Shown in pieces: positions 1-64,000 of a stretch of DNA of 64,000 nt (its first letter is position 1; each line of letters starts with the position of its first letter). The notes beneath the pieces were generated by a model. That model had not been told where the DNA came from and made no database searches. It was given only the letters and a program-made list of their open reading frames with translations. The DNA is from a bacterium. Lineage in GTDB: Bacteria > Hinthialibacterota > Hinthialibacteria > Hinthialibacterales > Hinthialibacteraceae. The stretch is from assembly GCA_963662285.2 (NCBI GenBank), contig CAXXMV010000003.1, forward strand, positions 224,001-288,000, written 5' to 3'. Both the position numbers and the translations under genes were made by a program.

Positions 1-16
1 TGTCGCAGTTAAACAT

Positions 17-2563
17 ATGTACGGTTATGATCCAAACGAATTGCTTGGAAAACCATTTCATATTCTACTCAATGATGAATCCGCCCAAAAGGCTATAGAA
101 AGTCTCGATCAACGCAAGAGGGGTGAGTTTGGAAACCGCAGTATCATATTGGAACTCAATCATCGCCGCAAAGACGGAACTGAATTTATCGCTGAAGTCC
201 GCTCTCAACCTATTACGGACGCTGATGGAAATATTACCGAGATTGTTGGTATTACCCGTGATATCACCAATCGTATTCTGGCTGAGAAATCATTGCGTGA
301 AAGCGAGGACAGGTTCCGCAGTCTGTTTGAGCAAGCCCCGCTTGGATACCAATCACTAGATATCAATGGTAACTTTATTGAACTCAATGAGTCGTGGTGT
401 AAGTTGCTTGGATACGCCAAGGAAGAAGTAATCGGCAGGAACTTTTCCGACTTCCTCCATCCAGACTTCCGGGAAGTTTTTTTAGAGAATTTCCCAAAAT
501 TCAGGAGTATTGGTTACATACTGGGCATTGAATTCGAGATGATTAAAAAAGATGGCTCGGAGATTATCGTTTCTTTCGATGGTAAGATCGGGCGCAACAA
601 TGATGGTTCGTTCAAACAAACCCATTGCGTGTTAAGTGATATCACCAATCGTAAATTGGCCGAGGACGCCCTGCATAATTCCGAGGCTCTCTATTCTTCA
701 TTGGTTGAACACCTGCCCCAAAATATCTTCCGCAAAGACGTAGATGGAAAATTCACATTTGTGAACGGCAACTTTTGTGAAACAGTTGGTAAATCTCAGA
801 ATGAAATTATCGGTATGACGGACTATGATCTATTTCCAGCTGAGTTGGCTAAGAAATTTCAGGATGATGATAAAAGGGTTATGGCAACAGGCCAATTGTT
901 CGAAACGGTCGAAGAGAACATATCACGACGTGGAGAAAAAAGATACGTTCAAGTTCTTAAGACGCAGTTAAGAGATTTGGATGGAAAAACAATTGGTATA
1001 CAAGGTATTTTTTGGGATGTCACCGGGCAGAAAAATACGGAAGAGTTGATAAAAAAAGAAAGAGATAGAGCTCAACAGTATCTCGATCTTGCAGGAGCGA
1101 TGTTCGTGTCGCTTGATGCACAAGGTAGAGTTGAACTTGTTAATCAAAATACCTTAAAAATCCTGGAGTATTCCAAGGATGAAATTATTGGTAAGAATTG
1201 GTTCGATAACTTTTTGCCTGAAAAATTGAGGTTGGAGGTTAAAGAATATTTTGACCAAATAATGAGAGATGAAGTTGATCTGGTTGAATTTCATGAAAAT
1301 CCAATATTAACCAAAAATGGAGTAGAAAAGATTATCGCATGGCACAATACTTTTTTAAGAGATGAACAAAACCGTATCATTGGCATCCTTTCTTCTGGAG
1401 AAGACATCACCGAGCGCAAACGCGCCGAGGAAGAATTATTGAAAGCCCGTAAACTTGAATCCATTGGAATTCTCGCCGGGGGAATCGCTCATGATTTTAA
1501 TAATCTTCTAATGGCCATCATTGGGAACATTTCTTTAGCAAAAACACTATCCGATTCTCCAGATGATGTTGCAGAATGTTTAAGTGAAGTGGAAAAAGCT
1601 TCTAAACGAGCGCAAAATCTTACTCAACAGCTGCTTACTTTCTCCAAAGGCGGAGCGCCAATAAAAGAAAATGCAAATGTTTTTGACCTCGTTAAAGAAA
1701 CAACCACATTTTCCTTGCGCGGTTCGAATAGTTCTTGCACCTTTGATTTTCCAGAAAATCTCTGGAAAGTGGATGTTGATAAAGGGCAGTTTAGCCAGGT
1801 TATTCAAAACCTGGTGATTAATGCAGATCAAGCTATGCCAGAAGGTGGAACCATCGAAATTAAGAGTGAAAATATTACTTTTTCAAATAATGGCGCTAAT
1901 AACGACTCAATCCTCCCTGAAGGAGATTATATTAAACTCTCTATTAAAGACCGGGGTATTGGCATTTCAGAAGAATACCTTCAAAAAATATTCGATCCCT
2001 ATTTCTCTACCAAGCGACAAGGCAGCGGATTGGGATTAGCCACAACCTATTCCATCATGAAAAATCATGATGGACATATAACAGTAGAATCTCAAATCAG
2101 TACAGGAACCACGTTCACTCTCTATCTCCCACGTTCTTCCAAAGAGAGCATTACTACTCAAGAAACTGACCATGATAAATTAGAAACTGGCCAAGGTAGA
2201 ATCCTCGTCATGGATGATGAAGCAACAATCAGGAAAATCGTAGGCCGGTTACTCGAGAACATAGGTTATCAAGTTGATTATGCAGAGCACGGAGCTGAGG
2301 CTATTGATAAATACCAAAAATCGATGGCATCAAATGAACCTTTTGATGCACTCATAATGGATTTGACGATTCCTGGAGGCATGGGCGGCAAGGAAGCCAT
2401 CCTCAAACTATTGGAAATCGATCCGCAAGTCAAAGCCATTGTATCAAGCGGCTATTCAGGTGATCCTGTAATGGCGGATTATAAAAAATATGGTTTTACT
2501 GGAGTAATAAGCAAGCCGTACAAACTTGAAGAATTAGGAAAAGCATTGCAGCGCATTTTTTAG
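17..2563 (+). CDS. Multi-PAS hybrid sensor histidine kinase/response regulator (CckA-like); probably 5'-truncated by the window edge
   Basis: Repeated PAS/PAC motifs (DITNR/DITER), H-box GGIAHDFNNLL, N-box NLVINA, G-boxes DRGIGI and GSGLGLA, C-terminal receiver (VMDDE, MDLTIP, SKP). Confidence 0.93.
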   Translation: MYGYDPNELLGKPFHILLNDESAQKAIESLDQRKRGEFGNRSIILELNHRRKDGTEFIAEVRSQPITDADGNITEIVGITRDITNRILAEKSLRESEDRFRSLFEQAPLGYQSLDINGNFIELNESWCKLLGYAKEEVIGRNFSDFLHPDFREVFLENFPKFRSIGYILGIEFEMIKKDGSEIIVSFDGKIGRNNDGSFKQTHCVLSDITNRKLAEDALHNSEALYSSLVEHLPQNIFRKDVDGKFTFVNGNFCETVGKSQNEIIGMTDYDLFPAELAKKFQDDDKRVMATGQLFETVEENISRRGEKRYVQVLKTQLRDLDGKTIGIQGIFWDVTGQKNTEELIKKERDRAQQYLDLAGAMFVSLDAQGRVELVNQNTLKILEYSKDEIIGKNWFDNFLPEKLRLEVKEYFDQIMRDEVDLVEFHENPILTKNGVEKIIAWHNTFLRDEQNRIIGILSSGEDITERKRAEEELLKARKLESIGILAGGIAHDFNNLLMAIIGNISLAKTLSDSPDDVAECLSEVEKASKRAQNLTQQLLTFSKGGAPIKENANVFDLVKETTTFSLRGSNSSCTFDFPENLWKVDVDKGQFSQVIQNLVINADQAMPEGGTIEIKSENITFSNNGANNDSILPEGDYIKLSIKDRGIGISEEYLQKIFDPYFSTKRQGSGLGLATTYSIMKNHDGHITVESQISTGTTFTLYLPRSSKESITTQETDHDKLETGQGRILVMDDEATIRKIVGRLLENIGYQVDYAEHGAEAIDKYQKSMASNEPFDALIMDLTIPGGMGGKEAILKLLEIDPQVKAIVSSGYSGDPVMADYKKYGFTGVISKPYKLEELGKALQRIF

Positions 2564-2740
2564 TTATGATTTTATGAGTATAACCTGATTTCCATCAGGA
2601 ATATAAAATGTTTGTGTATCTTACCTGAGTTAAGAATATGTAACGCCAATCACCCTCAAAACAATGATCTACTGCTTTATATTAAGATGAAAATAAAGTT
2701 AAATAGAATTATCGCATGATTGTATTATATTGGATATAAA

Positions 2741-4282
2741 ATGAATTTGAAACAAAAGAAAATAGGAAGAGTAATATTGGTTGGCGCCGGGCCTGGCGAT
2801 CCCGGATTGATCACGGTTCGGGGACGTGACGCAATCAAGCGCGCCGATGTGGTAGTATTCGATCATTTGGTATGCAAAGAACTGGTGGATATCGCTCCGG
2901 CCCACGCCAAACATATATACGTCGGCAAAAAAGTAGGCAAGCATACTTTAAAACAGGAAGAGATCAATGAACTGCTGGTTCGTGAAGCACGTCTAGGCCA
3001 TGACGTTGTTCGCCTTAAAGGAGGCGATCCTTTCATATTTGGCCGTGGAGCGGAAGAATGCCAACTATTGAGAGCCAACGGGATTCAGTTCGAGATCGTT
3101 CCGGGGGTTTCAGCCGTAGCGGCGGTTCCAGCCTACGCCGGGATTCCCATAACTTGCCGGGATTACAGTACTTCGTTTATCGCCGTTACCGGACACGAAC
3201 ATGCCTGCAAAGAAGAATCTGACGTCGATTGGGCCTCTATAGCAAGAGTTAACAGTACCCTGGTCATTTTCATGGGCGTCTTGAATATCGGATGCATTAC
3301 CAATAAATTAATAGAAAATGGTAAATCTCCCGAAACTCCAACCGCCGTCATCCGCTGGGGAACTTATTCTCATCAAAAAACCATCATCGGCAGTTTAAGT
3401 ACAATTGCAGATCAAGTGCAACGCGCCAACCTGCGTCCGCCGGGACTGATTGTAATTGGCGAAGTTGTCCGCTTTCGTGAATCTCTCAACTGGTTTGAGA
3501 CGCGGCCTCTGTTTGGCAAGACTATAGCCGTTCCTAGAGCGCGATCTCAGGCGTCACGGCTCAGCCAGTCATTGATCGGAATGGGCGCCAATGTAATTGA
3601 AATTCCCGCCGCAAGACATGAACCGATTCAAGCCGCCAATCCACTGGGAGAAATCCTACACGAAATCCGTGATTATGATTGGATCGTTTTCACAGATGAT
3701 CAAAGCGTCCATTCTTTCTTCGATTCAATGAACCAAAAAGGGTATGACACGCGCAGCCTGGCTAACTGCCGTATAGGCGCCATTGGCGATGAAACTATCA
3801 GCGCCTTGAGTGAACATGGCGTTAAACCAGATTTTATTCCTACCCGTTTCTGTTCCGCCCATGTCGTCGAAGAATTATCCAGCCAATTTCCTTTAGACAA
3901 AGTAAGAATATTGATCCCCTGTCAGGATGAAATTCATGAAGGCCTATCACAATCGCTGCAAAATGCTGGAGCAATTGTTAAAAATGCTGTAATCTTCTCT
4001 GATTATGACAATGCAACTGAAGAGTTCCTGCTTAATGGCCAACGTCTAGACCTGGTAGCCTTTACCTGTTCAACCACGGTTCACAATTTTATTAACCGGA
4101 TTGGAATCAATGAAGCGAAGCGTATTGCGGGGAATACCGTATTCGCTTCTATTGGACCGTTGACCTCATCTGCATTGCATGAATATGGATTTGAAGTAAA
4201 GGTTCAACCACAGCAATCTGATATCCAATCTTTAACCAATGCAATAGCCGTACACTGCCAGGATGATTCAGAAAAAGATTGA
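2741..4282 (+). CDS. cobA: Uroporphyrinogen-III C-methyltransferase / uroporphyrinogen-III synthase fusion (CobA-HemD)
   Basis: LVGAGPGDPGLIT and RLKGGDPFIFGRG methyltransferase motifs; C-terminal HemD domain (PLFGKTI..RAR.QA, YDWIVFT, SIGPLTS). Confidence 0.93.
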   Translation: MNLKQKKIGRVILVGAGPGDPGLITVRGRDAIKRADVVVFDHLVCKELVDIAPAHAKHIYVGKKVGKHTLKQEEINELLVREARLGHDVVRLKGGDPFIFGRGAEECQLLRANGIQFEIVPGVSAVAAVPAYAGIPITCRDYSTSFIAVTGHEHACKEESDVDWASIARVNSTLVIFMGVLNIGCITNKLIENGKSPETPTAVIRWGTYSHQKTIIGSLSTIADQVQRANLRPPGLIVIGEVVRFRESLNWFETRPLFGKTIAVPRARSQASRLSQSLIGMGANVIEIPAARHEPIQAANPLGEILHEIRDYDWIVFTDDQSVHSFFDSMNQKGYDTRSLANCRIGAIGDETISALSEHGVKPDFIPTRFCSAHVVEELSSQFPLDKVRILIPCQDEIHEGLSQSLQNAGAIVKNAVIFSDYDNATEEFLLNGQRLDLVAFTCSTTVHNFINRIGINEAKRIAGNTVFASIGPLTSSALHEYGFEVKVQPQQSDIQSLTNAIAVHCQDDSEKD

Positions 4283-4327
4283 AGGTAGTATTCATAAGTC
4301 TATAAATATGAGTAAATAAAATGGAGT

Positions 4328-4360
4328 AGGCGCCTAGGGAATTATCCTTTCTGCCCTTGA
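4328..4360 (+). repeat. Degenerate family C palindromic repeat
   Basis: AGGCGCCTAGGG...CTGCCCTTGA resembles GGGYGCCAAGGGCA...GCCCTTGA. Confidence 0.5.
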
Positions 4361-4407
4361 CTCACATCCTTGGAGAAACGATATAACTTTACTGTTTTTT
4401 TATAGAA

Positions 4408-4435
4408 TAAAGGGCGCATTAAATGCGCCCTTTTT
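4408..4435. terminator. Bidirectional intrinsic terminator between convergent cobA-hemD and nfnAB
   Basis: AAAGGGCGCAT-TAA-ATGCGCCCTTT hairpin followed by a T-run. Confidence 0.85.
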
Positions 4436-4466
4436 AGTCCATTTAATTTACTGAATACAACTAATT

Positions 4467-6803
4467 CTACCATACGCCAGTAGTCAGATATTCATGCATT
4501 GATTTGGCTGCAATGCGTCCTTGTCCCATAGCTAGAATAACCGTTGAACCGCCAGTGATGGCGTCTCCACCAGCGAAGACGGATTCTTTAGTGGTTTTTC
4601 CTGTTGCCGGTTCGGCGATAATAACTCCCCATTTGTTGAGATTAAGGCCTTCTGTCGTTCGAGGGATCAGTGGATTAATACCAAAACCAAGAGCCGAGAT
4701 AACTGTTTCTGTTGGAATAATATATTCGGAACCTTTTATGGGAACAGGACGGCGGCGTCCGGAATCATCCGGTTCTCCTAGTTCCATCTTGATGCATTTC
4801 ATCGCTTTAACCCAGCCATCATCCGTACCGATCAATTCAACCGGAGCGGTCAGGAATTGGAAATTAACCCCTTCCTGCTGAGCGTGTTCGATCTCTTCAT
4901 CACGCGCAGGGGCCTCTTTGAGCGTACGCCGGTAAATGATATTTACGTCATCGGCGCCCATTCTAACGCTGACCCGCGCGGCATCCATAGCCGTGTTTCC
5001 CGCGCCGATGATCGCCGCAGTTTTGCCGACGGTGACCGGAGTGCTGTATTCGGGGAACCGGTCGGCGTGCATCAGGTTTATGCGGGTCAGAAACTCATTG
5101 GCTGTATAAACGCCTTTGAGGTTCTCGCCGGGGATGTTCATCATACGGGGTAATCCGGCGCCGGAACCCAGGAAGACGGCGTCGAAGCCTTCTTTCTCCA
5201 AGAAATCATCAACCGTCTTGGATTTCCCGATCAAAGCGTTGGTATAGAATTTAACCCCTTTTTTGCTAAGACCCTCGATCTCTTTATCCACAATTTCATT
5301 GGGAAGGCGGAATTCAGGAATACCATAAATGAGCACGCCGCCTAAGCGGTGCAGGGCTTCGAAGACATGAACCTCATGACCTTTGTTGATCAAGTCTCCC
5401 GCTACGGTAAGTCCTGATGGACCAGAACCTATGATAGCTACTTTTTTACCCGTAGGTTCAGGTTTCGTCCACTCAAATTCGCCGCCATTTAAGTTTTCAT
5501 AGTCGGCCACAAAGCGTTCCAGGCGACCGATTGCGACTGATTCACCCTTTTTATTCAGGATGCATTGGATTTCGCATTGCGTCTCCTGAGGGCATACCCG
5601 TCCGCATACGGCTGGTAAGACATTGGTCTCTTTAATAACTTTAGCTGCTTCCAGGAATTTGCCTTCCCTTACCAGGCCGATGAAACGTGGGATATCCACA
5701 AATACAGGACATCCATCAATGCACTTAGGTTTTTTGCAAATCAAGCAACGGTTGGCTTCTGCGATAGCTAGTTCTTCGGTCAATCCCAGCGCCACTTCTT
5801 TGAAATTCTTGTTACGGACATTCGCTTCTTGCTCAGGCATAACCTGTCGAGGAATTTTCATCCTATCCTTGGCTTTAAGGTCAGGATTACTAAAGTCAAT
5901 ATTTTCAGGATTTTTAGCTTCCCAGAATTTCTCTATTGTTTCAATATCACTATTATAAAGGCACGCCGGTGAGTGCTCCTCTTCACCTCTATGAATGGCA
6001 TAGGCTAATTTCTCTTCATTGGCATACCATTTCTGACGGTTCATCAGTTCATCAAAATCAACATTATGACCGTCAAAATCAGGACCGTCGCAGCAGGCGA
6101 ATTTGGAATCGCCGTTGACGCTTACCCGGCAGCCGCCGCACATGCCCGTACCATCAACCATAAGCGCATTCAGAGAGACCGTGCATCCGATGTTAAGCGA
6201 TTTGGTCATCTTGCTCGCCGCTGACATCATGGGAACCGGACCAATGGCGAAGGTATGGTCTACTACAGTCCCTTCATCAAGGATGTCTTGCAGTACATTT
6301 GTAACGAATCCTTCTCTACCATACGAACCATCGTTGGTTGAGATGCGAACTTCGTCACAAGCGTTCTTCATTAAGTCTTCCAGAAGAATAAGCGACTTGT
6401 CGCGGGCGCCGATCACTCCGATTACTTTATTCCCATTGTCACGCAGTTGTTGGCAGATGGGAATCAACGCGGCAACGCCATATCCACCGCCCATACATAC
6501 TACTGTTCCGTATTTTTGCACCGGGCTAGGTTCACCCAGAGGACCAATGATGCTAAAAAAGGAGTCTCCCACATTCATTGAGCAGATTTCGTTGGTGGTC
6601 TTGCCAATCGCTTGAATAACGAAATAAAGACTGTCATTTTCATGATTGGAACCTGCAAGCGAGATGGGGATGCGCTCGGATTTATCATGAGGACAGATAA
6701 TCATAAATTGACCAGCTTTTCGTGCATGACAAACAAGCGGCGCTTTGGCTTCAAACCAAAATGTGTTGGGGGCTAATTCTCTTTTCTCAAGAATCTCAAA
6801 CAT
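4467..6803 (-). CDS. nfnAB: Fused NfnAB electron-bifurcating NADH-dependent ferredoxin:NADP+ oxidoreductase (SudB/PyrK-like plus GltD-like domains)
   Basis: N-terminal FNR domain (ERIPISL, GPLG, GGGYG, MVDGTGMCGGC...DGPDF); C-terminal CxxC...C..GCP, CGRVCPQETQCE, GSGPSG, GAGNTAMD, GGDAITG. Confidence 0.88.
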   Translation of the reverse strand: MFEILEKRELAPNTFWFEAKAPLVCHARKAGQFMIICPHDKSERIPISLAGSNHENDSLYFVIQAIGKTTNEICSMNVGDSFFSIIGPLGEPSPVQKYGTVVCMGGGYGVAALIPICQQLRDNGNKVIGVIGARDKSLILLEDLMKNACDEVRISTNDGSYGREGFVTNVLQDILDEGTVVDHTFAIGPVPMMSAASKMTKSLNIGCTVSLNALMVDGTGMCGGCRVSVNGDSKFACCDGPDFDGHNVDFDELMNRQKWYANEEKLAYAIHRGEEEHSPACLYNSDIETIEKFWEAKNPENIDFSNPDLKAKDRMKIPRQVMPEQEANVRNKNFKEVALGLTEELAIAEANRCLICKKPKCIDGCPVFVDIPRFIGLVREGKFLEAAKVIKETNVLPAVCGRVCPQETQCEIQCILNKKGESVAIGRLERFVADYENLNGGEFEWTKPEPTGKKVAIIGSGPSGLTVAGDLINKGHEVHVFEALHRLGGVLIYGIPEFRLPNEIVDKEIEGLSKKGVKFYTNALIGKSKTVDDFLEKEGFDAVFLGSGAGLPRMMNIPGENLKGVYTANEFLTRINLMHADRFPEYSTPVTVGKTAAIIGAGNTAMDAARVSVRMGADDVNIIYRRTLKEAPARDEEIEHAQQEGVNFQFLTAPVELIGTDDGWVKAMKCIKMELGEPDDSGRRRPVPIKGSEYIIPTETVISALGFGINPLIPRTTEGLNLNKWGVIIAEPATGKTTKESVFAGGDAITGGSTVILAMGQGRIAAKSMHEYLTTGVW

Positions 6804-6844
6804 AGATGTCTGCTCCTTTTTCCCTGTGTAGAAAAATATTTAAA

Positions 6845-6870
6845 AATTCATTTATTATAATGAATGAATT
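6845..6870. promoter_or_regulatory. Near-perfect 26-bp palindrome upstream of nfnAB; candidate operator
   Basis: AATTCATTTATTATAATGAATGAATT with one mismatched pair, about 40 nt upstream of the start. Confidence 0.45.
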
Positions 6871-7114
6871 ATCGGATATATCTAGGTTATAAAAACGAAT
6901 ATAACGGCGAGAGTCAATAGTTACGGTGTATCGGATTAATCAAAAAGTTGTTTCAGAGAGGTTCTCAAGATTATGTTCGTTTATAATTACCTACATTATA
7001 AACCAACATAATCTATTTTACGAGGTTTTTTTAATGAAAATATTACAATATTATCAGATTTATAGACCAGTACTCTATTCAAACTTTAATCTAAGAACCA
7101 CCCGCTAAAAACCC

Positions 7115-7141
7115 GTAGGGGCAATCCCTCGTGGTTGCCCT
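7115..7141 (+). repeat. GTAG-type REP, family B
   Basis: GTAGGGGCAATCCCTCGTGGTTGCCCT. Confidence 0.8.
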
Positions 7142-7189
7142 ATCTGGTGTAACTACTTTAGATTTAGCAAAAATCTCATTCTACAATTT

Positions 7190-7227
7190 ATTGAGCGTTG
7201 CAGGTCAAGACAGCAGCGCTCAATTTT
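7190..7227 (+). terminator. Terminator/attenuator-like hairpin upstream of ABC permease
   Basis: ATTGAGCGTTGC...GCAGCGCTCAAT then TTT. Confidence 0.4.
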
Positions 7228-7277
7228 GCTATCATAAAAAAACACACCATAAATATCCTTAACCTTGGGGAACCTTC

Positions 7278-8423
7278 ATGTTCTTTAAACTCGTCTTAAA
7301 CCAGGCAAGGCATAAATGGGGCATTAACCTCATGATTTTCCTTGCTTTGACAACCGTCGTGTCGCTTTATGTCTACTTAAAAAATACCAGTCAATTCGCT
7401 AACCGTTCCATGCAATTGATTATGAAAAACATGGGACACAATCTCTTATTGCTTCCCGATGAAGCCAATCCTTACGATACATATCTCTGCACTGAACAAC
7501 AGATCCTCTTTTCTGATAACATAACCCGCGAACTCGCCAAACACACTCATTTAGCTTCGCGATATTATGTTTCAATGCTGCAAAAAAGAATAACCTTAGA
7601 TAATCATGAATTAATATTAACCGGAATTGAACCGGTCAAACGCAAAGATGAAACACGCGAAAAAGGAAACCTTCTCGCTCCAATCAAGCCCGGTTTTATT
7701 CGTTTAGGAAGCACGGCTGCAAAGCAATTAAAGCTAACAGGTGGAATGGAACTTGCCATCCATAACCGGAAATTCCAGGTTTCAGAGATACTGCAACCCA
7801 AAGGAACTATCGACGACTTTAGAATTTATGTAGAACTAAAAGAGAGCCAGGATATCTTTGAGCAACCGGGAAAGATAAACGCCATTTTGGCCTTTGCCTG
7901 CCTGCATGTTGGAAACCTGGAAGAGACCGAAGCCTTCCAAAAAGTGGAAATCCCCAAAATCGCTCCTGGTTTCAAACAAATCACCAAGACCGATATATTC
8001 CAGGGCCGCTATCTAGCCCGTATGACTACCCAGGGTTCTCTGAGATATCTGCTTATTATTGTGCTCAGCGTGGTTGTTTTGTTGATCGCTATAACTGGTT
8101 TCCAGGAGGTTGCCGAACGCCGCCGCGAGTTGGGAATTCTGGTCTCTATGGGCGCTAATTATTTATATATAACCTCTTTATATTTCGTAAAGATCGTAAT
8201 TATCGCCTTATGCGCTTCGGTGGCTGGTTTCCTGATAGGTTCGCAATTATCTATTTCACTCAATTCACCTTTATTGTTTGTCCACACTGCCCAGATGCGT
8301 ATCCTATGGAATCACTTACCCAACGTCATCTACCTGACATGCGCCATTGCGTTGGCCGCCGAATTGCTCCCCATCATTAAATTGGTGAGAATGGATCCCA
8401 CGGCAACTTTGATTGAGGACTAA
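7278..8423 (+). CDS. ABC transporter permease (FtsX/MacB-like)
   Basis: N-terminal TM, periplasmic domain, VAERRRELGILVSMGA motif, C-terminal TMs ending MDPTATL. Confidence 0.85.
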   Translation: MFFKLVLNQARHKWGINLMIFLALTTVVSLYVYLKNTSQFANRSMQLIMKNMGHNLLLLPDEANPYDTYLCTEQQILFSDNITRELAKHTHLASRYYVSMLQKRITLDNHELILTGIEPVKRKDETREKGNLLAPIKPGFIRLGSTAAKQLKLTGGMELAIHNRKFQVSEILQPKGTIDDFRIYVELKESQDIFEQPGKINAILAFACLHVGNLEETEAFQKVEIPKIAPGFKQITKTDIFQGRYLARMTTQGSLRYLLIIVLSVVVLLIAITGFQEVAERRRELGILVSMGANYLYITSLYFVKIVIIALCASVAGFLIGSQLSISLNSPLLFVHTAQMRILWNHLPNVIYLTCAIALAAELLPIIKLVRMDPTATLIED

Positions 8424-8425
8424 AC

Positions 8426-9088
8426 ATGATAATCCAAACCAAAAATCTTTTAAAAACCTATACCAAATCAAACCAGACAATCAATGCGATTGATAATCTT
8501 AATCTATCAATCGATGAGGGTGATTTCGTCGTGGTTCATGGCCCAAGTGGATGCGGTAAAAGCACGCTGCTGCTTTTATTGGGAGGCATGTTGCATCCCA
8601 CAGCGGGACAAGTTCTATATCAAGATAAAGACCTCTACGCGAGTCCAGCCTTTCTGCGTGGAACCTACCGCAAACGGGTAGTTGGCTTCATGTTTCAGAA
8701 ATTCTATTTAATGCCCTATCTGTCAGTCAGGGATAACATCAATTTATCGCTCTCCATTCGTAAAATGAAGCAGGGCAGTGCAGAGCGGGTAAGGTTGCTC
8801 ATCGACCGTCTGGGCATTTCCCAACGCATGAAACATCTACCAGAAGAACTCAGCGTAGGAGAACAGCAGCGCGTCGCGTTGGCGCGTACTTTAGCGGGAA
8901 ATCCAGATATAATCCTGGCCGATGAACCGACGGGCAATCTGGATAAAAATAATAAACAAATAATCGCCCAATGTCTAAAAGATGAAAACGCCCAAGGCAA
9001 AACAGTAGTCCTGGTAACCCACGACGAATCGCTAATAGAATTAGGCAACCAACAAATCCAATTATCGTCAGGTAAACTAACAGAGTAG
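8426..9088 (+). CDS. ABC transporter ATP-binding protein (LolD/MacB-like)
   Basis: GPSGCGKST, LSVGEQQR, ILADEPTGNLD, VTHD. Confidence 0.93.
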   Translation: MIIQTKNLLKTYTKSNQTINAIDNLNLSIDEGDFVVVHGPSGCGKSTLLLLLGGMLHPTAGQVLYQDKDLYASPAFLRGTYRKRVVGFMFQKFYLMPYLSVRDNINLSLSIRKMKQGSAERVRLLIDRLGISQRMKHLPEELSVGEQQRVALARTLAGNPDIILADEPTGNLDKNNKQIIAQCLKDENAQGKTVVLVTHDESLIELGNQQIQLSSGKLTE

Positions 9089-9091
9089 CTG

Positions 9092-9189
9092 GTAGGATGG
9101 GACAAAGCGCCAGCGTGTCCCTTCAAAACCACCTATGCATCACAGAAGGTAGGGTGGGCTAAAAGCGAAGCGTAGCCCACCAAAACCAC
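9092..9189 (+). repeat. Two tandem GTAG-type REPs, family A (9092-9124, 9149-9181), each followed by AAAACCAC
   Basis: GTAGGATGGGACAAAGCGCCAGCGTGTCCC and GTAGGGTGGGCTAAAAGCGAAGCGTAGCCCACC. Confidence 0.85.
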
Positions 9190-9190
9190 T

Positions 9191-9958
9191 CTATTTCTTC
9201 AAATTATCAAGAATAATCTCAGCCACCAACTTCGCCTGCGCTTCCTTACCCTTATCGTTGAAATGCACTCCATCAGAACCATGAAACTCAGGATGGTCAA
9301 TCATGGCGTTAAACAGATCATTGATGGGAACGCCATGTTTGATAGCCACTTCACGGGCGAATTTATTCCTTTGGATCACGCGTTCCGTCCGTTCCATCAA
9401 TTGATCCAGATTGCCCTTCTCGCGCATGGGAGTCGAACTAGCCCAGATCAGCGCTGTATCCTCTGTGTTTTCTTTAAGAGCATCGAACAACTTAACGATG
9501 CCATTATTATAAGATTCTTCAGTATACCCGAATCCATGCAGCCCATTATTGAAATGCACCACATCAAAATGATACTGCCGAAGCACCATGAGCAATTCAT
9601 CAAAGAACACCGGATCGCTGACGCAACGTGAGGTAGACAATCGGCCGCAATAAGCGATTCCATCAAGCTTTTTCTCGACCAGAGGATAATAACCCACCGT
9701 AATAGAGTCGCCAACAATCAAAACGCGGGGCAATTCATCTTTATCCGCATAGGGCAGCCAGATATTGCACCATTCAATATGCTCTCTAACTAACGGCTCC
9801 GAATCACCAATATCAGTAACCGTAGTGCATCCACACAACGATAACATAATGATGCCTAGCAGAATAAACCGTGGTTGGAAATTCATAAAATTACTCTTCT
9901 TCATGGTCTTCGGGATTAGTTTCATTTTATTATACGCCTCACAAAAGTATTTTCTCAA
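9191..9958 (-). CDS. SGNH/GDSL hydrolase, probable lipoprotein (true start likely near 9886-9925)
   Basis: IVGDSIT, FNNGLHG, DGVHF catalytic blocks; LCGC lipobox-like. Confidence 0.85.
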   Translation of the reverse strand: MRKYFCEAYNKMKLIPKTMKKSNFMNFQPRFILLGIIMLSLCGCTTVTDIGDSEPLVREHIEWCNIWLPYADKDELPRVLIVGDSITVGYYPLVEKKLDGIAYCGRLSTSRCVSDPVFFDELLMVLRQYHFDVVHFNNGLHGFGYTEESYNNGIVKLFDALKENTEDTALIWASSTPMREKGNLDQLMERTERVIQRNKFAREVAIKHGVPINDLFNAMIDHPEFHGSDGVHFNDKGKEAQAKLVAEIILDNLKK

Positions 9959-10024
9959 TTGTTCTTTTTACTGAATCAAGCATCAAAAGGCGTGGATGCC
10001 AAGAGCATGACTTTAATATATGAA

Positions 10025-10064
10025 GGGTGCCAAGGGCAAGACCGCAATGCGGTCAGCCCTTGAT
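10025..10064 (+). repeat. Family C palindromic repeat
   Basis: GGGTGCCAAGGGCAAGACCGCAATGCGGTCAGCCCTTGAT; near-identical copies at 26011, 40076, 41321. Confidence 0.9.
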
Positions 10065-10094
10065 GCAATAACTTAAGATATAGAGTCAACCTCT

Positions 10095-11471
10095 CTAAGA
10101 AAACCGCAAAGCGTCAACCGGAACCAACCGTGAAGCGCGTATAGCCGGATAGATGGAAGCCAGAAAACTGATCACCATAGTATATACGCTAACCCACAGG
10201 AAATCGGTGAATATCATCCGGCAGGGCAGGTATTTCATATAATACACCTGCCCATCGCCCGGCAATGTGATGGGGACAGTCTGAATAAAGGTGCACACGC
10301 CCAACCCCCCGGTTATGCCCAGGGTCACTCCCAACGCGCCGACAATCAAACCGAAGAATATAAAGATCAGCATAATATTTTTACGTCCGGCGCCGATAGC
10401 GCGCAACAGACCGATATCGCGCGTCTTGTCAGTCACCACCATGAAGATAGTGGCGATGATGTTAAAAGTAGCCACCAGGATTATGATTTTCAGAATGCAG
10501 TCCATCACCATCTTTTCATAGGCTAAAGCCCTGAAGAAGACTTGGTGTTTACTCATCCATGTATTGCCCCGTGGACGACTATCCAGCATCTCCTGGCTGC
10601 GGTTGTAAATATTTATGAAAGATTGCTCTGTTGCATCTTGTGAATGATCATGCAATTTGAATTGTAAAGCGGGGACGCGGCCTTGGGGAATCTCCAGCAT
10701 GGTCTGCGCCGATAGCAGCGACATATATACCAGAGCCGAATCATACTCATAGTTACCCGTTTTGAATACGCCTTCAACTGCGAATGTTCGTTCCGAAGGT
10801 TCAGCTTCAGCAAAAGAGACCACGTCATGAGGTATGGTCATTATGGTCAAGCGCTGGCCGATCACGTATTTGAATGTTTCTTCATCAGCTGAACCTTCCG
10901 TCTCCCTGATACCGAAAAAGAGTGAAGCCATCTCTTTGCCAATGATAATACCCGGCAGTTTCTTCTCGCCGGAGCGTTGCGCAACCAGCTGATCCAGTTT
11001 CATCATCTCAGAAGATTCAGGCGGTCTCTTCTCCTCTTTTAATCCATCTAAACTACCAGCCACCAGGAATTCTTTGATCCCCGTGACTTTGGATTCACGC
11101 TCCGGATCGATTCCTACAAAAGAGACGATATTGACGTTTTCGCTGGGGAAATCAGTGCGTTGAATCAATCCCCATTTCGAGACCATCGGTGAGCAGGCGT
11201 CTACATTGGGCAGTTTTTCCAGTTCCGTCATTATAGATTCAGGATCGCTCAAACCACCATCGTCGGGGTATTCCATGATAATATGGGAACTGACCTGGAT
11301 CATGGATGAACGCAAAAAATGCCCAAACCCATTCATCACCGAAAGCACTGTGATAAGAGAAGCCACCCCTAAAGCAACTCCGGTCATACTGATCATTGTT
11401 AGCAGAAAGATGAAAGTAGCTCCACCTTTGGGTTTAAGATATTTTTGTGCAATAAACCATTCGTAGCGCAT
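10095..11471 (-). CDS. lolE: Lipoprotein-releasing ABC transporter permease LolC/E
   Basis: MRYEWFIAQKYL, GVALGVASLITVLSVMNGF, VTDKTRDIGLLRAIGA, YPAIRASRLVPVDALR. Confidence 0.88.
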   Translation of the reverse strand: MRYEWFIAQKYLKPKGGATFIFLLTMISMTGVALGVASLITVLSVMNGFGHFLRSSMIQVSSHIIMEYPDDGGLSDPESIMTELEKLPNVDACSPMVSKWGLIQRTDFPSENVNIVSFVGIDPERESKVTGIKEFLVAGSLDGLKEEKRPPESSEMMKLDQLVAQRSGEKKLPGIIIGKEMASLFFGIRETEGSADEETFKYVIGQRLTIMTIPHDVVSFAEAEPSERTFAVEGVFKTGNYEYDSALVYMSLLSAQTMLEIPQGRVPALQFKLHDHSQDATEQSFINIYNRSQEMLDSRPRGNTWMSKHQVFFRALAYEKMVMDCILKIIILVATFNIIATIFMVVTDKTRDIGLLRAIGAGRKNIMLIFIFFGLIVGALGVTLGITGGLGVCTFIQTVPITLPGDGQVYYMKYLPCRMIFTDFLWVSVYTMVISFLASIYPAIRASRLVPVDALRFS

Positions 11472-11510
11472 GAATTAACCTTGTCTAATTATTTATTTGG
11501 ACAGTTTTTA

Positions 11511-11600
11511 TCCCTCCCCCAAGCCTGGGGGAGGTTAGGAGGGGGTTGATTCGTCAAAGCGCAACCCCCCTCTAACTCCCCCCAATCTTGGGGGGAGAAT
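11511..11600 (+). repeat. Family E double-hairpin repeat
   Basis: CCTCCCCCAAGCCTGGGGGAGGTTAGGAGGGGGTTG...CAACCCCCCTCTAACTCCCCCCAATCTTGGGGGGAGAAT; inverted copy at 61641-61722, partial copy at 41161. Confidence 0.9.
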
Positions 11601-11668
11601 CTTTACCTGGTCGTTCTGTATTTCACATCTTTTGTTTATGATAGAGTAGTTTAAATACCAATTTCTCC

Positions 11669-13285
11669 ATGAATTATTATGATAGCATGACCCATGAAGG
11701 GACAAGAGATGCCGTGAATCGTTCCAACAGAATATTATTATCAATCCTGCTGATAGGTTTCCTGATCCGCGCCGTCGGTTTGAACATAGTCCCGCCCGCC
11801 TTGAATTCCGATGAGTTGCTAAAAGCCTTCGATGGCGCCTCGGTTTACCGCACCGGTATGGATCATCACGGCGACTCATGGCCTCTTTTCTTTAAACAAT
11901 CGGGAGAATACAGCCCCCCGCTATATATTTATTTCGCAGGCTTATTCTCAACCCTATTCGGAGTCAATGAATATACCGTCCGCCTACCCTCCGCTATACT
12001 GGGAGCAGCGTCCATCCTGGTGGTTTTTCTGTTTATCCGGCAATATTGGGGAGAAAAAACCGCTCTCATAGCAGCAGCCCTGGTTGCATTCTCACCGTGG
12101 CATGTCCATTACAGCCGTATCGGCTGGGAAGCCATCTCCCTGGTTCCCTTGCAATTATTAGCCCTATGGCAATTCCATTGCTGGAGCGCATCCAACCGCT
12201 GGCGCCATATCCTTCTGTCTGTCAGTTGCTTTGGCTTGACGATGTACGCCTATCCCGTGGCGCGGTTATCGTCAGTGATATTAATGACCGGGCTGGCCGC
12301 GATCCATTGGAGGGCGCTTATAAAGAATCCTAAGCAGGTGGCCGTGTCATTTGCGCTATTCATCCTATGGCTCTGCCCCTATTTATACGCCTTAAGTCAA
12401 AACCAAACAGCCATGCAGGCCCGTTGGAACTTCGTCTCAGTATTCAATCGTGATGATGGATTGCTGATTTTTATTAAACAATACTTCATGCACATGTCGC
12501 CCGATTTCTTATTCATACACGGCAATCCTAATTCGCTCCATTCCCTGGCTGGAGGTCTGGCGTTGTGCGTTTTACTGCCATTTTTTATCGCCGGAATAGT
12601 CAGAATTATCCGGCATAGATCAAAGCAGGAACTGATACTGCTGCTCTGGTTTATAACTTTCGCCATCCCGTCAAGTTTGACCTATGACAAGTTCGATCCT
12701 CATAGTATGCCTAACGCATTGCGCACCGTGAACGGAATGCCAATCCTGGAAATAATCAGCGCCATAGGGATAGTCTGGTTGATTGGTCTGATTAAAAAGC
12801 CCCGCTGGTCTAGCTGCGCCGCGATAGTGATTACAACCCTCATCGGTCTAAACATATTATACGTAGGATATGATGCAGCGTTTTATTATCCAAAACGTTC
12901 TGCCGAAATTTGGCAATACGGTCTACGTGAAGCAGTGCAGTATCTTGAAGCCAACAAGGCGCAGTATGACCGGGTGGTGATATCGCATAAGGCGCGTTTG
13001 CATCCTGTGGCATTGGCGGTTTTCGCGGGTAAGACTCCAGCTCCGTTTTCGGGAGAAGATTTTCCCAAGTATATAATACCATTCTATCACTATGTACCAA
13101 TTTACCGCGATTTTCGCATGAAACAATATCAGCAATACGGTTTGATATCACGCTGGTACACTATGGCAAAAGGCAAGAATCTATTGCTGGCTCAGGCTGG
13201 AGAGATCGATGACGAAAAGATGCTCTGGAGCATAAATAATCCCGATGGTACTCCAGCCTATGAGATATACGGAACCGACAGGTGA
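11669..13285 (+). CDS. ArnT/PMT-like GT-C membrane glycosyltransferase (GT83/GT39-type)
   Basis: LNSDE, YSPPLYIY, VRLPSA, FSPWHVHYSR; polytopic membrane protein. Confidence 0.85.
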   Translation: MNYYDSMTHEGTRDAVNRSNRILLSILLIGFLIRAVGLNIVPPALNSDELLKAFDGASVYRTGMDHHGDSWPLFFKQSGEYSPPLYIYFAGLFSTLFGVNEYTVRLPSAILGAASILVVFLFIRQYWGEKTALIAAALVAFSPWHVHYSRIGWEAISLVPLQLLALWQFHCWSASNRWRHILLSVSCFGLTMYAYPVARLSSVILMTGLAAIHWRALIKNPKQVAVSFALFILWLCPYLYALSQNQTAMQARWNFVSVFNRDDGLLIFIKQYFMHMSPDFLFIHGNPNSLHSLAGGLALCVLLPFFIAGIVRIIRHRSKQELILLLWFITFAIPSSLTYDKFDPHSMPNALRTVNGMPILEIISAIGIVWLIGLIKKPRWSSCAAIVITTLIGLNILYVGYDAAFYYPKRSAEIWQYGLREAVQYLEANKAQYDRVVISHKARLHPVALAVFAGKTPAPFSGEDFPKYIIPFYHYVPIYRDFRMKQYQQYGLISRWYTMAKGKNLLLAQAGEIDDEKMLWSINNPDGTPAYEIYGTDR

Positions 13286-13288
13286 AAA

Positions 13289-14209
13289 TCAGAGAAACTT
13301 GATTGACTCGAACATGAAGGATTGAAGAATGGATGCTTTCAAAATGTTTAATAAATAAGTCAATCCGGGATTAATGCACAGAAACGCGAATATAGGCGAA
13401 AGATCAATGAAATCAATTCTGGCCCAGGGCATCAGTCGTTGGAAGAAGCCCAGGTATGGATCAGACATAGAGCGGACAATCTGCACAAGTACGCTATATT
13501 GATCAGCGCCGATCCATGATGACAGTATGGCTAGCAGTAAAATCAACCAATAAAAATTGATCAATGCCAGCGCCATATCGATCATGCAGATTGCGAAGGC
13601 ATTCATAAATGCATCCGGCCCTTGAAACACGGTCATACTCAAAACCGTAGCCAGAAATGCGCCGCAAGGCAGGATAACCGCGGAACTGACCAGAAACAAC
13701 TTGGTTAAATCATTGGTTTTGATGAATTTCTGAGCATATTTGAATATGGCGAAAGTGCGTTCCTGAAAACACATAAATCCCGCATTGCTGCCCAGCGTGA
13801 TGCCGCGTCGCGATACCATCAAACTGGCGAACAGAAACCCAATCAATAACTGAGATACCAGCATGACTCCCATGCTGAAACTGACCGCAATAGCATAAAT
13901 CAATGATATCCGCCCCGCTGCGCTATGCACCAGAACCATGCCATTCATAGTGGCGGCGCCCAGCACCCAGATAACCAGCCCCCGAATCAGCAGCGTTATG
14001 CCAATAGCCGCGAAAGGCATGTTTTCATCAAGGTGACGCGCTCCACGGGGCATTATCTGTTTGAGCGGTTTAATTATCTTTTCGGTAATAGTTACGATGG
14101 CAACCATAATCGGCCCGAAACCATAAAAGCGGTATTTTTCGATAAAATAGCGCACAAATAAGATGACGATAATAACAGTAAAAAAGAAATTTAATATTGA
14201 AAAAAGCAT
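13289..14209 (-). CDS. Extended YggT-family membrane protein
   Basis: C-terminal YggT motif (ILSSWI...SDPYL..FQRLMP..IDLSPIFA) and a YggT-like N-terminus (ITEKIIKPLKQIMP). Confidence 0.75.
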   Translation of the reverse strand: MLFSILNFFFTVIIVILFVRYFIEKYRFYGFGPIMVAIVTITEKIIKPLKQIMPRGARHLDENMPFAAIGITLLIRGLVIWVLGAATMNGMVLVHSAAGRISLIYAIAVSFSMGVMLVSQLLIGFLFASLMVSRRGITLGSNAGFMCFQERTFAIFKYAQKFIKTNDLTKLFLVSSAVILPCGAFLATVLSMTVFQGPDAFMNAFAICMIDMALALINFYWLILLLAILSSWIGADQYSVLVQIVRSMSDPYLGFFQRLMPWARIDFIDLSPIFAFLCINPGLTYLLNILKASILQSFMFESIKFL

Positions 14210-14427
14210 AGTTAACCTATAGATTTTATATAGTAAAATTCACTCTATCGAAGTATCCTTCAAAAAGCGGTTTCACGCAATACAGACTAAAAATCAAAAA
14301 TTGCATTTATGTAATAGAATCGTATATTTTACTCAAGGGTTTGTAAGTACTAAATGCCCATATATACTCAAAATGCTTGTTAAGTATGACAACCCCGAAT
14401 TCCCATGTCATTAAGTTAACCTTGTCG

Positions 14428-14462
14428 TCCCCTCTCCTGGCGGGAGAAGGCTAGGGTGAGGG
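14428..14462 (+). repeat. Family D palindromic repeat
   Basis: TCCCCTCTCCTGGCGGGAGAAGGCTAGGGTGAGGG. Confidence 0.85.
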
Positions 14463-14478
14463 ATTTATTAGACATACT

Positions 14479-14512
14479 GGGTGCCAAGGGCAGTGTATTT
14501 TCTGCCCTTGAT
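14479..14512 (+). repeat. Family C palindromic repeat (short-loop variant)
   Basis: GGGTGCCAAGGGCAGTGTATTTTCTGCCCTTGAT. Confidence 0.85.
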
Positions 14513-14536
14513 GCGATCACCTGTGTATCTCAGCGC

Positions 14537-14772
14537 GTAGGGTGGGTCACGCCTTATCGACCCACCGGGAATAATTTCTTAATTTGGTAACGCGTAGGAT
14601 GGGCTAAAAGCCGCGAAGCGGCGTAGCCCACCGGGAATAATTTCTTAATTTAGTAACGCGTAGGATGGGCTAAAAGCCGCGAAGCGGCGTAGTCCACCGG
14701 GAATAATTTTTTGATTTGGTAACGCGTAGGATGGGCTAAAAGCCGCGAAGCGGCGTAGCCCACCAAGAATAA
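14537..14772 (+). repeat. BIME-like tandem array of four family A REPs; 66-bp period (14594, 14660, 14726)
   Basis: GTAGGATGGGCTAAAAGCCGCGAAGCGGCGTAGCCCACC x3 plus a variant at 14537, joined by a near-constant 27-nt linker GGGAATAATTTCTTAATTTGGTAACGC. Confidence 0.93.
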
Positions 14773-14853
14773 CTTAATGGCATTGGTTAGAAGGGTTTGC
14801 GCTTAGACATAAGTTATTACATGAATCGCTCCAACACAGGAATAATAAATAAT

Positions 14854-15975
14854 ATGACCCGCAATCCAAGAATCGGCATAGAGAGTTCAATATTAACGCG
14901 CTCACGGGCAGGCATCGGATTTTACACCGACAACCTGGTCAGATGTCTGGCGGATCTACCTGGTGATGAAGAATATACCCTGCTATACAACCGCCCGCTT
15001 CCAAAAATGGATTTACCAGCGCGGATGCGTCACTCAATGCAAGGCCCGCGCAGCACCCACTTGTGGGCCCAAACTCGTTTGTCATCTATATGCAGAGGGC
15101 AGGGCATCGACCTGCTGCATAGCCCCGGCCAGGGAATCCCATTGTTGTATGATGGACCGTCGGTTTTAACCATCCACGACCTTTCTCCATTAATTTTCCC
15201 TCAGCAGAAAGATTTTACCTCACGTTTAATCTGGAACAGTTTGGTTCCAATCATGGCGCGCCGGGCGGATCATATAATAACAGTTTCCGATAATACCAAG
15301 CGCGATGTAATCGACCTGCTGGGCATAGCTGAACACAAAATAACCCGAATCTATGAAGCTGCATCAGATATTTTTTATCCCGAACCGGATGAAGCAAGCA
15401 AAGCCCGTTTTCGCAAGGACAAGCATCTGGAGCCGGGATATATCCTTGCCGTAGGAACCTTGGAGCCGCGTAAAAAATACCCCTTCCTCTTCAAACTATT
15501 CGCCAAGTGGTTGAAACACTCAAAACCCGACGCCACCCTGGTGGTAGTAGGTAAAGACGGTTGGTTATACGATGAAATATACGAAACCTTCGAATCGCTC
15601 AATATAAAGCGCAACGTCCGCTTTGAAGGATATGTAGCCGATCTGGATTTAATGAGGATGTACTATTCAGCGGCTCAGTTTTCTATTCTCACGCCGCAAT
15701 ATGAAGGTTTCTGGCTGCCCGGTTTGGAGTCAATGGCCTGTGGAACCCCGGTTATAGCGCCAAACCATTCATCCATAACCGAGGTGGCCGGTAAAGCGGG
15801 ATGCCTGATCGACAGCTGGGACTATGATGAATGGATAGAAGCCATGGATCGCCTATGGATGACGGATGAACGAGAAGAGTGGTCAAAAAAAGGCATAAAA
15901 CGAGCCAAAGATTTCTCGTGGCAAAAAGCAGCCAAAGAAACCCTGGAAGTATACAGATCAGTTCTATCCATGTAG
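14854..15975 (+). CDS. Glycosyltransferase family 4 (GT-B, WbaZ/MtfA-like)
   Basis: RAGIGFY, LTIHDLSP, VGTLEPRK, YEGFWLPGLESMACGTPV, FSWQKAAKETLEVY. Confidence 0.9.
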   Translation: MTRNPRIGIESSILTRSRAGIGFYTDNLVRCLADLPGDEEYTLLYNRPLPKMDLPARMRHSMQGPRSTHLWAQTRLSSICRGQGIDLLHSPGQGIPLLYDGPSVLTIHDLSPLIFPQQKDFTSRLIWNSLVPIMARRADHIITVSDNTKRDVIDLLGIAEHKITRIYEAASDIFYPEPDEASKARFRKDKHLEPGYILAVGTLEPRKKYPFLFKLFAKWLKHSKPDATLVVVGKDGWLYDEIYETFESLNIKRNVRFEGYVADLDLMRMYYSAAQFSILTPQYEGFWLPGLESMACGTPVIAPNHSSITEVAGKAGCLIDSWDYDEWIEAMDRLWMTDEREEWSKKGIKRAKDFSWQKAAKETLEVYRSVLSM

Positions 15976-16062
15976 GGTGCGCCCCTCGTGGGCGCCCGGA
16001 GGTACAAGCACAACAGATTAAAAAAATCAGGGTGCCAAGGGCAGTGTCTTGTCTGCCCTTGA
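15972..16062 (+). repeat. Family B REP (15972-15997) followed by family C repeat (16030-16062)
   Basis: GTAGGGTGCGCCCCTCGTGGGCGCCC then GGGTGCCAAGGGCAGTGTCTTGTCTGCCCTTGA. Confidence 0.88.
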
Positions 16063-16115
16063 AAGAATTCCCCTAATTGTATTTCTAACCCAACAAAAAC
16101 TTATTGAGGAAAAAA

Positions 16116-17201
16116 ATGCGAGTTGTTTTTATAGAACCATCCGGCGCTGGAGGCATCGCTCATTGCACCTATGCCCTAGCCAAAGCGCTTGGCGCTCAAA
16201 AGGTTCAATGCGACATCATAACCGGAGTCAGGTGGGATGAACGTGACTTGCCTGATAACGTCCACGTCCATCGTGTTTTCCGTGGAAAACGCACCAATCC
16301 ACTTCGCCTATGGTCGATCTGCCGCCGTTTAAGAAAAGAGGCCGATATAGTTCATTGGCAATGCGCTACCTATCCCCGGCTTATGCTAAATCTTATGCGC
16401 TTGATTCCTCTGAAGAAGATTCCCTGGATATACACCGTACATAACGTCCTGCCCCATGAGGCCGATGATTCATCTGTGGCGCTATACCGAAAAATTTATC
16501 ATCGCATGCAGGGCATGATTTTTCATACCAATCATTCACGGACGACATTTAACAAACTTTTCCCCGAAACCAAGGCGGCCAGTCAGATTATTCCATTAGG
16601 TGAATATGGTTTCTTGTTAAATGAATCCAATACAGAAAACAAACCGGATCATCCAGTGATTCTCTTCTTCGGCAATATCCGGCCCTACAAGGGGTTGGAT
16701 ATATTACTGCGCTCTTTCGTCAATATCCATCAGCGCATCCCAAACACACGCCTCAAAATTGTAGGACAGGCGATTTCCTCTTTCGAGCCATATCAAAAGA
16801 TAATTGATGAATCAGGCATCGCCGCGTCAGTTGATATTCATCTAGGCTACATACCGGACGATGAATTATCCGAGGCGTTAAATCAATCAACTATTGCCGT
16901 GTTGCCATATCGCGACATAGATCAAAGCGCCGTGCTGATGTTGATGATGGCGGCGGGCAAGGCTATCGTGGCTTCCAAAGTCGGCGGCATTGATGAAGTG
17001 ATATCCCATAATCAGACCGGACTGCTGGTAACTCCAGGAGATATTAATGAATTGTCGAATGCGGTAATTACCCTGCTGAGCGATCCATCTAAAGTTCAAG
17101 AATTAGAGCAAAACGTTAAGTTAGATGCGCAGACGCGGTTTTCGTGGAAGACTATTGCAGCCCAAACGCTTGCTTTCTATAAAGACGCATCCAAGCCCTG
17201 A
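16116..17201 (+). CDS. Glycosyltransferase family 4
   Basis: GGIAH, YTVHNVLPHE, FFGNIRPYKGLD, VLPY...QSAV, SKVGGI. Confidence 0.9.
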   Translation: MRVVFIEPSGAGGIAHCTYALAKALGAQKVQCDIITGVRWDERDLPDNVHVHRVFRGKRTNPLRLWSICRRLRKEADIVHWQCATYPRLMLNLMRLIPLKKIPWIYTVHNVLPHEADDSSVALYRKIYHRMQGMIFHTNHSRTTFNKLFPETKAASQIIPLGEYGFLLNESNTENKPDHPVILFFGNIRPYKGLDILLRSFVNIHQRIPNTRLKIVGQAISSFEPYQKIIDESGIAASVDIHLGYIPDDELSEALNQSTIAVLPYRDIDQSAVLMLMMAAGKAIVASKVGGIDEVISHNQTGLLVTPGDINELSNAVITLLSDPSKVQELEQNVKLDAQTRFSWKTIAAQTLAFYKDASKP

Positions 17202-17202
17202 A

Positions 17203-18204
17203 TTACCAGTTATTGTCTTGTACATAACCAAGTTTGATCAATAAATCACCCGCTTGCTGCTTGAAAAGTTCTTTATCTTCAGCAGGCATATCTGTTTCCC
17301 ATCGTCCCCTAGCGCTGCTATGTATGGGCTTAGTCACATCCGGCGATGAGGCGTTGTATTCCAAACTGTGTGATTGATTCTTATTTTCATAATACTTAAG
17401 CGCATTTTCATCCCAAGGCTCATCTACGAAATCGAGAACAGTTCTCAAAGTATCTTCAGCAGAATGAATCAAATCTTCGTAACGGATTTCCAGGTAGTTG
17501 CCTGAATCTCTCCATTCCAGTCCGGCTTTGGTATCATTGAGCCAGCGTTGAATGCATTTGTTGGAATCAATGCACAGTTTATTGTGAATTAGTCTTCCAT
17601 TTTCCCATACATATTTGGGATGCGTTTTGAGTGAACAAAAGACGTCCCGTCCATCGCGGATCATATGAATCAATTTTGCTTTAGGAAAATAATTGGTGAT
17701 TTGTTCAAGATTGATAACATTTTTAGGAGTCTTTTCAGCCCACCGTTTTTTGCCCATTTTTGCGGAGTAACTTCTGAAAAAATTCTCTACTAAATGAGCG
17801 TAACAGAGAGAATTTTGATAAATCCTCCAAAATTCTTCTGCAGAAAAAGAAAAAGTTTTACATAATTGATACGTTTCAATTTGGTTGTTTCTGAAATTAC
17901 TAGTATCTGGATGAATAAATCTTCTTTTGTTGAACAGCAGTAATTCCGACTCCGGACCACAGGCAATGTTCTTGTGTGAATCCAGCATGACTCTCAACAA
18001 GGTGGTTCCACTGCGGCCGCATCCAAAAATAATGATAGGTGAATCTATTGATATGTATTCTTTGGTGAACCACTGATTATAATTGTTAAAAACAGTAGTA
18101 ATAACTTCGCATGCTTCTTCGGGCGATTTACCAAATCCCTTACAATTATCAGTAATCGCTGCAAAGCCTTTTGTAACTTTCTCAATTCGAATATTTGAGT
18201 TCAT
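17203..18204 (-). CDS. PAPS-dependent sulfotransferase (Sulfotransfer_3 / TPST-like)
   Basis: FGCGRSGTTLLR 5'-PSB loop, WAEKTP, IRDGRDV, IRYEDL. Confidence 0.9.
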   Translation of the reverse strand: MNSNIRIEKVTKGFAAITDNCKGFGKSPEEACEVITTVFNNYNQWFTKEYISIDSPIIIFGCGRSGTTLLRVMLDSHKNIACGPESELLLFNKRRFIHPDTSNFRNNQIETYQLCKTFSFSAEEFWRIYQNSLCYAHLVENFFRSYSAKMGKKRWAEKTPKNVINLEQITNYFPKAKLIHMIRDGRDVFCSLKTHPKYVWENGRLIHNKLCIDSNKCIQRWLNDTKAGLEWRDSGNYLEIRYEDLIHSAEDTLRTVLDFVDEPWDENALKYYENKNQSHSLEYNASSPDVTKPIHSSARGRWETDMPAEDKELFKQQAGDLLIKLGYVQDNNW

Positions 18205-18350
18205 GTGAATTTACCTTTTTAATCAATGCGCTACGATGCATTTAAGAATTTTGCAATTCACTCTAATTAATTTTCGTCAATCGAAATAGCCTGATTATGT
18301 TTTGTTTAATATTTAAACCGTAAACTGATGAAGCGAATAATAACGTTATT

Positions 18351-20558
18351 ATGAAAAAAACTCTGGATTATATTGACCATTGCCGTTATCTGGCGCTAGC
18401 CGCTTTACTGCTCTTGGTTCCTATATTGGTTGATCTGAATATAGGCATCAGCGCCGGGCCGGAGAGCAAATTCCGTTTCTTGGAATGCGGCGTCCTTATT
18501 ACCGCTTTTCTTTCTCTTCCGGTATGGATATTCAGAAGAAACAACTTGCGTATGCAATTATCCACTGCGGTAATCATGCTGTGGATATGCTACATGCTGT
18601 TTCGCGCCGCCTTCGACGCCAATTATGAGTACACACTGGATAAAGCCTTCCAAATCTCCTCATGGCTCTTATTCATCCTGCTGGTTGCCGATGTATGTAA
18701 AACCAACCGGGATTTTATGCGCCTAGTCGTAATCGCAGTAATCGGCCAGATTGCTCCGGTATTCCTGGCTGTGGCCAATACATTCGACTGGTTCCCCTAT
18801 CTACACTTTGTTTATGGTAAAAATACTTATTGGTACAATGTAAATATTGGTTCTGATCGCGGCGTTATCTGGTCCAGCCTGGGCAATCCTAATTTTTACG
18901 CCAATTATGGCGCCATCCTGCTGTTATGGTTATTCACCTTATTGGCATTGTCTAAGCGCTGGTTGACTCGTTGCGCAATTATGGTATACAGCGTTTTACT
19001 TATTTACACCCTGCTTTATACCTATACACGGGGGATCTGGGCCAGTTTGATCCCCGTTTTTGGCATCATTTCATTAATTCTGTTTTATCGGCAATGGTCT
19101 GAACGATTTAATATTTCCGAGATAATTCAGCGCAATTGGAAACCGACTGTTTTAACAGTAGCCGGTATGCTAGTAATAATATCCTCTATATTTGCGCTTG
19201 AGACAAGTTCAGGACCGATTCATAAAATCGGCCAACGCTTCTATCACGCCGCCACTCTGCGGGACGCCAGTTTACGCTCCAGGCCATTGTTATGGTACGC
19301 CGCATTACGCATGTGGCGCGAGAAACCTCTAATAGGGCAGGGCATGGGACATTATCAGCCGCTTTATCTGGATACCATCTATCAATCCGCCCTGGAAACT
19401 GATCCCGAACGCATCCAGCATATTACGCGTGAAATGAATACTACCCGCTCTGACCGGGCGCATAACGATTATCTGCACATTCTGGCCGAGCAGGGTATCA
19501 TCGGATATGGGCTATTCATCCTCTTTCTCTTATCCATCATATATCCCGCTGTGCATGGTATTCTATGGGGGCGGAAATCAAGGCGCGATTCAATATTGTT
19601 AACTGGCTGCGCCGCAATTTTTCTTATGGTCATCATCCAGTGCATATATGACTTTCCCCTGCTGCTTCCAGCCAGTTCCATCCTTTTCGCTCTTTCAGCA
19701 GGAGGAATTATTGTTTTAACCGCCAAACCTGCTCAGCCATCAAGAATATGGATATCCTGGAAAATATTAGTCTCCCTCTGTCTTACTCCGATATTAATAT
19801 TGTCGCTTGGCATGGCGCTGCGTCATTTATGCGCATCACATTATCTGCACAAGGGAATTTATCATCTGAATCTCTATAAAAAGTCAAATAATAAACTGAC
19901 TAATACCGATTTTCAAAATTCTGAAAAATATCTGGAGCGAGCCAACCAACTATTTCCACAGAGCGGCGTTATTTTATTTGAACAGGGAAGGCTTTTTGCC
20001 AGTCGATTAGGAAAATATCAAACTCGCGCTATTGATTACCTGGAGCGTTCCAAAGAGACCTATTGCACGCCGGAAACCTACTACCTTTTATGCAGCCTTT
20101 ATTTGGATAAAGCCTATTATGCAAAAGCGCAAAACATGGTCGATACCCTTTTAATGATTGATCCTAATCGCGAAGAGGTAAATTATTTAGCTGGAATTGT
20201 TTCGTACAGATTACGTAAATATAAAGAGGCTGCCCAATATCTTCAAGAAGAATTAAGGGTTAATTCTTCCAACACCCGCGCACTGTCATTATTGGGCATG
20301 ATCTATAAGGATCATTATAAACAACCGGATATCGCAGCAGCCGCCTATGAAAAATTGCTTAAAATTGAACCTGGTTCAATCGATACCCATGAAAGTTTAG
20401 CCGATGTACTTGTTGAACTTGGCGAATTACCTGCTGCGCGTCATCATTATACTACCGCTCTCGAGGGCGCCAATGCGCTGTCACGCCTGGAATGGATCAA
20501 GCGCCTGGAAATGAAACTCGGTAGATTGAACGATAGAATTAATAACTCGAAAGAATAA
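18351..20558 (+). CDS. O-antigen ligase (Wzy_C) family protein with C-terminal TPR repeats
   Basis: SSLGNPNF, TYTRG, R..LW..AL.MW...PLIGQG.G, AHNDYLHILAEQGIIG; C-terminal TPR-like helices. Confidence 0.87.
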   Translation: MKKTLDYIDHCRYLALAALLLLVPILVDLNIGISAGPESKFRFLECGVLITAFLSLPVWIFRRNNLRMQLSTAVIMLWICYMLFRAAFDANYEYTLDKAFQISSWLLFILLVADVCKTNRDFMRLVVIAVIGQIAPVFLAVANTFDWFPYLHFVYGKNTYWYNVNIGSDRGVIWSSLGNPNFYANYGAILLLWLFTLLALSKRWLTRCAIMVYSVLLIYTLLYTYTRGIWASLIPVFGIISLILFYRQWSERFNISEIIQRNWKPTVLTVAGMLVIISSIFALETSSGPIHKIGQRFYHAATLRDASLRSRPLLWYAALRMWREKPLIGQGMGHYQPLYLDTIYQSALETDPERIQHITREMNTTRSDRAHNDYLHILAEQGIIGYGLFILFLLSIIYPAVHGILWGRKSRRDSILLTGCAAIFLMVIIQCIYDFPLLLPASSILFALSAGGIIVLTAKPAQPSRIWISWKILVSLCLTPILILSLGMALRHLCASHYLHKGIYHLNLYKKSNNKLTNTDFQNSEKYLERANQLFPQSGVILFEQGRLFASRLGKYQTRAIDYLERSKETYCTPETYYLLCSLYLDKAYYAKAQNMVDTLLMIDPNREEVNYLAGIVSYRLRKYKEAAQYLQEELRVNSSNTRALSLLGMIYKDHYKQPDIAAAAYEKLLKIEPGSIDTHESLADVLVELGELPAARHHYTTALEGANALSRLEWIKRLEMKLGRLNDRINNSKE

Positions 20559-20562
20559 GCCC

Positions 20563-21255
20563 ATGAATCTGGAAGCCAATCACGTCATTTTAGAAGCCAA
20601 AGACCTCAAACGGGTTTTTCATACCGGCGATGAAGATTTGACCGTGCTGCATGAATTGCAATTACAAGTAATGAAGAACGAGATTCTTGCTATTACCGGA
20701 GAATCCGGCTCTGGAAAATCAACTCTTCTGCATCTGCTGGGATGCCTTGATGTTCCAACTAGCGGCTCAGTGCATTATCTGGGGCATGAACTCTCTTCTC
20801 TGGACTCTTCTGAACAAGATCGCATCAGAAACCGTGAATTCGGTTTCGTTTTTCAATTCCATCACCTCCTGCCGGAATTCAGCGCTTTGGAGAATGTGTA
20901 TCTTCCCGGCATGATTGCGCGCCGTCCGCAGAGTGAATTACAGGATCAAGCCAAAGCAATCCTCACCGAATTAGGTATGGGGCATCGATTGCAACATAAA
21001 CCTAATCAACTATCAGGAGGAGAACAACAACGCGTCGCCGTAGCCCGCGCCATGATAAATTCTCCTAAAATCCTCTTCATGGATGAACCAACCGGCAATC
21101 TTGATCCCGCTAATAGCGAAGAACTTGTGGCCATCATAAGGGAGCAGCAAAAAAGTAAAAATTTAACCGTGGTTATAGTAACTCACGACCCGGATATCGC
21201 CCATAACTCAGATAGAAGCCTTAAACTACGAGACGGGCATGTAGTGACCGACTAA
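20563..21255 (+). CDS. lolD: Lipoprotein-releasing ABC transporter ATP-binding protein LolD
   Basis: GESGSGKSTLLHLLG.LD.PTSG, GFVFQFHHLLPEFSALENV, LSGGEQQRVAVARA. Confidence 0.85.
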   Translation: MNLEANHVILEAKDLKRVFHTGDEDLTVLHELQLQVMKNEILAITGESGSGKSTLLHLLGCLDVPTSGSVHYLGHELSSLDSSEQDRIRNREFGFVFQFHHLLPEFSALENVYLPGMIARRPQSELQDQAKAILTELGMGHRLQHKPNQLSGGEQQRVAVARAMINSPKILFMDEPTGNLDPANSEELVAIIREQQKSKNLTVVIVTHDPDIAHNSDRSLKLRDGHVVTD

Positions 21256-21277
21256 AAACTAATTTTAAAAATCCCAA

Positions 21278-21307
21278 GTAGGGTGGGTCACACTTTACCG
21301 ACCCACC
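21278..21307 (+). repeat. Family A REP
   Basis: GTAGGGTGGGTCACACTTTACCGACCCACC. Confidence 0.85.
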
Positions 21308-21350
21308 GATAAAACTAATGTTATAGAATTAAATTGAAGGAATAATAGTT

Positions 21351-21845
21351 ATGCCGTTATTTCGAGATGGAGAATGTCAACCACTGAGGCGCTGGCATGA
21401 AGCTGCGCAGATCATTGGATTCGCCGTCTGCGCTTTACTGGTCAATATGGTAATTGGTTTGATCATAAAACCAATAGGATTCGTAGGCGCCAGAGAAGTC
21501 AATCAAGGTTTGATCGAACTACACGGCGCCTTTTTCGCCTTTTTTATGATCGTCATCGTTGCGCCATTTACCGAGACGATCTACATCCAATGGCTTCCCC
21601 TGCTTGTGTCCAAGATCGCCCGGCGCACGCCCATTGTTCAGATTTTATGGGCTTCATGCTGGTGTTCGTTGATGCATATACCGCAAGGCTTTGCATATAT
21701 GCTTCAAAATTTCGGAGTAGGCTGGGTTCTCGCCAGCTGCTTTCTCTTTTGCCGCAAAGAGGACTGGCTCAAAGCATACCGCGTAACATCGCTGGCTCAT
21801 CTCCTTCACAACCTAACCGTATATATAATAAGTCATAGCGCTTAG
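21351..21845 (+). CDS. CPBP/Abi (CAAX-type) intramembrane protease family protein
   Basis: VAPFTET, ..LMH, AHLLHN motifs in a hydrophobic protein. Confidence 0.7.
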   Translation: MPLFRDGECQPLRRWHEAAQIIGFAVCALLVNMVIGLIIKPIGFVGAREVNQGLIELHGAFFAFFMIVIVAPFTETIYIQWLPLLVSKIARRTPIVQILWASCWCSLMHIPQGFAYMLQNFGVGWVLASCFLFCRKEDWLKAYRVTSLAHLLHNLTVYIISHSA

Positions 21846-21873
21846 TATGGATAAGATTCGCTGTTAAAACCAT

Positions 21874-21898
21874 GTAGTGGCAATCCTTTGAGGTTGTC
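21874..21898 (+). repeat. Degenerate family B REP
   Basis: GTAGTGGCAATCCTTTGAGGTTGTC resembles the 7115 copy. Confidence 0.5.
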
Positions 21899-21948
21899 AT
21901 AATCTGCTTATTTACTATAACTTACGCGCAATATCCTAATCTATTTTA

Positions 21949-22725
21949 TCACAATCGCCGCACCCCGAATCCACCGCCGACTTCTATCGATGTTCCAGTG
22001 GAAAAATCAAAATAACCCTGCGCAATGGCGCTGATGGCTTTACCGACGTCTTCCGGCGTTCCCCAGCGGGGTTGGGGAGTTAAACCTTCGGCAATCAGCT
22101 TATCGTATTTCTCTTGTACTACTGAAGTCATATCCGTCGCAATGACGCCGGGTTGTATCTCATAGACCCAGATTCCCTCTGACGCCAGCCGGTCCGCGAA
22201 CAATTTAGTGGTCATTGATAATGCCGCTTTTGAGAGACAATACTCGCCTCGGTTTATCGATGCGGTATAAGCTGAGATGGAAGTTACAAATACGATGCGG
22301 CCAACTTCAATGGTTCCCGCCTGGCGCTGCTCAACCATTTTATTGGCGGCGTATTGGGTAATAAACAGCGGGCCTGTCAAGTTGGTATCCATGACATATC
22401 TGTAACTTTCCATCGACATCTCCAGCCAGTCAGCGCGTACTTTAGGCGCCACTCCAGCATTGTTAACCAGAAGGTCCAAGCGCCCGAAATGATCTATAGC
22501 ATCATCAATCAGGCGCTTACGGTCATCTTCATCCGCAATATTTGCTTGAATAGTAATGGCTCTGCGACCTAATTGTTCGATAATACCTTTAGTCTCTTGG
22601 GCGGCTGCTTGATTGCCAGCATAATTAACTACGATATCGTATCCGGCTTTAGCCGTTTCAATAGCAATGCCGCGTCCGATACCGCGGCTTGAGCCGGTAA
22701 TTATGGCGCATGGTGTATTTGACAT
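21949..22725 (-). CDS. SDR family oxidoreductase (3-ketoacyl-ACP reductase-like)
   Basis: TGSSRGIG, NNAG, YCLSK, PGVIATDMT; AGGAGA RBS before ATG 22725. Confidence 0.9.
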   Translation of the reverse strand: MSNTPCAIITGSSRGIGRGIAIETAKAGYDIVVNYAGNQAAAQETKGIIEQLGRRAITIQANIADEDDRKRLIDDAIDHFGRLDLLVNNAGVAPKVRADWLEMSMESYRYVMDTNLTGPLFITQYAANKMVEQRQAGTIEVGRIVFVTSISAYTASINRGEYCLSKAALSMTTKLFADRLASEGIWVYEIQPGVIATDMTSVVQEKYDKLIAEGLTPQPRWGTPEDVGKAISAIAQGYFDFSTGTSIEVGGGFGVRRL

Positions 22726-22845
22726 ACTATTTCTCCTGGAATTATGGGATGCGTGAATGGAACTCATCCAGACTTCGTATATTATGATGTTAAGGTAGGA
22801 TGTTTATATAGTCGAGAGGCGTAGAGTTTAGAAAGGAATTACAGT

Positions 22846-23571
22846 ATGCAAAAACATAGATACAAGATTCTGATTGCTTTTATAATAACGGTTGCTTTGG
22901 TTGTATGTATTGCCGAAATGTACTTTAAGCAGAAGAGAATTGAGAATACCGTTAATCTAGTCCAGATGATACACCAATCATTGACCTTTGAATATGATTT
23001 TACCCTGGATCAGACCGAAGCAGATGCAGCCGTCCAGATAACTTCCGCTTCTAGTCAAATTGTCGTTCCATGGCCTGATGATCCGAATATCCAGCAATCC
23101 TTAGGCGATTTCGATGCCTTCATCCGTGGAGCGCTTAACTTTGCTCGAACTACCAGGCGGGAATACCTGGAATACGACCTCAACGAAATAACGGCGAAAA
23201 CAAAAACTGACTATCAGACAATCTATGAATTCGATGAGAATGATTATCAAGTAACGCTCGATTTTTTGGGAGAAGCTAAGGTTCTTCATCAAATAACCAG
23301 AAACTCAGTAGAGAAAAAACGCTCGCTCGCCATAACTTATTATGACAATGGCAATCTCAATCGCATCGAATATGGCATGTGGAGCAATGAATCAATGGGC
23401 GTCATAATCAAATTCCACCAGGATGGCAACCTTCAGGAATATATGATGATCTACAATTGGATGATGCTTGGTCCGTTTATTTTGCAGGATGAGAACGGCT
23501 CAATAACAGCAGAGTTTTATTCGCGTCCACAACCAATATCATTGAACAAAAGCCTACAGGATAATAATTAG
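22846..23571 (+). CDS. Membrane-anchored hypothetical protein with MORN-variant-like repeats
   Basis: N-terminal TM; TYYDNGNL, KFHQDGNL, LQDENGSI repeats; AAGGAA RBS. Confidence 0.6.
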   Translation: MQKHRYKILIAFIITVALVVCIAEMYFKQKRIENTVNLVQMIHQSLTFEYDFTLDQTEADAAVQITSASSQIVVPWPDDPNIQQSLGDFDAFIRGALNFARTTRREYLEYDLNEITAKTKTDYQTIYEFDENDYQVTLDFLGEAKVLHQITRNSVEKKRSLAITYYDNGNLNRIEYGMWSNESMGVIIKFHQDGNLQEYMMIYNWMMLGPFILQDENGSITAEFYSRPQPISLNKSLQDNN

Positions 23572-25193
23572 TGATGGGTGACATTACTCTGGAAATGCCC
23601 TTATATCTATTGGCGCCATTGATCATCTTGGCCCTGATAGGATTCTCATATCTATCCGTGCGTTTATGGAAATACGCTCTGTTGCTTCACAAACTGCTGA
23701 AATATGATTCAGATTCAGCCGAAAATGCAGACTATTTGAATAAATCCAATATTTCCACAGTGGATCAGGCCGCGCAAGAGTTGCTCAAAAAAAAAATCCG
23801 CGACGCATGGTACTCATTCTCTTCAGTGGAACTGTTGAATCTACCTGTCCTGCGTGATGATTGTCATGACTTGGTTAAACAAATTGCGGCAGTCTATTTC
23901 CCCCAATCCAATAATCCTGAATATGAAATTACCATTATGCAATTGCTGCTTTTGAACGAGCGTATTGCCCATCGCACTCGAACAATGTTGGATGATTTAC
24001 CCTCTTTTCATAAAGTGACCGTCGCCTCAATAATGGAAGCAAAATCAATTCTTGAGAAAACCAGACAGACCATTGATAAAAAGGGCATCCGCACAGGTGG
24101 ACGCATCGCCGGGCGCATCTGGTCTGCTATAAGTATTGTTAATCCAAACTATTGGATCAGGAAAGTTATATTCAAAGGCGCTTCCGAGATGGCCACCCGG
24201 AAAGCCCTGACCTCAGTTTACCGTATCGCCGGTTATGAAGCCATTCGCTTATACCGCGCATCCGCCATGCAAACTGACCCGCTTGGTTTCTCTCTGGAAA
24301 AAGAACTGGAAGCCAACCTTGAATTTGATGAAGAAAATACCCAAACTCAAGAAGCAAACGACCAAATCAAAGATGAATTTGACCTGAAGAATGAAGAGGA
24401 TGTGATGTCTGATAACCAGGAATGGATTTTACCTGACGAAGAAGAGCCTACCCAAAAAGGCAATAAGAATACCGAAGAAACAGGCCATGAAAAATTAGAC
24501 TTCTCCATCAGCAAAATGCTGTCCAATTTCGTCGAAGGTTCTATGCAATTATGGGACAAAATGGTCAACGTTGACCGGGTGATAGAGTCTTTCCAGAAGA
24601 AAGGCGACGACGTACAATGTCTGACAGATATCAGTTCTCTGCCCATATCGCGCAACGATGATATTGCTAACGCCTATATCAGCAAAGGCCGTTGGCTCTC
24701 CGCCGCCGAAGGGGCCGCCACCGGATTAGGAGGCATCCTTCTTTTAAGCGCTGATGCAGTATCCCTGCTGGCCTTGCAACTGCGCACCATACAACAGATA
24801 GGATACTGCTATGGCTTCGATGTCTCCCGTCCGGAAGAGAAACTTTTCGCCGCAAAACTGCTGGCCGAATCATACAGTCATCCCTCTGGTAAAGAACGCG
24901 ACGCATTAAAAAATGAGATGCGCACCGCAGCGGGACTGTTAAAAGGTAAAACTCCCATTAATCTATTGCAAAAAAGATTATTCGTACAAGGTTTTGCTAA
25001 AATCGCTCAAAAAATCGGCATCCGCTTCGGCAGCAGAAAAGCGGCGCAGATTGTTCCTGTTTTTGGTTCTGCGGTAGGTTGTATTGTCAACCAGAAAATA
25101 ACCAAGGAGATTGCCGAAACAGCTAAAGAGGTATACCGGGAACGCTTTTTACAAAAACAAGACGCTTCAAGCAACCGGGAAACAAGTGAATAG
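23571..25193 (+). CDS. EcsC-family protein with extra N-terminal domain
   Basis: EGAATGLGG..LLSAD...LQLRTIQQIGYCYGFD, AQIVPVFGSAVG, YRERFL. Confidence 0.8.
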   Translation: MMGDITLEMPLYLLAPLIILALIGFSYLSVRLWKYALLLHKLLKYDSDSAENADYLNKSNISTVDQAAQELLKKKIRDAWYSFSSVELLNLPVLRDDCHDLVKQIAAVYFPQSNNPEYEITIMQLLLLNERIAHRTRTMLDDLPSFHKVTVASIMEAKSILEKTRQTIDKKGIRTGGRIAGRIWSAISIVNPNYWIRKVIFKGASEMATRKALTSVYRIAGYEAIRLYRASAMQTDPLGFSLEKELEANLEFDEENTQTQEANDQIKDEFDLKNEEDVMSDNQEWILPDEEEPTQKGNKNTEETGHEKLDFSISKMLSNFVEGSMQLWDKMVNVDRVIESFQKKGDDVQCLTDISSLPISRNDDIANAYISKGRWLSAAEGAATGLGGILLLSADAVSLLALQLRTIQQIGYCYGFDVSRPEEKLFAAKLLAESYSHPSGKERDALKNEMRTAAGLLKGKTPINLLQKRLFVQGFAKIAQKIGIRFGSRKAAQIVPVFGSAVGCIVNQKITKEIAETAKEVYRERFLQKQDASSNRETSE

Positions 25194-25286
25194 ACTAATA
25201 TAATAGTCAATATCTCATAACTTCTATTTCAATCATCTCAAAAAAGTTGTAAAATCCCTTATTACTATAATTAGGGGAATTTCATC

Positions 25287-25919
25287 ATGAATTTATCTAC
25301 AAAGAAATCTACGCATCATTTGAAATGCGTTGTATGTAATAAAGGTTTTAGTTCTCAATATGATGAGAAATCCAAGACCTTTCCGGTTTTTCATACTAAA
25401 AGCGAAAATCCAGATATGGAATGTGAGGATACATTTTATAAAGTTTTAATGGGCATCTATAATCATCTCTTAAAAAGCGAATATAGCGTTCCCGCCAATT
25501 CAATTGTTCAAGATGTCCGTGCGCTTGACAAAATATTGCAGAAAAAAGATATGTTAGCCTGGTCTCTATCAATGGGATATCTGATGGTGGATGGTTTTGG
25601 TCGCATTGATATTCCCGAAGTCATTATGGACGAGTTAGAAGGCGTCTTTTCTGAAGAAGCCATGCACAACCTGGACGAAAGACCCGGCGCAGTTGAATGG
25701 ATTAAAGCAAAACTCAGCCATTTGAAGGATCAATTACATTCAGTTTCACCAGATCAGATGCCTTTCAAAAAGACCGAATTGAATTTAGGTGAATCTACTA
25801 TATTCGATAAAATTGATACATCTGGAGTTGAACTAAGAAAAGACAAGAAAAGCGATGCCGACGACTCCTCCCGCACATCCAGCCTTCGCTCAATGATGGA
25901 CCGCAAAAACCGCAGATAA
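25287..25919 (+). CDS. Hypothetical protein (N-terminal CxxC)
   Basis: 210-aa ORF with GGGG RBS; no family recognised. Confidence 0.65.
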   Translation: MNLSTKKSTHHLKCVVCNKGFSSQYDEKSKTFPVFHTKSENPDMECEDTFYKVLMGIYNHLLKSEYSVPANSIVQDVRALDKILQKKDMLAWSLSMGYLMVDGFGRIDIPEVIMDELEGVFSEEAMHNLDERPGAVEWIKAKLSHLKDQLHSVSPDQMPFKKTELNLGESTIFDKIDTSGVELRKDKKSDADDSSRTSSLRSMMDRKNRR

Positions 25920-25960
25920 TACGATTCTAACCAATATATAATATAATTATATCTAGAAAT

Positions 25961-26058
25961 GTAGGGTGCGCCCCTCGTGGGCGCCCTGTTTAAAGCAATC
26001 ACCAATGGCCGGGCGCCAAGGGCAAGACCGCAATGCGGTCAGCCCTTGATCAAACCAC
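25961..26058 (+). repeat. Family B REP (25961-25986) followed by family C repeat (26011-26050)
   Basis: GTAGGGTGCGCCCCTCGTGGGCGCCC; GGGCGCCAAGGGCAAGACCGCAATGCGGTCAGCCCTTGAT; AAACCAC tail. Confidence 0.9.
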
Positions 26059-26075
26059 TTTAGAGTAACTGCTAA

Positions 26076-27401
26076 TTACATAACTTTAGTCTTACCAGGA
26101 ACCGCAATGGGATAATTCCCATCAGGATTAGGCAGTTTAGGAGATTTCATATCAAAACTATATTCAGAAGGTCCAAAGGTGAAATCTGAGTTATAGGCTT
26201 GATCCCATGTCAATTGCTTACCTGAATAACAGGCCATTTGCCCTAGTACGCCCGCCATAGTGCTGTTTACCATATAATCATTAACTATATGTTTACCAGC
26301 TCTGATAGCCGCCAACATCTCCTGATGTTCTACTTTGTATCCACTATCATGGTTGCCATTATATTGCCAGTTTGTTTCGCCGGTTATACGGTTTTCCAGC
26401 AGATCGCACCGCCCCTTGGTTCCCTGAATAATATCAGAAACGCCTGTATGGCAATCATGCTGTGTTCGGCAGAAGGCATAAATTTTAGCTCCGTTATCAT
26501 ATTCGTATACTACTGTATGATGATCGAACACGTCACCGTATATATCGCCGAAAGAGGCGGATCGCCCGCCAAGCCCATGGGCTTTAATGGGCGTCTTTTC
26601 ATTCATGGCCCATAAGGCTTTATCTAAGTTATGCACTAATGATTGGGGAACGTCATCACCCGAAAGCCATGAAATATGATACCAGTTGCGAAAATGATAT
26701 TCGATCTCGCTGTCCTTGGCTGTTCGTGGAACCAAAACATAAGGAGCGCGCAGGTAATTCTCTTCAATCGACACGATGTCGCCGATAATTCCATCTTTTA
26801 TTTGGTTGATTGTGGCGCGAACTCCGGGAACGTAGCGGTTCATCAAACCAGACACAATACATAGTTTTTTCTTTTTAGCTGTGTCGCAAACTTCCTTCAT
26901 CATCCTGATTCCTGGAGGATCAATGCCATGAGGTTTTTCAACGAACACATGTTTCCCTGCATCAATGGCGCATTTGGAATAATATGGGTGAAATGTGGAA
27001 GCGCAGGCGATCAGCACCACATCAACATCACTGGCGATTACTTTCTTGTAGGCGTCGAATCCAACGAAACAATGGTCGTTATCCACTTTCATTTGATCCG
27101 GCAGATCTTTTTTAAGTTCTTTCCGCTTATTCTGGAGTCGGTCTTCAAAAACGTCGCCCATTGCTACCAGATGTACGCCTTCATCCACTTGCATGGCATC
27201 CCTGGCCGCTCCGCTTCCACGTCCCCCGCAACCAATCAGGCCAATCCTGATAACACCACTGCCAGCTGCATGAACCCTACGCGACAAGCCCGATGCGCTT
27301 ATAGCCGCCAACGACAAACTCGCCGCTGAACCTTTCAAGAAACTTCTTCTTGGTGATTTATTATCTTGTTTCTCATTAAGCCCCATAATCATCATCTCCA
27401 T
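26076..27401 (-). CDS. Tat-exported Gfo/Idh/MocA oxidoreductase
   Basis: PRRSFLK twin-arginine signal, GLIGCGGRG, HVFVEKP. Confidence 0.9.
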   Translation of the reverse strand: MEMMIMGLNEKQDNKSPRRSFLKGSAASLSLAAISASGLSRRVHAAGSGVIRIGLIGCGGRGSGAARDAMQVDEGVHLVAMGDVFEDRLQNKRKELKKDLPDQMKVDNDHCFVGFDAYKKVIASDVDVVLIACASTFHPYYSKCAIDAGKHVFVEKPHGIDPPGIRMMKEVCDTAKKKKLCIVSGLMNRYVPGVRATINQIKDGIIGDIVSIEENYLRAPYVLVPRTAKDSEIEYHFRNWYHISWLSGDDVPQSLVHNLDKALWAMNEKTPIKAHGLGGRSASFGDIYGDVFDHHTVVYEYDNGAKIYAFCRTQHDCHTGVSDIIQGTKGRCDLLENRITGETNWQYNGNHDSGYKVEHQEMLAAIRAGKHIVNDYMVNSTMAGVLGQMACYSGKQLTWDQAYNSDFTFGPSEYSFDMKSPKLPNPDGNYPIAVPGKTKVM

Positions 27402-27550
27402 TCTCTGAATAGGATACTTTTTAATTGTTTATAAACATCTTCATTATTGTAGAACATCAATAAAAAGATTGCATACATCAAGTAATATCATATAATAAAG
27501 CCACCCCAAAAGGATAGGCGGATGAATCTATCAACGATTCACTATTACGG

Positions 27551-27567
27551 TAATCTATAATAGATTA
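27551..27567. promoter_or_regulatory. Perfect 8-1-8 palindrome in divergent promoter region
   Basis: TAATCTAT-A-ATAGATTA. Confidence 0.35.
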
Positions 27568-27638
27568 TGCATCAATAATTATTAGCAATTTTACTAATCG
27601 TATGTTTATATGAGAACGTTTATAAAGAGGTTTTTAAT

Positions 27639-28616
27639 ATGAGATTAACAACCGTCGTCTTATTATTATCGTTATCATTGGCTAGTTTAGCCAATGACGG
27701 GAACGATTCGCCTTTGTTTGCAAAAGATGATCCCCGCATTGTTACAGCATTATTGCAACTCTCTTCATTTGGCAACGATCAAGAAGCCAACCGTGATAAA
27801 GCGGAGCACTATTGCCGGGAGGCGTCGAAGCAGGGGGCGGATATCGCGCTTATGAGTGAAATGTGGAATATCGGTTACACGCGATTCGATGCAAGTGTTG
27901 AAGGCGAACGCGAAAAGTTTTGGAATCGCGCAGTGGCGAAAGATGGGCCGTGGGTGCAACATTTCGCCCGCCTTGCCAAGGAATTAAAAATGGCTATCGC
28001 AGTGACTTACTCACAGAAATGGAATCCTTTGCCGCGCAATGCCGTCACCATATTCGATTGGAAAGGAAACGAAGTCTTGACCTATGCAAAAGTGCATACC
28101 AGTGATTTTAAATCGATGGAAAGAAACATGACTCCTGGAGAGGATTTTTACACCGGCTCTTTAGAAACTGCTAAAGGAACCGTCACCGTAGGGTCGATGA
28201 TTTGTTTCGACCGCGAACAACCTGAAAGCGCCCGCATTCTTATGCTCAAAGGCGCTGAATTGGTATTGACGCCCAACTGCTGCGGTTTAGATGATCTGCG
28301 CATCCAGCAGTTTCGCATCCGCGCTGTTGAAAACTTGTTTGGCGTGGCTATGACAAACTACCCGAAGCCATATAACAACGGTCATTCCGTTGCGTTTGAT
28401 CCGGGTGGGCGCTGCCTTGTTCAGGCAGGGGAAGAAGAAGGCGTCTTTTACGCTGCATTTGATATGAAAGATATCCGTCGGCGACGGGCCAAATCCATTT
28501 GGGGCAATGCATACAGGCGACCTCACCGTTATTCAATTTTGAGTGAAATAATTCGCGATCCGGTATGGGATCGTATTGATGGAATCGGTCAACCCTATAA
28601 ACCAGAGAAACGTTGA
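27639..28616 (+). CDS. Secreted carbon-nitrogen hydrolase (nitrilase superfamily)
   Basis: Signal peptide; E-K-C triad (MSEMW, YAKVH, MICFDREQPE). Confidence 0.9.
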   Translation: MRLTTVVLLLSLSLASLANDGNDSPLFAKDDPRIVTALLQLSSFGNDQEANRDKAEHYCREASKQGADIALMSEMWNIGYTRFDASVEGEREKFWNRAVAKDGPWVQHFARLAKELKMAIAVTYSQKWNPLPRNAVTIFDWKGNEVLTYAKVHTSDFKSMERNMTPGEDFYTGSLETAKGTVTVGSMICFDREQPESARILMLKGAELVLTPNCCGLDDLRIQQFRIRAVENLFGVAMTNYPKPYNNGHSVAFDPGGRCLVQAGEEEGVFYAAFDMKDIRRRRAKSIWGNAYRRPHRYSILSEIIRDPVWDRIDGIGQPYKPEKR

Positions 28617-28735
28617 TATATCTCTTGTGATTTTATATATTCCTTTTTGTTTGTTATAATTGTATTTTGTGTAATCTGTAAAAAACACTTTAGTAAACGC
28701 AATCCATACAATTATCATAACTACCCGGTTGCATA

Positions 28736-28781
28736 AAATCTTGAATATCCCAACAATCCAGCAAATCCTGATTCAGACAAA
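28736..28781 (+). repeat. Degenerate AATCC-periodic element ending AATCCTGATTCAGACAA
   Basis: AAATCTTGAATATCCCAACAATCCAGCAAATCCTGATTCAGACAA, about 9-nt periodicity; single copy here. Confidence 0.5.
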
Positions 28782-28785
28782 AATT

Positions 28786-28824
28786 AAAAAAAATCCCCCG
28801 GTTCCTCAAAAGAAACCGGGGGAT
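28786..28824 (-). terminator. Intrinsic terminator of the metalloprotease gene
   Basis: ATCCCCCGGTT...AACCGGGGGAT stem with an A8 run on its left (U-tract on minus strand). Confidence 0.85.
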
Positions 28825-28840
28825 AATTGGTTAGTCTAAA

Positions 28841-31800
28841 CTACCAACGGTCAACCCGTGCGCTTATATTGGCATTAAGCGTACGTTGTATCTTAACCAG
28901 TGATTCAGCAAGATGGTCGCGGGTATAGTCATCAATTGTTTCCACGCCTTCAATGGCTTTCACCATAGTCGATAAATGCTTCTCCAGGTCTACCAGCGTA
29001 CGCCAGGCTTGGGTGCGTGCGTCATCCGGCATTCCGTAAGGCGCCTGTAATGTTATCTCTATCATGCGTTTCAGGTGCAGGCGTTGCAGCGTCCTGCGGT
29101 AAGTGGAAATTAATGGATTTTTGTTGCTATAGGATTTATCAAGATCAATATTGACTTTTCCATCAGAATCCAGCCGAATGTTGCTATACACTTCATTCCA
29201 GATTCCCTGCTTAAAACGGCGGAAAAACTCTGGAACAGTGAAAGCGATCTGCCCTTCGTTTAGTTGCTTTTCCGCATCAATCAAACGGCGCATTATTAGT
29301 GGAGAATAAGCCGAGTACAAAATAACGTCATACATATTCTCAACCATTGAACTGAGTGAATATTCACTGGATGCTGTTGATAAACTTGATCCCCAGTGAT
29401 ACCATTTTTCCGCCGCCATCATATTGAGCATCTCAGGATCAACGTCAAAAATCTTGTCGGAGAATATCGTCTCAACAATAAAATTAACCGCTTCACGCTG
29501 ACGCGCAGCAGATACTGGCTCCAATGGCGCTGGATCGTTGGGGCCGCCCTTTTTGACGCGGTTAACGTATTGCCCGCCAATGTATTTCAAGGCGAAACTC
29601 GTACTGTCGAAATAATAACTCAACAGACGGTTATATGCCATACGCACCATTAGGTAGGTATCGCCATCCTTTACCAGGTTAGGTAATTTCGGGATAGTGT
29701 CCTGAACCAACTGAGTGGTTTGCTTGCCGAACGCCAGTGGATCATTGCCTAGATCAAAGGTGTTGCACAATGGATCAAGGCTTCTTCCGTAAGCGTCTTC
29801 GTCCGTGCCATAAGTATACTTGGGCGTCTCAGCCTTTTCCGCAATAGCGTTAAGTATGCTGGCTTCCGTCTCTCCCGTGGCTGGATTAATTTCTCTATAG
29901 GCGTATTCAACCGCCAGATAATCATAAGGGCCGATGGTCGGTTCGAAATAGTAACCTTGCTCAACTCCTTCTGGAGCGATGTTGATGGGTAGGTATTCCA
30001 TAATGCTGCTGGTCAGACCTGTTTCTTTAGTCAACGCTTTGTTATGCAAATCCTCCAGGGGATGCAAGGTGCTGGCTTCAAAATTATGCCGGAAGCCTAG
30101 TACATGACCCCATTCATGGCATATCAGAGAGAATAAATACTGGTTGATGAAATCGTCTTTGACCTCTTCTGAAATATTATCTATCCCAGCGCGGGCCGAC
30201 ATGATTGTCATTCCGAAAGCCGCTTGATCCGCTTTGGCGCTTTGGTAGTCGGTCATCATTTGGCGGGCATTAACCGGCGCTTCGCCTGTCAAACGTTCTT
30301 TTAACATTGCTACGCGGTCCGGTTCACGGACGCGGCGTAAATTCAACAATCCGCGAAGATTCTCCGCTTCGACCAGAAAACTACCGTGTAAAATCTCACC
30401 CGTCCTGGGATCAGCCACCCACTGAGCCACTCCGCCATAAGCCATATCATGCGATTCATTCCAATGGATGGTGTTATAACGTGAATCCGAAACATCCCAA
30501 CTGGCGTCATCCGGTTGCTCTTTCACCACCAGGGCGCCTTTAACGCCGATCTTTTCAAACGCTTTGTTCCATTCCAGCAAACCATCCCGAATCGCTCCAC
30601 GGTATTTCTTGGGAACCGTGTTTTCGATCCATACCACTATCGGCTTGACTGGAGGTGACATCTCCAGTTCGGGGCTGGCTTTGCGGACGTCCCATTTGCT
30701 GATATAACGAACAAAGCGCGTTGCCCGTTCATTATCCGTAAAATCTATATGAGCCTCAAGAAAATGTCCAATCCGCGTATCAGCTACGCGGGGTTTGAAA
30801 TCAGGATTGTCTTTCAACTCGCGGATATCCAATAACAAGTCCAATTGAACGCTGCCCGAATGAGGAACCGCTATGGTTCCCCCCATGCCGCCAGAACGGA
30901 ATGCGTAAGATGTACGGACAACTATATTCTCAGGGAACACCTTGGTTTTCTTTACATAACTGTTGCTGCGGTCGAAACCATAGGCGCCGCCCAGCGAACT
31001 GTTCACATCACGGCCCATGCTGAAAAAGTCGGTCAGTAAAAATTTCCCCATCTCGATCACGTAAGCCGAGTTTTCCGGATTGGTAACATCAATAGGAAAT
31101 GAAGCTATTATCGCATCACTATAATTCTTGGCGATAGCCGCTTCTTTTTGAGAGTCTCCAGGAGCGACGAAACGGGTATTTTTTTGGATCAATTGCAACT
31201 TATTATCAATTTTACGGAACTGCACTACCAATCCGCCCATGTATGTACCCGGCTTCACCCAACCTGAACCCAATCCAGTAGCCAGTGTTCCAGAAGCCAT
31301 CAGGTTCTTGTCGGTCTGCTCTGGTAGAATTTCCCAATATATTTTCTCGTCTTTGGCTGTATAAACCGTAAATAATCCGGCTTCTTTGGTGGCGTCTTTG
31401 ATCAAGGTAGCGAATTTACCTGGTTTCTCAGGTTTATCAGCTGGCTTTGGTTTTGCCGCGCCATTGGCAGGAGGTTTTTGACCGGCAGGTTTAGCTGGTT
31501 GCTTCACTGCTCCATTCTCATTTTTGGTCATCTCACCGGAAATTGTTCCTCCGCTGATCGTAACGTCGGAATTAATAAATATAGCCTGTATGCCATAGTT
31601 ATAGACTTTTATATCGCCTACTTCATTCTCTGTAGAGTTTTCAGATTTGGATTCAGTTTTAGTTTTATTGACGTTACCGTCTTTAGAATCCTTGTCTGAT
31701 TTAACCTCGACTTTAACTTCACTAGCCTTCTTTTCAGCGGTTCCGCTTTTAACTTCCGCCTCGGCTTTATGCTCTTTTTCACCATAGGCGGGACAGATCA

Positions 31801-31855
31801 TCAGCCCCAGGGCAAGAAGAATGAATAAACTTAAATTTCTGCAAGAATAAAACAT
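28841..31855 (-). CDS. Secreted zinc-dependent metalloprotease (metzincin; DUF5117/DUF5118/DUF4953-type)
   Basis: HEWGHVLGFRH zinc motif, SSIMEY Met-turn, DPRTGEI; GGAGG RBS and signal peptide at ATG 31855. Confidence 0.88.
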   Translation of the reverse strand: MFYSCRNLSLFILLALGLMICPAYGEKEHKAEAEVKSGTAEKKASEVKVEVKSDKDSKDGNVNKTKTESKSENSTENEVGDIKVYNYGIQAIFINSDVTISGGTISGEMTKNENGAVKQPAKPAGQKPPANGAAKPKPADKPEKPGKFATLIKDATKEAGLFTVYTAKDEKIYWEILPEQTDKNLMASGTLATGLGSGWVKPGTYMGGLVVQFRKIDNKLQLIQKNTRFVAPGDSQKEAAIAKNYSDAIIASFPIDVTNPENSAYVIEMGKFLLTDFFSMGRDVNSSLGGAYGFDRSNSYVKKTKVFPENIVVRTSYAFRSGGMGGTIAVPHSGSVQLDLLLDIRELKDNPDFKPRVADTRIGHFLEAHIDFTDNERATRFVRYISKWDVRKASPELEMSPPVKPIVVWIENTVPKKYRGAIRDGLLEWNKAFEKIGVKGALVVKEQPDDASWDVSDSRYNTIHWNESHDMAYGGVAQWVADPRTGEILHGSFLVEAENLRGLLNLRRVREPDRVAMLKERLTGEAPVNARQMMTDYQSAKADQAAFGMTIMSARAGIDNISEEVKDDFINQYLFSLICHEWGHVLGFRHNFEASTLHPLEDLHNKALTKETGLTSSIMEYLPINIAPEGVEQGYYFEPTIGPYDYLAVEYAYREINPATGETEASILNAIAEKAETPKYTYGTDEDAYGRSLDPLCNTFDLGNDPLAFGKQTTQLVQDTIPKLPNLVKDGDTYLMVRMAYNRLLSYYFDSTSFALKYIGGQYVNRVKKGGPNDPAPLEPVSAARQREAVNFIVETIFSDKIFDVDPEMLNMMAAEKWYHWGSSLSTASSEYSLSSMVENMYDVILYSAYSPLIMRRLIDAEKQLNEGQIAFTVPEFFRRFKQGIWNEVYSNIRLDSDGKVNIDLDKSYSNKNPLISTYRRTLQRLHLKRMIEITLQAPYGMPDDARTQAWRTLVDLEKHLSTMVKAIEGVETIDDYTRDHLAESLVKIQRTLNANISARVDRW

Positions 31856-31926
31856 CAATAAGCCTCCTGAAAAATTTCTAATGAATATCTTGTACTTTGA
31901 CCAACTTATTATGCCGTATAACCAAG

Positions 31927-31963
31927 TCCCCTCTTCCACCGGGAGAGGACTAGGGTGAGGGGG
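31927..31963 (+). repeat. Family D palindromic repeat
   Basis: TCCCCTCTTCCACCGGGAGAGGACTAGGGTGAGGGGG. Confidence 0.85.
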
Positions 31964-32120
31964 CATAACAGAAAAACACCGCCTGACAAAAGAAATTGGT
32001 CGCACTAATAGATAAAAAACTCTTTCTTATAATCGCCATAGATTATACGGTCGTAACGATAGGTCGTACTAGGGATGAAGGTAATAAATCCACAAATCAT
32101 AATGAGGGCATTCCAGCCGA

Positions 32121-33095
32121 TTATTTCTTACTCCAATTAGTATGAGGAGCACGGTTTTCAATAAACCAGCCATACAACAATTTAGAGTAAGTTTGCTTCT
32201 TGATCCCGTGTCTCTCATACAATGGCTCTAATAAGTGATGAACCATAGGCAGGTTATAAAAGGGAATTCCTGGAAAATAGTGGTGTTCCAGATGATAATT
32301 GGAATTAAGAAATACAAAATCCCACAAAAAACTCCCTTTCATTAGCGTTGACCATTGGGCGACGTCATCAGGATTAACATTATAGTGCTGCCCCAGCCGA
32401 TTAAGGGTGAATGCGACCGGAAAAACAAAAAAATATGGAATCAAATAGACTTTCAGCAATATCCACCCGCCGCCCAGCCAGCCAATGATAACCATAATAA
32501 CCAAATGAATGCTAATAGTAATAAGTCGCTCTGCTTTGATGGCAGCGCGTAGTTGCTCTGGATATCTACTCACTTCTTTAGCGGCGGCGCTGAAATATTT
32601 ATAGAATAAAAATGGCGTAGCATAAAGCAGTTTATACCATCGCTTATTAATTTTAGGAGTCAAGTGAGCGCGTTTGGGATCATCGCTTGAAGAGCCAAGT
32701 TCTGCGTGATGATCCAGATGCCACCGCTTAAACTGGGTCTGAGAAATCCCACTGGGCAGTGCGTATAACCAACCCAGTATACGGTCTAATCTTTTATTCT
32801 TTTTAGGCAAAACCAAATTGTGAATAACTTCATGCAGTAAAATAGTGAAATCAAATATTATAAATCCCAGCCCGATAGAGCAGGGCAGCCAATAAAACCA
32901 ACGATCCGACATAAGAATAACGGCAATGCACAGTCCCGCTAATATTATCTGCCGGGCCGTAACCATAAAATGCCTGACAGATGAACATCGATGCAACTCT
33001 TGAACAACATCATGAGGAATAGCATCACGCAATTCACCCTTAAAATCACCGATGTGTTGATAATAGTAATGTTTTTTATTCTGTAAGTTTTCCAT
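32121..33095 (-). CDS. Membrane fatty-acid-desaturase family protein
   Basis: His boxes HEVIH, HLDHH, HLEHH. Confidence 0.88.
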   Translation of the reverse strand: MENLQNKKHYYYQHIGDFKGELRDAIPHDVVQELHRCSSVRHFMVTARQIILAGLCIAVILMSDRWFYWLPCSIGLGFIIFDFTILLHEVIHNLVLPKKNKRLDRILGWLYALPSGISQTQFKRWHLDHHAELGSSSDDPKRAHLTPKINKRWYKLLYATPFLFYKYFSAAAKEVSRYPEQLRAAIKAERLITISIHLVIMVIIGWLGGGWILLKVYLIPYFFVFPVAFTLNRLGQHYNVNPDDVAQWSTLMKGSFLWDFVFLNSNYHLEHHYFPGIPFYNLPMVHHLLEPLYERHGIKKQTYSKLLYGWFIENRAPHTNWSKK

Positions 33096-33199
33096 TTTAA
33101 CAATAAATTATAAAACAGATAAACATCTTTGCAAGAAAATGCAGTAAGCCAGTTTGGAAAATCCTACTTGATATAATGCCGGGAAAAATCCACCAATGC

Positions 33200-33228
33200 G
33201 TAGGATGGGTCAGCCTCACCGACCCATC
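33200..33228 (+). repeat. Family A REP
   Basis: GTAGGATGGGTCAGCCTCACCGACCCATC. Confidence 0.85.
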
Positions 33229-33240
33229 AAAAATCCACTC

Positions 33241-34218
33241 CTACTTCGGAAACAACAGATCAACATCGCACTTCTTTTTCTTCTTCATACTCGTCGTTTC
33301 TATCCCCTGAGAGACGGTAGCTTTCCGTACGCAAGGCGCCGACAACATAATGGCTTTGGGATCAATCTCTTCCAATTCGAGTCTACTAAGCGCCGCCCGG
33401 CAATATTCTGGATTCAGGTCGATGCCGATATAATTGCGCCCCAGCGCTTCAGCCGCCACGCAGGCGGCCCCGGTTCCATTGAACATATCCAATACGATAT
33501 CGCCTTCAAATCCGGCTTCGACGCATCGGCCAAAGCTATACATCATGATCAACCGCTGCGGTAATGATACCGGAAAAGGGCAGGGATGCCCGCCGGATCG
33601 TTTAATGTCAGCTGGATATATCGGCCATACCTGCATAGTCAGGTTGCGCCATTCTTCCTGAGTAATCCTGCTGGCTTCCTTTGCTTCTTTTTCAATGCCC
33701 GGAGGCGCTCCTTCTTTAACGAAAACATTAATAAATTCTATAGTGTTATCTTCATATAAATTAGGCGGATAAGGATAACTGCCGAACATCTTAACCGTGG
33801 TCTGCTTTTGCCAGACGAACAAACTATATCGATTAAATCCTTCAAGATTACTCAATATGGATTGCTCAATATCGCTGCTGATATTCTTAAGATGCCGCGT
33901 GTGCTGATCATTGATAATCTTTTTAGGAATCGGCATAATCGGCGTCACAATTGCCAACTTCCCGTTAGGTATCAAAATCCGCTGCGTCTCGCGCCAAATC
34001 TCCAGCAGGTCGCTGATATAGGTTTCGTAATCAGTATGCCCCAACTGCCCGGCATGGTCGTAATCGATCACGTCCCAATAGGGTGGACTGGTAACCGCCA
34101 GCGCCACGCACTGATCCGGCAGACGCCGTAAGGTCTTCAATGTGTCCGCTTGAATAACCTGATTGACGAATTCTTGCGGCCAGTTATCTTGATTTGGAAT
34201 ACGGTGGTTTTGATTCAT
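33241..34218 (-). CDS. Site-specific DNA methyltransferase, beta class (N4-C/N6-A)
   Basis: TSPPY catalytic motif precedes HPCPFP and LDMFNGTG SAM-binding motif; RNYIGIDL. Confidence 0.9.
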   Translation of the reverse strand: MNQNHRIPNQDNWPQEFVNQVIQADTLKTLRRLPDQCVALAVTSPPYWDVIDYDHAGQLGHTDYETYISDLLEIWRETQRILIPNGKLAIVTPIMPIPKKIINDQHTRHLKNISSDIEQSILSNLEGFNRYSLFVWQKQTTVKMFGSYPYPPNLYEDNTIEFINVFVKEGAPPGIEKEAKEASRITQEEWRNLTMQVWPIYPADIKRSGGHPCPFPVSLPQRLIMMYSFGRCVEAGFEGDIVLDMFNGTGAACVAAEALGRNYIGIDLNPEYCRAALSRLELEEIDPKAIMLSAPCVRKATVSQGIETTSMKKKKKCDVDLLFPK

Positions 34219-34233
34219 TTGATGTAAGATAAT

Positions 34234-35421
34234 TTAGTTTTTATCAAGGGATTTCATATAAATATATGTGCGGGTAAGCCAGTCGCGGAAAATATATTCT
34301 CCACGCTGACGTTGAGTTATTACATTCAGTTTCTTCATGCGTTGAATAAAATTATCAAACTTTCTCTTTTCATTTTCATTCAGTTTTTTTACAATATCAC
34401 TTTTTTTGAAACTCAATTCAAGGCGATCTTCAGCAATCTTTTTTAGTATTCTATGATAATCCTGACTTTGAAGCGCTTTATAAACTTGTTGATCAACAAA
34501 TTTTCTTCCAACTTCTTCTGATGCTGCAACTACCGCTCTTTGAGCAACATCTTTATTGATGAAATTACTGTCCGTTATCCAAAACGCCGCTTCACCAAGT
34601 AAATGCAGTAATTTTGGCAGACCTCCTGAATATTTTGATAATATTTTCAGAGCGTTTTCATCAAGTTTCATATCTACTTTGTTGAATGCATTAAGAAAAA
34701 ATTCATTGCTCTCTTCGTTGCTCATTATTTCGATCTGCGATATTTCAAATATTCGCTCCACTGGCTGGTGCTTTTCAACGATGGTTCTATATTTTTCATC
34801 CGTACCGCACAGGATTAATAATAACGGTAGTGGAGAAGCGCTTATGGCATTTTCATCAACCATAGATTTTATAAATTGAGCGAATTTTGATTGGTTGGAG
34901 ATGCCGTTTATCTCATCAAATACCAGGATAATTCCATTGTATTCGTCTTGAATTCTTTTATATATTTCGCCAAGAAAAGCCAGGAAGCCTTCCCGAATAT
35001 CAGGTGAATCCTTTTTTAATTTATCCAGTTTAATAGATATGCCAAAAAGAGATTGCTCTCCAATATAGGTAGATAAAAAATCTTGGATTTTCTCAGCGAC
35101 GGTTGGTTTTGAAATTTTAGACTGAATGATTGTCTGCACTACGGAAGCCGTCATTTCATCCAAAGAATCCTTGCCGCCCAGCATCACATGATAACTTAAT
35201 AGTTTATATTTCTCTTCGGCCAGAACGCTGCTATATTTAGCCAGTGATGTTTTCCCGATGCCATATTCACCCATAATAAAAACTGCTTGCGGTTTTCCAG
35301 TTGCCACTTGTGAAGCAGCGCGGGATATACGTTGAATTTCGGTCTTCCGACCCACAAAAAGATCAACCGGAACCGGCAATCCCGGATAAAATGGACTCTG
35401 ACCCTTTTCTTCAAAATTCAT
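34234..35421 (-). CDS. P-loop ATPase (STAND/archaeal-ATPase-like) with probable C-terminal winged helix
   Basis: SPFYPG.PV..DLFVGR, Walker A GEYGIGKT, Walker B ILVFDE, SGGLP; AT-rich gene. Confidence 0.8.
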   Translation of the reverse strand: MNFEEKGQSPFYPGLPVPVDLFVGRKTEIQRISRAASQVATGKPQAVFIMGEYGIGKTSLAKYSSVLAEEKYKLLSYHVMLGGKDSLDEMTASVVQTIIQSKISKPTVAEKIQDFLSTYIGEQSLFGISIKLDKLKKDSPDIREGFLAFLGEIYKRIQDEYNGIILVFDEINGISNQSKFAQFIKSMVDENAISASPLPLLLILCGTDEKYRTIVEKHQPVERIFEISQIEIMSNEESNEFFLNAFNKVDMKLDENALKILSKYSGGLPKLLHLLGEAAFWITDSNFINKDVAQRAVVAASEEVGRKFVDQQVYKALQSQDYHRILKKIAEDRLELSFKKSDIVKKLNENEKRKFDNFIQRMKKLNVITQRQRGEYIFRDWLTRTYIYMKSLDKN

Positions 35422-35432
35422 GATATCTCCTC

Positions 35433-35472
35433 AAAAAATAAGAACGGCATCCAAAACAAGGATACCGTTCTT
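35433..35472 (-). terminator. Intrinsic terminator after the phosphoesterase-hemB-TIM barrel genes
   Basis: AAGAACGG-C-ATCC...GGAT-A-CCGTTCTT stem; U-rich tract on the minus strand. Confidence 0.7.
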
Positions 35473-35505
35473 TGATAGATTAATAAACGGGTGAGGGGTA
35501 ATCTA

Positions 35506-35531
35506 GTAGGGTGCGCCCCTTGTGGGCGCCC
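35506..35531 (+). repeat. Family B REP, preceded by a family D remnant (GGGTGAGGGG at 35489)
   Basis: GTAGGGTGCGCCCCTTGTGGGCGCCC. Confidence 0.85.
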
Positions 35532-35558
35532 TGTTTGATGCAACAACTCCAAAATCCC

Positions 35559-36512
35559 CTAAGCTTCTTCCCACTGTTGCTTAAGATAAGCAATCGACTT
35601 GGGCATTTCCGAAAGTTTGTTCTGTTCGCCAGCGTCTTGTCCCTTGGCTGGACCATTGCATCCACATTCAAAACTGCAATAATCCTGATATCCGATATCT
35701 TTCAATGCGCGGAAACCGGCGCGGAAATCATCGCCGTCGCGGAAGGAATCGTTTTTGTCGAATCCCGGTTGTTGACGGTGGGGACGGCTGGCCAGGTGAA
35801 CGTGATGCAGCCATTTACGACCCGCTAGGAATCCGGCGTAATCGTCGGCTTCTTCATAACCCATGTGATAAAAATCACCCATCAGGCAGCAATAGGGATT
35901 ATCCACTTCCTTGCAGATCTGCGCGGCGTCCGCAATCTGCCGGACATACCAGGTCTCTTTGCGGTTCAATGGTTCCAGGAGAAGACGGCATTTAACTTGT
36001 TCAGCATATTCAGATATTTCTTTAAGAAAATCAATCAGCATATAACGTCCCGCCACGATACCCGCTTGCGACTGTCCGTTGAAGGCAGGAACGTAAATCA
36101 AACCGGTGGATTTTAATTCACCAGCCGCTTCCAGGATGCGCTTCATTGATTCCATGGCCTGCTTGCGCATATCAGGATTTTCAGATGAAGGAGCGCCTTG
36201 GAATCCGGCGCAGATAGCGCTTATTTTCATATTACGGCCTTGCAGCGCCTTCTGATATGATTCCACTCTTTCCCACAATTTGCCGCCCCATGGTTCAAGA
36301 CCAACCAATCCCTGGGCTTCCATGAAATCAAGTTTTTCCGTCAACGATTTCCCCGGCATAGGCCCTTCTTGCGACGAAAGCTTTAATTCTGCATCTTTAC
36401 CTGTCTGGTTCAAATTAACGCTGGAAGCAGCCGAAGCGGTTTTGGCGGTCATGGCTAATCCAGCGCCAGCCAAGGCGCTGCCTGCGATAAAAGTTCTACG
36501 GGTTTGAGACAT
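35559..36512 (-). CDS. Tat-exported sugar phosphate isomerase/epimerase (AP endonuclease 2 TIM barrel)
   Basis: TRRTFI Tat signal; LEPLNRKE, GDFYHM, HVHLA, SFEC. Confidence 0.88.
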   Translation of the reverse strand: MSQTRRTFIAGSALAGAGLAMTAKTASAASSVNLNQTGKDAELKLSSQEGPMPGKSLTEKLDFMEAQGLVGLEPWGGKLWERVESYQKALQGRNMKISAICAGFQGAPSSENPDMRKQAMESMKRILEAAGELKSTGLIYVPAFNGQSQAGIVAGRYMLIDFLKEISEYAEQVKCRLLLEPLNRKETWYVRQIADAAQICKEVDNPYCCLMGDFYHMGYEEADDYAGFLAGRKWLHHVHLASRPHRQQPGFDKNDSFRDGDDFRAGFRALKDIGYQDYCSFECGCNGPAKGQDAGEQNKLSEMPKSIAYLKQQWEEA

Positions 36513-36550
36513 TAGTTATTCTCCATTATCAGTATATTTTTTGTTAGTTG

Positions 36551-37525
36551 CTATTTAATCCATCGCGCAACATCGGGAGCATGATAAGTCAAAATAAAAT
36601 CCGCTCCCGCTCGTTTGAAAGATATCATATTTTCCATCACAACGCGCTTTTCATCAATCCATCCGCGCTCTGCAGCGGCTTTTACTTGTGCATACTCGCC
36701 GCTCACGTTGTATACCGCCAACGGAGCATCAAACCGGCTGCGTAGATCACGCAGAATATCTAAATAAGGCAGACCCGGTTTTACCATCAGTATATCGGCC
36801 CCTTCATCCAGGTCTAATTCGGCTTGACGCAACGCCTCCAGACGGTTGGGTGGATCCATTTGATGCGAGCGTCGGTCTCCAAATGACGGCGCTGATTCAG
36901 CTGCATCCCGGAATGGCCCGTAATAACCGGACGAATACTTAACCGAATAAGACATGATCGGCAGATATTCAAAACCTGCGTTATCCAGTTCATTACGGAT
37001 AATAGCAACCCGTCCATCCATCATATCCGACGGCGCCGCCATATCGCACCCGGCCTTGGCATGAGCCACTGCCTCTTTGGCAAGCAATTCAACCGATTCA
37101 TCATTCAGGATGTTTTCACCATCCAACACCCCGCAATGTCCATGACTGGTATATTCACACAGACAGATATCGGTTATCACCACCAGCGTCTTGCAGACTT
37201 TTTTGATCTCACGAACCGCTTGCGCAATAATGCCGTCTTCTGCATACGCCTGCGTCCCCTGCGCGTCTTTCTTCTCTGGAATGCCGAACAGAATCACAGC
37301 TGGGATGCCCATATCCTCAATCTTCTTGCATTCCCCTCCTATCAGATCGACGCCGTACTGGAAGCAATCGGGCATAGAGGCAATTGGCTTCATGGCGCCT
37401 CGCTGATATGTCACAAACATGGGATAAACCAGGTCGTCTAACCGTACATGATTCTCCCGAACCATGTCGCGGATGCGGCTGTTCATGCGCAGCCGCCTTG
37501 GACGATGAGTAAAATCGTATTGCAT
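36551..37525 (-). CDS. hemB: Porphobilinogen synthase (delta-aminolevulinate dehydratase), Zn-type
   Basis: RPRRLR, DICLCEYTSHGHCG, APSDMMDGR, YGPFRDAA, MVKPG, YNVSGEY. Confidence 0.97.
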   Translation of the reverse strand: MQYDFTHRPRRLRMNSRIRDMVRENHVRLDDLVYPMFVTYQRGAMKPIASMPDCFQYGVDLIGGECKKIEDMGIPAVILFGIPEKKDAQGTQAYAEDGIIAQAVREIKKVCKTLVVITDICLCEYTSHGHCGVLDGENILNDESVELLAKEAVAHAKAGCDMAAPSDMMDGRVAIIRNELDNAGFEYLPIMSYSVKYSSGYYGPFRDAAESAPSFGDRRSHQMDPPNRLEALRQAELDLDEGADILMVKPGLPYLDILRDLRSRFDAPLAVYNVSGEYAQVKAAAERGWIDEKRVVMENMISFKRAGADFILTYHAPDVARWIK

Positions 37526-37535
37526 GGCAACCCTC

Positions 37536-38429
37536 TTAACTTCTCCAGGCCAGTTTGGTTACTTGCCCGTTCATATCCATATTGCCGCCGATAGCATGCA
37601 TGGTGAATTGAGCGCCTTGAGCATCCACATCAACTTCCATCCATCCGATAGGCTGCGAATCGTTAAAATTATAAGCCACCGCTGGAAGATTAATCATCTG
37701 AATCCCTAAACGATCTTGAATTTCCCAGGCATGAGAATGTCCATATACAATGGCTTTAACTTTCCTGGATGGAACAATAATAGAGAATAAGCGGTCGGCG
37801 TCCAACAGTGATCCATCCGAATCGCGTAGATCATGATGGAAGAAAAGTATGGTCGGTCTGTCATCAGAGGATTTCAAATATTCCCGCAGCCAGTTGCGCT
37901 GCTCTTTACCGATCAATCCCGATACCCGGTTTGAAAATAGCATTGAATCCAAAAGTATGAATCGCACTTGGGGCTGCTCGATAACCAATACATGCTTGCC
38001 GCCCGGTTTATGGTTTACGCCGGGATGCTCCTTAAAAGCGTTACGGAAATTTTCCCGGTGATCATGATTGCCCAACGCCATGCCCAGCGGCATCTTCTCA
38101 ATCAATGGATCAGCCAGGGTTTTCAGCGCCGCGTAATCTCCCGCGAAGCCTTCCAATCTCGCCAGGTCGCCGGTAATCAAAGCCCCTTCCACATCAGAAG
38201 CAATAACTTCAGCCACGGCCTGCTTCATATTATCAAACGGACGGAATCCCCGGTATTCATTGGATGGATCGCGTGGAACGTGAATATCAGATAAAAACGC
38301 CCATTTGGTTGATTTCGACTCTTGCGCCGCACTGCTGGAACTCTTCAGCACCGTCAGCGCTCCAATACCCGCCAAAGTACTGCTCAGGAACTGTCGTCGA
38401 TTCTGTTTTGAATTTATCAGAACTGACAT
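37536..38429 (-). CDS. Tat-exported metallophosphoesterase (CpdA/Icc-like)
   Basis: NRRQFL Tat signal; SDIH, TGD, GNHD, FHH, GHSH. Confidence 0.9.
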   Translation of the reverse strand: MSVLINSKQNRRQFLSSTLAGIGALTVLKSSSSAAQESKSTKWAFLSDIHVPRDPSNEYRGFRPFDNMKQAVAEVIASDVEGALITGDLARLEGFAGDYAALKTLADPLIEKMPLGMALGNHDHRENFRNAFKEHPGVNHKPGGKHVLVIEQPQVRFILLDSMLFSNRVSGLIGKEQRNWLREYLKSSDDRPTILFFHHDLRDSDGSLLDADRLFSIIVPSRKVKAIVYGHSHAWEIQDRLGIQMINLPAVAYNFNDSQPIGWMEVDVDAQGAQFTMHAIGGNMDMNGQVTKLAWRS

Positions 38430-38606
38430 TGTATAATCCTTTCTGCAATAATGCCTGGTACTCTATCTAAATAACTTTAAATGTCGGATAACCCTATCCC
38501 CTCTCCCCCCGGGAGTGTAAAGGCCTGGGACATGGGTAACAGGTGTTCGGGGACATAGGTAACACATTTTCTGAGTGTATTCTAGCCTTGAAAGGAGGCG
38601 AAGAAT

Positions 38607-39773
38607 ATGCCCTGGAACGAGGTGGACCTTATGTCTCTGAGAAAAGAATTCGTATTGTTGAGCCAGCAAGAAGAAAGCAACATCAGCCAATTATGTAAAC
38701 GGTTTGATATCAGCCGTAAGACGGGTTACAAATGGATCAAACGGTACAAAGAAGGAGGAGGCGAAAATCTCCAAGACCGTTCCAAAAAACCCAATACTTG
38801 CCCTCATCAAACAGATAAGTCTATCGAGCAAGCCATTACAGAAAATCGCGAAAAAGGATGGGGAGGACGCAAAATTCGCTCTCGTCTGATTCAATTGGGA
38901 TACGAAAATGTTCCTAGCGCCAGCACTATTACTGCCGTGTTACGCCGACTGGGATTGCTGGATGAAAAGGAAAGTCACAAGCACAAAGCCTATAAGCGTT
39001 TTGAAAAAGATACGCCCAACGAATTGTGGCAAATGGATTTCAAAGGAGATTTTCCCACGCTCAAAGCACGCTGTTATCCGCTCAGCATTCTGGATGATTG
39101 CACGCGCTTTGTTCCCGGATTATTTTCGTGCGCCAATCAGCAAAGGGAAACCGTGCAAGACTCCCTGGAAAGCGTGTTCAGGATGTATGGTATGCCTCGG
39201 GCGATGTTGATGGATAACGGAAGTCCGTGGGGAGGATGCAAAACCTGCGAATACACCAGATTGACAATATGGCTGATACGATTGGGTATTCGCGTGTATC
39301 ACGGTCGCCCCTACCATCCGCAAACCCAAGGCAAGGTCGAGCGATTTCACCGGACCTTTAAGCAAGAATTGCTGATAAGGGAATCGTTTGTGGATTTGGA
39401 ATATTGCCAAAGGCGGTTTGATGAGTGGCGTTATGAATACAATTTTGAGCGTCCTCACGAAGCCCTGGATATGGATGTCCCGGCTAACCATTATACGTCC
39501 AGTCCTTTTGTTTATCCGGGAAGTTTGCCGGATATCGAGTACGCGCCGGGCAGCATTATCAGGAAGGTGCAACAAGGAGGTCGGGTGGCGTACCGTGGTG
39601 AAGATTACCGGGTGAGCCGCGCCCTGGTAGGATGCCCGGTTGCCTTGAAACCCGCTATGACCGATGGGATGATGGACGTATATTTTTGCCGACAAAAAAT
39701 CAAGACGCTCGATCTGCGTTTGAATGAAATCAAAGAAGATAACTTGGCAATCCAGAAAAAGGCGTCACAATAG
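38607..39773 (+). CDS. IS481-family DDE transposase
   Basis: MPW start, HTH (ISRKTGYKW), WQMDFKG, MDNGSPW, HPQTQGKVERFH, YNFERPHEAL; GGAGG RBS. Confidence 0.96.
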   Translation: MPWNEVDLMSLRKEFVLLSQQEESNISQLCKRFDISRKTGYKWIKRYKEGGGENLQDRSKKPNTCPHQTDKSIEQAITENREKGWGGRKIRSRLIQLGYENVPSASTITAVLRRLGLLDEKESHKHKAYKRFEKDTPNELWQMDFKGDFPTLKARCYPLSILDDCTRFVPGLFSCANQQRETVQDSLESVFRMYGMPRAMLMDNGSPWGGCKTCEYTRLTIWLIRLGIRVYHGRPYHPQTQGKVERFHRTFKQELLIRESFVDLEYCQRRFDEWRYEYNFERPHEALDMDVPANHYTSSPFVYPGSLPDIEYAPGSIIRKVQQGGRVAYRGEDYRVSRALVGCPVALKPAMTDGMMDVYFCRQKIKTLDLRLNEIKEDNLAIQKKASQ

Positions 39774-39774
39774 A

Positions 39775-39919
39775 AATTGGTTGGGCGAAACGGAAGCGGG
39801 CGCTGCAGGAGTGCAACCCGCCAGGGATAGCCGATCCGAGGTGCGAGGGATAATGCAGGAGGTGAAATATTCACCTCCTCCCTCTAAGCCAACCAATTAT
39901 CCTGAGCATCTCTAGATGC
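39775..39919 (+). ncRNA. Candidate structured RNA in the IS481 3' non-coding region (unclassified)
   Basis: 10-bp closing stem 39775-84/39889-98 enclosing GCGGG/CCCGC, TGCA-GGAG-TGCA and AGGAGGTGAA-ATA-TTCACCTCCT stems. Confidence 0.5.
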
Positions 39920-40075
39920 CTAAAAAAAAACTCAAACAATAACCTGGGATAAATCCGGTTTTGATAAAAAACTGTAACCCATGTCCCCGAACATGTGTTA
40001 CCCATCTACCCGGTCTGTACAGGGAGAGGGCTAGGGTGAGGGATATTTAAAAATCACTTATTACTCTTAATGCGT

Positions 40076-40123
40076 GGGCGCCAAGGGCAAGACCGCATTA
40101 CGGTCAGCCCTTGATTAAACCAC
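40076..40123 (+). repeat. Family C palindromic repeat with AAACCAC tail
   Basis: GGGCGCCAAGGGCAAGACCGCATTACGGTCAGCCCTTGAT. Confidence 0.88.
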
Positions 40124-40194
40124 TCAAGAGAGATTATAAAACAAATTATATAACCTCATACTGATTATCAATGTCGGGTATTCAAGGTAGTTTT

Positions 40195-41063
40195 TTATTT
40201 CGCCGCTTTAACCTTGTTCTTAATCGTTCCCAATCCTTCAATACTGACAATCATCAGATCTCCAGCATGGGCTGGAAGCGCTTCGGTTGTTGCAGTGAAA
40301 ATAACGTCGCCCGGATCCAAAGAATAAACATGCGATAAATCGCTGACGATCTTTTCTGGAGTATAGGCCAGGTTGGAAGTGTTATGGCTATAAGTAATTT
40401 CCTTGCCGGTTGAAGGAGTGATAACTTTAAGGGTTCGTTCACGGTTGCGCCAATCCGCGCCTTTGTGAATGAACGGTCCATAAGGGGCGAAACCGTCGCA
40501 TTGCTTCAAACCAAAAACCAACAGTACTTCTTCCTGATCCAGAGGCTCTCCAACTACGCGATGATATGAAGTGACATCGCCCACGATATCATTGCCAACC
40601 GTATAACCGAAGATCGCTTCTTTGGCTTCAGCAATTGAACCGTCTTTGATCCTCTTGCCAATAACAATAACCAGTTCGGTTTCAACATTTATTGTATCCA
40701 GAGAACCGGGCAGCACTACATCTTCACCGGGAGAGGCGGCGGTGGTTGGCGGTTTCAGGAACCAGCGTATGGTTTTAAGCGGTTTTTTGCCGTCAGTCCA
40801 GTTATCTTTATAAGCGCCGGATAGGCCGATCACTTTTTTCGGCTCGCTGGGATGCAGCAGTTTTACTTTATCAACGGATATTGTATGTCCCGTCTCTTTC
40901 CCCCGGCCCAAGGCGCAGCGCATAACTGGTGAATTACATCTCCATCAGCCCGTCCATAAAAAACGCCGGCATCTGTCTGATAGCGGCAATAAACCTCGCT
41001 GCTCCAGGCGCCCATGGCCAACACGCAGAACAATACTGATAAAAACATCATTTTTCGAGTCAT
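40195..41063 (-). pseudogene. Secreted fumarylacetoacetate-hydrolase-family protein split by a -1 frameshift near 40900 (pseudogene, sequencing error or recoded gene)
   Basis: ORF 40863-41063 (signal peptide plus DUF2437-like N-terminus) joins ORF 40195-40923 (FLKPP, ETELVIVIGK, GYTVGND, LDPGDVIFT) at G_GGA_AAG. Confidence 0.8.
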
Positions 41064-41160
41064 TATTCGTCCCCTTTATGTGTTTATGAATTATGGCAAA
41101 TCTATAAATCCTACCATAATAATGTACCCATTGATAACAAGATTCTCATTAATTACCAAA

Positions 41161-41368
41161 TCCTCCCCCCAAGCCTGGGGGAGTCAGAGGGGGGTTGAGT
41201 TTCGATGATTCATTCCCCTTCTAATCAAATACCATTAACTAAAGCGCATCATCCCCTCTCCCGCCGGGAGAGGGCTAGGGTGAGGGGGATTTTAATACAA
41301 CCTATTTTAATGAAATAGCAGGGCGCCAAGGGCAAGAGCGCATTGCGCTCAGCCCTTGATCGAACCAC
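41161..41368 (+). repeat. Composite repeat cluster: family E (41161-41226), D (41252-41288), C (41321-41360)
   Basis: CCTCCCCCCAAGCCTGGGGGAG..., TCCCCTCTCCCGCCGGGAGAGGGCTAGGGTGAGGG, GGGCGCCAAGGGCAAGAGCGCATTGCGCTCAGCCCTTGAT. Confidence 0.9.
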
Positions 41369-41436
41369 CAATGATTGTGCAAAATTACTTAAATTAATGA
41401 CATTCCTGTTTTTCCCATGCTTCTAGTATCTCTATA

Positions 41437-42787
41437 TCATATTAATCGGTTTTCTTCAATATCGTAATAATGAACTGTGTTGCCTTCAACTTTTTTTTCA
41501 GCCAGATTTTCCAGATAAAACAAGGTTGGAGCAGTGATATACATGTTGTTTAGAAACGGTTGGGTATACATTACATCCCCATTAAAACGCCCCCCCGACA
41601 TGAATGGGAACGTACTTGCCGTTCACGTCGCGGTATTGCCCATTATGATTGTTCCAATCAACCCCTTCAGTCAAAAATCCATATTCACCGTGATGGTGCA
41701 GGGCGGCGCTGCGCAGTATGGTCAGCCCTTTCAGTTCGTATTCCCGTATATGATAAAAATGGGCTGCTTCGAAATAAGCCAACGCCGCTTCAGCGTTTTC
41801 CCACAGGTATGATGTATCCCATGAATCTTCCATATATAACAGGCCCTGCGTTGCAACTCCATTGCGGTCTTGCCGCATTTCAAAGCGTTCCAGACCATGC
41901 AGACATTTGTATCGCGCCCATTCCCGTAACGTATTATCATTCAAATAATCCGCCGCGCGGCTCAGGCAGCGGTAACCAACGCTTAGCGCCACGTTTTCAC
42001 AATCGTCATAGGTGTCATGATTAATGCTGCCGAATGCGCCGCCCATATCACGATAGACGTCAGCCGCCCGCCGGATCTCTTTGCTATAATCGCGTAATCC
42101 TCTTTTGCTCAATTCTACCCATAACCACAGCAGATAAGTCCCGTCGCCGCTGTGGTCGAACTGATCATCAGGATAGTCGCCCCATGCTTTATAATTGGCA
42201 TGAGAACCATCCGGCGTACATCGTCTTGGATACCATCCATTAGAGCAGGGCTTTACGTTTTTCCATAACCAGTCAGAAGTGAGCAGAGCAGTTTCAATTA
42301 AACGAGAGCGTAATGGCTCTGCAACTTCATCCGAGGCCCACAGCAGCTGCAAGGCAATATAGCCTGTAGAACCAGGGCAAAACCAATTCTCAAATTTAGG
42401 ATTATGCATGTAGTTGATGAATCTCTTGTCGCTGGCAATATCACGGTATGGCCGTACGAATCCATCATCCTGAAAGAAGCCCCCTTCCAGAGCATGATGT
42501 AAGACCGAAATCCCTATAGCATTAAGCCGCTGATCGCCGAATATTCGGGCGTATTTGATAATTTCATACGCCCCGCCAATAGCGTTCGCCGCCCAACCAA
42601 TGCCTTCCAATTCGCCGAATTCATGCCATGTCGCCGGGATTCCATCAGGATCAACAAAAGTGGAATTGGCGCACAGGTTACCCAGATAAACGCTCAGGCA
42701 TCTATGCGTTGTAAATCTAAGAGAATCAGCAACGCTATCTATTATCGAATAATTACTATTTGCCGCACGATAAAATTTGTTTAACAT
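41437..42787 (-). CDS. Hypothetical protein (possible alpha/alpha-toroid glycosidase-like); main ORF stops at 41582, +1 frame continues to 41437
   Basis: 401-aa ORF ending HVGGAF*; +1 frame reads NGDVMYTQPFLNNMYITAPTLFYLE... Confidence 0.7.
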
Positions 42788-43177
42788 AAACTAAACTCCG
42801 AATAATCCCAGAATAATCCTTTGAATTGATTCCTCTAGTACTCTATAAAAAATCACCTAATATCACCAACGATAAAACATAAAGTAATCCAGTCTAACAG
42901 ACCGAAACCTAATCTGTGGAGACCTGTCTTGATTTTTTCTGATTATCAGGGGGCTTTTTAATGGTTTTATGAACTTTCCATAGAAAAAGAGATAAGATAT
43001 AAGTAAAAATAGCAAATTCGGTCTAATTCAAAGGTTGAATATGACTGAAAAAGATCAAGTTATTTTTATTTTACAAAACTATTTAAAATCATTAATAACC
43101 AGCTATATTTTTCATGGATTTTTCAGTAAAGTATTGTATGTATTATTAAAGAGTTACGAAAGTGGGAGGTTACAAAG

Positions 43178-43780
43178 ATGCGTAAGTCCGGTTTTACTTT
43201 GATTGAATTGCTTATTGTTGTTGCCATTATTGGGATTTTGGCGGCGATAGCTGTACCGAATTTCTTGAATGCTCAACAACGGGCGCGTTATGCTCAAGTT
43301 GAGTCAAACATGAAAGCGTTGGGCACCGCAATGATGACTTATCAGGTTGATTGGGGATCTATGCCTTTACATCCTCCTGGTCATTTGACAAATATTTATA
43401 ATAATGGTTTAACCACTCCTGTAGCATATATTGCCACTGAGCCGGTTGATGTTTATCAGTCCTATCTTAATTCTAAATCCAAAATGTACGGTGATTCAAA
43501 TGCCAGGCCGGTTCTGCATCCTGAACCATTTTATACTTGCAGCGGCGGCGCTTATGGTCATCCTGCTCTAGATAAAGGCGTTCCAGCCCCTGGAACAGGT
43601 AACGATCTGACATTACGATTTATTGATGATCCTCCTTTAAGGCAAAAGGCATTATCTCAATTTAAATATGGCCGCTATATCGTCAGCATCGGTCCTGATT
43701 TGGTTCATAACTTTCCGGGAACCTATAATATTTCCAATGGACTAATTAGTTCTGGAGATATTATCCGGGTAATTCCTTGA
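43178..43780 (+). CDS. Prepilin-type N-terminal cleavage/methylation domain protein (pseudopilin-like)
   Basis: G|FTLIELLIVVAIIGILAAIAVPNF; SIGPD and YNISNGLISSGDI C-terminus; GGGAGG RBS. Confidence 0.9.
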   Translation: MRKSGFTLIELLIVVAIIGILAAIAVPNFLNAQQRARYAQVESNMKALGTAMMTYQVDWGSMPLHPPGHLTNIYNNGLTTPVAYIATEPVDVYQSYLNSKSKMYGDSNARPVLHPEPFYTCSGGAYGHPALDKGVPAPGTGNDLTLRFIDDPPLRQKALSQFKYGRYIVSIGPDLVHNFPGTYNISNGLISSGDIIRVIP

Positions 43781-43916
43781 TACAACGCGTTACAATGTTG
43801 TATTATTTTAATGAATAAAATATTTATATCTTTTCATTGGGATTTTGTTATGCTATAATTTTGAAATGGGAACTTATGGCTCTAAGTTCAAATTTTTGAA
43901 GATGGTATTGTAATCC

Positions 43917-44375
43917 ATGAATAAAACTCCCAATAACTTTTACGAATGCACAGCTTCTCTTGAACAAATATGCCAAGTTCTTGAAATTATCACAGACGCG
44001 GCTCGTATAGCTGGTATGGATGAAAAGAGCGTCTGGAAATTAGAGACATCATTGGATGAAGCTTGCACTAATATAGTTAACTATGGATATAAAGATCGTA
44101 GTGACGGCAAATTATGGTTTAATTGGAATAAAACCAATAATCAATTTGTGATTACTATCCAAGACGCCGGATTAGAGTTTGATCAATCAGAACCAACTGC
44201 TCCTGATCTGGATTGTGATATATGCAAAAGGCAAATCGGTGGATTAGGCCGCTTTATAATGTCTCAATTCCTTGATGGCATGAAATATGAAAGAAAAGAT
44301 GGTAAAAATTGCTTAACCATGATTAAGAATCTTGATGCTATCCAAGAGCCGGTCAAACAGGCGGCGGTTTCATGA
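43917..44375 (+). CDS. RsbW/SpoIIAB-like anti-sigma factor Ser/Thr kinase
   Basis: DEACTNIVNYGY, IQDAGLEFD, GGLGRFIM, N.LTM. Confidence 0.88.
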   Translation: MNKTPNNFYECTASLEQICQVLEIITDAARIAGMDEKSVWKLETSLDEACTNIVNYGYKDRSDGKLWFNWNKTNNQFVITIQDAGLEFDQSEPTAPDLDCDICKRQIGGLGRFIMSQFLDGMKYERKDGKNCLTMIKNLDAIQEPVKQAAVS

Positions 44376-44412
44376 TTTTTCCTTAATTCAGCAAAATAGA
44401 AACAGCAAATAT

Positions 44413-44448
44413 AAACAGCCCGTGATTAATATCAGGGGCTGTTTTTTT
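44413..44448 (+). terminator. Intrinsic terminator
   Basis: AAACAGCCC-G-TGAT...ATCA-G-GGGCTGTTT with T7 tract. Confidence 0.85.
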
Positions 44449-44457
44449 GTAGTTTTT

Positions 44458-44670
44458 TTAGTATGGGACAAAGCGACAGCGTAGCCCACCACTAACCACT
44501 TGTATAATATAGAGTTACGTGGTTTTTTTGGGATGAAACAAAGCGCCAGCGTATCCCATCATCTCCCGAAAATCCAATAATTATCAATACCCAATGGCGC
44601 TTTTCATGGGCGCCCAAATTCGATTAACTCAACGAAGCGTAATCCCCCCATGAATCAAACAACCACTCAT
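44458..44670 (+). repeat. Cluster of degenerate family A/B REP remnants
   Basis: ATGGGACAAAGCGACAGCGTAGCCCACC (44463), GGATGAAACAAAGCGCCAGCGTATCCCATC (44532), TGGGCGCCC; AACCAC tails. Confidence 0.65.
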
Positions 44671-44674
44671 TCAT

Positions 44675-46030
44675 TCATTTCAACGGACCTGTCGAAAAAT
44701 ATTGATTTGTTAAATCCCGGTAGGTGCGTAATTTACTTTCAATCATTAACGGCGATTGTTTCGCCAGTTCAAAACGCTGCCTAACTTCGTCTTCATTACC
44801 GGGCTGGTGGATCATAATACTGATAGCAGCCAGATTTCCTGTTAGAGAGTATTTCTCAAACTTACTCTCTTTGCTTAAACGCCGGTATATATCAAGCGCT
44901 TTATCTTTTTCATTTAATTGATTAGAGTATATTGTTCCTAATAAATACAATGCATTATTGCAGGCCAGATCATCATTTTTGTAATTATCCCGAAATTTAC
45001 TGGCGATATCAAACGCTTCATCATACTTATGCTGCATGACATAACCCACCAGTTTCATATCATAAATATGATTTTTCCAGGTTGTGGAACCAAAAATTTC
45101 CGTGTTCGCGTGTAAATCATCCGTAGCAAATCCATTCTCGATCATCAAGTCAGTAAGCGTACAAATCGTCTTTCCACCTTCTACGCCTGCGAATCTTAAG
45201 CCGGATATAATCAATGCTAATTGTTCCCGGACAAAGTCGCCCTTGTCATTATTTCTTTCCATGAACAGTTTGACGCATTGGTTGAGAGAACCGGTAATTC
45301 CACCGCGTAATGACTGAATAATTATGTAATAATACGGAGTGTTCTTAAGTTCAGGGGATGCAATAATATCTGCATCCAAATTATCCCCTGGCGAATTAGC
45401 GTCAAGCGTAGGATCAATACTTATCAACAACTCCAGCGCTTTGAAATATTCTTTATCTGCGGTAAGACATGCGACCTTGGCGATTTGCTGAGTTAAAGCG
45501 TCTTGTTTATCCTCAATGAAAAATGGATACATCTTATCCAGGGCTGGTTTGAGAGCATCAATATCATTATCTATGGTCATGTACCGGAAAAACCGGACAA
45601 GGTCTTTGCGGTTTTTAGATGAAACGGCAAAATCAGGATCGGGAGTAGCAAGCAGACCATCAAAGGCAATAGGCGCCAGATAACGTGAAACTAGAATAGC
45701 AGCGGATTTGCCCATCATACCGCCAATTGCTTCAAGATAGCATTGAATTGCATTGGGTTGTTTTTTATGAATGGCTTGAGCAAATAACTTTATAGATTCC
45801 TCAGTTTTCCCTGAATGAAGCAGCAACCGCGCCTGAAGCAGAGTATCCTTTTGATCAATAAAACTCTGCGTACTAAGGTTTGAGTCGTTGGTTATATGTT
45901 TCGAAGAAACAAACCTATAAAACCCATAAGAAGCATAAATCAATAGAATAATAATTAAGATGATAATATTCCGGTATTTGCGCATCCGTTTATCCCTTGT
46001 TTTCACCGGCTGATTTTTGCTGTCAATCAT
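44675..46030 (-). CDS. Membrane-anchored helical-repeat (TPR-like) hypothetical protein
   Basis: N-terminal TM; ALYLLGTIY...KALDIYRRL TPR-like segment. Confidence 0.65.
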   Translation of the reverse strand: MIDSKNQPVKTRDKRMRKYRNIIILIIILLIYASYGFYRFVSSKHITNDSNLSTQSFIDQKDTLLQARLLLHSGKTEESIKLFAQAIHKKQPNAIQCYLEAIGGMMGKSAAILVSRYLAPIAFDGLLATPDPDFAVSSKNRKDLVRFFRYMTIDNDIDALKPALDKMYPFFIEDKQDALTQQIAKVACLTADKEYFKALELLISIDPTLDANSPGDNLDADIIASPELKNTPYYYIIIQSLRGGITGSLNQCVKLFMERNNDKGDFVREQLALIISGLRFAGVEGGKTICTLTDLMIENGFATDDLHANTEIFGSTTWKNHIYDMKLVGYVMQHKYDEAFDIASKFRDNYKNDDLACNNALYLLGTIYSNQLNEKDKALDIYRRLSKESKFEKYSLTGNLAAISIMIHQPGNEDEVRQRFELAKQSPLMIESKLRTYRDLTNQYFSTGPLK

Positions 46031-46161
46031 GAACCATCTGTATTATATTGAGTTATGTGCAAAACAACAATTAATATTACTCACCGTCGGCTTTAAACAT
46101 TAACGCTGTCTATGTTATATTTATTACAGTGCATCCCTCATGGAAGGAATTAAAATCAATC

Positions 46162-47625
46162 ATGAATAAATTTCCCATATCACTCGCTATCAAAATACTT
46201 CTATTGACCTTGTTAACTCCTCTGTACTCTATGGCTGATTCTAGGCAGTCCGTTCTGGATATCGGTTCGCACCGTGAACTATTCGTTGATAATTACTTGA
46301 TTGATAAGATGGAAGGAACGCAGTTGCGTATGCATTCACCCGTTTCCGCTGGAGCAGTGCTGCAATTCGATAAACCCTGGGAAGGCCGATACTGCGGTTA
46401 TATATCTGCATTTGCGGATGGGGATCGATTCCGTCTGTATTACCGGGGATTGCCTCAAGCCGGCAAAGACGGCAGCAACAACGAAGTGACCTGCTATGCC
46501 CAGAGCTTTGACGGCGTCCACTGGCAAAAACCAGACCTTGGAATATACGAAATAAATGGTTCAACCAATAACAATATCGTTATTAAAGACCAGGCGCCTT
46601 TATCCCATAATTTCAGCCCCTTTCTCGACGCGAAACAGGATATCCCCGATGAAGAGCGTTATAAGGCGTTGGCCGGAACTGAAAAGAGCGGCTTGGTCGG
46701 CTTTGTATCCGCTGATGGCTTGCATTGGAAAAAATTGCGGGATGAGCCAGTGATAACCAAGGGAGTCTTTGATTCACAAAACGTGGCCTTCTGGTCAGAG
46801 TCAGAATCATGTTATGTATGCTATTTCCGCACCTGGAGCGGAGGCGGCTACAAGGGCTACCGCACCGTAAGCCGCTGCACCTCAATTGATTTTATAAATT
46901 GGAGCGAACCAGTCGCCATGACATTCGGCGACGCGCCTATGGAGCACCTTTACACCAGTCAAACCCATGCCTACTTCCGGGCGCCACATATTTACATAGC
47001 ATATCCCGCCCGCTTCATGCCGGGTCGAAAAGTCTTGACCAAAGAACAGTTTGCAGAAATCGGCGGTGAAGCTCAATATTCGTCTGATAGTTCCGAAACC
47101 TGCTTTATGACCAGCAGAGGCGGGAACCGCTACAACCGCACCTTCATGGAAGGCTTTATCCGTCCTGGACTCGGTATCAACAATTGGAGTTCGCGCACCA
47201 ACTATACCGCCTGCGGCACCATCCCGACTTGCGAGAATGAGATGTCGCTCTTCATTCAACGCAACTATGGCCAGCCCACCCATTACCTGGAACGCCTCAC
47301 CCTGCGCACAGACGGTTTCGCATCAATCAATGCCCCCTTCGTCGGCGGTGAAATAACCACCAAGCCCTTCCGCTTTCAGGGAGAAAAACTGACCATTAAT
47401 TTCTCCACCTCAGCAGCCGGAAGCATCTGGGTAGAAATCCAAGACCAACAAGGCCAAACAATACCGGGATTCTCCAAAAACGATTGCAACGAAATAATCG
47501 GCGACCAAATCAAAAGAACCGTAACCTGGAAGGGAAATCCAGCAGTCAATTCTCTATCAGAGAAACCCATACGCCTGAAATTCATAATGAAAGACGCCGA
47601 TCTATATTCGATGAAATTTGAATAG
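46162..47625 (+). CDS. Secreted beta-propeller glycoside-hydrolase-like protein (GH32/43-like)
   Basis: Signal peptide; RELFVD, Asp-box-like S.DG.HW.K repeats, FDSQN, LRTDGF, DADLYS. Confidence 0.75.
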   Translation: MNKFPISLAIKILLLTLLTPLYSMADSRQSVLDIGSHRELFVDNYLIDKMEGTQLRMHSPVSAGAVLQFDKPWEGRYCGYISAFADGDRFRLYYRGLPQAGKDGSNNEVTCYAQSFDGVHWQKPDLGIYEINGSTNNNIVIKDQAPLSHNFSPFLDAKQDIPDEERYKALAGTEKSGLVGFVSADGLHWKKLRDEPVITKGVFDSQNVAFWSESESCYVCYFRTWSGGGYKGYRTVSRCTSIDFINWSEPVAMTFGDAPMEHLYTSQTHAYFRAPHIYIAYPARFMPGRKVLTKEQFAEIGGEAQYSSDSSETCFMTSRGGNRYNRTFMEGFIRPGLGINNWSSRTNYTACGTIPTCENEMSLFIQRNYGQPTHYLERLTLRTDGFASINAPFVGGEITTKPFRFQGEKLTINFSTSAAGSIWVEIQDQQGQTIPGFSKNDCNEIIGDQIKRTVTWKGNPAVNSLSEKPIRLKFIMKDADLYSMKFE

Positions 47626-47639
47626 ATAGGTAGTAGCCC

Positions 47640-47727
47640 GTAGGGTGGGTCGCGTATTATGACCCACCGAACCAACCACTTTTGATAACAGGCCGCACGT
47701 AGGGCTAAAAGCGAAGCGTAGCCCACC
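47640..47727 (+). repeat. Two family A REPs (47640-47668; 47699-47727 partly deleted)
   Basis: GTAGGGTGGGTCGCGTATTATGACCCACC; GTAGGGCTAAAAGCGAAGCGTAGCCCACC. Confidence 0.85.
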
Positions 47728-47742
47728 ATTTATCAATTAAAT

Positions 47743-47771
47743 TTGACAATTAATGTTATTATGGGTAGGAT
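47743..47771 (+). promoter_or_regulatory. Sigma70-type promoter of parDE
   Basis: TTGACA-17 nt-TAGGAT. Confidence 0.6.
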
Positions 47772-47799
47772 AAGATAAACATTTGAATGAGAAGAAATC

Positions 47800-48051
47800 A
47801 TGAATATTTCTCTTACCCCGGAATTGGAAAAAATGGTTCAGCAAAAAGTCGCTGCAGGAATGTATGATTACGCCAACGAGGTTATACGGGATGCTTTGCG
47901 ATTACTCAACGAGCGTGATCAAATTCAAGAATTACGCTTAAAGGAACTTCAGAAAGATATAAAAAACGGGTTGGATAGCGGCGATCCTACTCCTTTTAAT
48001 ATAGAAGATGTAATTAACCGTGGTCAGAAACGTTGGGCGTCAAAAAAATAG
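47800..48051 (+). CDS. parD: ParD-family RHH antitoxin
   Basis: MNISLTPELEKMV..KV..G.Y..ANEVIRDALRLL...I..GLDSG. Confidence 0.9.
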   Translation: MNISLTPELEKMVQQKVAAGMYDYANEVIRDALRLLNERDQIQELRLKELQKDIKNGLDSGDPTPFNIEDVINRGQKRWASKK

Positions 48052-48066
48052 AAGGCTTAAAGGCCT

Positions 48067-48363
48067 ATGGCGATAACAATACTCAAGCGACCGCAAGCCG
48101 ATATAGATATTGATGAAACTGCGGACTATATCGCAGAAGATAATCCCGAAGCCGCTGTGCACTTTCTATGATTACTGGATGGAAAACTAAAAACTCTAGC
48201 CCAAAATCAATTGATATGTCGTTTACGTCCGGAATTATATACTAATTTACGGAGTTTTCCTTTTGGGAATTATGTCATTTTCTATCTTCCCATAGAAAAT
48301 GGAATAGACATTGTACGTTTTCTTCATTCATCCCGAGACATAGAGCCACTTTTCGATGTTTAA
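48067..48363 (+). pseudogene. parE: ParE-family toxin with an in-frame TGA at codon 35 (48169-48171); missing from the ORF track
   Basis: Manual translation MAITILKRPQADIDIDETADYIAEDNPEAAVHFL*LLDGKLKTLAQ...RPEL..NLRSFPFGNYVIFY...IDIVRFLHSSRDI. Confidence 0.88.
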
Positions 48364-48490
48364 ATGCAGTGAGCAAGGTGGACTGCTATTGTTGATAGAA
48401 AAGTTATGATAAATTAATATAATTTGAATAATACCAAGTGAAAACTTGTATCATCGTTGTTTTTTATATAATTTATAGAGGTGATATGTT

Positions 48491-49582
48491 GTGTCTATTA
48501 AAATTGTGAATATGATTTTTGCTTTATTTCTCCTGTCATCTTCCACTGTTTTTGGGTGTACTGCGTTTATATTGGATACAGAAAATGGACCAATATTAGC
48601 TCGGAATATGGATTTTTATTTCGGTGATGCTTATCTTATTGTCAATAAACGTGGAATACAAAAAAGAGCTTTGTTATTGAATTCTTCAGAAAAATCCAAT
48701 GGCGTAAAGTGGACATCAAAATATGGATGTATTACATTAAATCCGATATCCTATCAAATTCCTTGTGGGGGGATAAATGAAGCAGGATTGGTTGTTGTAG
48801 CTTTATATGATTTGATCAAAGAGCGTCCAAAACCTGACCAACGCACAGTAATAGATATCATTCAATGGATACAATACCAATTAGATAATCATAGAACGGT
48901 TGACGAGGTTATTGATTCAATATCAAAGATACGCATTTCAAATGAAACGTTTGATGCTCAGCTTCATTACTTGATCTGTGATTCAAAAGGGCGCCGAGCT
49001 GTTATAGAAATAATAGCAGGAAAGGAAATTGTTTACCGAAAAGAACAAATGCCTATAAGTGTTTTGGCAAATGCTAAATACCAGGAATCTCTAAAATATA
49101 TTAAGAAGAATGATATGATATTTGAATCGTATCAATCAACTAATGAACAAAGAATTACGCGTGCTCTACAAAAAGTGAATAATTATAATTCTTCAAAAGA
49201 TAAAGCTATTAAGTATGCGTTTCAGGCTCTAGATTTTGTGAAATACAATAGAAATAACCAAAAAACTTATTGGTCAGTAGTATATGATCCAGTAAAACAA
49301 AAAGTATATTTTAATAATAGGGATAATATGACAAAAGGAACACTCGATTTAAATTCCATCGATTTCAGTCAAGATTATCCTGAATACTTAGATACAATGA
49401 AGATTTATAATACTGATTTAAATTCTCAGTTAAGTAATTATGATTTCTCAACTCATGAAAACTTTACACGAAATATGATTACAAAGTATCTAAATTTGGG
49501 TACTTTTTTATCAATTAACAAAGATAATCTAGAAATTATAATTTCTAGGACATTTCCAATAATAAGTACTAAATGCGAATAA
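48491..49582 (+). CDS. Secreted linear amide C-N hydrolase (choloylglycine hydrolase / penicillin V acylase family)
   Basis: Signal peptide then nucleophile CTAF, ARNMD, GGINEAGL, WIQYQLD, LAN; very AT-rich. Confidence 0.87.
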   Translation: MSIKIVNMIFALFLLSSSTVFGCTAFILDTENGPILARNMDFYFGDAYLIVNKRGIQKRALLLNSSEKSNGVKWTSKYGCITLNPISYQIPCGGINEAGLVVVALYDLIKERPKPDQRTVIDIIQWIQYQLDNHRTVDEVIDSISKIRISNETFDAQLHYLICDSKGRRAVIEIIAGKEIVYRKEQMPISVLANAKYQESLKYIKKNDMIFESYQSTNEQRITRALQKVNNYNSSKDKAIKYAFQALDFVKYNRNNQKTYWSVVYDPVKQKVYFNNRDNMTKGTLDLNSIDFSQDYPEYLDTMKIYNTDLNSQLSNYDFSTHENFTRNMITKYLNLGTFLSINKDNLEIIISRTFPIISTKCE

Positions 49583-49660
49583 TTGTATTGTTTGAACTGG
49601 CTAAAAGCGATAGCACACCACACCACACCATTTTTCTCTGGTTTTCCAAAAATAAAATTC

Positions 49661-49689
49661 TTGCAAATATGTATCATATATGATACGAT
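49661..49689 (+). promoter_or_regulatory. TA promoter with overlapping 16-bp palindromic operator
   Basis: TTGCAA-17 nt-TACGAT; GTATCATATATGATAC at 49671-49686. Confidence 0.7.
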
Positions 49690-49694
49690 GGGTT

Positions 49695-50009
49695 ATGTAT
49701 GAAATAGTTCTATACCAAACCAAAAACGGAAAAGAGCCTTTAACGGTATGGTTAAGTGGTCTTGAGAAAAAAACCCGCAGCCGGATACGGGCTCGTATAT
49801 TAACTATCCAAGCCGAGAATTTGGGTGATTACAAGAGTGTTGGACAAGGTGTTTTTGAATTGCGTTTTTTCTTTGACGGCGGTATCCGCATTTACTTTGG
49901 AAAAGATGGAGGAAAAATCATCGTTTTGTTATGTGGAGGGGATAAAAGCACCCAAAAGCGAGACATAGAAACGGCAAAGAAATATTGGGAGGATTACAAA
50001 AATGGCTGA
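49695..50009 (+). CDS. RelE/HigB-like addiction module toxin (HI1419-type)
   Basis: GKEP...WL..L, NLGDYKSVG.GVFELR, RIYFG, LLCGGDKSTQ.RDI..AK.YW. Confidence 0.9.
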   Translation: MYEIVLYQTKNGKEPLTVWLSGLEKKTRSRIRARILTIQAENLGDYKSVGQGVFELRFFFDGGIRIYFGKDGGKIIVLLCGGDKSTQKRDIETAKKYWEDYKNG

Positions 50010-50334
50010 ACGAAAATTTAGAACATACGATAAATATCTAGAGGAACATTTCAAAGAGCATCCGGAAGAAGTTGACGACTTTTTGCAAGCGGCTTTAGAG
50101 GTCTATGAAGAAGAACAAGATCATACTGCATTGCTCTTGGCGCTTCGCCATGTAGTTAAGGCCAAGGGTGGAATGACGGAGTTAGCAAAAAAAACCGGTA
50201 TAGCCCGTGAAAACCTATATAGAATGTTGGCGCCCACAGGCAACCCAACAGTAAAAACTTTGCAAAGCATTTTAAATGCGTTTGGGTATGTGATTTCTTT
50301 CAAATCGATGACGATGAGTACTTCTCAAAGGTAA
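50002..50334 (+). CDS. HTH addiction module antidote protein (HI1420-type)
   Basis: ALRHVVKAKGGMTELAKKTGIARENLYRML...GNPT; overlaps the toxin stop. Confidence 0.9.
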   Translation: MAERKFRTYDKYLEEHFKEHPEEVDDFLQAALEVYEEEQDHTALLLALRHVVKAKGGMTELAKKTGIARENLYRMLAPTGNPTVKTLQSILNAFGYVISFKSMTMSTSQR

Positions 50335-50359
50335 ACTAATTTACCCAAAGTATCAGCCA

Positions 50360-50393
50360 GTAGGGTGGTCTAAAAGCGATAACGTAGCCCACC
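50360..50393 (+). repeat. Family A REP
   Basis: GTAGGGTGGTCTAAAAGCGATAACGTAGCCCACC. Confidence 0.8.
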
Positions 50394-50431
50394 ATTTACC
50401 ACCCAGGAATAAAATAATTTAAGGTAAAGAC

Positions 50432-51820
50432 ATGATAGATCGTAGACAATTTGTAGGAAGTGGATTATTAGGCCTTAGCGCATTGGGCGCTACAAACCTA
50501 AGCGCCACCGAATCATCCAAGACGTACAGAGAACATGAACGATTGATCCCGGTTGTCGAAGATGCGGATGTCATTGTATGCGGCGGCGGTCCGGCTGGAG
50601 TCGCAGCGGCATTGGCCGCAGCGCGAACCGGCGCATCAGTTCGCTTGATCGAAGTTAATGGATGCCTTGGGGGAATTTGGACAGCGGGATTGCTATGTTG
50701 GATTCTGGATACTAAAGACAAACCGGGAATTCTTGTGGAGATTATGGACGAACTTACCCGGCGCGGGGCTGGTTATCAGAACGGAACATCTACGCTTCCT
50801 TATGCGTATGATCCCGAAATTATGAAACTGATTTTGGAAGAACTTTGCATGGAAGCAGGAATAAATATACGTTTGCATACCCGCCTGGTCGACGCTGGAT
50901 TGGATGAAAACAAGCGCTTAAAGATTGCTGTCACTGAATCTAAATCAGGCCGCGAGGCCTGGCGGGGAAAGGTCTTTATAGATGCAACCGGAGATGGTGA
51001 CCTGGCTGCGCGGGCAGGCTGCAAATTCGATATGGGGCGGGAAGAAGATGGACATATGCAACCCTTCACTATGTTCGCTATGATCACCGGCGTGGACTAT
51101 GAAAATTTCAAAGAATTTGTTCGCGGTAAAGAAAAAGATCCTAGCGCAACCAAGCAACGCTTGTTTGATGAAATCAAACAAGGCGGACTATCGGTCTCTT
51201 ATCGAAAACCTGTCCTTTTTCGGATTTACGATGACCTCTATTGCCTGGGAATCAACCATGAATACGGATATTCCGGCATCGACGCCAATGATGTCACTCA
51301 AGCAACATTACATGCGCGAAAGGAAATTCACCAAGCCGTAAATGCTCTACGTTCGTTACAAGGGCGTTGGAAAAACTTGAAAGTGGTTGCAACGAATGAG
51401 CAAATCGGGATTCGAGAGGCTAGGCGCATACACGGTCATTATACGGTTTCGAGCAACGATCTACTTAATGGCGTCAGTCAAAAAGATTCCGTTTGCAAGG
51501 TGTATTTTGGAGTCGATGTCCACCCTCCGAAATTCAATGAGGGGAAAAATGCTTCATTCAATCTTGGCATCAAAAGCAAACCTTATGATATTCCACTACG
51601 AGCGCTGATTGCACGCGATGTGGATGGCTTGTTAACTGCAGGGCGATGCATCAGCGGTGATTTTATTGCACACTCCAGTTATCGAGTCACCGGAAATTCA
51701 GTAGCGCTGGGTCAGGCCGCAGGAGTAACAGCGGCGCTTGCCGTGCAGAGTGATTTGTTACCGCAGAATATTGCGTGGGAGAAAATTCAAAAAGGCATTG
51801 AAAAACTTAATGCTACTTAA
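50432..51820 (+). CDS. Tat-exported FAD-dependent oxidoreductase (FAD_oxidored family)
   Basis: DRRQFV Tat signal; CGGGPAG, FIDATGDGD, IGIREARRI, YDIPLRAL, AGRCIS. Confidence 0.9.
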   Translation: MIDRRQFVGSGLLGLSALGATNLSATESSKTYREHERLIPVVEDADVIVCGGGPAGVAAALAAARTGASVRLIEVNGCLGGIWTAGLLCWILDTKDKPGILVEIMDELTRRGAGYQNGTSTLPYAYDPEIMKLILEELCMEAGINIRLHTRLVDAGLDENKRLKIAVTESKSGREAWRGKVFIDATGDGDLAARAGCKFDMGREEDGHMQPFTMFAMITGVDYENFKEFVRGKEKDPSATKQRLFDEIKQGGLSVSYRKPVLFRIYDDLYCLGINHEYGYSGIDANDVTQATLHARKEIHQAVNALRSLQGRWKNLKVVATNEQIGIREARRIHGHYTVSSNDLLNGVSQKDSVCKVYFGVDVHPPKFNEGKNASFNLGIKSKPYDIPLRALIARDVDGLLTAGRCISGDFIAHSSYRVTGNSVALGQAAGVTAALAVQSDLLPQNIAWEKIQKGIEKLNAT

Positions 51821-51824
51821 CTCC

Positions 51825-51853
51825 GTAGGGTGGGTCGCGTTTTATGACCCACC
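51825..51853 (+). repeat. Family A REP
   Basis: GTAGGGTGGGTCGCGTTTTATGACCCACC. Confidence 0.87.
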
Positions 51854-51894
51854 GAATCAATCACTTTAAGTTGTTTTCAGTAGCCCACCATTTA

Positions 51895-52308
51895 CTATAT
51901 TGTTACTTTGGCTGTAACAACGTTATTCGGTTGAAATATAATCTTGCCTTTATATGGCATAATAGATTCAATATAAACATTAAGATCGATTTTGGAATCT
52001 TCAGGATTCTGATCATAATCAATATGTATGCTACATTCACCAACAAAGTTTGCATGAAAAGATTTTGTTTTGCCATTCTTTAAGAGTTTGATCTGGTATA
52101 TGGTTTCATGGTTTGAACCAAGAAATATTTGTATGTTCTCAATATCTTGTCCTGAATTATTCTCTACAGTGATACGGCACTTGTGGAGAAAACTGAACAT
52201 GTAAATCAGAAGAAATATCAATAGCCCGATAGATGCTATTATTAAAATCTGTCTCCATCCTCGATGAAGAAAATTGAAGATTAAAGCCAAAGTCGGGAAA
52301 TGTTTCAT
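51895..52308 (-). CDS. Small membrane-anchored hypothetical protein
   Basis: TM segment then beta-rich domain (ITVENNSGQDI); AAGGAA RBS. Confidence 0.6.
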   Translation of the reverse strand: MKHFPTLALIFNFLHRGWRQILIIASIGLLIFLLIYMFSFLHKCRITVENNSGQDIENIQIFLGSNHETIYQIKLLKNGKTKSFHANFVGECSIHIDYDQNPEDSKIDLNVYIESIMPYKGKIIFQPNNVVTAKVTI

Positions 52309-52344
52309 AGAGTATTCCTTTTTATTAGATACATGAGATAACAA

Positions 52345-52428
52345 GGTGGGCTACGCCGCTTCGCGGCTTTTAGCCCACCCTACTTTATAGTTTAATCCCG
52401 TAGGGTTGGTCGCGTATTATGACCCACT
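52345..52428. repeat. Divergent pair of family A REPs (minus 52345-52383; plus 52400-52428)
   Basis: GGTGGGCTACGCCGCTTCGCGGCTTTTAGCCCACCCTAC is the reverse complement of the 14594 unit; then GTAGGGTTGGTCGCGTATTATGACCCACT. Confidence 0.88.
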
Positions 52429-52445
52429 GAATCAACCTAATATCA

Positions 52446-54692
52446 TCAATGAATCATAAAATCACGAACGCCTGTTTTTTCCAAATGTTCAGGTGAATAA
52501 GATCGAAAACGTAAGGTTATGGAATGCTCGCCGGGTTGCGCATGGATGCGTAAAAAATCTTTAGCGTGGGGAGTTGGGATGTCCATTCCACTTTGAATGC
52601 TTTCTTCCCAGTTAACAACGGCGATTTCATCGAAATATGCGTATGCTTCACCATTAAGCGGTGGATCATGCCGCATAAAAATTCGCGTCGCGCGTGGATT
52701 GGCGGTTGAGTCTTCCAGGCCTTCGATATCATCCGGCATATGCATATCAGCCCATACCGGCGTCCATTCAAAATCACCGCCGGGATGCAATACCAGAGTT
52801 TCGGCGCCGTAATCCGCATCGCCGCTGCTGGCGTAGTAACGCGCGTATATCTCTATATTTCCAGCATTAACGCCTTTCATGTAACCATATAAAGATAATT
52901 TCTTGTTGGGATTACCTTCGGAGTCCCCCATAACCCGGATGCGGTTTCGGAATGGCATGAATGATGGGTCGCTGTTGTTCATATCCCGGTTACTGCACAG
53001 TGATGAGATTCCACGATATGAATCGGTGATCGTTACAAATCGGGAAATCCCCGATATATCCCATCGTTCCGCTTCAAATGACATGTCGTCGATGTCCCAA
53101 TCATCAAAATCTCCGAAATGAAGAATATCGCGTCCTAATTGAATCGTTGCGGACGGCGCATTGATATCAAATCCAGCGAGAGATTCATATTTCATGTTCC
53201 ATTCACGCAAATCGATGATAATTTCACCTGATTCAGGGACGCTGATTGTAAGATCAACCGTTCGGTCATCAGCGATTACATCTTTATTTTCCAGTGCAAT
53301 CCAGACTTGATTTTGATAGGGATACACTTGCAGGCCGTACCCATGTGAAAATTCACAGATGTGACGTAGAAAAACATCAGCCAACTGACCTGTGATGGGA
53401 CGCGGACGGTAATCCTCCAAATATATGGGAATTAAACGAATTTTCTGTACTTGGTCTCCATTCATATCCACACTTGCCAGTAAACCCAGCATGGTTTCCA
53501 ACCTATCCTGATCAAACGCGAAATTGCCCAGGCTATGAACGGTGATAATCCCATTGATAAGGCCAATGCCTTGCGCAACGTGAGGGTGATGACCAATCAC
53601 TAATGATGCGCCATTCTCTGCGACCAATTCCATACGTCCATAGGTATAATCTGTGGGTTGGTAGGTGTATTCCTGACCTCCATGCAATTGCGCTATGGGG
53701 ATGTATCCGGCGTCGATTTCACGCTGGATGGATGCGATAACCTCATCATCAAGGGTTAAGTCAGCGGCGCCGCCTTTTTGAGTTTCGGCGACATAGGAAA
53801 CAGGATGTTGCCGGCCCGTCACCGAGGTCATGGAGAGTAAGCCGAATAGCGATCCCCCAAGTGTTACGCGGTAAGCCTGAAAGGCTTCTTCGGATGTCAG
53901 CCCGGCGCCGCTATGCGGAATTCCTGATTCGTTTAGTGATTGGATGGTGTCAATAATGCCTGATTCTAAATAATCGTAGACATGATTGTTGCCCAGCGAG
54001 ACGTAATCGACGCCCAGCCACAACAAGGAGGGCAGTGAAGCAGGTAGACTGAAATACGCATAATCCTTTTGCATATGGGGAGTGATGGGATTATCAGTCA
54101 CAGGCGTTTCAAGATTTACGACTCCCCAATCCGCCGCTTGATAATAAGGTCGGATATACTCAAATAGACTCCGGCTTCCCGGATCAGGATTGGATGTCTT
54201 AATCAACGCATCGGGGTCATCAGGGGGAATCTGATCCAATGGCGTTGATTCATCGGCGTCGAGGAATCGGCGGGCGAATGAAGCATCGCCAGCGAAGAGA
54301 AAACGTACATCGCCTGTTTCCCGCATAGAAAGATAGATTGGATCAAGGGCGATGGTTTCTATATTGATATCTTGTGCGAGATGCACCGGTATAATCTCGT
54401 TATGATATCCAGTGATCGATACCGAAAGAAGGTCGTTTTTTCGCGAAAGCCCTTGGAATTCGAAGGCGCCTTGAGCATCGGCGTATTGCGTAGCCCCGGC
54501 AATAGAGACGGCCGCATTTTCCAACGGATCGCCATACAGATTTAGGACAGTACCGATGAGGCTGACCGGATGAACCAGAAATTCATCACGGGCGGATAAC
54601 TCCCAATTTGGGGGATCTTCAGCATATAATTGGTTTATGGGCATCAATTGCATAAAACAAAACGCCAAAAGATAGAGGTAAGAAAATTTCAT
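52446..54692 (-). CDS. Secreted CapA/PGA_cap metallophosphatase-fold protein with N-terminal carboxypeptidase-regulatory-like domain
   Basis: FAGD, VNLETP, LGNNHVYD, LHGGQEY, IGHHPHV, HSLGNF. Confidence 0.87.
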   Translation of the reverse strand: MKFSYLYLLAFCFMQLMPINQLYAEDPPNWELSARDEFLVHPVSLIGTVLNLYGDPLENAAVSIAGATQYADAQGAFEFQGLSRKNDLLSVSITGYHNEIIPVHLAQDINIETIALDPIYLSMRETGDVRFLFAGDASFARRFLDADESTPLDQIPPDDPDALIKTSNPDPGSRSLFEYIRPYYQAADWGVVNLETPVTDNPITPHMQKDYAYFSLPASLPSLLWLGVDYVSLGNNHVYDYLESGIIDTIQSLNESGIPHSGAGLTSEEAFQAYRVTLGGSLFGLLSMTSVTGRQHPVSYVAETQKGGAADLTLDDEVIASIQREIDAGYIPIAQLHGGQEYTYQPTDYTYGRMELVAENGASLVIGHHPHVAQGIGLINGIITVHSLGNFAFDQDRLETMLGLLASVDMNGDQVQKIRLIPIYLEDYRPRPITGQLADVFLRHICEFSHGYGLQVYPYQNQVWIALENKDVIADDRTVDLTISVPESGEIIIDLREWNMKYESLAGFDINAPSATIQLGRDILHFGDFDDWDIDDMSFEAERWDISGISRFVTITDSYRGISSLCSNRDMNNSDPSFMPFRNRIRVMGDSEGNPNKKLSLYGYMKGVNAGNIEIYARYYASSGDADYGAETLVLHPGGDFEWTPVWADMHMPDDIEGLEDSTANPRATRIFMRHDPPLNGEAYAYFDEIAVVNWEESIQSGMDIPTPHAKDFLRIHAQPGEHSITLRFRSYSPEHLEKTGVRDFMIH

Positions 54693-54694
54693 GA

Positions 54695-55342
54695 TTAATT
54701 TGTTTTTTCATCCTTCTGCTTCTCACCCCAAAGTTTTCTAAGCCGCTGGTCTCTACCGCAATTATAGCGGTAAGACCGATATCTTAGTGGATTCTTTTTG
54801 TAGTAATCCTGATGATATTCTTCCGCTTTATAGAATTCTCCGGCCTTTAGGATTTTGGTGACGACTGGTTTTTTCAGTTGTCCTGATTTTACGAGTTTAT
54901 CTTTGGATTGCTCTGCCAACTCTTTTTGCTCGTCGTTTAGATAAAAAATGGCGGTTGAGTATTCATGTCCCCGGTCGCAAAATTGCCCTTTGGCGTCTGT
55001 CGGATCAATGCACCGCCAAAATATATCCAGCAGTTTACTATATGAAATAACTGATGGATCATAAATGATCTGAACTACTTCTATATGCCCTGAACGGCCA
55101 TAGTTCTGGTAGGTTGGATTCTTATCTTTCCCCCCGGCGTAACCGGAAATCACCTCTTTAATTCCAGCAATTTTCTCTAAATCTGATTCCATGCACCAGA
55201 AACAGCCGCCCGCAACAATGGCTTTTTCAAGACTGGCTTTTTCGAGGTAGGTTTTTGGCGAACTCTGTTGGGCGAATGAATCCGTTGATAAAAACTGTCC
55301 GAATAAAAATATTGAGATAATGAACAATGAAATTTTTCTCAT
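54695..55342 (-). CDS. msrA: Exported peptide-methionine (S)-S-oxide reductase
   Basis: AGGCFWCME, SGYAGG, GHIEVVQ, GQFCDRG, FYKAEEYHQDY; signal peptide. Confidence 0.95.
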   Translation of the reverse strand: MRKISLFIISIFLFGQFLSTDSFAQQSSPKTYLEKASLEKAIVAGGCFWCMESDLEKIAGIKEVISGYAGGKDKNPTYQNYGRSGHIEVVQIIYDPSVISYSKLLDIFWRCIDPTDAKGQFCDRGHEYSTAIFYLNDEQKELAEQSKDKLVKSGQLKKPVVTKILKAGEFYKAEEYHQDYYKKNPLRYRSYRYNCGRDQRLRKLWGEKQKDEKTN

Positions 55343-55460
55343 GATAGATCACCTTTCAGATAGGCTGTATTACAATAAACATAGCATCTTTTATTGGTTA
55401 TGTAGTTATCTAAGTTTTCCGATCATGTTGTTCAATGATTATGGTGAAAAGTCTGATTAA

Positions 55461-55494
55461 GTGGGTTACATGACTTGCGTCATAGCAGCCCATC
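55461..55494 (-). repeat. Diverged family A-like palindrome on the minus strand
   Basis: Minus strand GATGGGCTGCTATGACGCAAGTCATGTAACCCAC mirrors GATGGGCT...stem-loop...GTAGCCCAC. Confidence 0.5.
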
Positions 55495-55500
55495 AGAATT

Positions 55501-55836
55501 CTAGGGCGTCGAATCATTCTTATCTGGATTATAAAGTTTTAATTTGGAAGGTTTTATGGAAAAGTATGTTGCAAAGAAGAGCGCTAGCATGAAAATATTG
55601 GATATCTTGAAATCTACAAAAAACAATGAAATAAGCATTAAACCCAGGTTGACTCTAAACAGATTAATAAAAATATGATGAAAATTTCTGGTTATCCAAG
55701 TCGGTATGTATTCCCGGTCAAGAAAAGAAAAATAGGTTCTTACTAAAGTTTCTAAGAATATCCATATGATAACCAGGAAATAGCAGGATAATAATAGTAA
55801 TACCGGACTCAAAGCTAAAAACTCTAGAAATGTCAT
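55501..55836 (-). CDS. Small hypothetical membrane protein
   Basis: 111-aa hydrophobic ORF with AAGGA RBS. Confidence 0.5.
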   Translation of the reverse strand: MTFLEFLALSPVLLLLSCYFLVIIWIFLETLVRTYFSFLDREYIPTWITRNFHHIFINLFRVNLGLMLISLFFVDFKISNIFMLALFFATYFSIKPSKLKLYNPDKNDSTP

Positions 55837-55919
55837 TAGATATTTCCTTTTTAGAAATGGTTGTTTTTATAATTACATATCTTATCATCATAATATAGAT
55901 TAATGTATATATATTGCGA

Positions 55920-58709
55920 TTATGGAATATTATATTTAGCAATTAGGCGTAGATTGTTGATTCCTGCTTGAGCAAGGTTCGGGTAGAGATTCAGATTTTT
56001 CAGATCCGGGGAGATGGCTGATAAGGAATATCTTTCATTATGTTTCATTCCCCAAAACCAAAAATAGCCGTGTTGGTCTGTCTTACCTATGCTAATGATT
56101 TGATTCGCCTTGTTTTTCACAGTTATTTGAACGCCGGGTAGAGGCGCTTGATCTTCTTGAATAAGTTGTCCTGACATGTTGGTTGCAGGAACCAATATTA
56201 AATCCTTTTCCACTACTTTATGAATTGACGAGATAGCTAAGGTGTAATTCAAATCACAGAATTCAGTTGTGGACCGTTTTCCCATGTGAGGAGTATCGAT
56301 TACATGAATTCCCGGTTTTACTGAAATTGTTACTCTTCCCGGTTCGAGATTGGTGATTTGGTATTCACCGTGATCGAGTATTTGAGTTGGAACAGATTCA
56401 TTATTCTGCATTGCCTGGAGTTGGATGCCATCGAGTTTTGTATAATCCTCACAAATGATTTTCCCTTTGATCATATAATCATTAGTTGATTCACGGATAA
56501 TGATGTTTACGTTATCCAGTTTTTCACCATTTTTGAATGAGATAGTCTCAATGCCCTTGGCGGTATACTTTGATTTTTTTAGAACAAACGGATTCAACAT
56601 AGAAAGATTATCATTCTCAGAGGTTTCGTTGATCATTGCTGTGATTCTGGCTGTGTAAGCAATTTTAGCGGAATTGGCGTATAGAGAGATTTTATAATGG
56701 CCTTGGGCGTCAGATAAAACCGGATTCTCTATAAACCGTACGTTTTTACATGCAATCCTCACTACTGAATTTTCTATTGGACTGTTATTCAAGCTGACAA
56801 TGCCGGAAATGGTTACCGGATTTCTATATACGACCGAATATTGCAGATTAACGATATCTGCGTCACGCACTTCCACTTTCATTTCATCCAAGGGGATAGA
56901 CCGGAAAATTTGATTATCTTGATCACCAATCATGCCGCCAGCAATTGTATGGCTGGGGATTTGACTAATAGTTCTTGAACTTGAAGAACTATGACCAAAC
57001 CGGCTTTGCGCAACAGAAGTGATAACAGGCGTTGGTTTGGGTATTGGTATCTTAACATTGGGCGCGGGGATTACGCCGCAATCGTTTTCGTTGTCAATAA
57101 TGGGAATAAGAATGTATTCACCAGATGGAACGTTTCGGAAAACAAAGGCGCCTTGAGAATCTGATTTGGCAACGCTATGCTCGCCCATCCGGTCAGAGGT
57201 TCTAAACAATTGTAAGTTAAAACCTTCGATTAGATCATGCGTTTTAATCTCTTTAACTTTTCCCGAAATTGTATATCCAGATGATTTGAAAAGCGCTAAT
57301 AACTGGCGCCTGGGTTCGTTGATTAAGATATCATTTCGATAAATATCCTCTTCACGGGCATCTGGCGGTTTAACCTCTAAAAGATATTGCCCGAAAGGAA
57401 CGTATTCAAAAGTTATTTTGCCGAATTCATCTGTTTTACCCGATTGTATATTCGATTCCAGGTTTGGTTGCTTAGGAAACAGCCGCACTGCGGCGTTTTT
57501 AATACCTGCGAACTGAAAAGGAAGTCCTGCCAGCCTTGCTCTTATAGTAACGTTGCTAAACCAACGTGAGAGGTAGATTTTTTCACCTCCCTTGGCGGGA
57601 TGAAGAAATGCAATGGTTGAACTAACTTCATCACCGATGGCTTGAGCGAAATATGATCCCGCTGGAAGGTTTTCGAAGAGGCACGAACCATCAGCGCCGG
57701 TTTCACGTTCTTGATATACCTCACCGATGGGATACTCATGTAATTTCGGCAAGTGAACAAAGAGATGTTGATTTTCTCTTTGGATGTCTAAAAAATCGTG
57801 CTCTTCGGTTGATCCAGTTGGATTTGAATAATAGGCCAACAATGCATCGTAGATACGCAACCGCGCCGAATTACAGTTGGTTTGTTTTTGGATAAATGAC
57901 ATCGGATTATCAAGCAACGGGGCGCTTTCATCCCACATAAGGCCGGAAATTCCGATAATCTGATCGTTGGTGAATAAATCACTCCACCCGCTGCTATAAA
58001 CAGGATGAAATGATTGCGGTCCATAGGGAGCGTGGTTTACTTGGATGCGATTTCCATCGAATCGCAGATTTCCCTGCAATGATACATCACCCCGTGCTAT
58101 GTAGGAAAGATTAAAACTATCCGGCAAAGGGCGAATGACTCCAGTACCTTTGCGCAATACCACTCGAACGTTAGGAGCGGGCGTTTTGAATTCCTTATCC
58201 CAATAGACTTGAATCTTGAATTTAGACTGGTATTCCAGGCATATTCTAATAGCTGTATCATTATTGGGATCAATTGGCGCATCCGCTTTTTGGTAGCCGT
58301 CGCTTACGACTGATGCCTGAACGATGCCAGGGGGAATACCGGGAACTGTTAGAGAGCCGTTTTGAAATGAGTAATGCTTCGTACCTAATATAACTACTCC
58401 AGAATCAATCGGTTGGTTCAATGCATCGACAATTTCAAAGGTTAGGGGGCGTGAATTTTCCGGAGTAATTCCTGATTTTTCGATTGGCGCTGCTTTTGTG
58501 GGAATCGGAGAAGGGATGGCAGCAATCTTCTCGTCGGGTGTGGTAAATACAGCGTTTTTTTGCTCTTTGGATTTCAAAAGAAGGGAAGAGTCAACAGGAG
58601 GATTGGAGCGATATTCCTGTCGCTGATCCAGAGTCATCATGCAGAACAGAACAATTCCAATTGTAATAATCACAACACAGATGCAAGTGAATTTGATGGA
58701 CCGGTTCAT
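55920..58709 (-). CDS. Large membrane-anchored protein with repeated carboxypeptidase-regulatory-like (CnaB/prealbumin-fold) domains
   Basis: Repeats TGADG.C.F.NLPAGSY, TDEFG...VPFGQY, SDSQG.F.F.NVPSGEY, SDAQGHY, TDQHGYF. Confidence 0.75.
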   Translation of the reverse strand: MNRSIKFTCICVVIITIGIVLFCMMTLDQRQEYRSNPPVDSSLLLKSKEQKNAVFTTPDEKIAAIPSPIPTKAAPIEKSGITPENSRPLTFEIVDALNQPIDSGVVILGTKHYSFQNGSLTVPGIPPGIVQASVVSDGYQKADAPIDPNNDTAIRICLEYQSKFKIQVYWDKEFKTPAPNVRVVLRKGTGVIRPLPDSFNLSYIARGDVSLQGNLRFDGNRIQVNHAPYGPQSFHPVYSSGWSDLFTNDQIIGISGLMWDESAPLLDNPMSFIQKQTNCNSARLRIYDALLAYYSNPTGSTEEHDFLDIQRENQHLFVHLPKLHEYPIGEVYQERETGADGSCLFENLPAGSYFAQAIGDEVSSTIAFLHPAKGGEKIYLSRWFSNVTIRARLAGLPFQFAGIKNAAVRLFPKQPNLESNIQSGKTDEFGKITFEYVPFGQYLLEVKPPDAREEDIYRNDILINEPRRQLLALFKSSGYTISGKVKEIKTHDLIEGFNLQLFRTSDRMGEHSVAKSDSQGAFVFRNVPSGEYILIPIIDNENDCGVIPAPNVKIPIPKPTPVITSVAQSRFGHSSSSSRTISQIPSHTIAGGMIGDQDNQIFRSIPLDEMKVEVRDADIVNLQYSVVYRNPVTISGIVSLNNSPIENSVVRIACKNVRFIENPVLSDAQGHYKISLYANSAKIAYTARITAMINETSENDNLSMLNPFVLKKSKYTAKGIETISFKNGEKLDNVNIIIRESTNDYMIKGKIICEDYTKLDGIQLQAMQNNESVPTQILDHGEYQITNLEPGRVTISVKPGIHVIDTPHMGKRSTTEFCDLNYTLAISSIHKVVEKDLILVPATNMSGQLIQEDQAPLPGVQITVKNKANQIISIGKTDQHGYFWFWGMKHNERYSLSAISPDLKNLNLYPNLAQAGINNLRLIAKYNIP

Positions 58710-58915
58710 TCAATGCTCCTTATGTATAAGATAAACAAAGAATCATTATTTGTATAATATAACGAATAAAAGATAAAGTCAGAATATAGTGATAAATGTA
58801 TTAATGAATATACAATATATTTTTAAACACACTTTTAGTGCGTTGAAATATTTTAACAGTTCAAACACAAACTTAGCGCTTTTGAAACGCTGGATTTATT
58901 TAAGAATCTTAATGC

Positions 58916-59284
58916 TTATACAGATTTCTTTTTGCGCCAGAACGATCCTAATTGTTTCCGGCTTTTGTTTTGAGCCATTAATGACGAATTGGCTTTATCG
59001 TTTGGGATATTATTAAAACTGGATTGATTGTTGTTTACCGGATTTCGGGTGTTTTGGTTTTCTTTCTGGCTGGAATTTTGTTTTTCTAAGGCTTGGAGAT
59101 ATTTATTGACTATTTGGTTTTGGATTCTGGATGCTGTACAGAATAAACGGAATAGTGCGTTGGATTCGGGTGAGTCTGGATCATAACGCTTTTTTAGATT
59201 CTCTGAAATCTTAATGATGCAATGGCAGAAAGTATCAATGACATCTTCGTTGAATTTGGATATGGCTTCGGCTGTGATAGACAT
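58916..59284 (-). CDS. Hypothetical protein
   Basis: 122-aa ORF with AGGAGA RBS and an upstream sigma54-like promoter. Confidence 0.65.
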   Translation of the reverse strand: MSITAEAISKFNEDVIDTFCHCIIKISENLKKRYDPDSPESNALFRLFCTASRIQNQIVNKYLQALEKQNSSQKENQNTRNPVNNNQSSFNNIPNDKANSSLMAQNKSRKQLGSFWRKKKSV

Positions 59285-59333
59285 TGGGGTTCTCCTGTTT
59301 ATAGTTTTTGTTATTGCATTGAAACGTAATATG

Positions 59334-59348
59334 GCAAGATGTATGCCA
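59334..59348 (-). promoter_or_regulatory. Sigma54 (-24/-12) promoter
   Basis: Minus strand TGGCATACATCTTGC fits TGGCAY-N5-TTGC, 50 nt upstream of ATG 59284. Confidence 0.65.
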
Positions 59349-59532
59349 ATTCGAGGATTTTTGTTTTGAAATAAGTGATTTTAGATGACTGCCATTTCAT
59401 GGATGAAACTGTACTGATAATATAAGTAATAATAATTTGAGGGCGTTAGAGCGATTCTAAATATTAGGTGCATTAAAAGAAGGAACGTTAAAAAAATCCA
59501 GCGCTTTCATTGCTCATATAGTTTTGTGAACC

Positions 59533-59548
59533 GCGATAACGTTATCGC
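59533..59548. promoter_or_regulatory. Perfect 16-bp palindrome; LacI/GalR-type operator candidate
   Basis: GCGATAACGTTATCGC (central AACGTT), about 70 nt upstream of a sugar-catabolic gene. Confidence 0.6.
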
Positions 59549-59615
59549 TAGGGTTTACCAAGTACTATCGAAAATGCTATAACTATACATATTATTTTAC
59601 AGGAAATGAAAAGAG

Positions 59616-61490
59616 GTGAATAACATGCTTAAGCTGAGTGGATTTGGCGATGAAATAGCTGAAGATTTTGAGGAGCAGTTGCGTGAGATGAGAAAGATGA
59701 ACCTCAATCACATAGCCCTGCGGAATCTTTGGGGAGTGAATGTAATTGATCTAAGCCCTGCGCAGAAGAAACGCGCCCGCGACCTGTTGCGTCAATACGG
59801 CATGGGGATATCAGAGATTGGTTCTCCACTTGGCAAAGTATCTATTAACAGCTCGTGGAAGAAGGAATGGGCCAGATATGAAAGCGCTATTGAAAAAGCT
59901 CATTATTTTAATTGTCCCCGCATTCGTATATTCTCGTTCTATTTCCCCAAGGGAGAACCTAGCGAGAAATACCGCGATCAGGTTGTTAAACGCTTAAAAG
60001 AGATGGCAGATCGCGCTGAAGCAGAAGGCATCATGCTGCTTCATGAAAATGAAGCTAATATATACGGTGAGACCGGCATCCATTGCAAAGACTTAGCTGA
60101 AGCTGTTGATTCACCAAATTTCAAACTTATCTTCGATCCAGCCAATTATCTACACAGTGGAACCAAGGCTTTTTCGCAATGGTTCCAGATGCAAGCGGAT
60201 CATGTGGTTCATTTGCATATCAAAGACATCACTTTTGATAAAGTCTTTAAGCCCGCGGGGCAGGGCGATAGCGAGATTCCTGAATTGATCGCGGAATTGG
60301 TCAAACGGGGATTCTCCGGTTACGCCACTATGGAACCGCATTTGCTGCAAGGCGGACAGTTCTTCGGTTTTACCGGACCGAAAAAGTTCGTCGAGGCGAC
60401 TGAAGCCTTTAGAAAAGTGTGTGATGACGCGGGAATGCCGCACCGTGAAGTGCGCATGGGCGTGGTGGGCATGGGCTTTATCGGCATGTTCCATTGCGAC
60501 AGTATGCAGGAAGTCCCAGAAGCGCATCTGGTTGCGGTAGGCGACAGCGTTAAGGCGCCCAACCTCAAAAAGGCGCAGGATAAATTTAATGTCATGGCTT
60601 ATGACAAAGTCAATGACCTGCTCAAAAGAAAAGATATCGACGCCATAACCATTGGTACGCCCAGCGGAATGCATGAACCGATTACTTCGCGTGCGGCGAA
60701 ATCCAAGAAACATGTTTTAACAGAGAAGCCCATCGAAGTTTCCCTTGAAAAAGCCGACAAGATGATCAAGGCGTGCCGCGATAATAAGGTGAAACTGGGC
60801 GTAATATCGCAACGCCGTTGGGATCCCGGCATGAAGGAACTCAAGGAAGCGCTTGAGCAGAACAAGTTGGGCGAGCTGATCTTGGGCGAGGCCTATATCA
60901 AATGGTACCGCTCGCAGGAATATTATGACAGCGGCGGCTGGCGTGGAACCATGAAACTGGATGGCGGCGGTTGTTTGATGAACCAATCTGTCCATCAGGT
61001 AGACTGTCTGCAATGGCTCATGGGTGATGTAGTAGAGATATACGCCCAGACCGCATTGAAAGCGCACAAGCGCATTGAAGTCGAAGATGTGGCTCAGGCA
61101 CTGCTGAAATTCAAGAACGGCGCCCAGGGAACCATAATCTCATCAACAGCATGCTACCCCGGTTTTGAAGAACGCATCGAAGTTCACGGAACCAAGGGAA
61201 CTATGGAACTCTACAAAAACTTGATCCGCACCCGCGAAATCATGGGAGAGAAGAAAGTTGAAGCCAAAGAGACTGCTGACCGCGGTTCCGGCGCAGCTGA
61301 CGCTCAGGCCATTTCCAATGAAGGTCATGTGGCGCAGATCAAGGATTTCTGTCAGGCCATTATCGAAGACCGGGAACCATTGATAACTGGTGCAGAAGGC
61401 CGCAAGCCTTTGGAAATTATATTGGCGGTATATGAATCGGCTAAAACCAAGAAACCGGTTAAATTACCGTTGAAGGTTAAGAAGAGTTAA
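59616..61490 (+). CDS. Fusion: sugar phosphate isomerase/epimerase TIM barrel plus Gfo/Idh/MocA dehydrogenase
   Basis: SGFGDEI, GSPLGK, HENE, FDPANY, HIKD, MEPHL; then GVVGMGFIG, TEKP, GGGCLMNQSVH. Confidence 0.9.
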   Translation: MNNMLKLSGFGDEIAEDFEEQLREMRKMNLNHIALRNLWGVNVIDLSPAQKKRARDLLRQYGMGISEIGSPLGKVSINSSWKKEWARYESAIEKAHYFNCPRIRIFSFYFPKGEPSEKYRDQVVKRLKEMADRAEAEGIMLLHENEANIYGETGIHCKDLAEAVDSPNFKLIFDPANYLHSGTKAFSQWFQMQADHVVHLHIKDITFDKVFKPAGQGDSEIPELIAELVKRGFSGYATMEPHLLQGGQFFGFTGPKKFVEATEAFRKVCDDAGMPHREVRMGVVGMGFIGMFHCDSMQEVPEAHLVAVGDSVKAPNLKKAQDKFNVMAYDKVNDLLKRKDIDAITIGTPSGMHEPITSRAAKSKKHVLTEKPIEVSLEKADKMIKACRDNKVKLGVISQRRWDPGMKELKEALEQNKLGELILGEAYIKWYRSQEYYDSGGWRGTMKLDGGGCLMNQSVHQVDCLQWLMGDVVEIYAQTALKAHKRIEVEDVAQALLKFKNGAQGTIISSTACYPGFEERIEVHGTKGTMELYKNLIRTREIMGEKKVEAKETADRGSGAADAQAISNEGHVAQIKDFCQAIIEDREPLITGAEGRKPLEIILAVYESAKTKKPVKLPLKVKKS

Positions 61491-61507
61491 GAGTGATATT
61501 CCAATTA

Positions 61508-61542
61508 CCCCATACCCTAGCCCTCTCCCGCAGGAGAGGGGA
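61508..61542 (-). repeat. Family D palindromic repeat, inverted
   Basis: Minus strand TCCCCTCTCCTGCGGGAGAGGGCTAGGGTATGGGG. Confidence 0.87.
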
Positions 61543-61581
61543 CTTGGTGATTCTCGAATTTTGATTATCAATGTATAATTG

Positions 61582-61612
61582 GAGGCCGTCATTAGTGGCG
61601 GCCTCTTGTTTT
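61582..61612 (+). terminator. Intrinsic terminator
   Basis: GAGGCCGTCA-TTAG-TGGCGGCCTC then TTGTTTT. Confidence 0.75.
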
Positions 61613-61640
61613 ATTGATCATGACAGGTTATTTATATGAA

Positions 61641-61722
61641 ATTATCCCCCCAAGATTGGAGGGAGTTAGAGGGGGGTTGTCTTCAACCCCCTCCTAACCT
61701 CCCCCAGGCTTGGGGGAGGAAT
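61641..61722 (-). repeat. Family E double-hairpin repeat, inverted relative to 11511
   Basis: CCCCCCAAGATTGGAGGGAGTTAGAGGGGGGTTG...CAACCCCCTCCTAACCTCCCCCAGGCTTGGGGGAGG. Confidence 0.9.
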
Positions 61723-61791
61723 CATTTCCATAGGCTAACCTGTTATGATTAATATTTCGATTACCCAATATTGATATACATTTCTTATAAC

Positions 61792-62895
61792 ATGAATCAG
61801 TCTTACCGGATTTTGCATATAGATACTGATAAGACCTGGCGCGGGGGACAGCAGCAGGCGGCTTCGCTTATCAAGCATCTTTACACAATGGGGCATGAGA
61901 ATATTCTCGCCTCGCCGCCTGACAGCGAACTGCTGAGAAGAATCCCCGATGCAATGTGCGCCAAGGTTCCCTTATCGATGCATAATGAGTTGGACATCAT
62001 GGCGGCGTTTAAGTTATCAGGGATAATTAAAAGCCAGAAGCCGGATTTAATTCACGCCCATTCGGGCCGGGCGCATACTATAGGTTTGATGGCTCGCATG
62101 TTGTCCGTTAAATCGATTCCCCTGATAGTTTCCCGGCGGGTGGATTTCCCAATAAAAATGGGATTGTTTTCAAGGTGGAAATATAATAAAGCGGATTACT
62201 ATATCCCTATTTCTAAAAAAATCGCATCACGTCTGGTCGATTATGGCATCTCTTCTGATCGAATGAAGGTGATTTATAGCGGGGTGGAGCCTGACCGTTT
62301 CAGGAATGTGGATAAGGAACATTTACGAGAGGAATTCTCTCTTGATGCAGACAGTATTATTATTGGCAATATCGCCTATTGCGACGCCCCCAAGTGTCAA
62401 AGAGACATTATCCATGCTGCGCCTATTGTATTGCAGAAGATTCCTAATGCTCAGTTTTTTATTGTGGGCGACGGGCCATTGCGAGAGGAATTGATTGAGA
62501 TGGCCAATGAGTTGGGCGTTGCAGATCGTATCCATTTTCCCGGTTTTCAGAGTAATATTGGCGACTACTTGAAACTTATCGATATTTTTCTGATGGTTTC
62601 AGAGGATGAAGGTTTGGGATCATCAATCCTGGATGCGCAATATTTCGGCTTGCCTGTGATAGCAACTCCGGTAGGAGGCATCCCCGAAATTGTGATTGAT
62701 GGAGAAACCGGGATACTGACTCCTGTTAATGATTATCAAAAACTGGCGGATAACATAATTGATCTGGCCAATTCTTCATATAAGAGACAACAGATCGGGG
62801 AATTGAGTAGAAGGAAAGTTTTAGATAGTTATACTACTGAAATAATGGCTCAGAATATATTGCAGACTTATCATGATGTTATGAAAAATTTTTAG
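61792..62895 (+). CDS. Glycosyltransferase family 4
   Basis: WRGGQQQ, DLIHAH, SRRVDF, VGDGPLR, EGLGSSILDA, GGIPEIV. Confidence 0.9.
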   Translation: MNQSYRILHIDTDKTWRGGQQQAASLIKHLYTMGHENILASPPDSELLRRIPDAMCAKVPLSMHNELDIMAAFKLSGIIKSQKPDLIHAHSGRAHTIGLMARMLSVKSIPLIVSRRVDFPIKMGLFSRWKYNKADYYIPISKKIASRLVDYGISSDRMKVIYSGVEPDRFRNVDKEHLREEFSLDADSIIIGNIAYCDAPKCQRDIIHAAPIVLQKIPNAQFFIVGDGPLREELIEMANELGVADRIHFPGFQSNIGDYLKLIDIFLMVSEDEGLGSSILDAQYFGLPVIATPVGGIPEIVIDGETGILTPVNDYQKLADNIIDLANSSYKRQQIGELSRRKVLDSYTTEIMAQNILQTYHDVMKNF

Positions 62896-62912
62896 TTAGA
62901 AAAAATAGCACG

Positions 62913-63635
62913 ATGAATGATGATAACAACCTTAATCCCAAAGAACTGGCTATTCCCGGATTCCATGCATTTATGGAAAAGTTCATTATTGAGCAATTCG
63001 GTGAGAACTATAAAGGGAAAGTGCTTGATGCCGGCGCCGGGCAAGGCGCCTTCTCGCAACGCTTAAAGAATCATGGTTACAACATTGCGGCCTGCGATCT
63101 CGATGACGCCCATTTTAAGTTGAAAGATATCGAGTTTAAGCAAGCCAATATCGCTGAACGCATACCCTGGGATGATAACGAATTCGACTTGATGCTGGCG
63201 CTGGAATTGACCGAGCATGTCGATGGAGTGATGGGATTCTTTGAAGAAATAAACCGGGTTCTCAAGCCTGGTGGATTTTTAATATTCACTACGCCCAATA
63301 TATTGTCATTGAAATCAAGGATTCAGTTTTTGCTGAGCGGTTTTTTCTATTCATTCAAACCGATTTCTGAAACTGAAACAGACGCCGCCGCCGACCATAT
63401 TACTCCACTGACGCTTGATTTATACGATTACCGGCTGCGGCAATGCGGTTTAAGCATAAAAACGGTTTCTACTGATAAAATTCAGCGTTCATCAAAAGGA
63501 TGGCTGCTGCTTTATCCACTTATAAAACTTTATTCATTATTGAAATATAAAAATAATCCAGCGGTGCAGAGGCAGAATAGTATGAATTGTCTGCTGGGTC
63601 GGAAACTGATCGTCCTCGCTCAGAAAACGGAATAA
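62913..63635 (+). CDS. Class I SAM-dependent methyltransferase
   Basis: VLDAGAGQG, FD...ALELTEHV, RVLKPGG.LIFTTPN. Confidence 0.9.
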   Translation: MNDDNNLNPKELAIPGFHAFMEKFIIEQFGENYKGKVLDAGAGQGAFSQRLKNHGYNIAACDLDDAHFKLKDIEFKQANIAERIPWDDNEFDLMLALELTEHVDGVMGFFEEINRVLKPGGFLIFTTPNILSLKSRIQFLLSGFFYSFKPISETETDAAADHITPLTLDLYDYRLRQCGLSIKTVSTDKIQRSSKGWLLLYPLIKLYSLLKYKNNPAVQRQNSMNCLLGRKLIVLAQKTE

Positions 63636-63636
63636 T

Positions 63637-63999
63637 CTATTTCTCACCAACAACAATAATGGTCCTCGCCGAGAGCGTTCCTATACGATTGATGTGATCC
63701 AATAACTTTTTGTTATCTGCATAAAAATCGGGATATTTGGATGAAATCTTCAATCGGTATTTTTGATAAAATAACTGGATTAGAGGATAGAACAGACAAG
63801 ACAGAAATAATCCTGATTTCTTAAGTCTGTCATAGTGGATATCAATATCTTGAAATCCGGCCCGATAGAAGGCATAGCCCAGGTAGTAGAGTGATATGGG
63901 GTGGATATGTCCGCCCAGCATGGTTGGATCGTTGGTTCGCAAGGGCAGGATGTTGAATAATAATCCGAAGCCGCTGGTAAAAGCGCGAATACGCGAGTT
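63637..63999 (-). CDS. C-terminal part of a class I SAM methyltransferase (runs off the window edge)
   Basis: Frame open to the edge: NSRIRAFTSGF...GGHIHPISLYYL..GF, parallel to KSRIQFLLSGF...DHITPL in 62913-63635. Confidence 0.7.
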   Translation of the reverse strand, partial: NSRIRAFTSGFGLLFNILPLRTNDPTMLGGHIHPISLYYLGYAFYRAGFQDIDIHYDRLKKSGLFLSCLFYPLIQLFYQKYRLKISSKYPDFYADNKKLLDHINRIGTLSARTIIVVGEK

Positions 64000-64000
64000 G

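Follow-up and report, generated by a model that had tools for sequence, protein, structure and literature searches.

To our knowledge, insertion sequences (ISs) are thought to carry only what movement needs, and the IS RNAs known to us fall into two kinds, plain antisense RNAs that regulate a single element and guide RNAs that are tied to a single protein family. The RNA-OUT of IS10 is made from an element-internal promoter, lies antisense over the transposase mRNA and is presumed to limit transposase expression. Omega RNA is a structured RNA of the non-coding ends of IS200/IS605 elements. The IS256, IS3, IS481, IS21 and IS110 families have all been reported to transpose via circular copy-out-paste-in intermediates. 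Bridge RNAs, as described in a preprint, are structured non-coding RNAs in the non-coding ends of IS110 elements (bioRxiv 10.64898/2026.10.21.760802). Two further sources describe a 5'tnpA-derived small RNA of Salmonella IS200, which is highly structured and acts in trans on host genes (PMC12594629), and MRSC-65-2, a mobile/repeat sequence candidate from the Breaker lab that is characterized by a UYCCGG repeat and dozens of copies per genome (PMC11109978).

Throughout, “the window” is the whole stretch of DNA that was analyzed, 64,000 nucleotides in length, and positions are counted from its first letter. The element considered here and its gene are:

38516..40021, + strand: IS481-family insertion sequence, 1506 bp, with terminal inverted repeats and a target duplication
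38607..39773, + strand: transposase gene, 388 aa, with matches to NCBIfam NF033577 and to Pfam rve, rve_3 and HTH domains

The inverted repeats (38516-38570 / 39967-40021) are 55 nt long and 80% complementary, and the element is flanked by a 5-bp target duplication, GGGAG, at 38511-15 and 40022-26. It was assigned to IS481 on the basis of a transposase score of 266.8 bits against NCBIfam NF033577 (IS481 family transposase), which exceeds the curated cut-off of 224, together with the inverted repeats, the 5-bp duplications and the presence of multiple copies. The transposase is the only family-matched gene within the element, and a scan of the element for genes and family models found no TnpB, IscB or IS110-type protein. 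The genome carries 18 near-identical copies of this IS, 17 of them full and one without the first 12 nt, and a 5-bp target duplication was found in 16 of the 17 complete copies. Note that the window copy measures 1506 bp and the others 1507 bp, a hairpin string reading CCGG here (39953-39957) and CCCGG there. In one copy (C2:917640-919146) the two flanks do not match, a sign that copies may have recombined. A lone left inverted repeat of the window IS (53 nt, 100% identical) is present at G000 C2:869209-869261 with no element attached. An unrelated repeat of ~185 bp, with 83-98% identity across contigs, occurs at G000 ~C1:1158320-1158505 and at ~30 other sites, and is possibly a MITE.

Relatives were searched for using the whole IS as a DNA query. 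Matches were obtained only at IS positions 1269-1420 (39784-39935 in the window), in seven relatives and at one more place in the same genome, with 74-91% identity. All are at loci of non-IS481 type, none of which has the remainder of the carrier IS. These homologous loci can be aligned across the whole region and differ by compensatory changes, with the variants UGCG/CGCA, UGCA/UGCA and UGCU/AGCA in the helix designated P2a, and GGGUGUGC/GCAUUCCC versus GAGGUGC/GCAUCUC in P3. The 18 carrier copies, because they are near-identical, give no covariation information alone. Two covariance models were used. R1, which has the window copy in its seed, scores that copy at 145 bits and locates the RNA in 14 of 20 family genomes and 20 of 35 phylum genomes, frequently in multiple copies (this genome has 25 places, G016 has 19 and G007 has 6). 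R2 was built solely from 54 loci of other phyla, without the window's phylum. It finds the window copy at 96.6 bits (E 4.2e-21) as the sole match in the 64-kb window, and it recovers the identical 25 places in the genome.

An exact 30-nt core pattern was found at no fewer than 108 places (that is, at least 108) in a collection of species-representative genomes. The matches listed come mostly from Bacteroidota and include Acidobacteriota, Planctomycetota, Verrucomicrobiota (Verrucomicrobiales) and Oligosphaera, along with records from Nitrospira, Chlorobiales, Cloacimonadota, Armatimonadota, Sumerlaeota, Zetaproteobacteria, Desulfobacterales and others. One copy (L137) is in the record of the cultivable Oligosphaera ethanolica DSM 24202. 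The RNA family spans more than ten phyla. Note that 54 of the 81 aligned sequences were retrieved by the exact core pattern, so that invariance of the core in those 54 is partly by construction; members from the window's own phylum, found by BLAST and by model, carry the same core motifs. PLSDB plasmids queried with one proteobacterial-type member (L190) gave no match, and viral contigs scanned with the core pattern gave 0 matches. No Rfam 15 family matches the RNA, either in the window region, scanned at E up to 10, or in sets of 7 and of 17 homologous loci from many phyla, scanned at E up to 1. Apart from weak chance matches, the scans picked up only a tRNA and a group II intron, outside the RNA in two loci. 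In a Brocadiaceae record (L150:2179-3408), a group II intron lies beside the RNA, with a D1-D4 match at E 5e-5 and an RT/maturase fragment.

Judged from these sequence comparisons, 39771-39939 on the + strand is a copy of a widespread structured RNA cassette of ~165 nt with a promoter-like motif in register. Its parts in the window are:

39744..39771, + strand: promoter-like site TTGGCA-16-CACAAT from a consensus scan, within the last transposase codons
39771..39939, + strand: structured RNA, a member of an unnamed IS 3'-end RNA family (covariance models R2 and R1)
39775-84 / 39889-98, + strand: IS-specific 10-bp helix AATTGGTTGG/CCAACCAATT of the MFE fold
39784..39832, + strand: Domain 1, the conserved core (alignments A2-A5, pair counts, consensus)
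39784-86 / 39830-32, + strand: P1, GGC/GCC, weakened, with 3 contiguous pairs left
39788-94, + strand: AAACGGA motif of Domain 1
39796-800 / 39817-21, + strand: P2 of Domain 1, GCGGG/CCCGC
39804-07 / 39812-15, + strand: P2a of Domain 1, TGCA/TGCA with a GGAG loop
39823-29, + strand: AGGGATA motif of Domain 1
39838..39912, + strand: Domain 2 (P3, P4, P5), with helices 5-7 changing on both sides
39838-44 / 39906-12, + strand: P3 of Domain 2, GAGGTGC/GCATCTC
39848-54 / 39896-902, + strand: P4 of Domain 2, GGATAAT/ATTATCC
39857-66 / 39870-79, + strand: P5 hairpin of Domain 2
39916..39934, + strand: conserved single-stranded tail ATGCCT-A9-CTCA (alignment A4)
39944..39962, + strand: weak terminator-like hairpin CTGGGATAAATCCGG (hairpin itself 39944-39958), then TTTT

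The R2 match begins inside the transposase stop codon, the first conserved helix follows ~10 nt on, and the match ends 28 nt short of the right inverted repeat. All of the family motifs are present in the window copy (AAACGGA, the GGAG loop, GCAAC, AGGGAUA, and AUGCCU with the A-run). P2, P2a, P3, P4 and P5 are fully paired, and P1 is reduced, having two non-standard pairs in the cmsearch model alignment. In Domain 2, 89-91% of the cells of helices 5-7 are paired, and every pair of the window copy is standard. In alignment A4, conservation of ATGCCT and of the A run reaches 90% or more.

Covariation was assessed across the 81 aligned homologues, and the signal is very strong. Paired cells made up 91.9% of the total versus 63.1% in column shuffles (0 of 500 reached the observed value), where the alignments were fitted to the covariance model and pair counts should be considered somewhat inflated, the margin being very large. 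Changes on both sides were seen in 37 of 40 pairs, and pairing dropped to 33-45% when partner columns were slid by 1-3. In the family alignment, G-U/U-G combinations number 254 and A-C/C-A combinations 80, an excess that identifies the modeled (+) strand as the RNA strand. When folded by itself, the 199-nt region has an MFE of -66.3 kcal/mol, compared with -50.2 +/- 4.5 kcal/mol for 200 shuffles (z -3.59, with 1 shuffle equal), and its reverse strand folds about equally well (z -3.98). The equal folding of the two strands, like the location near the right inverted repeat, is what might be seen if the pairing operated at the level of DNA, whether as a cruciform or as a site near the IS end to which a protein binds, or if the fold arose by chance. 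We consider this highly improbable, since the G-U excess favors one RNA strand, promoters lie in register and covariation is far above that of controls. These same lines of evidence, along with the match to an out-of-phylum model, uphold the original prediction insofar as it proposed a structured RNA borne by the IS.

The fold that had been drawn from the window sequence held in part. Each of its pieces was located, namely the closing stem AATTGGTTGG with CCAACCAATT, GCGGG/CCCGC around TGCA-GGAG-TGCA (39804-39815), GAGGG (39845-49) with CCCTC (39880-84) under the 10-bp hairpin, GCATCT (39906-11) with AGATGC (39914-19), and the A9 run (39922-30). On comparison with homologues, GCGGG/CCCGC, TGCA/TGCA and the 10-bp hairpin proved to be conserved, whereas this IS alone has the closing helix, GAGGG/CCCTC and GCATCT/AGATGC, which compete with the conserved long-range helices P3 and P4. 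The closing helix is part of the MFE fold, is missing from homologues, and overlaps the 3' arm of P4. For the window copy, the family fold was computed at -49.9 kcal/mol versus -61.2 kcal/mol for the MFE fold, which is better by 11 kcal/mol. Given this IS-specific helix and the lower energy of the MFE fold, the window copy may fold differently from its relatives or may switch between the two folds.

A motif resembling a promoter lies in register upstream of the RNA, and by its sequence appears sigma-70-like in most phyla and TAnnTTTG-like in Bacteroidota. In low-GC loci, which are mainly from Bacteroidota, TTTG is located at -26..-10 from AAACGGA in 37 of 56 cases (8 of 56 for a control window). 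It often falls within TAnnTTTG, and there is a second TTTG peak ~28 nt further upstream; TAnnTTTG with an upstream TTTG is what we take to be the Bacteroidota promoter pattern. For higher-GC loci, TTGA[AC] is found at -46..-40 in 14 of 35, with controls giving 0 and 1. The window site is at the distance usual for the family, homologues having TTGAC-N17-TAAGAT-like sites with the same spacing from AAACGGA, and transcription from it would be predicted to begin near 39778.

A terminator-like site follows the tail in 8 of 77 loci versus 4 in the control region, and an intrinsic terminator was accordingly rejected as the normal end of the RNA. The terminator-like hairpin of the other carrier copies has one extra C (CCCGG) and therefore a longer stem than that of the window. 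In members from several phyla (L137, L145, L190, L165 and a second IS481-type element), the tail leads immediately into a similar GC-rich hairpin, whose loop is GGA or GGC (CUGGGGCGGAGCCCCAG is one such hairpin) and whose stem has no U-run directly after it. This hairpin may be a further conserved element or the element end. A small peptide starting at the conserved ATGCCT was also rejected, as the stop comes after 2 codons in many members and the lengths vary from 2 to 64 aa.

The termination data bear on a riboswitch-like explanation, by which Domain 1 would be an aptamer, its ligand a universal metabolite or second messenger, and the expression platform would be Domain 2 or a terminator, the two together deciding between antisense run-on into the transposase gene and transcription out of the IS. 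Invariant junction nucleotides around short covarying helices are aptamer-like, and in several members Domain 2 can form either local or long-range pairings that exclude each other. In one locus (L110, genome G021), Domain 1 is followed directly by a canonical hairpin-plus-U terminator, in an arrangement convergent on IS3 OrfB. However, terminators occur in only those 8 of 77 members, no Rfam riboswitch model matches, and gene context yields no ligand because the only linked genes are transposases. We regard a riboswitch as unlikely.

In every resolvable case, an insertion sequence contains the RNA, which abuts the last transposition gene at its 3' end. The original prediction treated it as a peculiarity of IS481, a view that does not stand, as the RNA is also found in IS256-variant, IS3, IS21 and IS110 elements. 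Most members are on the strand opposite the transposase (convergent) and overlap the transposase stop codon. The sense (co-directional) orientation is rarer, at ~1 in 5 members, and includes the window copy, which is nearest to the IS3-like remnants of relatives. The arrangements by transposase type are:

IS256 Zn-variant, ~300 aa, Bacteroidota (NF048019, 425 bits): all 27 loci convergent
IS3/IS481-type rve transposases: 8 convergent and 6 co-directional, with the RNA beginning between -3 and +25 nt relative to the stop
IS21: RNA past IstB at four loci (convergent at three, co-directional at one)
IS21, fifth locus: RNA overlapping the istA end, convergent
IS110: one locus in each orientation
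ISL3 gene: one divergent case

In convergent elements, the conserved tail is antisense to the final transposase codons. The stop codon of the IS256 Zn-variant is exactly 25 nt inside the RNA tail in 22 of 27 loci, and the last residues, ..EF(L/F)KA*, are consequently encoded antisense to AUGCCUU.AAAAACUC. IS256-variant transposases with this ending, antisense to the RNA tail, were observed at L116, L126, L175 and 24 other Bacteroidota loci, and an IS3 transposase at L115 ends in ..SFSKA*, likewise encoded antisense to the tail. The transposase reading frames of two unrelated families appear to have been extended into the cassette.

Distances to the end of the element were obtained for three other carriers. 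A second IS481-type element (G000 C1:1154599-1156418 and 4 more copies; 1820 bp, 357-aa transposase) has the RNA in convergent orientation ~195 nt from its end; a GC-rich hairpin and then a U8 run come after the RNA. The RNA of an IS3 element in G007 is ~150 nt from the element end as judged by comparing copies, and AAACGGA is ~125 nt from the element end in 1.23-kb Bacteroidota IS256-variant elements. Of the 25 RNA places in this genome, 23 are inside the two IS481-type elements and 2 are beside IS remnants. One copy of the second element is nested in a window-IS copy, 12 nt inside its left inverted repeat (C1:606204-609516). Several decayed IS remnants (L020, L078, L080) retain an intact RNA.

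The cassette could be a selfish hitch-hiker that brings its carrier no benefit, either a small parasite of ISs or debris that is recurrently captured, spread by recombination of nested elements. The running of unrelated transposases into the cassette, to end on the same antisense-encoded residues, resembles the outcome of insertion or fusion, and the nesting of one IS481-type element inside the left repeat of the other demonstrates that nested elements exist in this genome. Such a hitch-hiker is nonetheless a distinctly improbable explanation: compensatory change maintains both structure and promoter over very wide divergence, a 1.23-kb IS devotes ~150 nt to the RNA, and among the 25 places checked in this genome there is no cassette multiplying outside IS contexts.

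The same layouts can be read as those of a trans-acting cargo RNA that manipulates the host, for example as a processive antiterminator that binds RNA polymerase or as a decoy for an RNA-binding protein or defense factor. Any carrier IS would then benefit irrespective of orientation, and both orientations are indeed found, always with the promoter retained. Terminators are generally missing, decayed remnants have kept the RNA intact, and a core common to hosts of many phyla points to a universal partner. The convergent, stop-overlapping layout in 27 of 27 IS256-variant loci instead suggests a relation in cis to the transposase gene, and a cargo function seems to us a weak candidate, to be doubted about as much as a riboswitch.

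An uncatalogued RNA located beside the transposase end in many unrelated families probably matters for control of the elements. The cassette is widespread and is traded among unrelated IS families; the reading that we prefer, for which our belief and our doubt are about evenly balanced, is that it serves each element as a portable riboregulator. In the commonest layout, transcription would run inward from the IS end, usually without a terminator, and across the transposase stop codon. An RNA with this convergent, stop-overlapping and terminator-poor arrangement would act as an antisense or interfering transcript that restrains the transposase, and we infer that antisense pairing plus transcriptional interference is the simplest account of the dominant layout. 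However, antisense control is inapplicable to the window copy and the other co-directional members, and it would need no structure conserved across phyla. Conservation of the core across phyla, taken with the existence of sense-oriented copies, suggests a separate task for the structured domain, which would be the binding of a universal factor or ligand. The 5' domain (AAACGGA, GGAG loop, GCAAC, AGGGAUA) would bind a factor that is constant across many phyla, and would have been conserved because its partner is the same throughout, whether a protein of the host core machinery or a small ligand.

For the window copy, the RNA would be produced from the TTGGCA-16-CACAAT site or cut from the 3' UTR of the transposase mRNA. 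Being in sense orientation directly past the stop codon, it could act only via its structured domain or in trans, and the IS-specific 10-bp helix may alter or disable it. The weakened P1 of this copy, and an MFE that falls 11 kcal/mol below the family fold, count against its working as a riboregulator. A more specific version of the portable riboregulator is that the RNA is an accessory gene which is exchanged horizontally and which no fewer than five IS families, in more than ten phyla, acquired separately, with a near-invariant core that binds a universal partner. We put this forward tentatively, as possible and short of probable. Candidates for the partner are metabolites, alarmones, RNA polymerase and the ribosome. 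If this were true, transposase expression would be coupled to the state of the cell, and a sensor or antiterminator module would be traded among mobile elements.

The original prediction was of a regulatory or targeting RNA. A conserved structured RNA is present, for which a regulatory role is inferred; targeting found no support, and the restriction to IS481 was too narrow. The window IS sits centrally in REP-like palindromes of the form CCCCTCTCCC-N-GGGAGAGGGG (38470-38515 and 40022-40050 in the window, and 17 other sites). Every complete copy of this IS occupies the center of a CCCCTCTCCC..GGGAGAGGGG-type palindrome, and the 5-bp duplications vary among the copies. A guide for the transposase, like bridge RNA or omega RNA, would be a structured RNA in a non-coding IS end, as is the case here, and the P5 arm of the window copy (CCTCCTCCCTCT) resembles the C-rich arm of the insertion palindromes. 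However, that resemblance is confined to a paired stem, and the short words which the original prediction had pointed to as common to RNA and palindrome are located in a base-paired, poorly conserved hairpin. The 18 carrier copies have the same RNA yet different 5-bp target duplications. The second IS481-type element has a different variable hairpin (its P5 reads AAAGGGACGG..) but lands beside palindromes of the same class, so that target choice does not follow the variable parts of the RNA. In addition, the same RNA accompanies five to six unrelated transposase families. That this RNA guides the transposase is very hard to credit.

The RNA is distinct from the known guide classes by their defining features. 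Bridge RNAs and seekRNAs are encoded next to a DEDD recombinase of IS110 type and have loops complementary to target and donor, and omega RNAs overlap the 3' or 5' end of an adjacent TnpB or IscB gene. The present RNA differs from an IS110 bridge RNA or seekRNA in that its transposase is of the IS481-type DDE class and the palindrome class is shared despite a different hairpin, and from an omega RNA in that the 1506-bp element has no TnpB or IscB gene.

A covarying RNA that is found across unrelated transposase families and is absent from Rfam 15 suggests a common, unrecognized layer of control or host manipulation in transposition. With ~165 nt, a defined core and carriers among cultivable Bacteroidota, the RNA is a testable object, and it is useful in practice for marking where the 3' ends of these elements lie during annotation. 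Should the core turn out to bind a ligand or the transcription machinery, the RNA would represent a new class of riboswitch or antiterminator.

The accessible text (text only) of the literature searched, including PMC9723704, PMC2864571, PMC5737381, PMC11109978 and bioRxiv 10.64898/2026.10.21.760802, does not describe this RNA. As described in PMC11109978, the Breaker-lab candidates likewise covary, are abundant in many phyla and in some cases lie close to transposase genes. The present RNA is set apart from MRSC-65-2, by the description given there, in having different conserved motifs, a promoter-like site and a fixed position at the transposase 3' end; it could be identical to another of those mobile/repeat candidates under a different name. 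It is like the IS200 5'tnpA RNA in being highly structured and IS-derived, that RNA coming from the 5' end of one enterobacterial IS family and acting on host genes. Like RNAs of the IS10 RNA-OUT type, it is small, has a promoter (here predicted) inside the element and is opposite the transposase mRNA in most members. RNA-OUT-type RNAs are placed at the 5' end and start codon of one element, without structure conserved across families, whereas the RNA described here is at the 3' end and stop codon in several IS families, and is on the sense strand in the window. Like bridge and omega RNAs, it is a structured non-coding RNA in a non-coding IS end. Those RNAs are tied to one protein family (the IS110 recombinase; TnpB or IscB) and carry guide segments, whereas this one accompanies unrelated DDE transposases and nothing in it tracks the target. 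IS-borne RNAs are therefore known as such, and one common to unrelated transposase families is new as far as the literature was searched.
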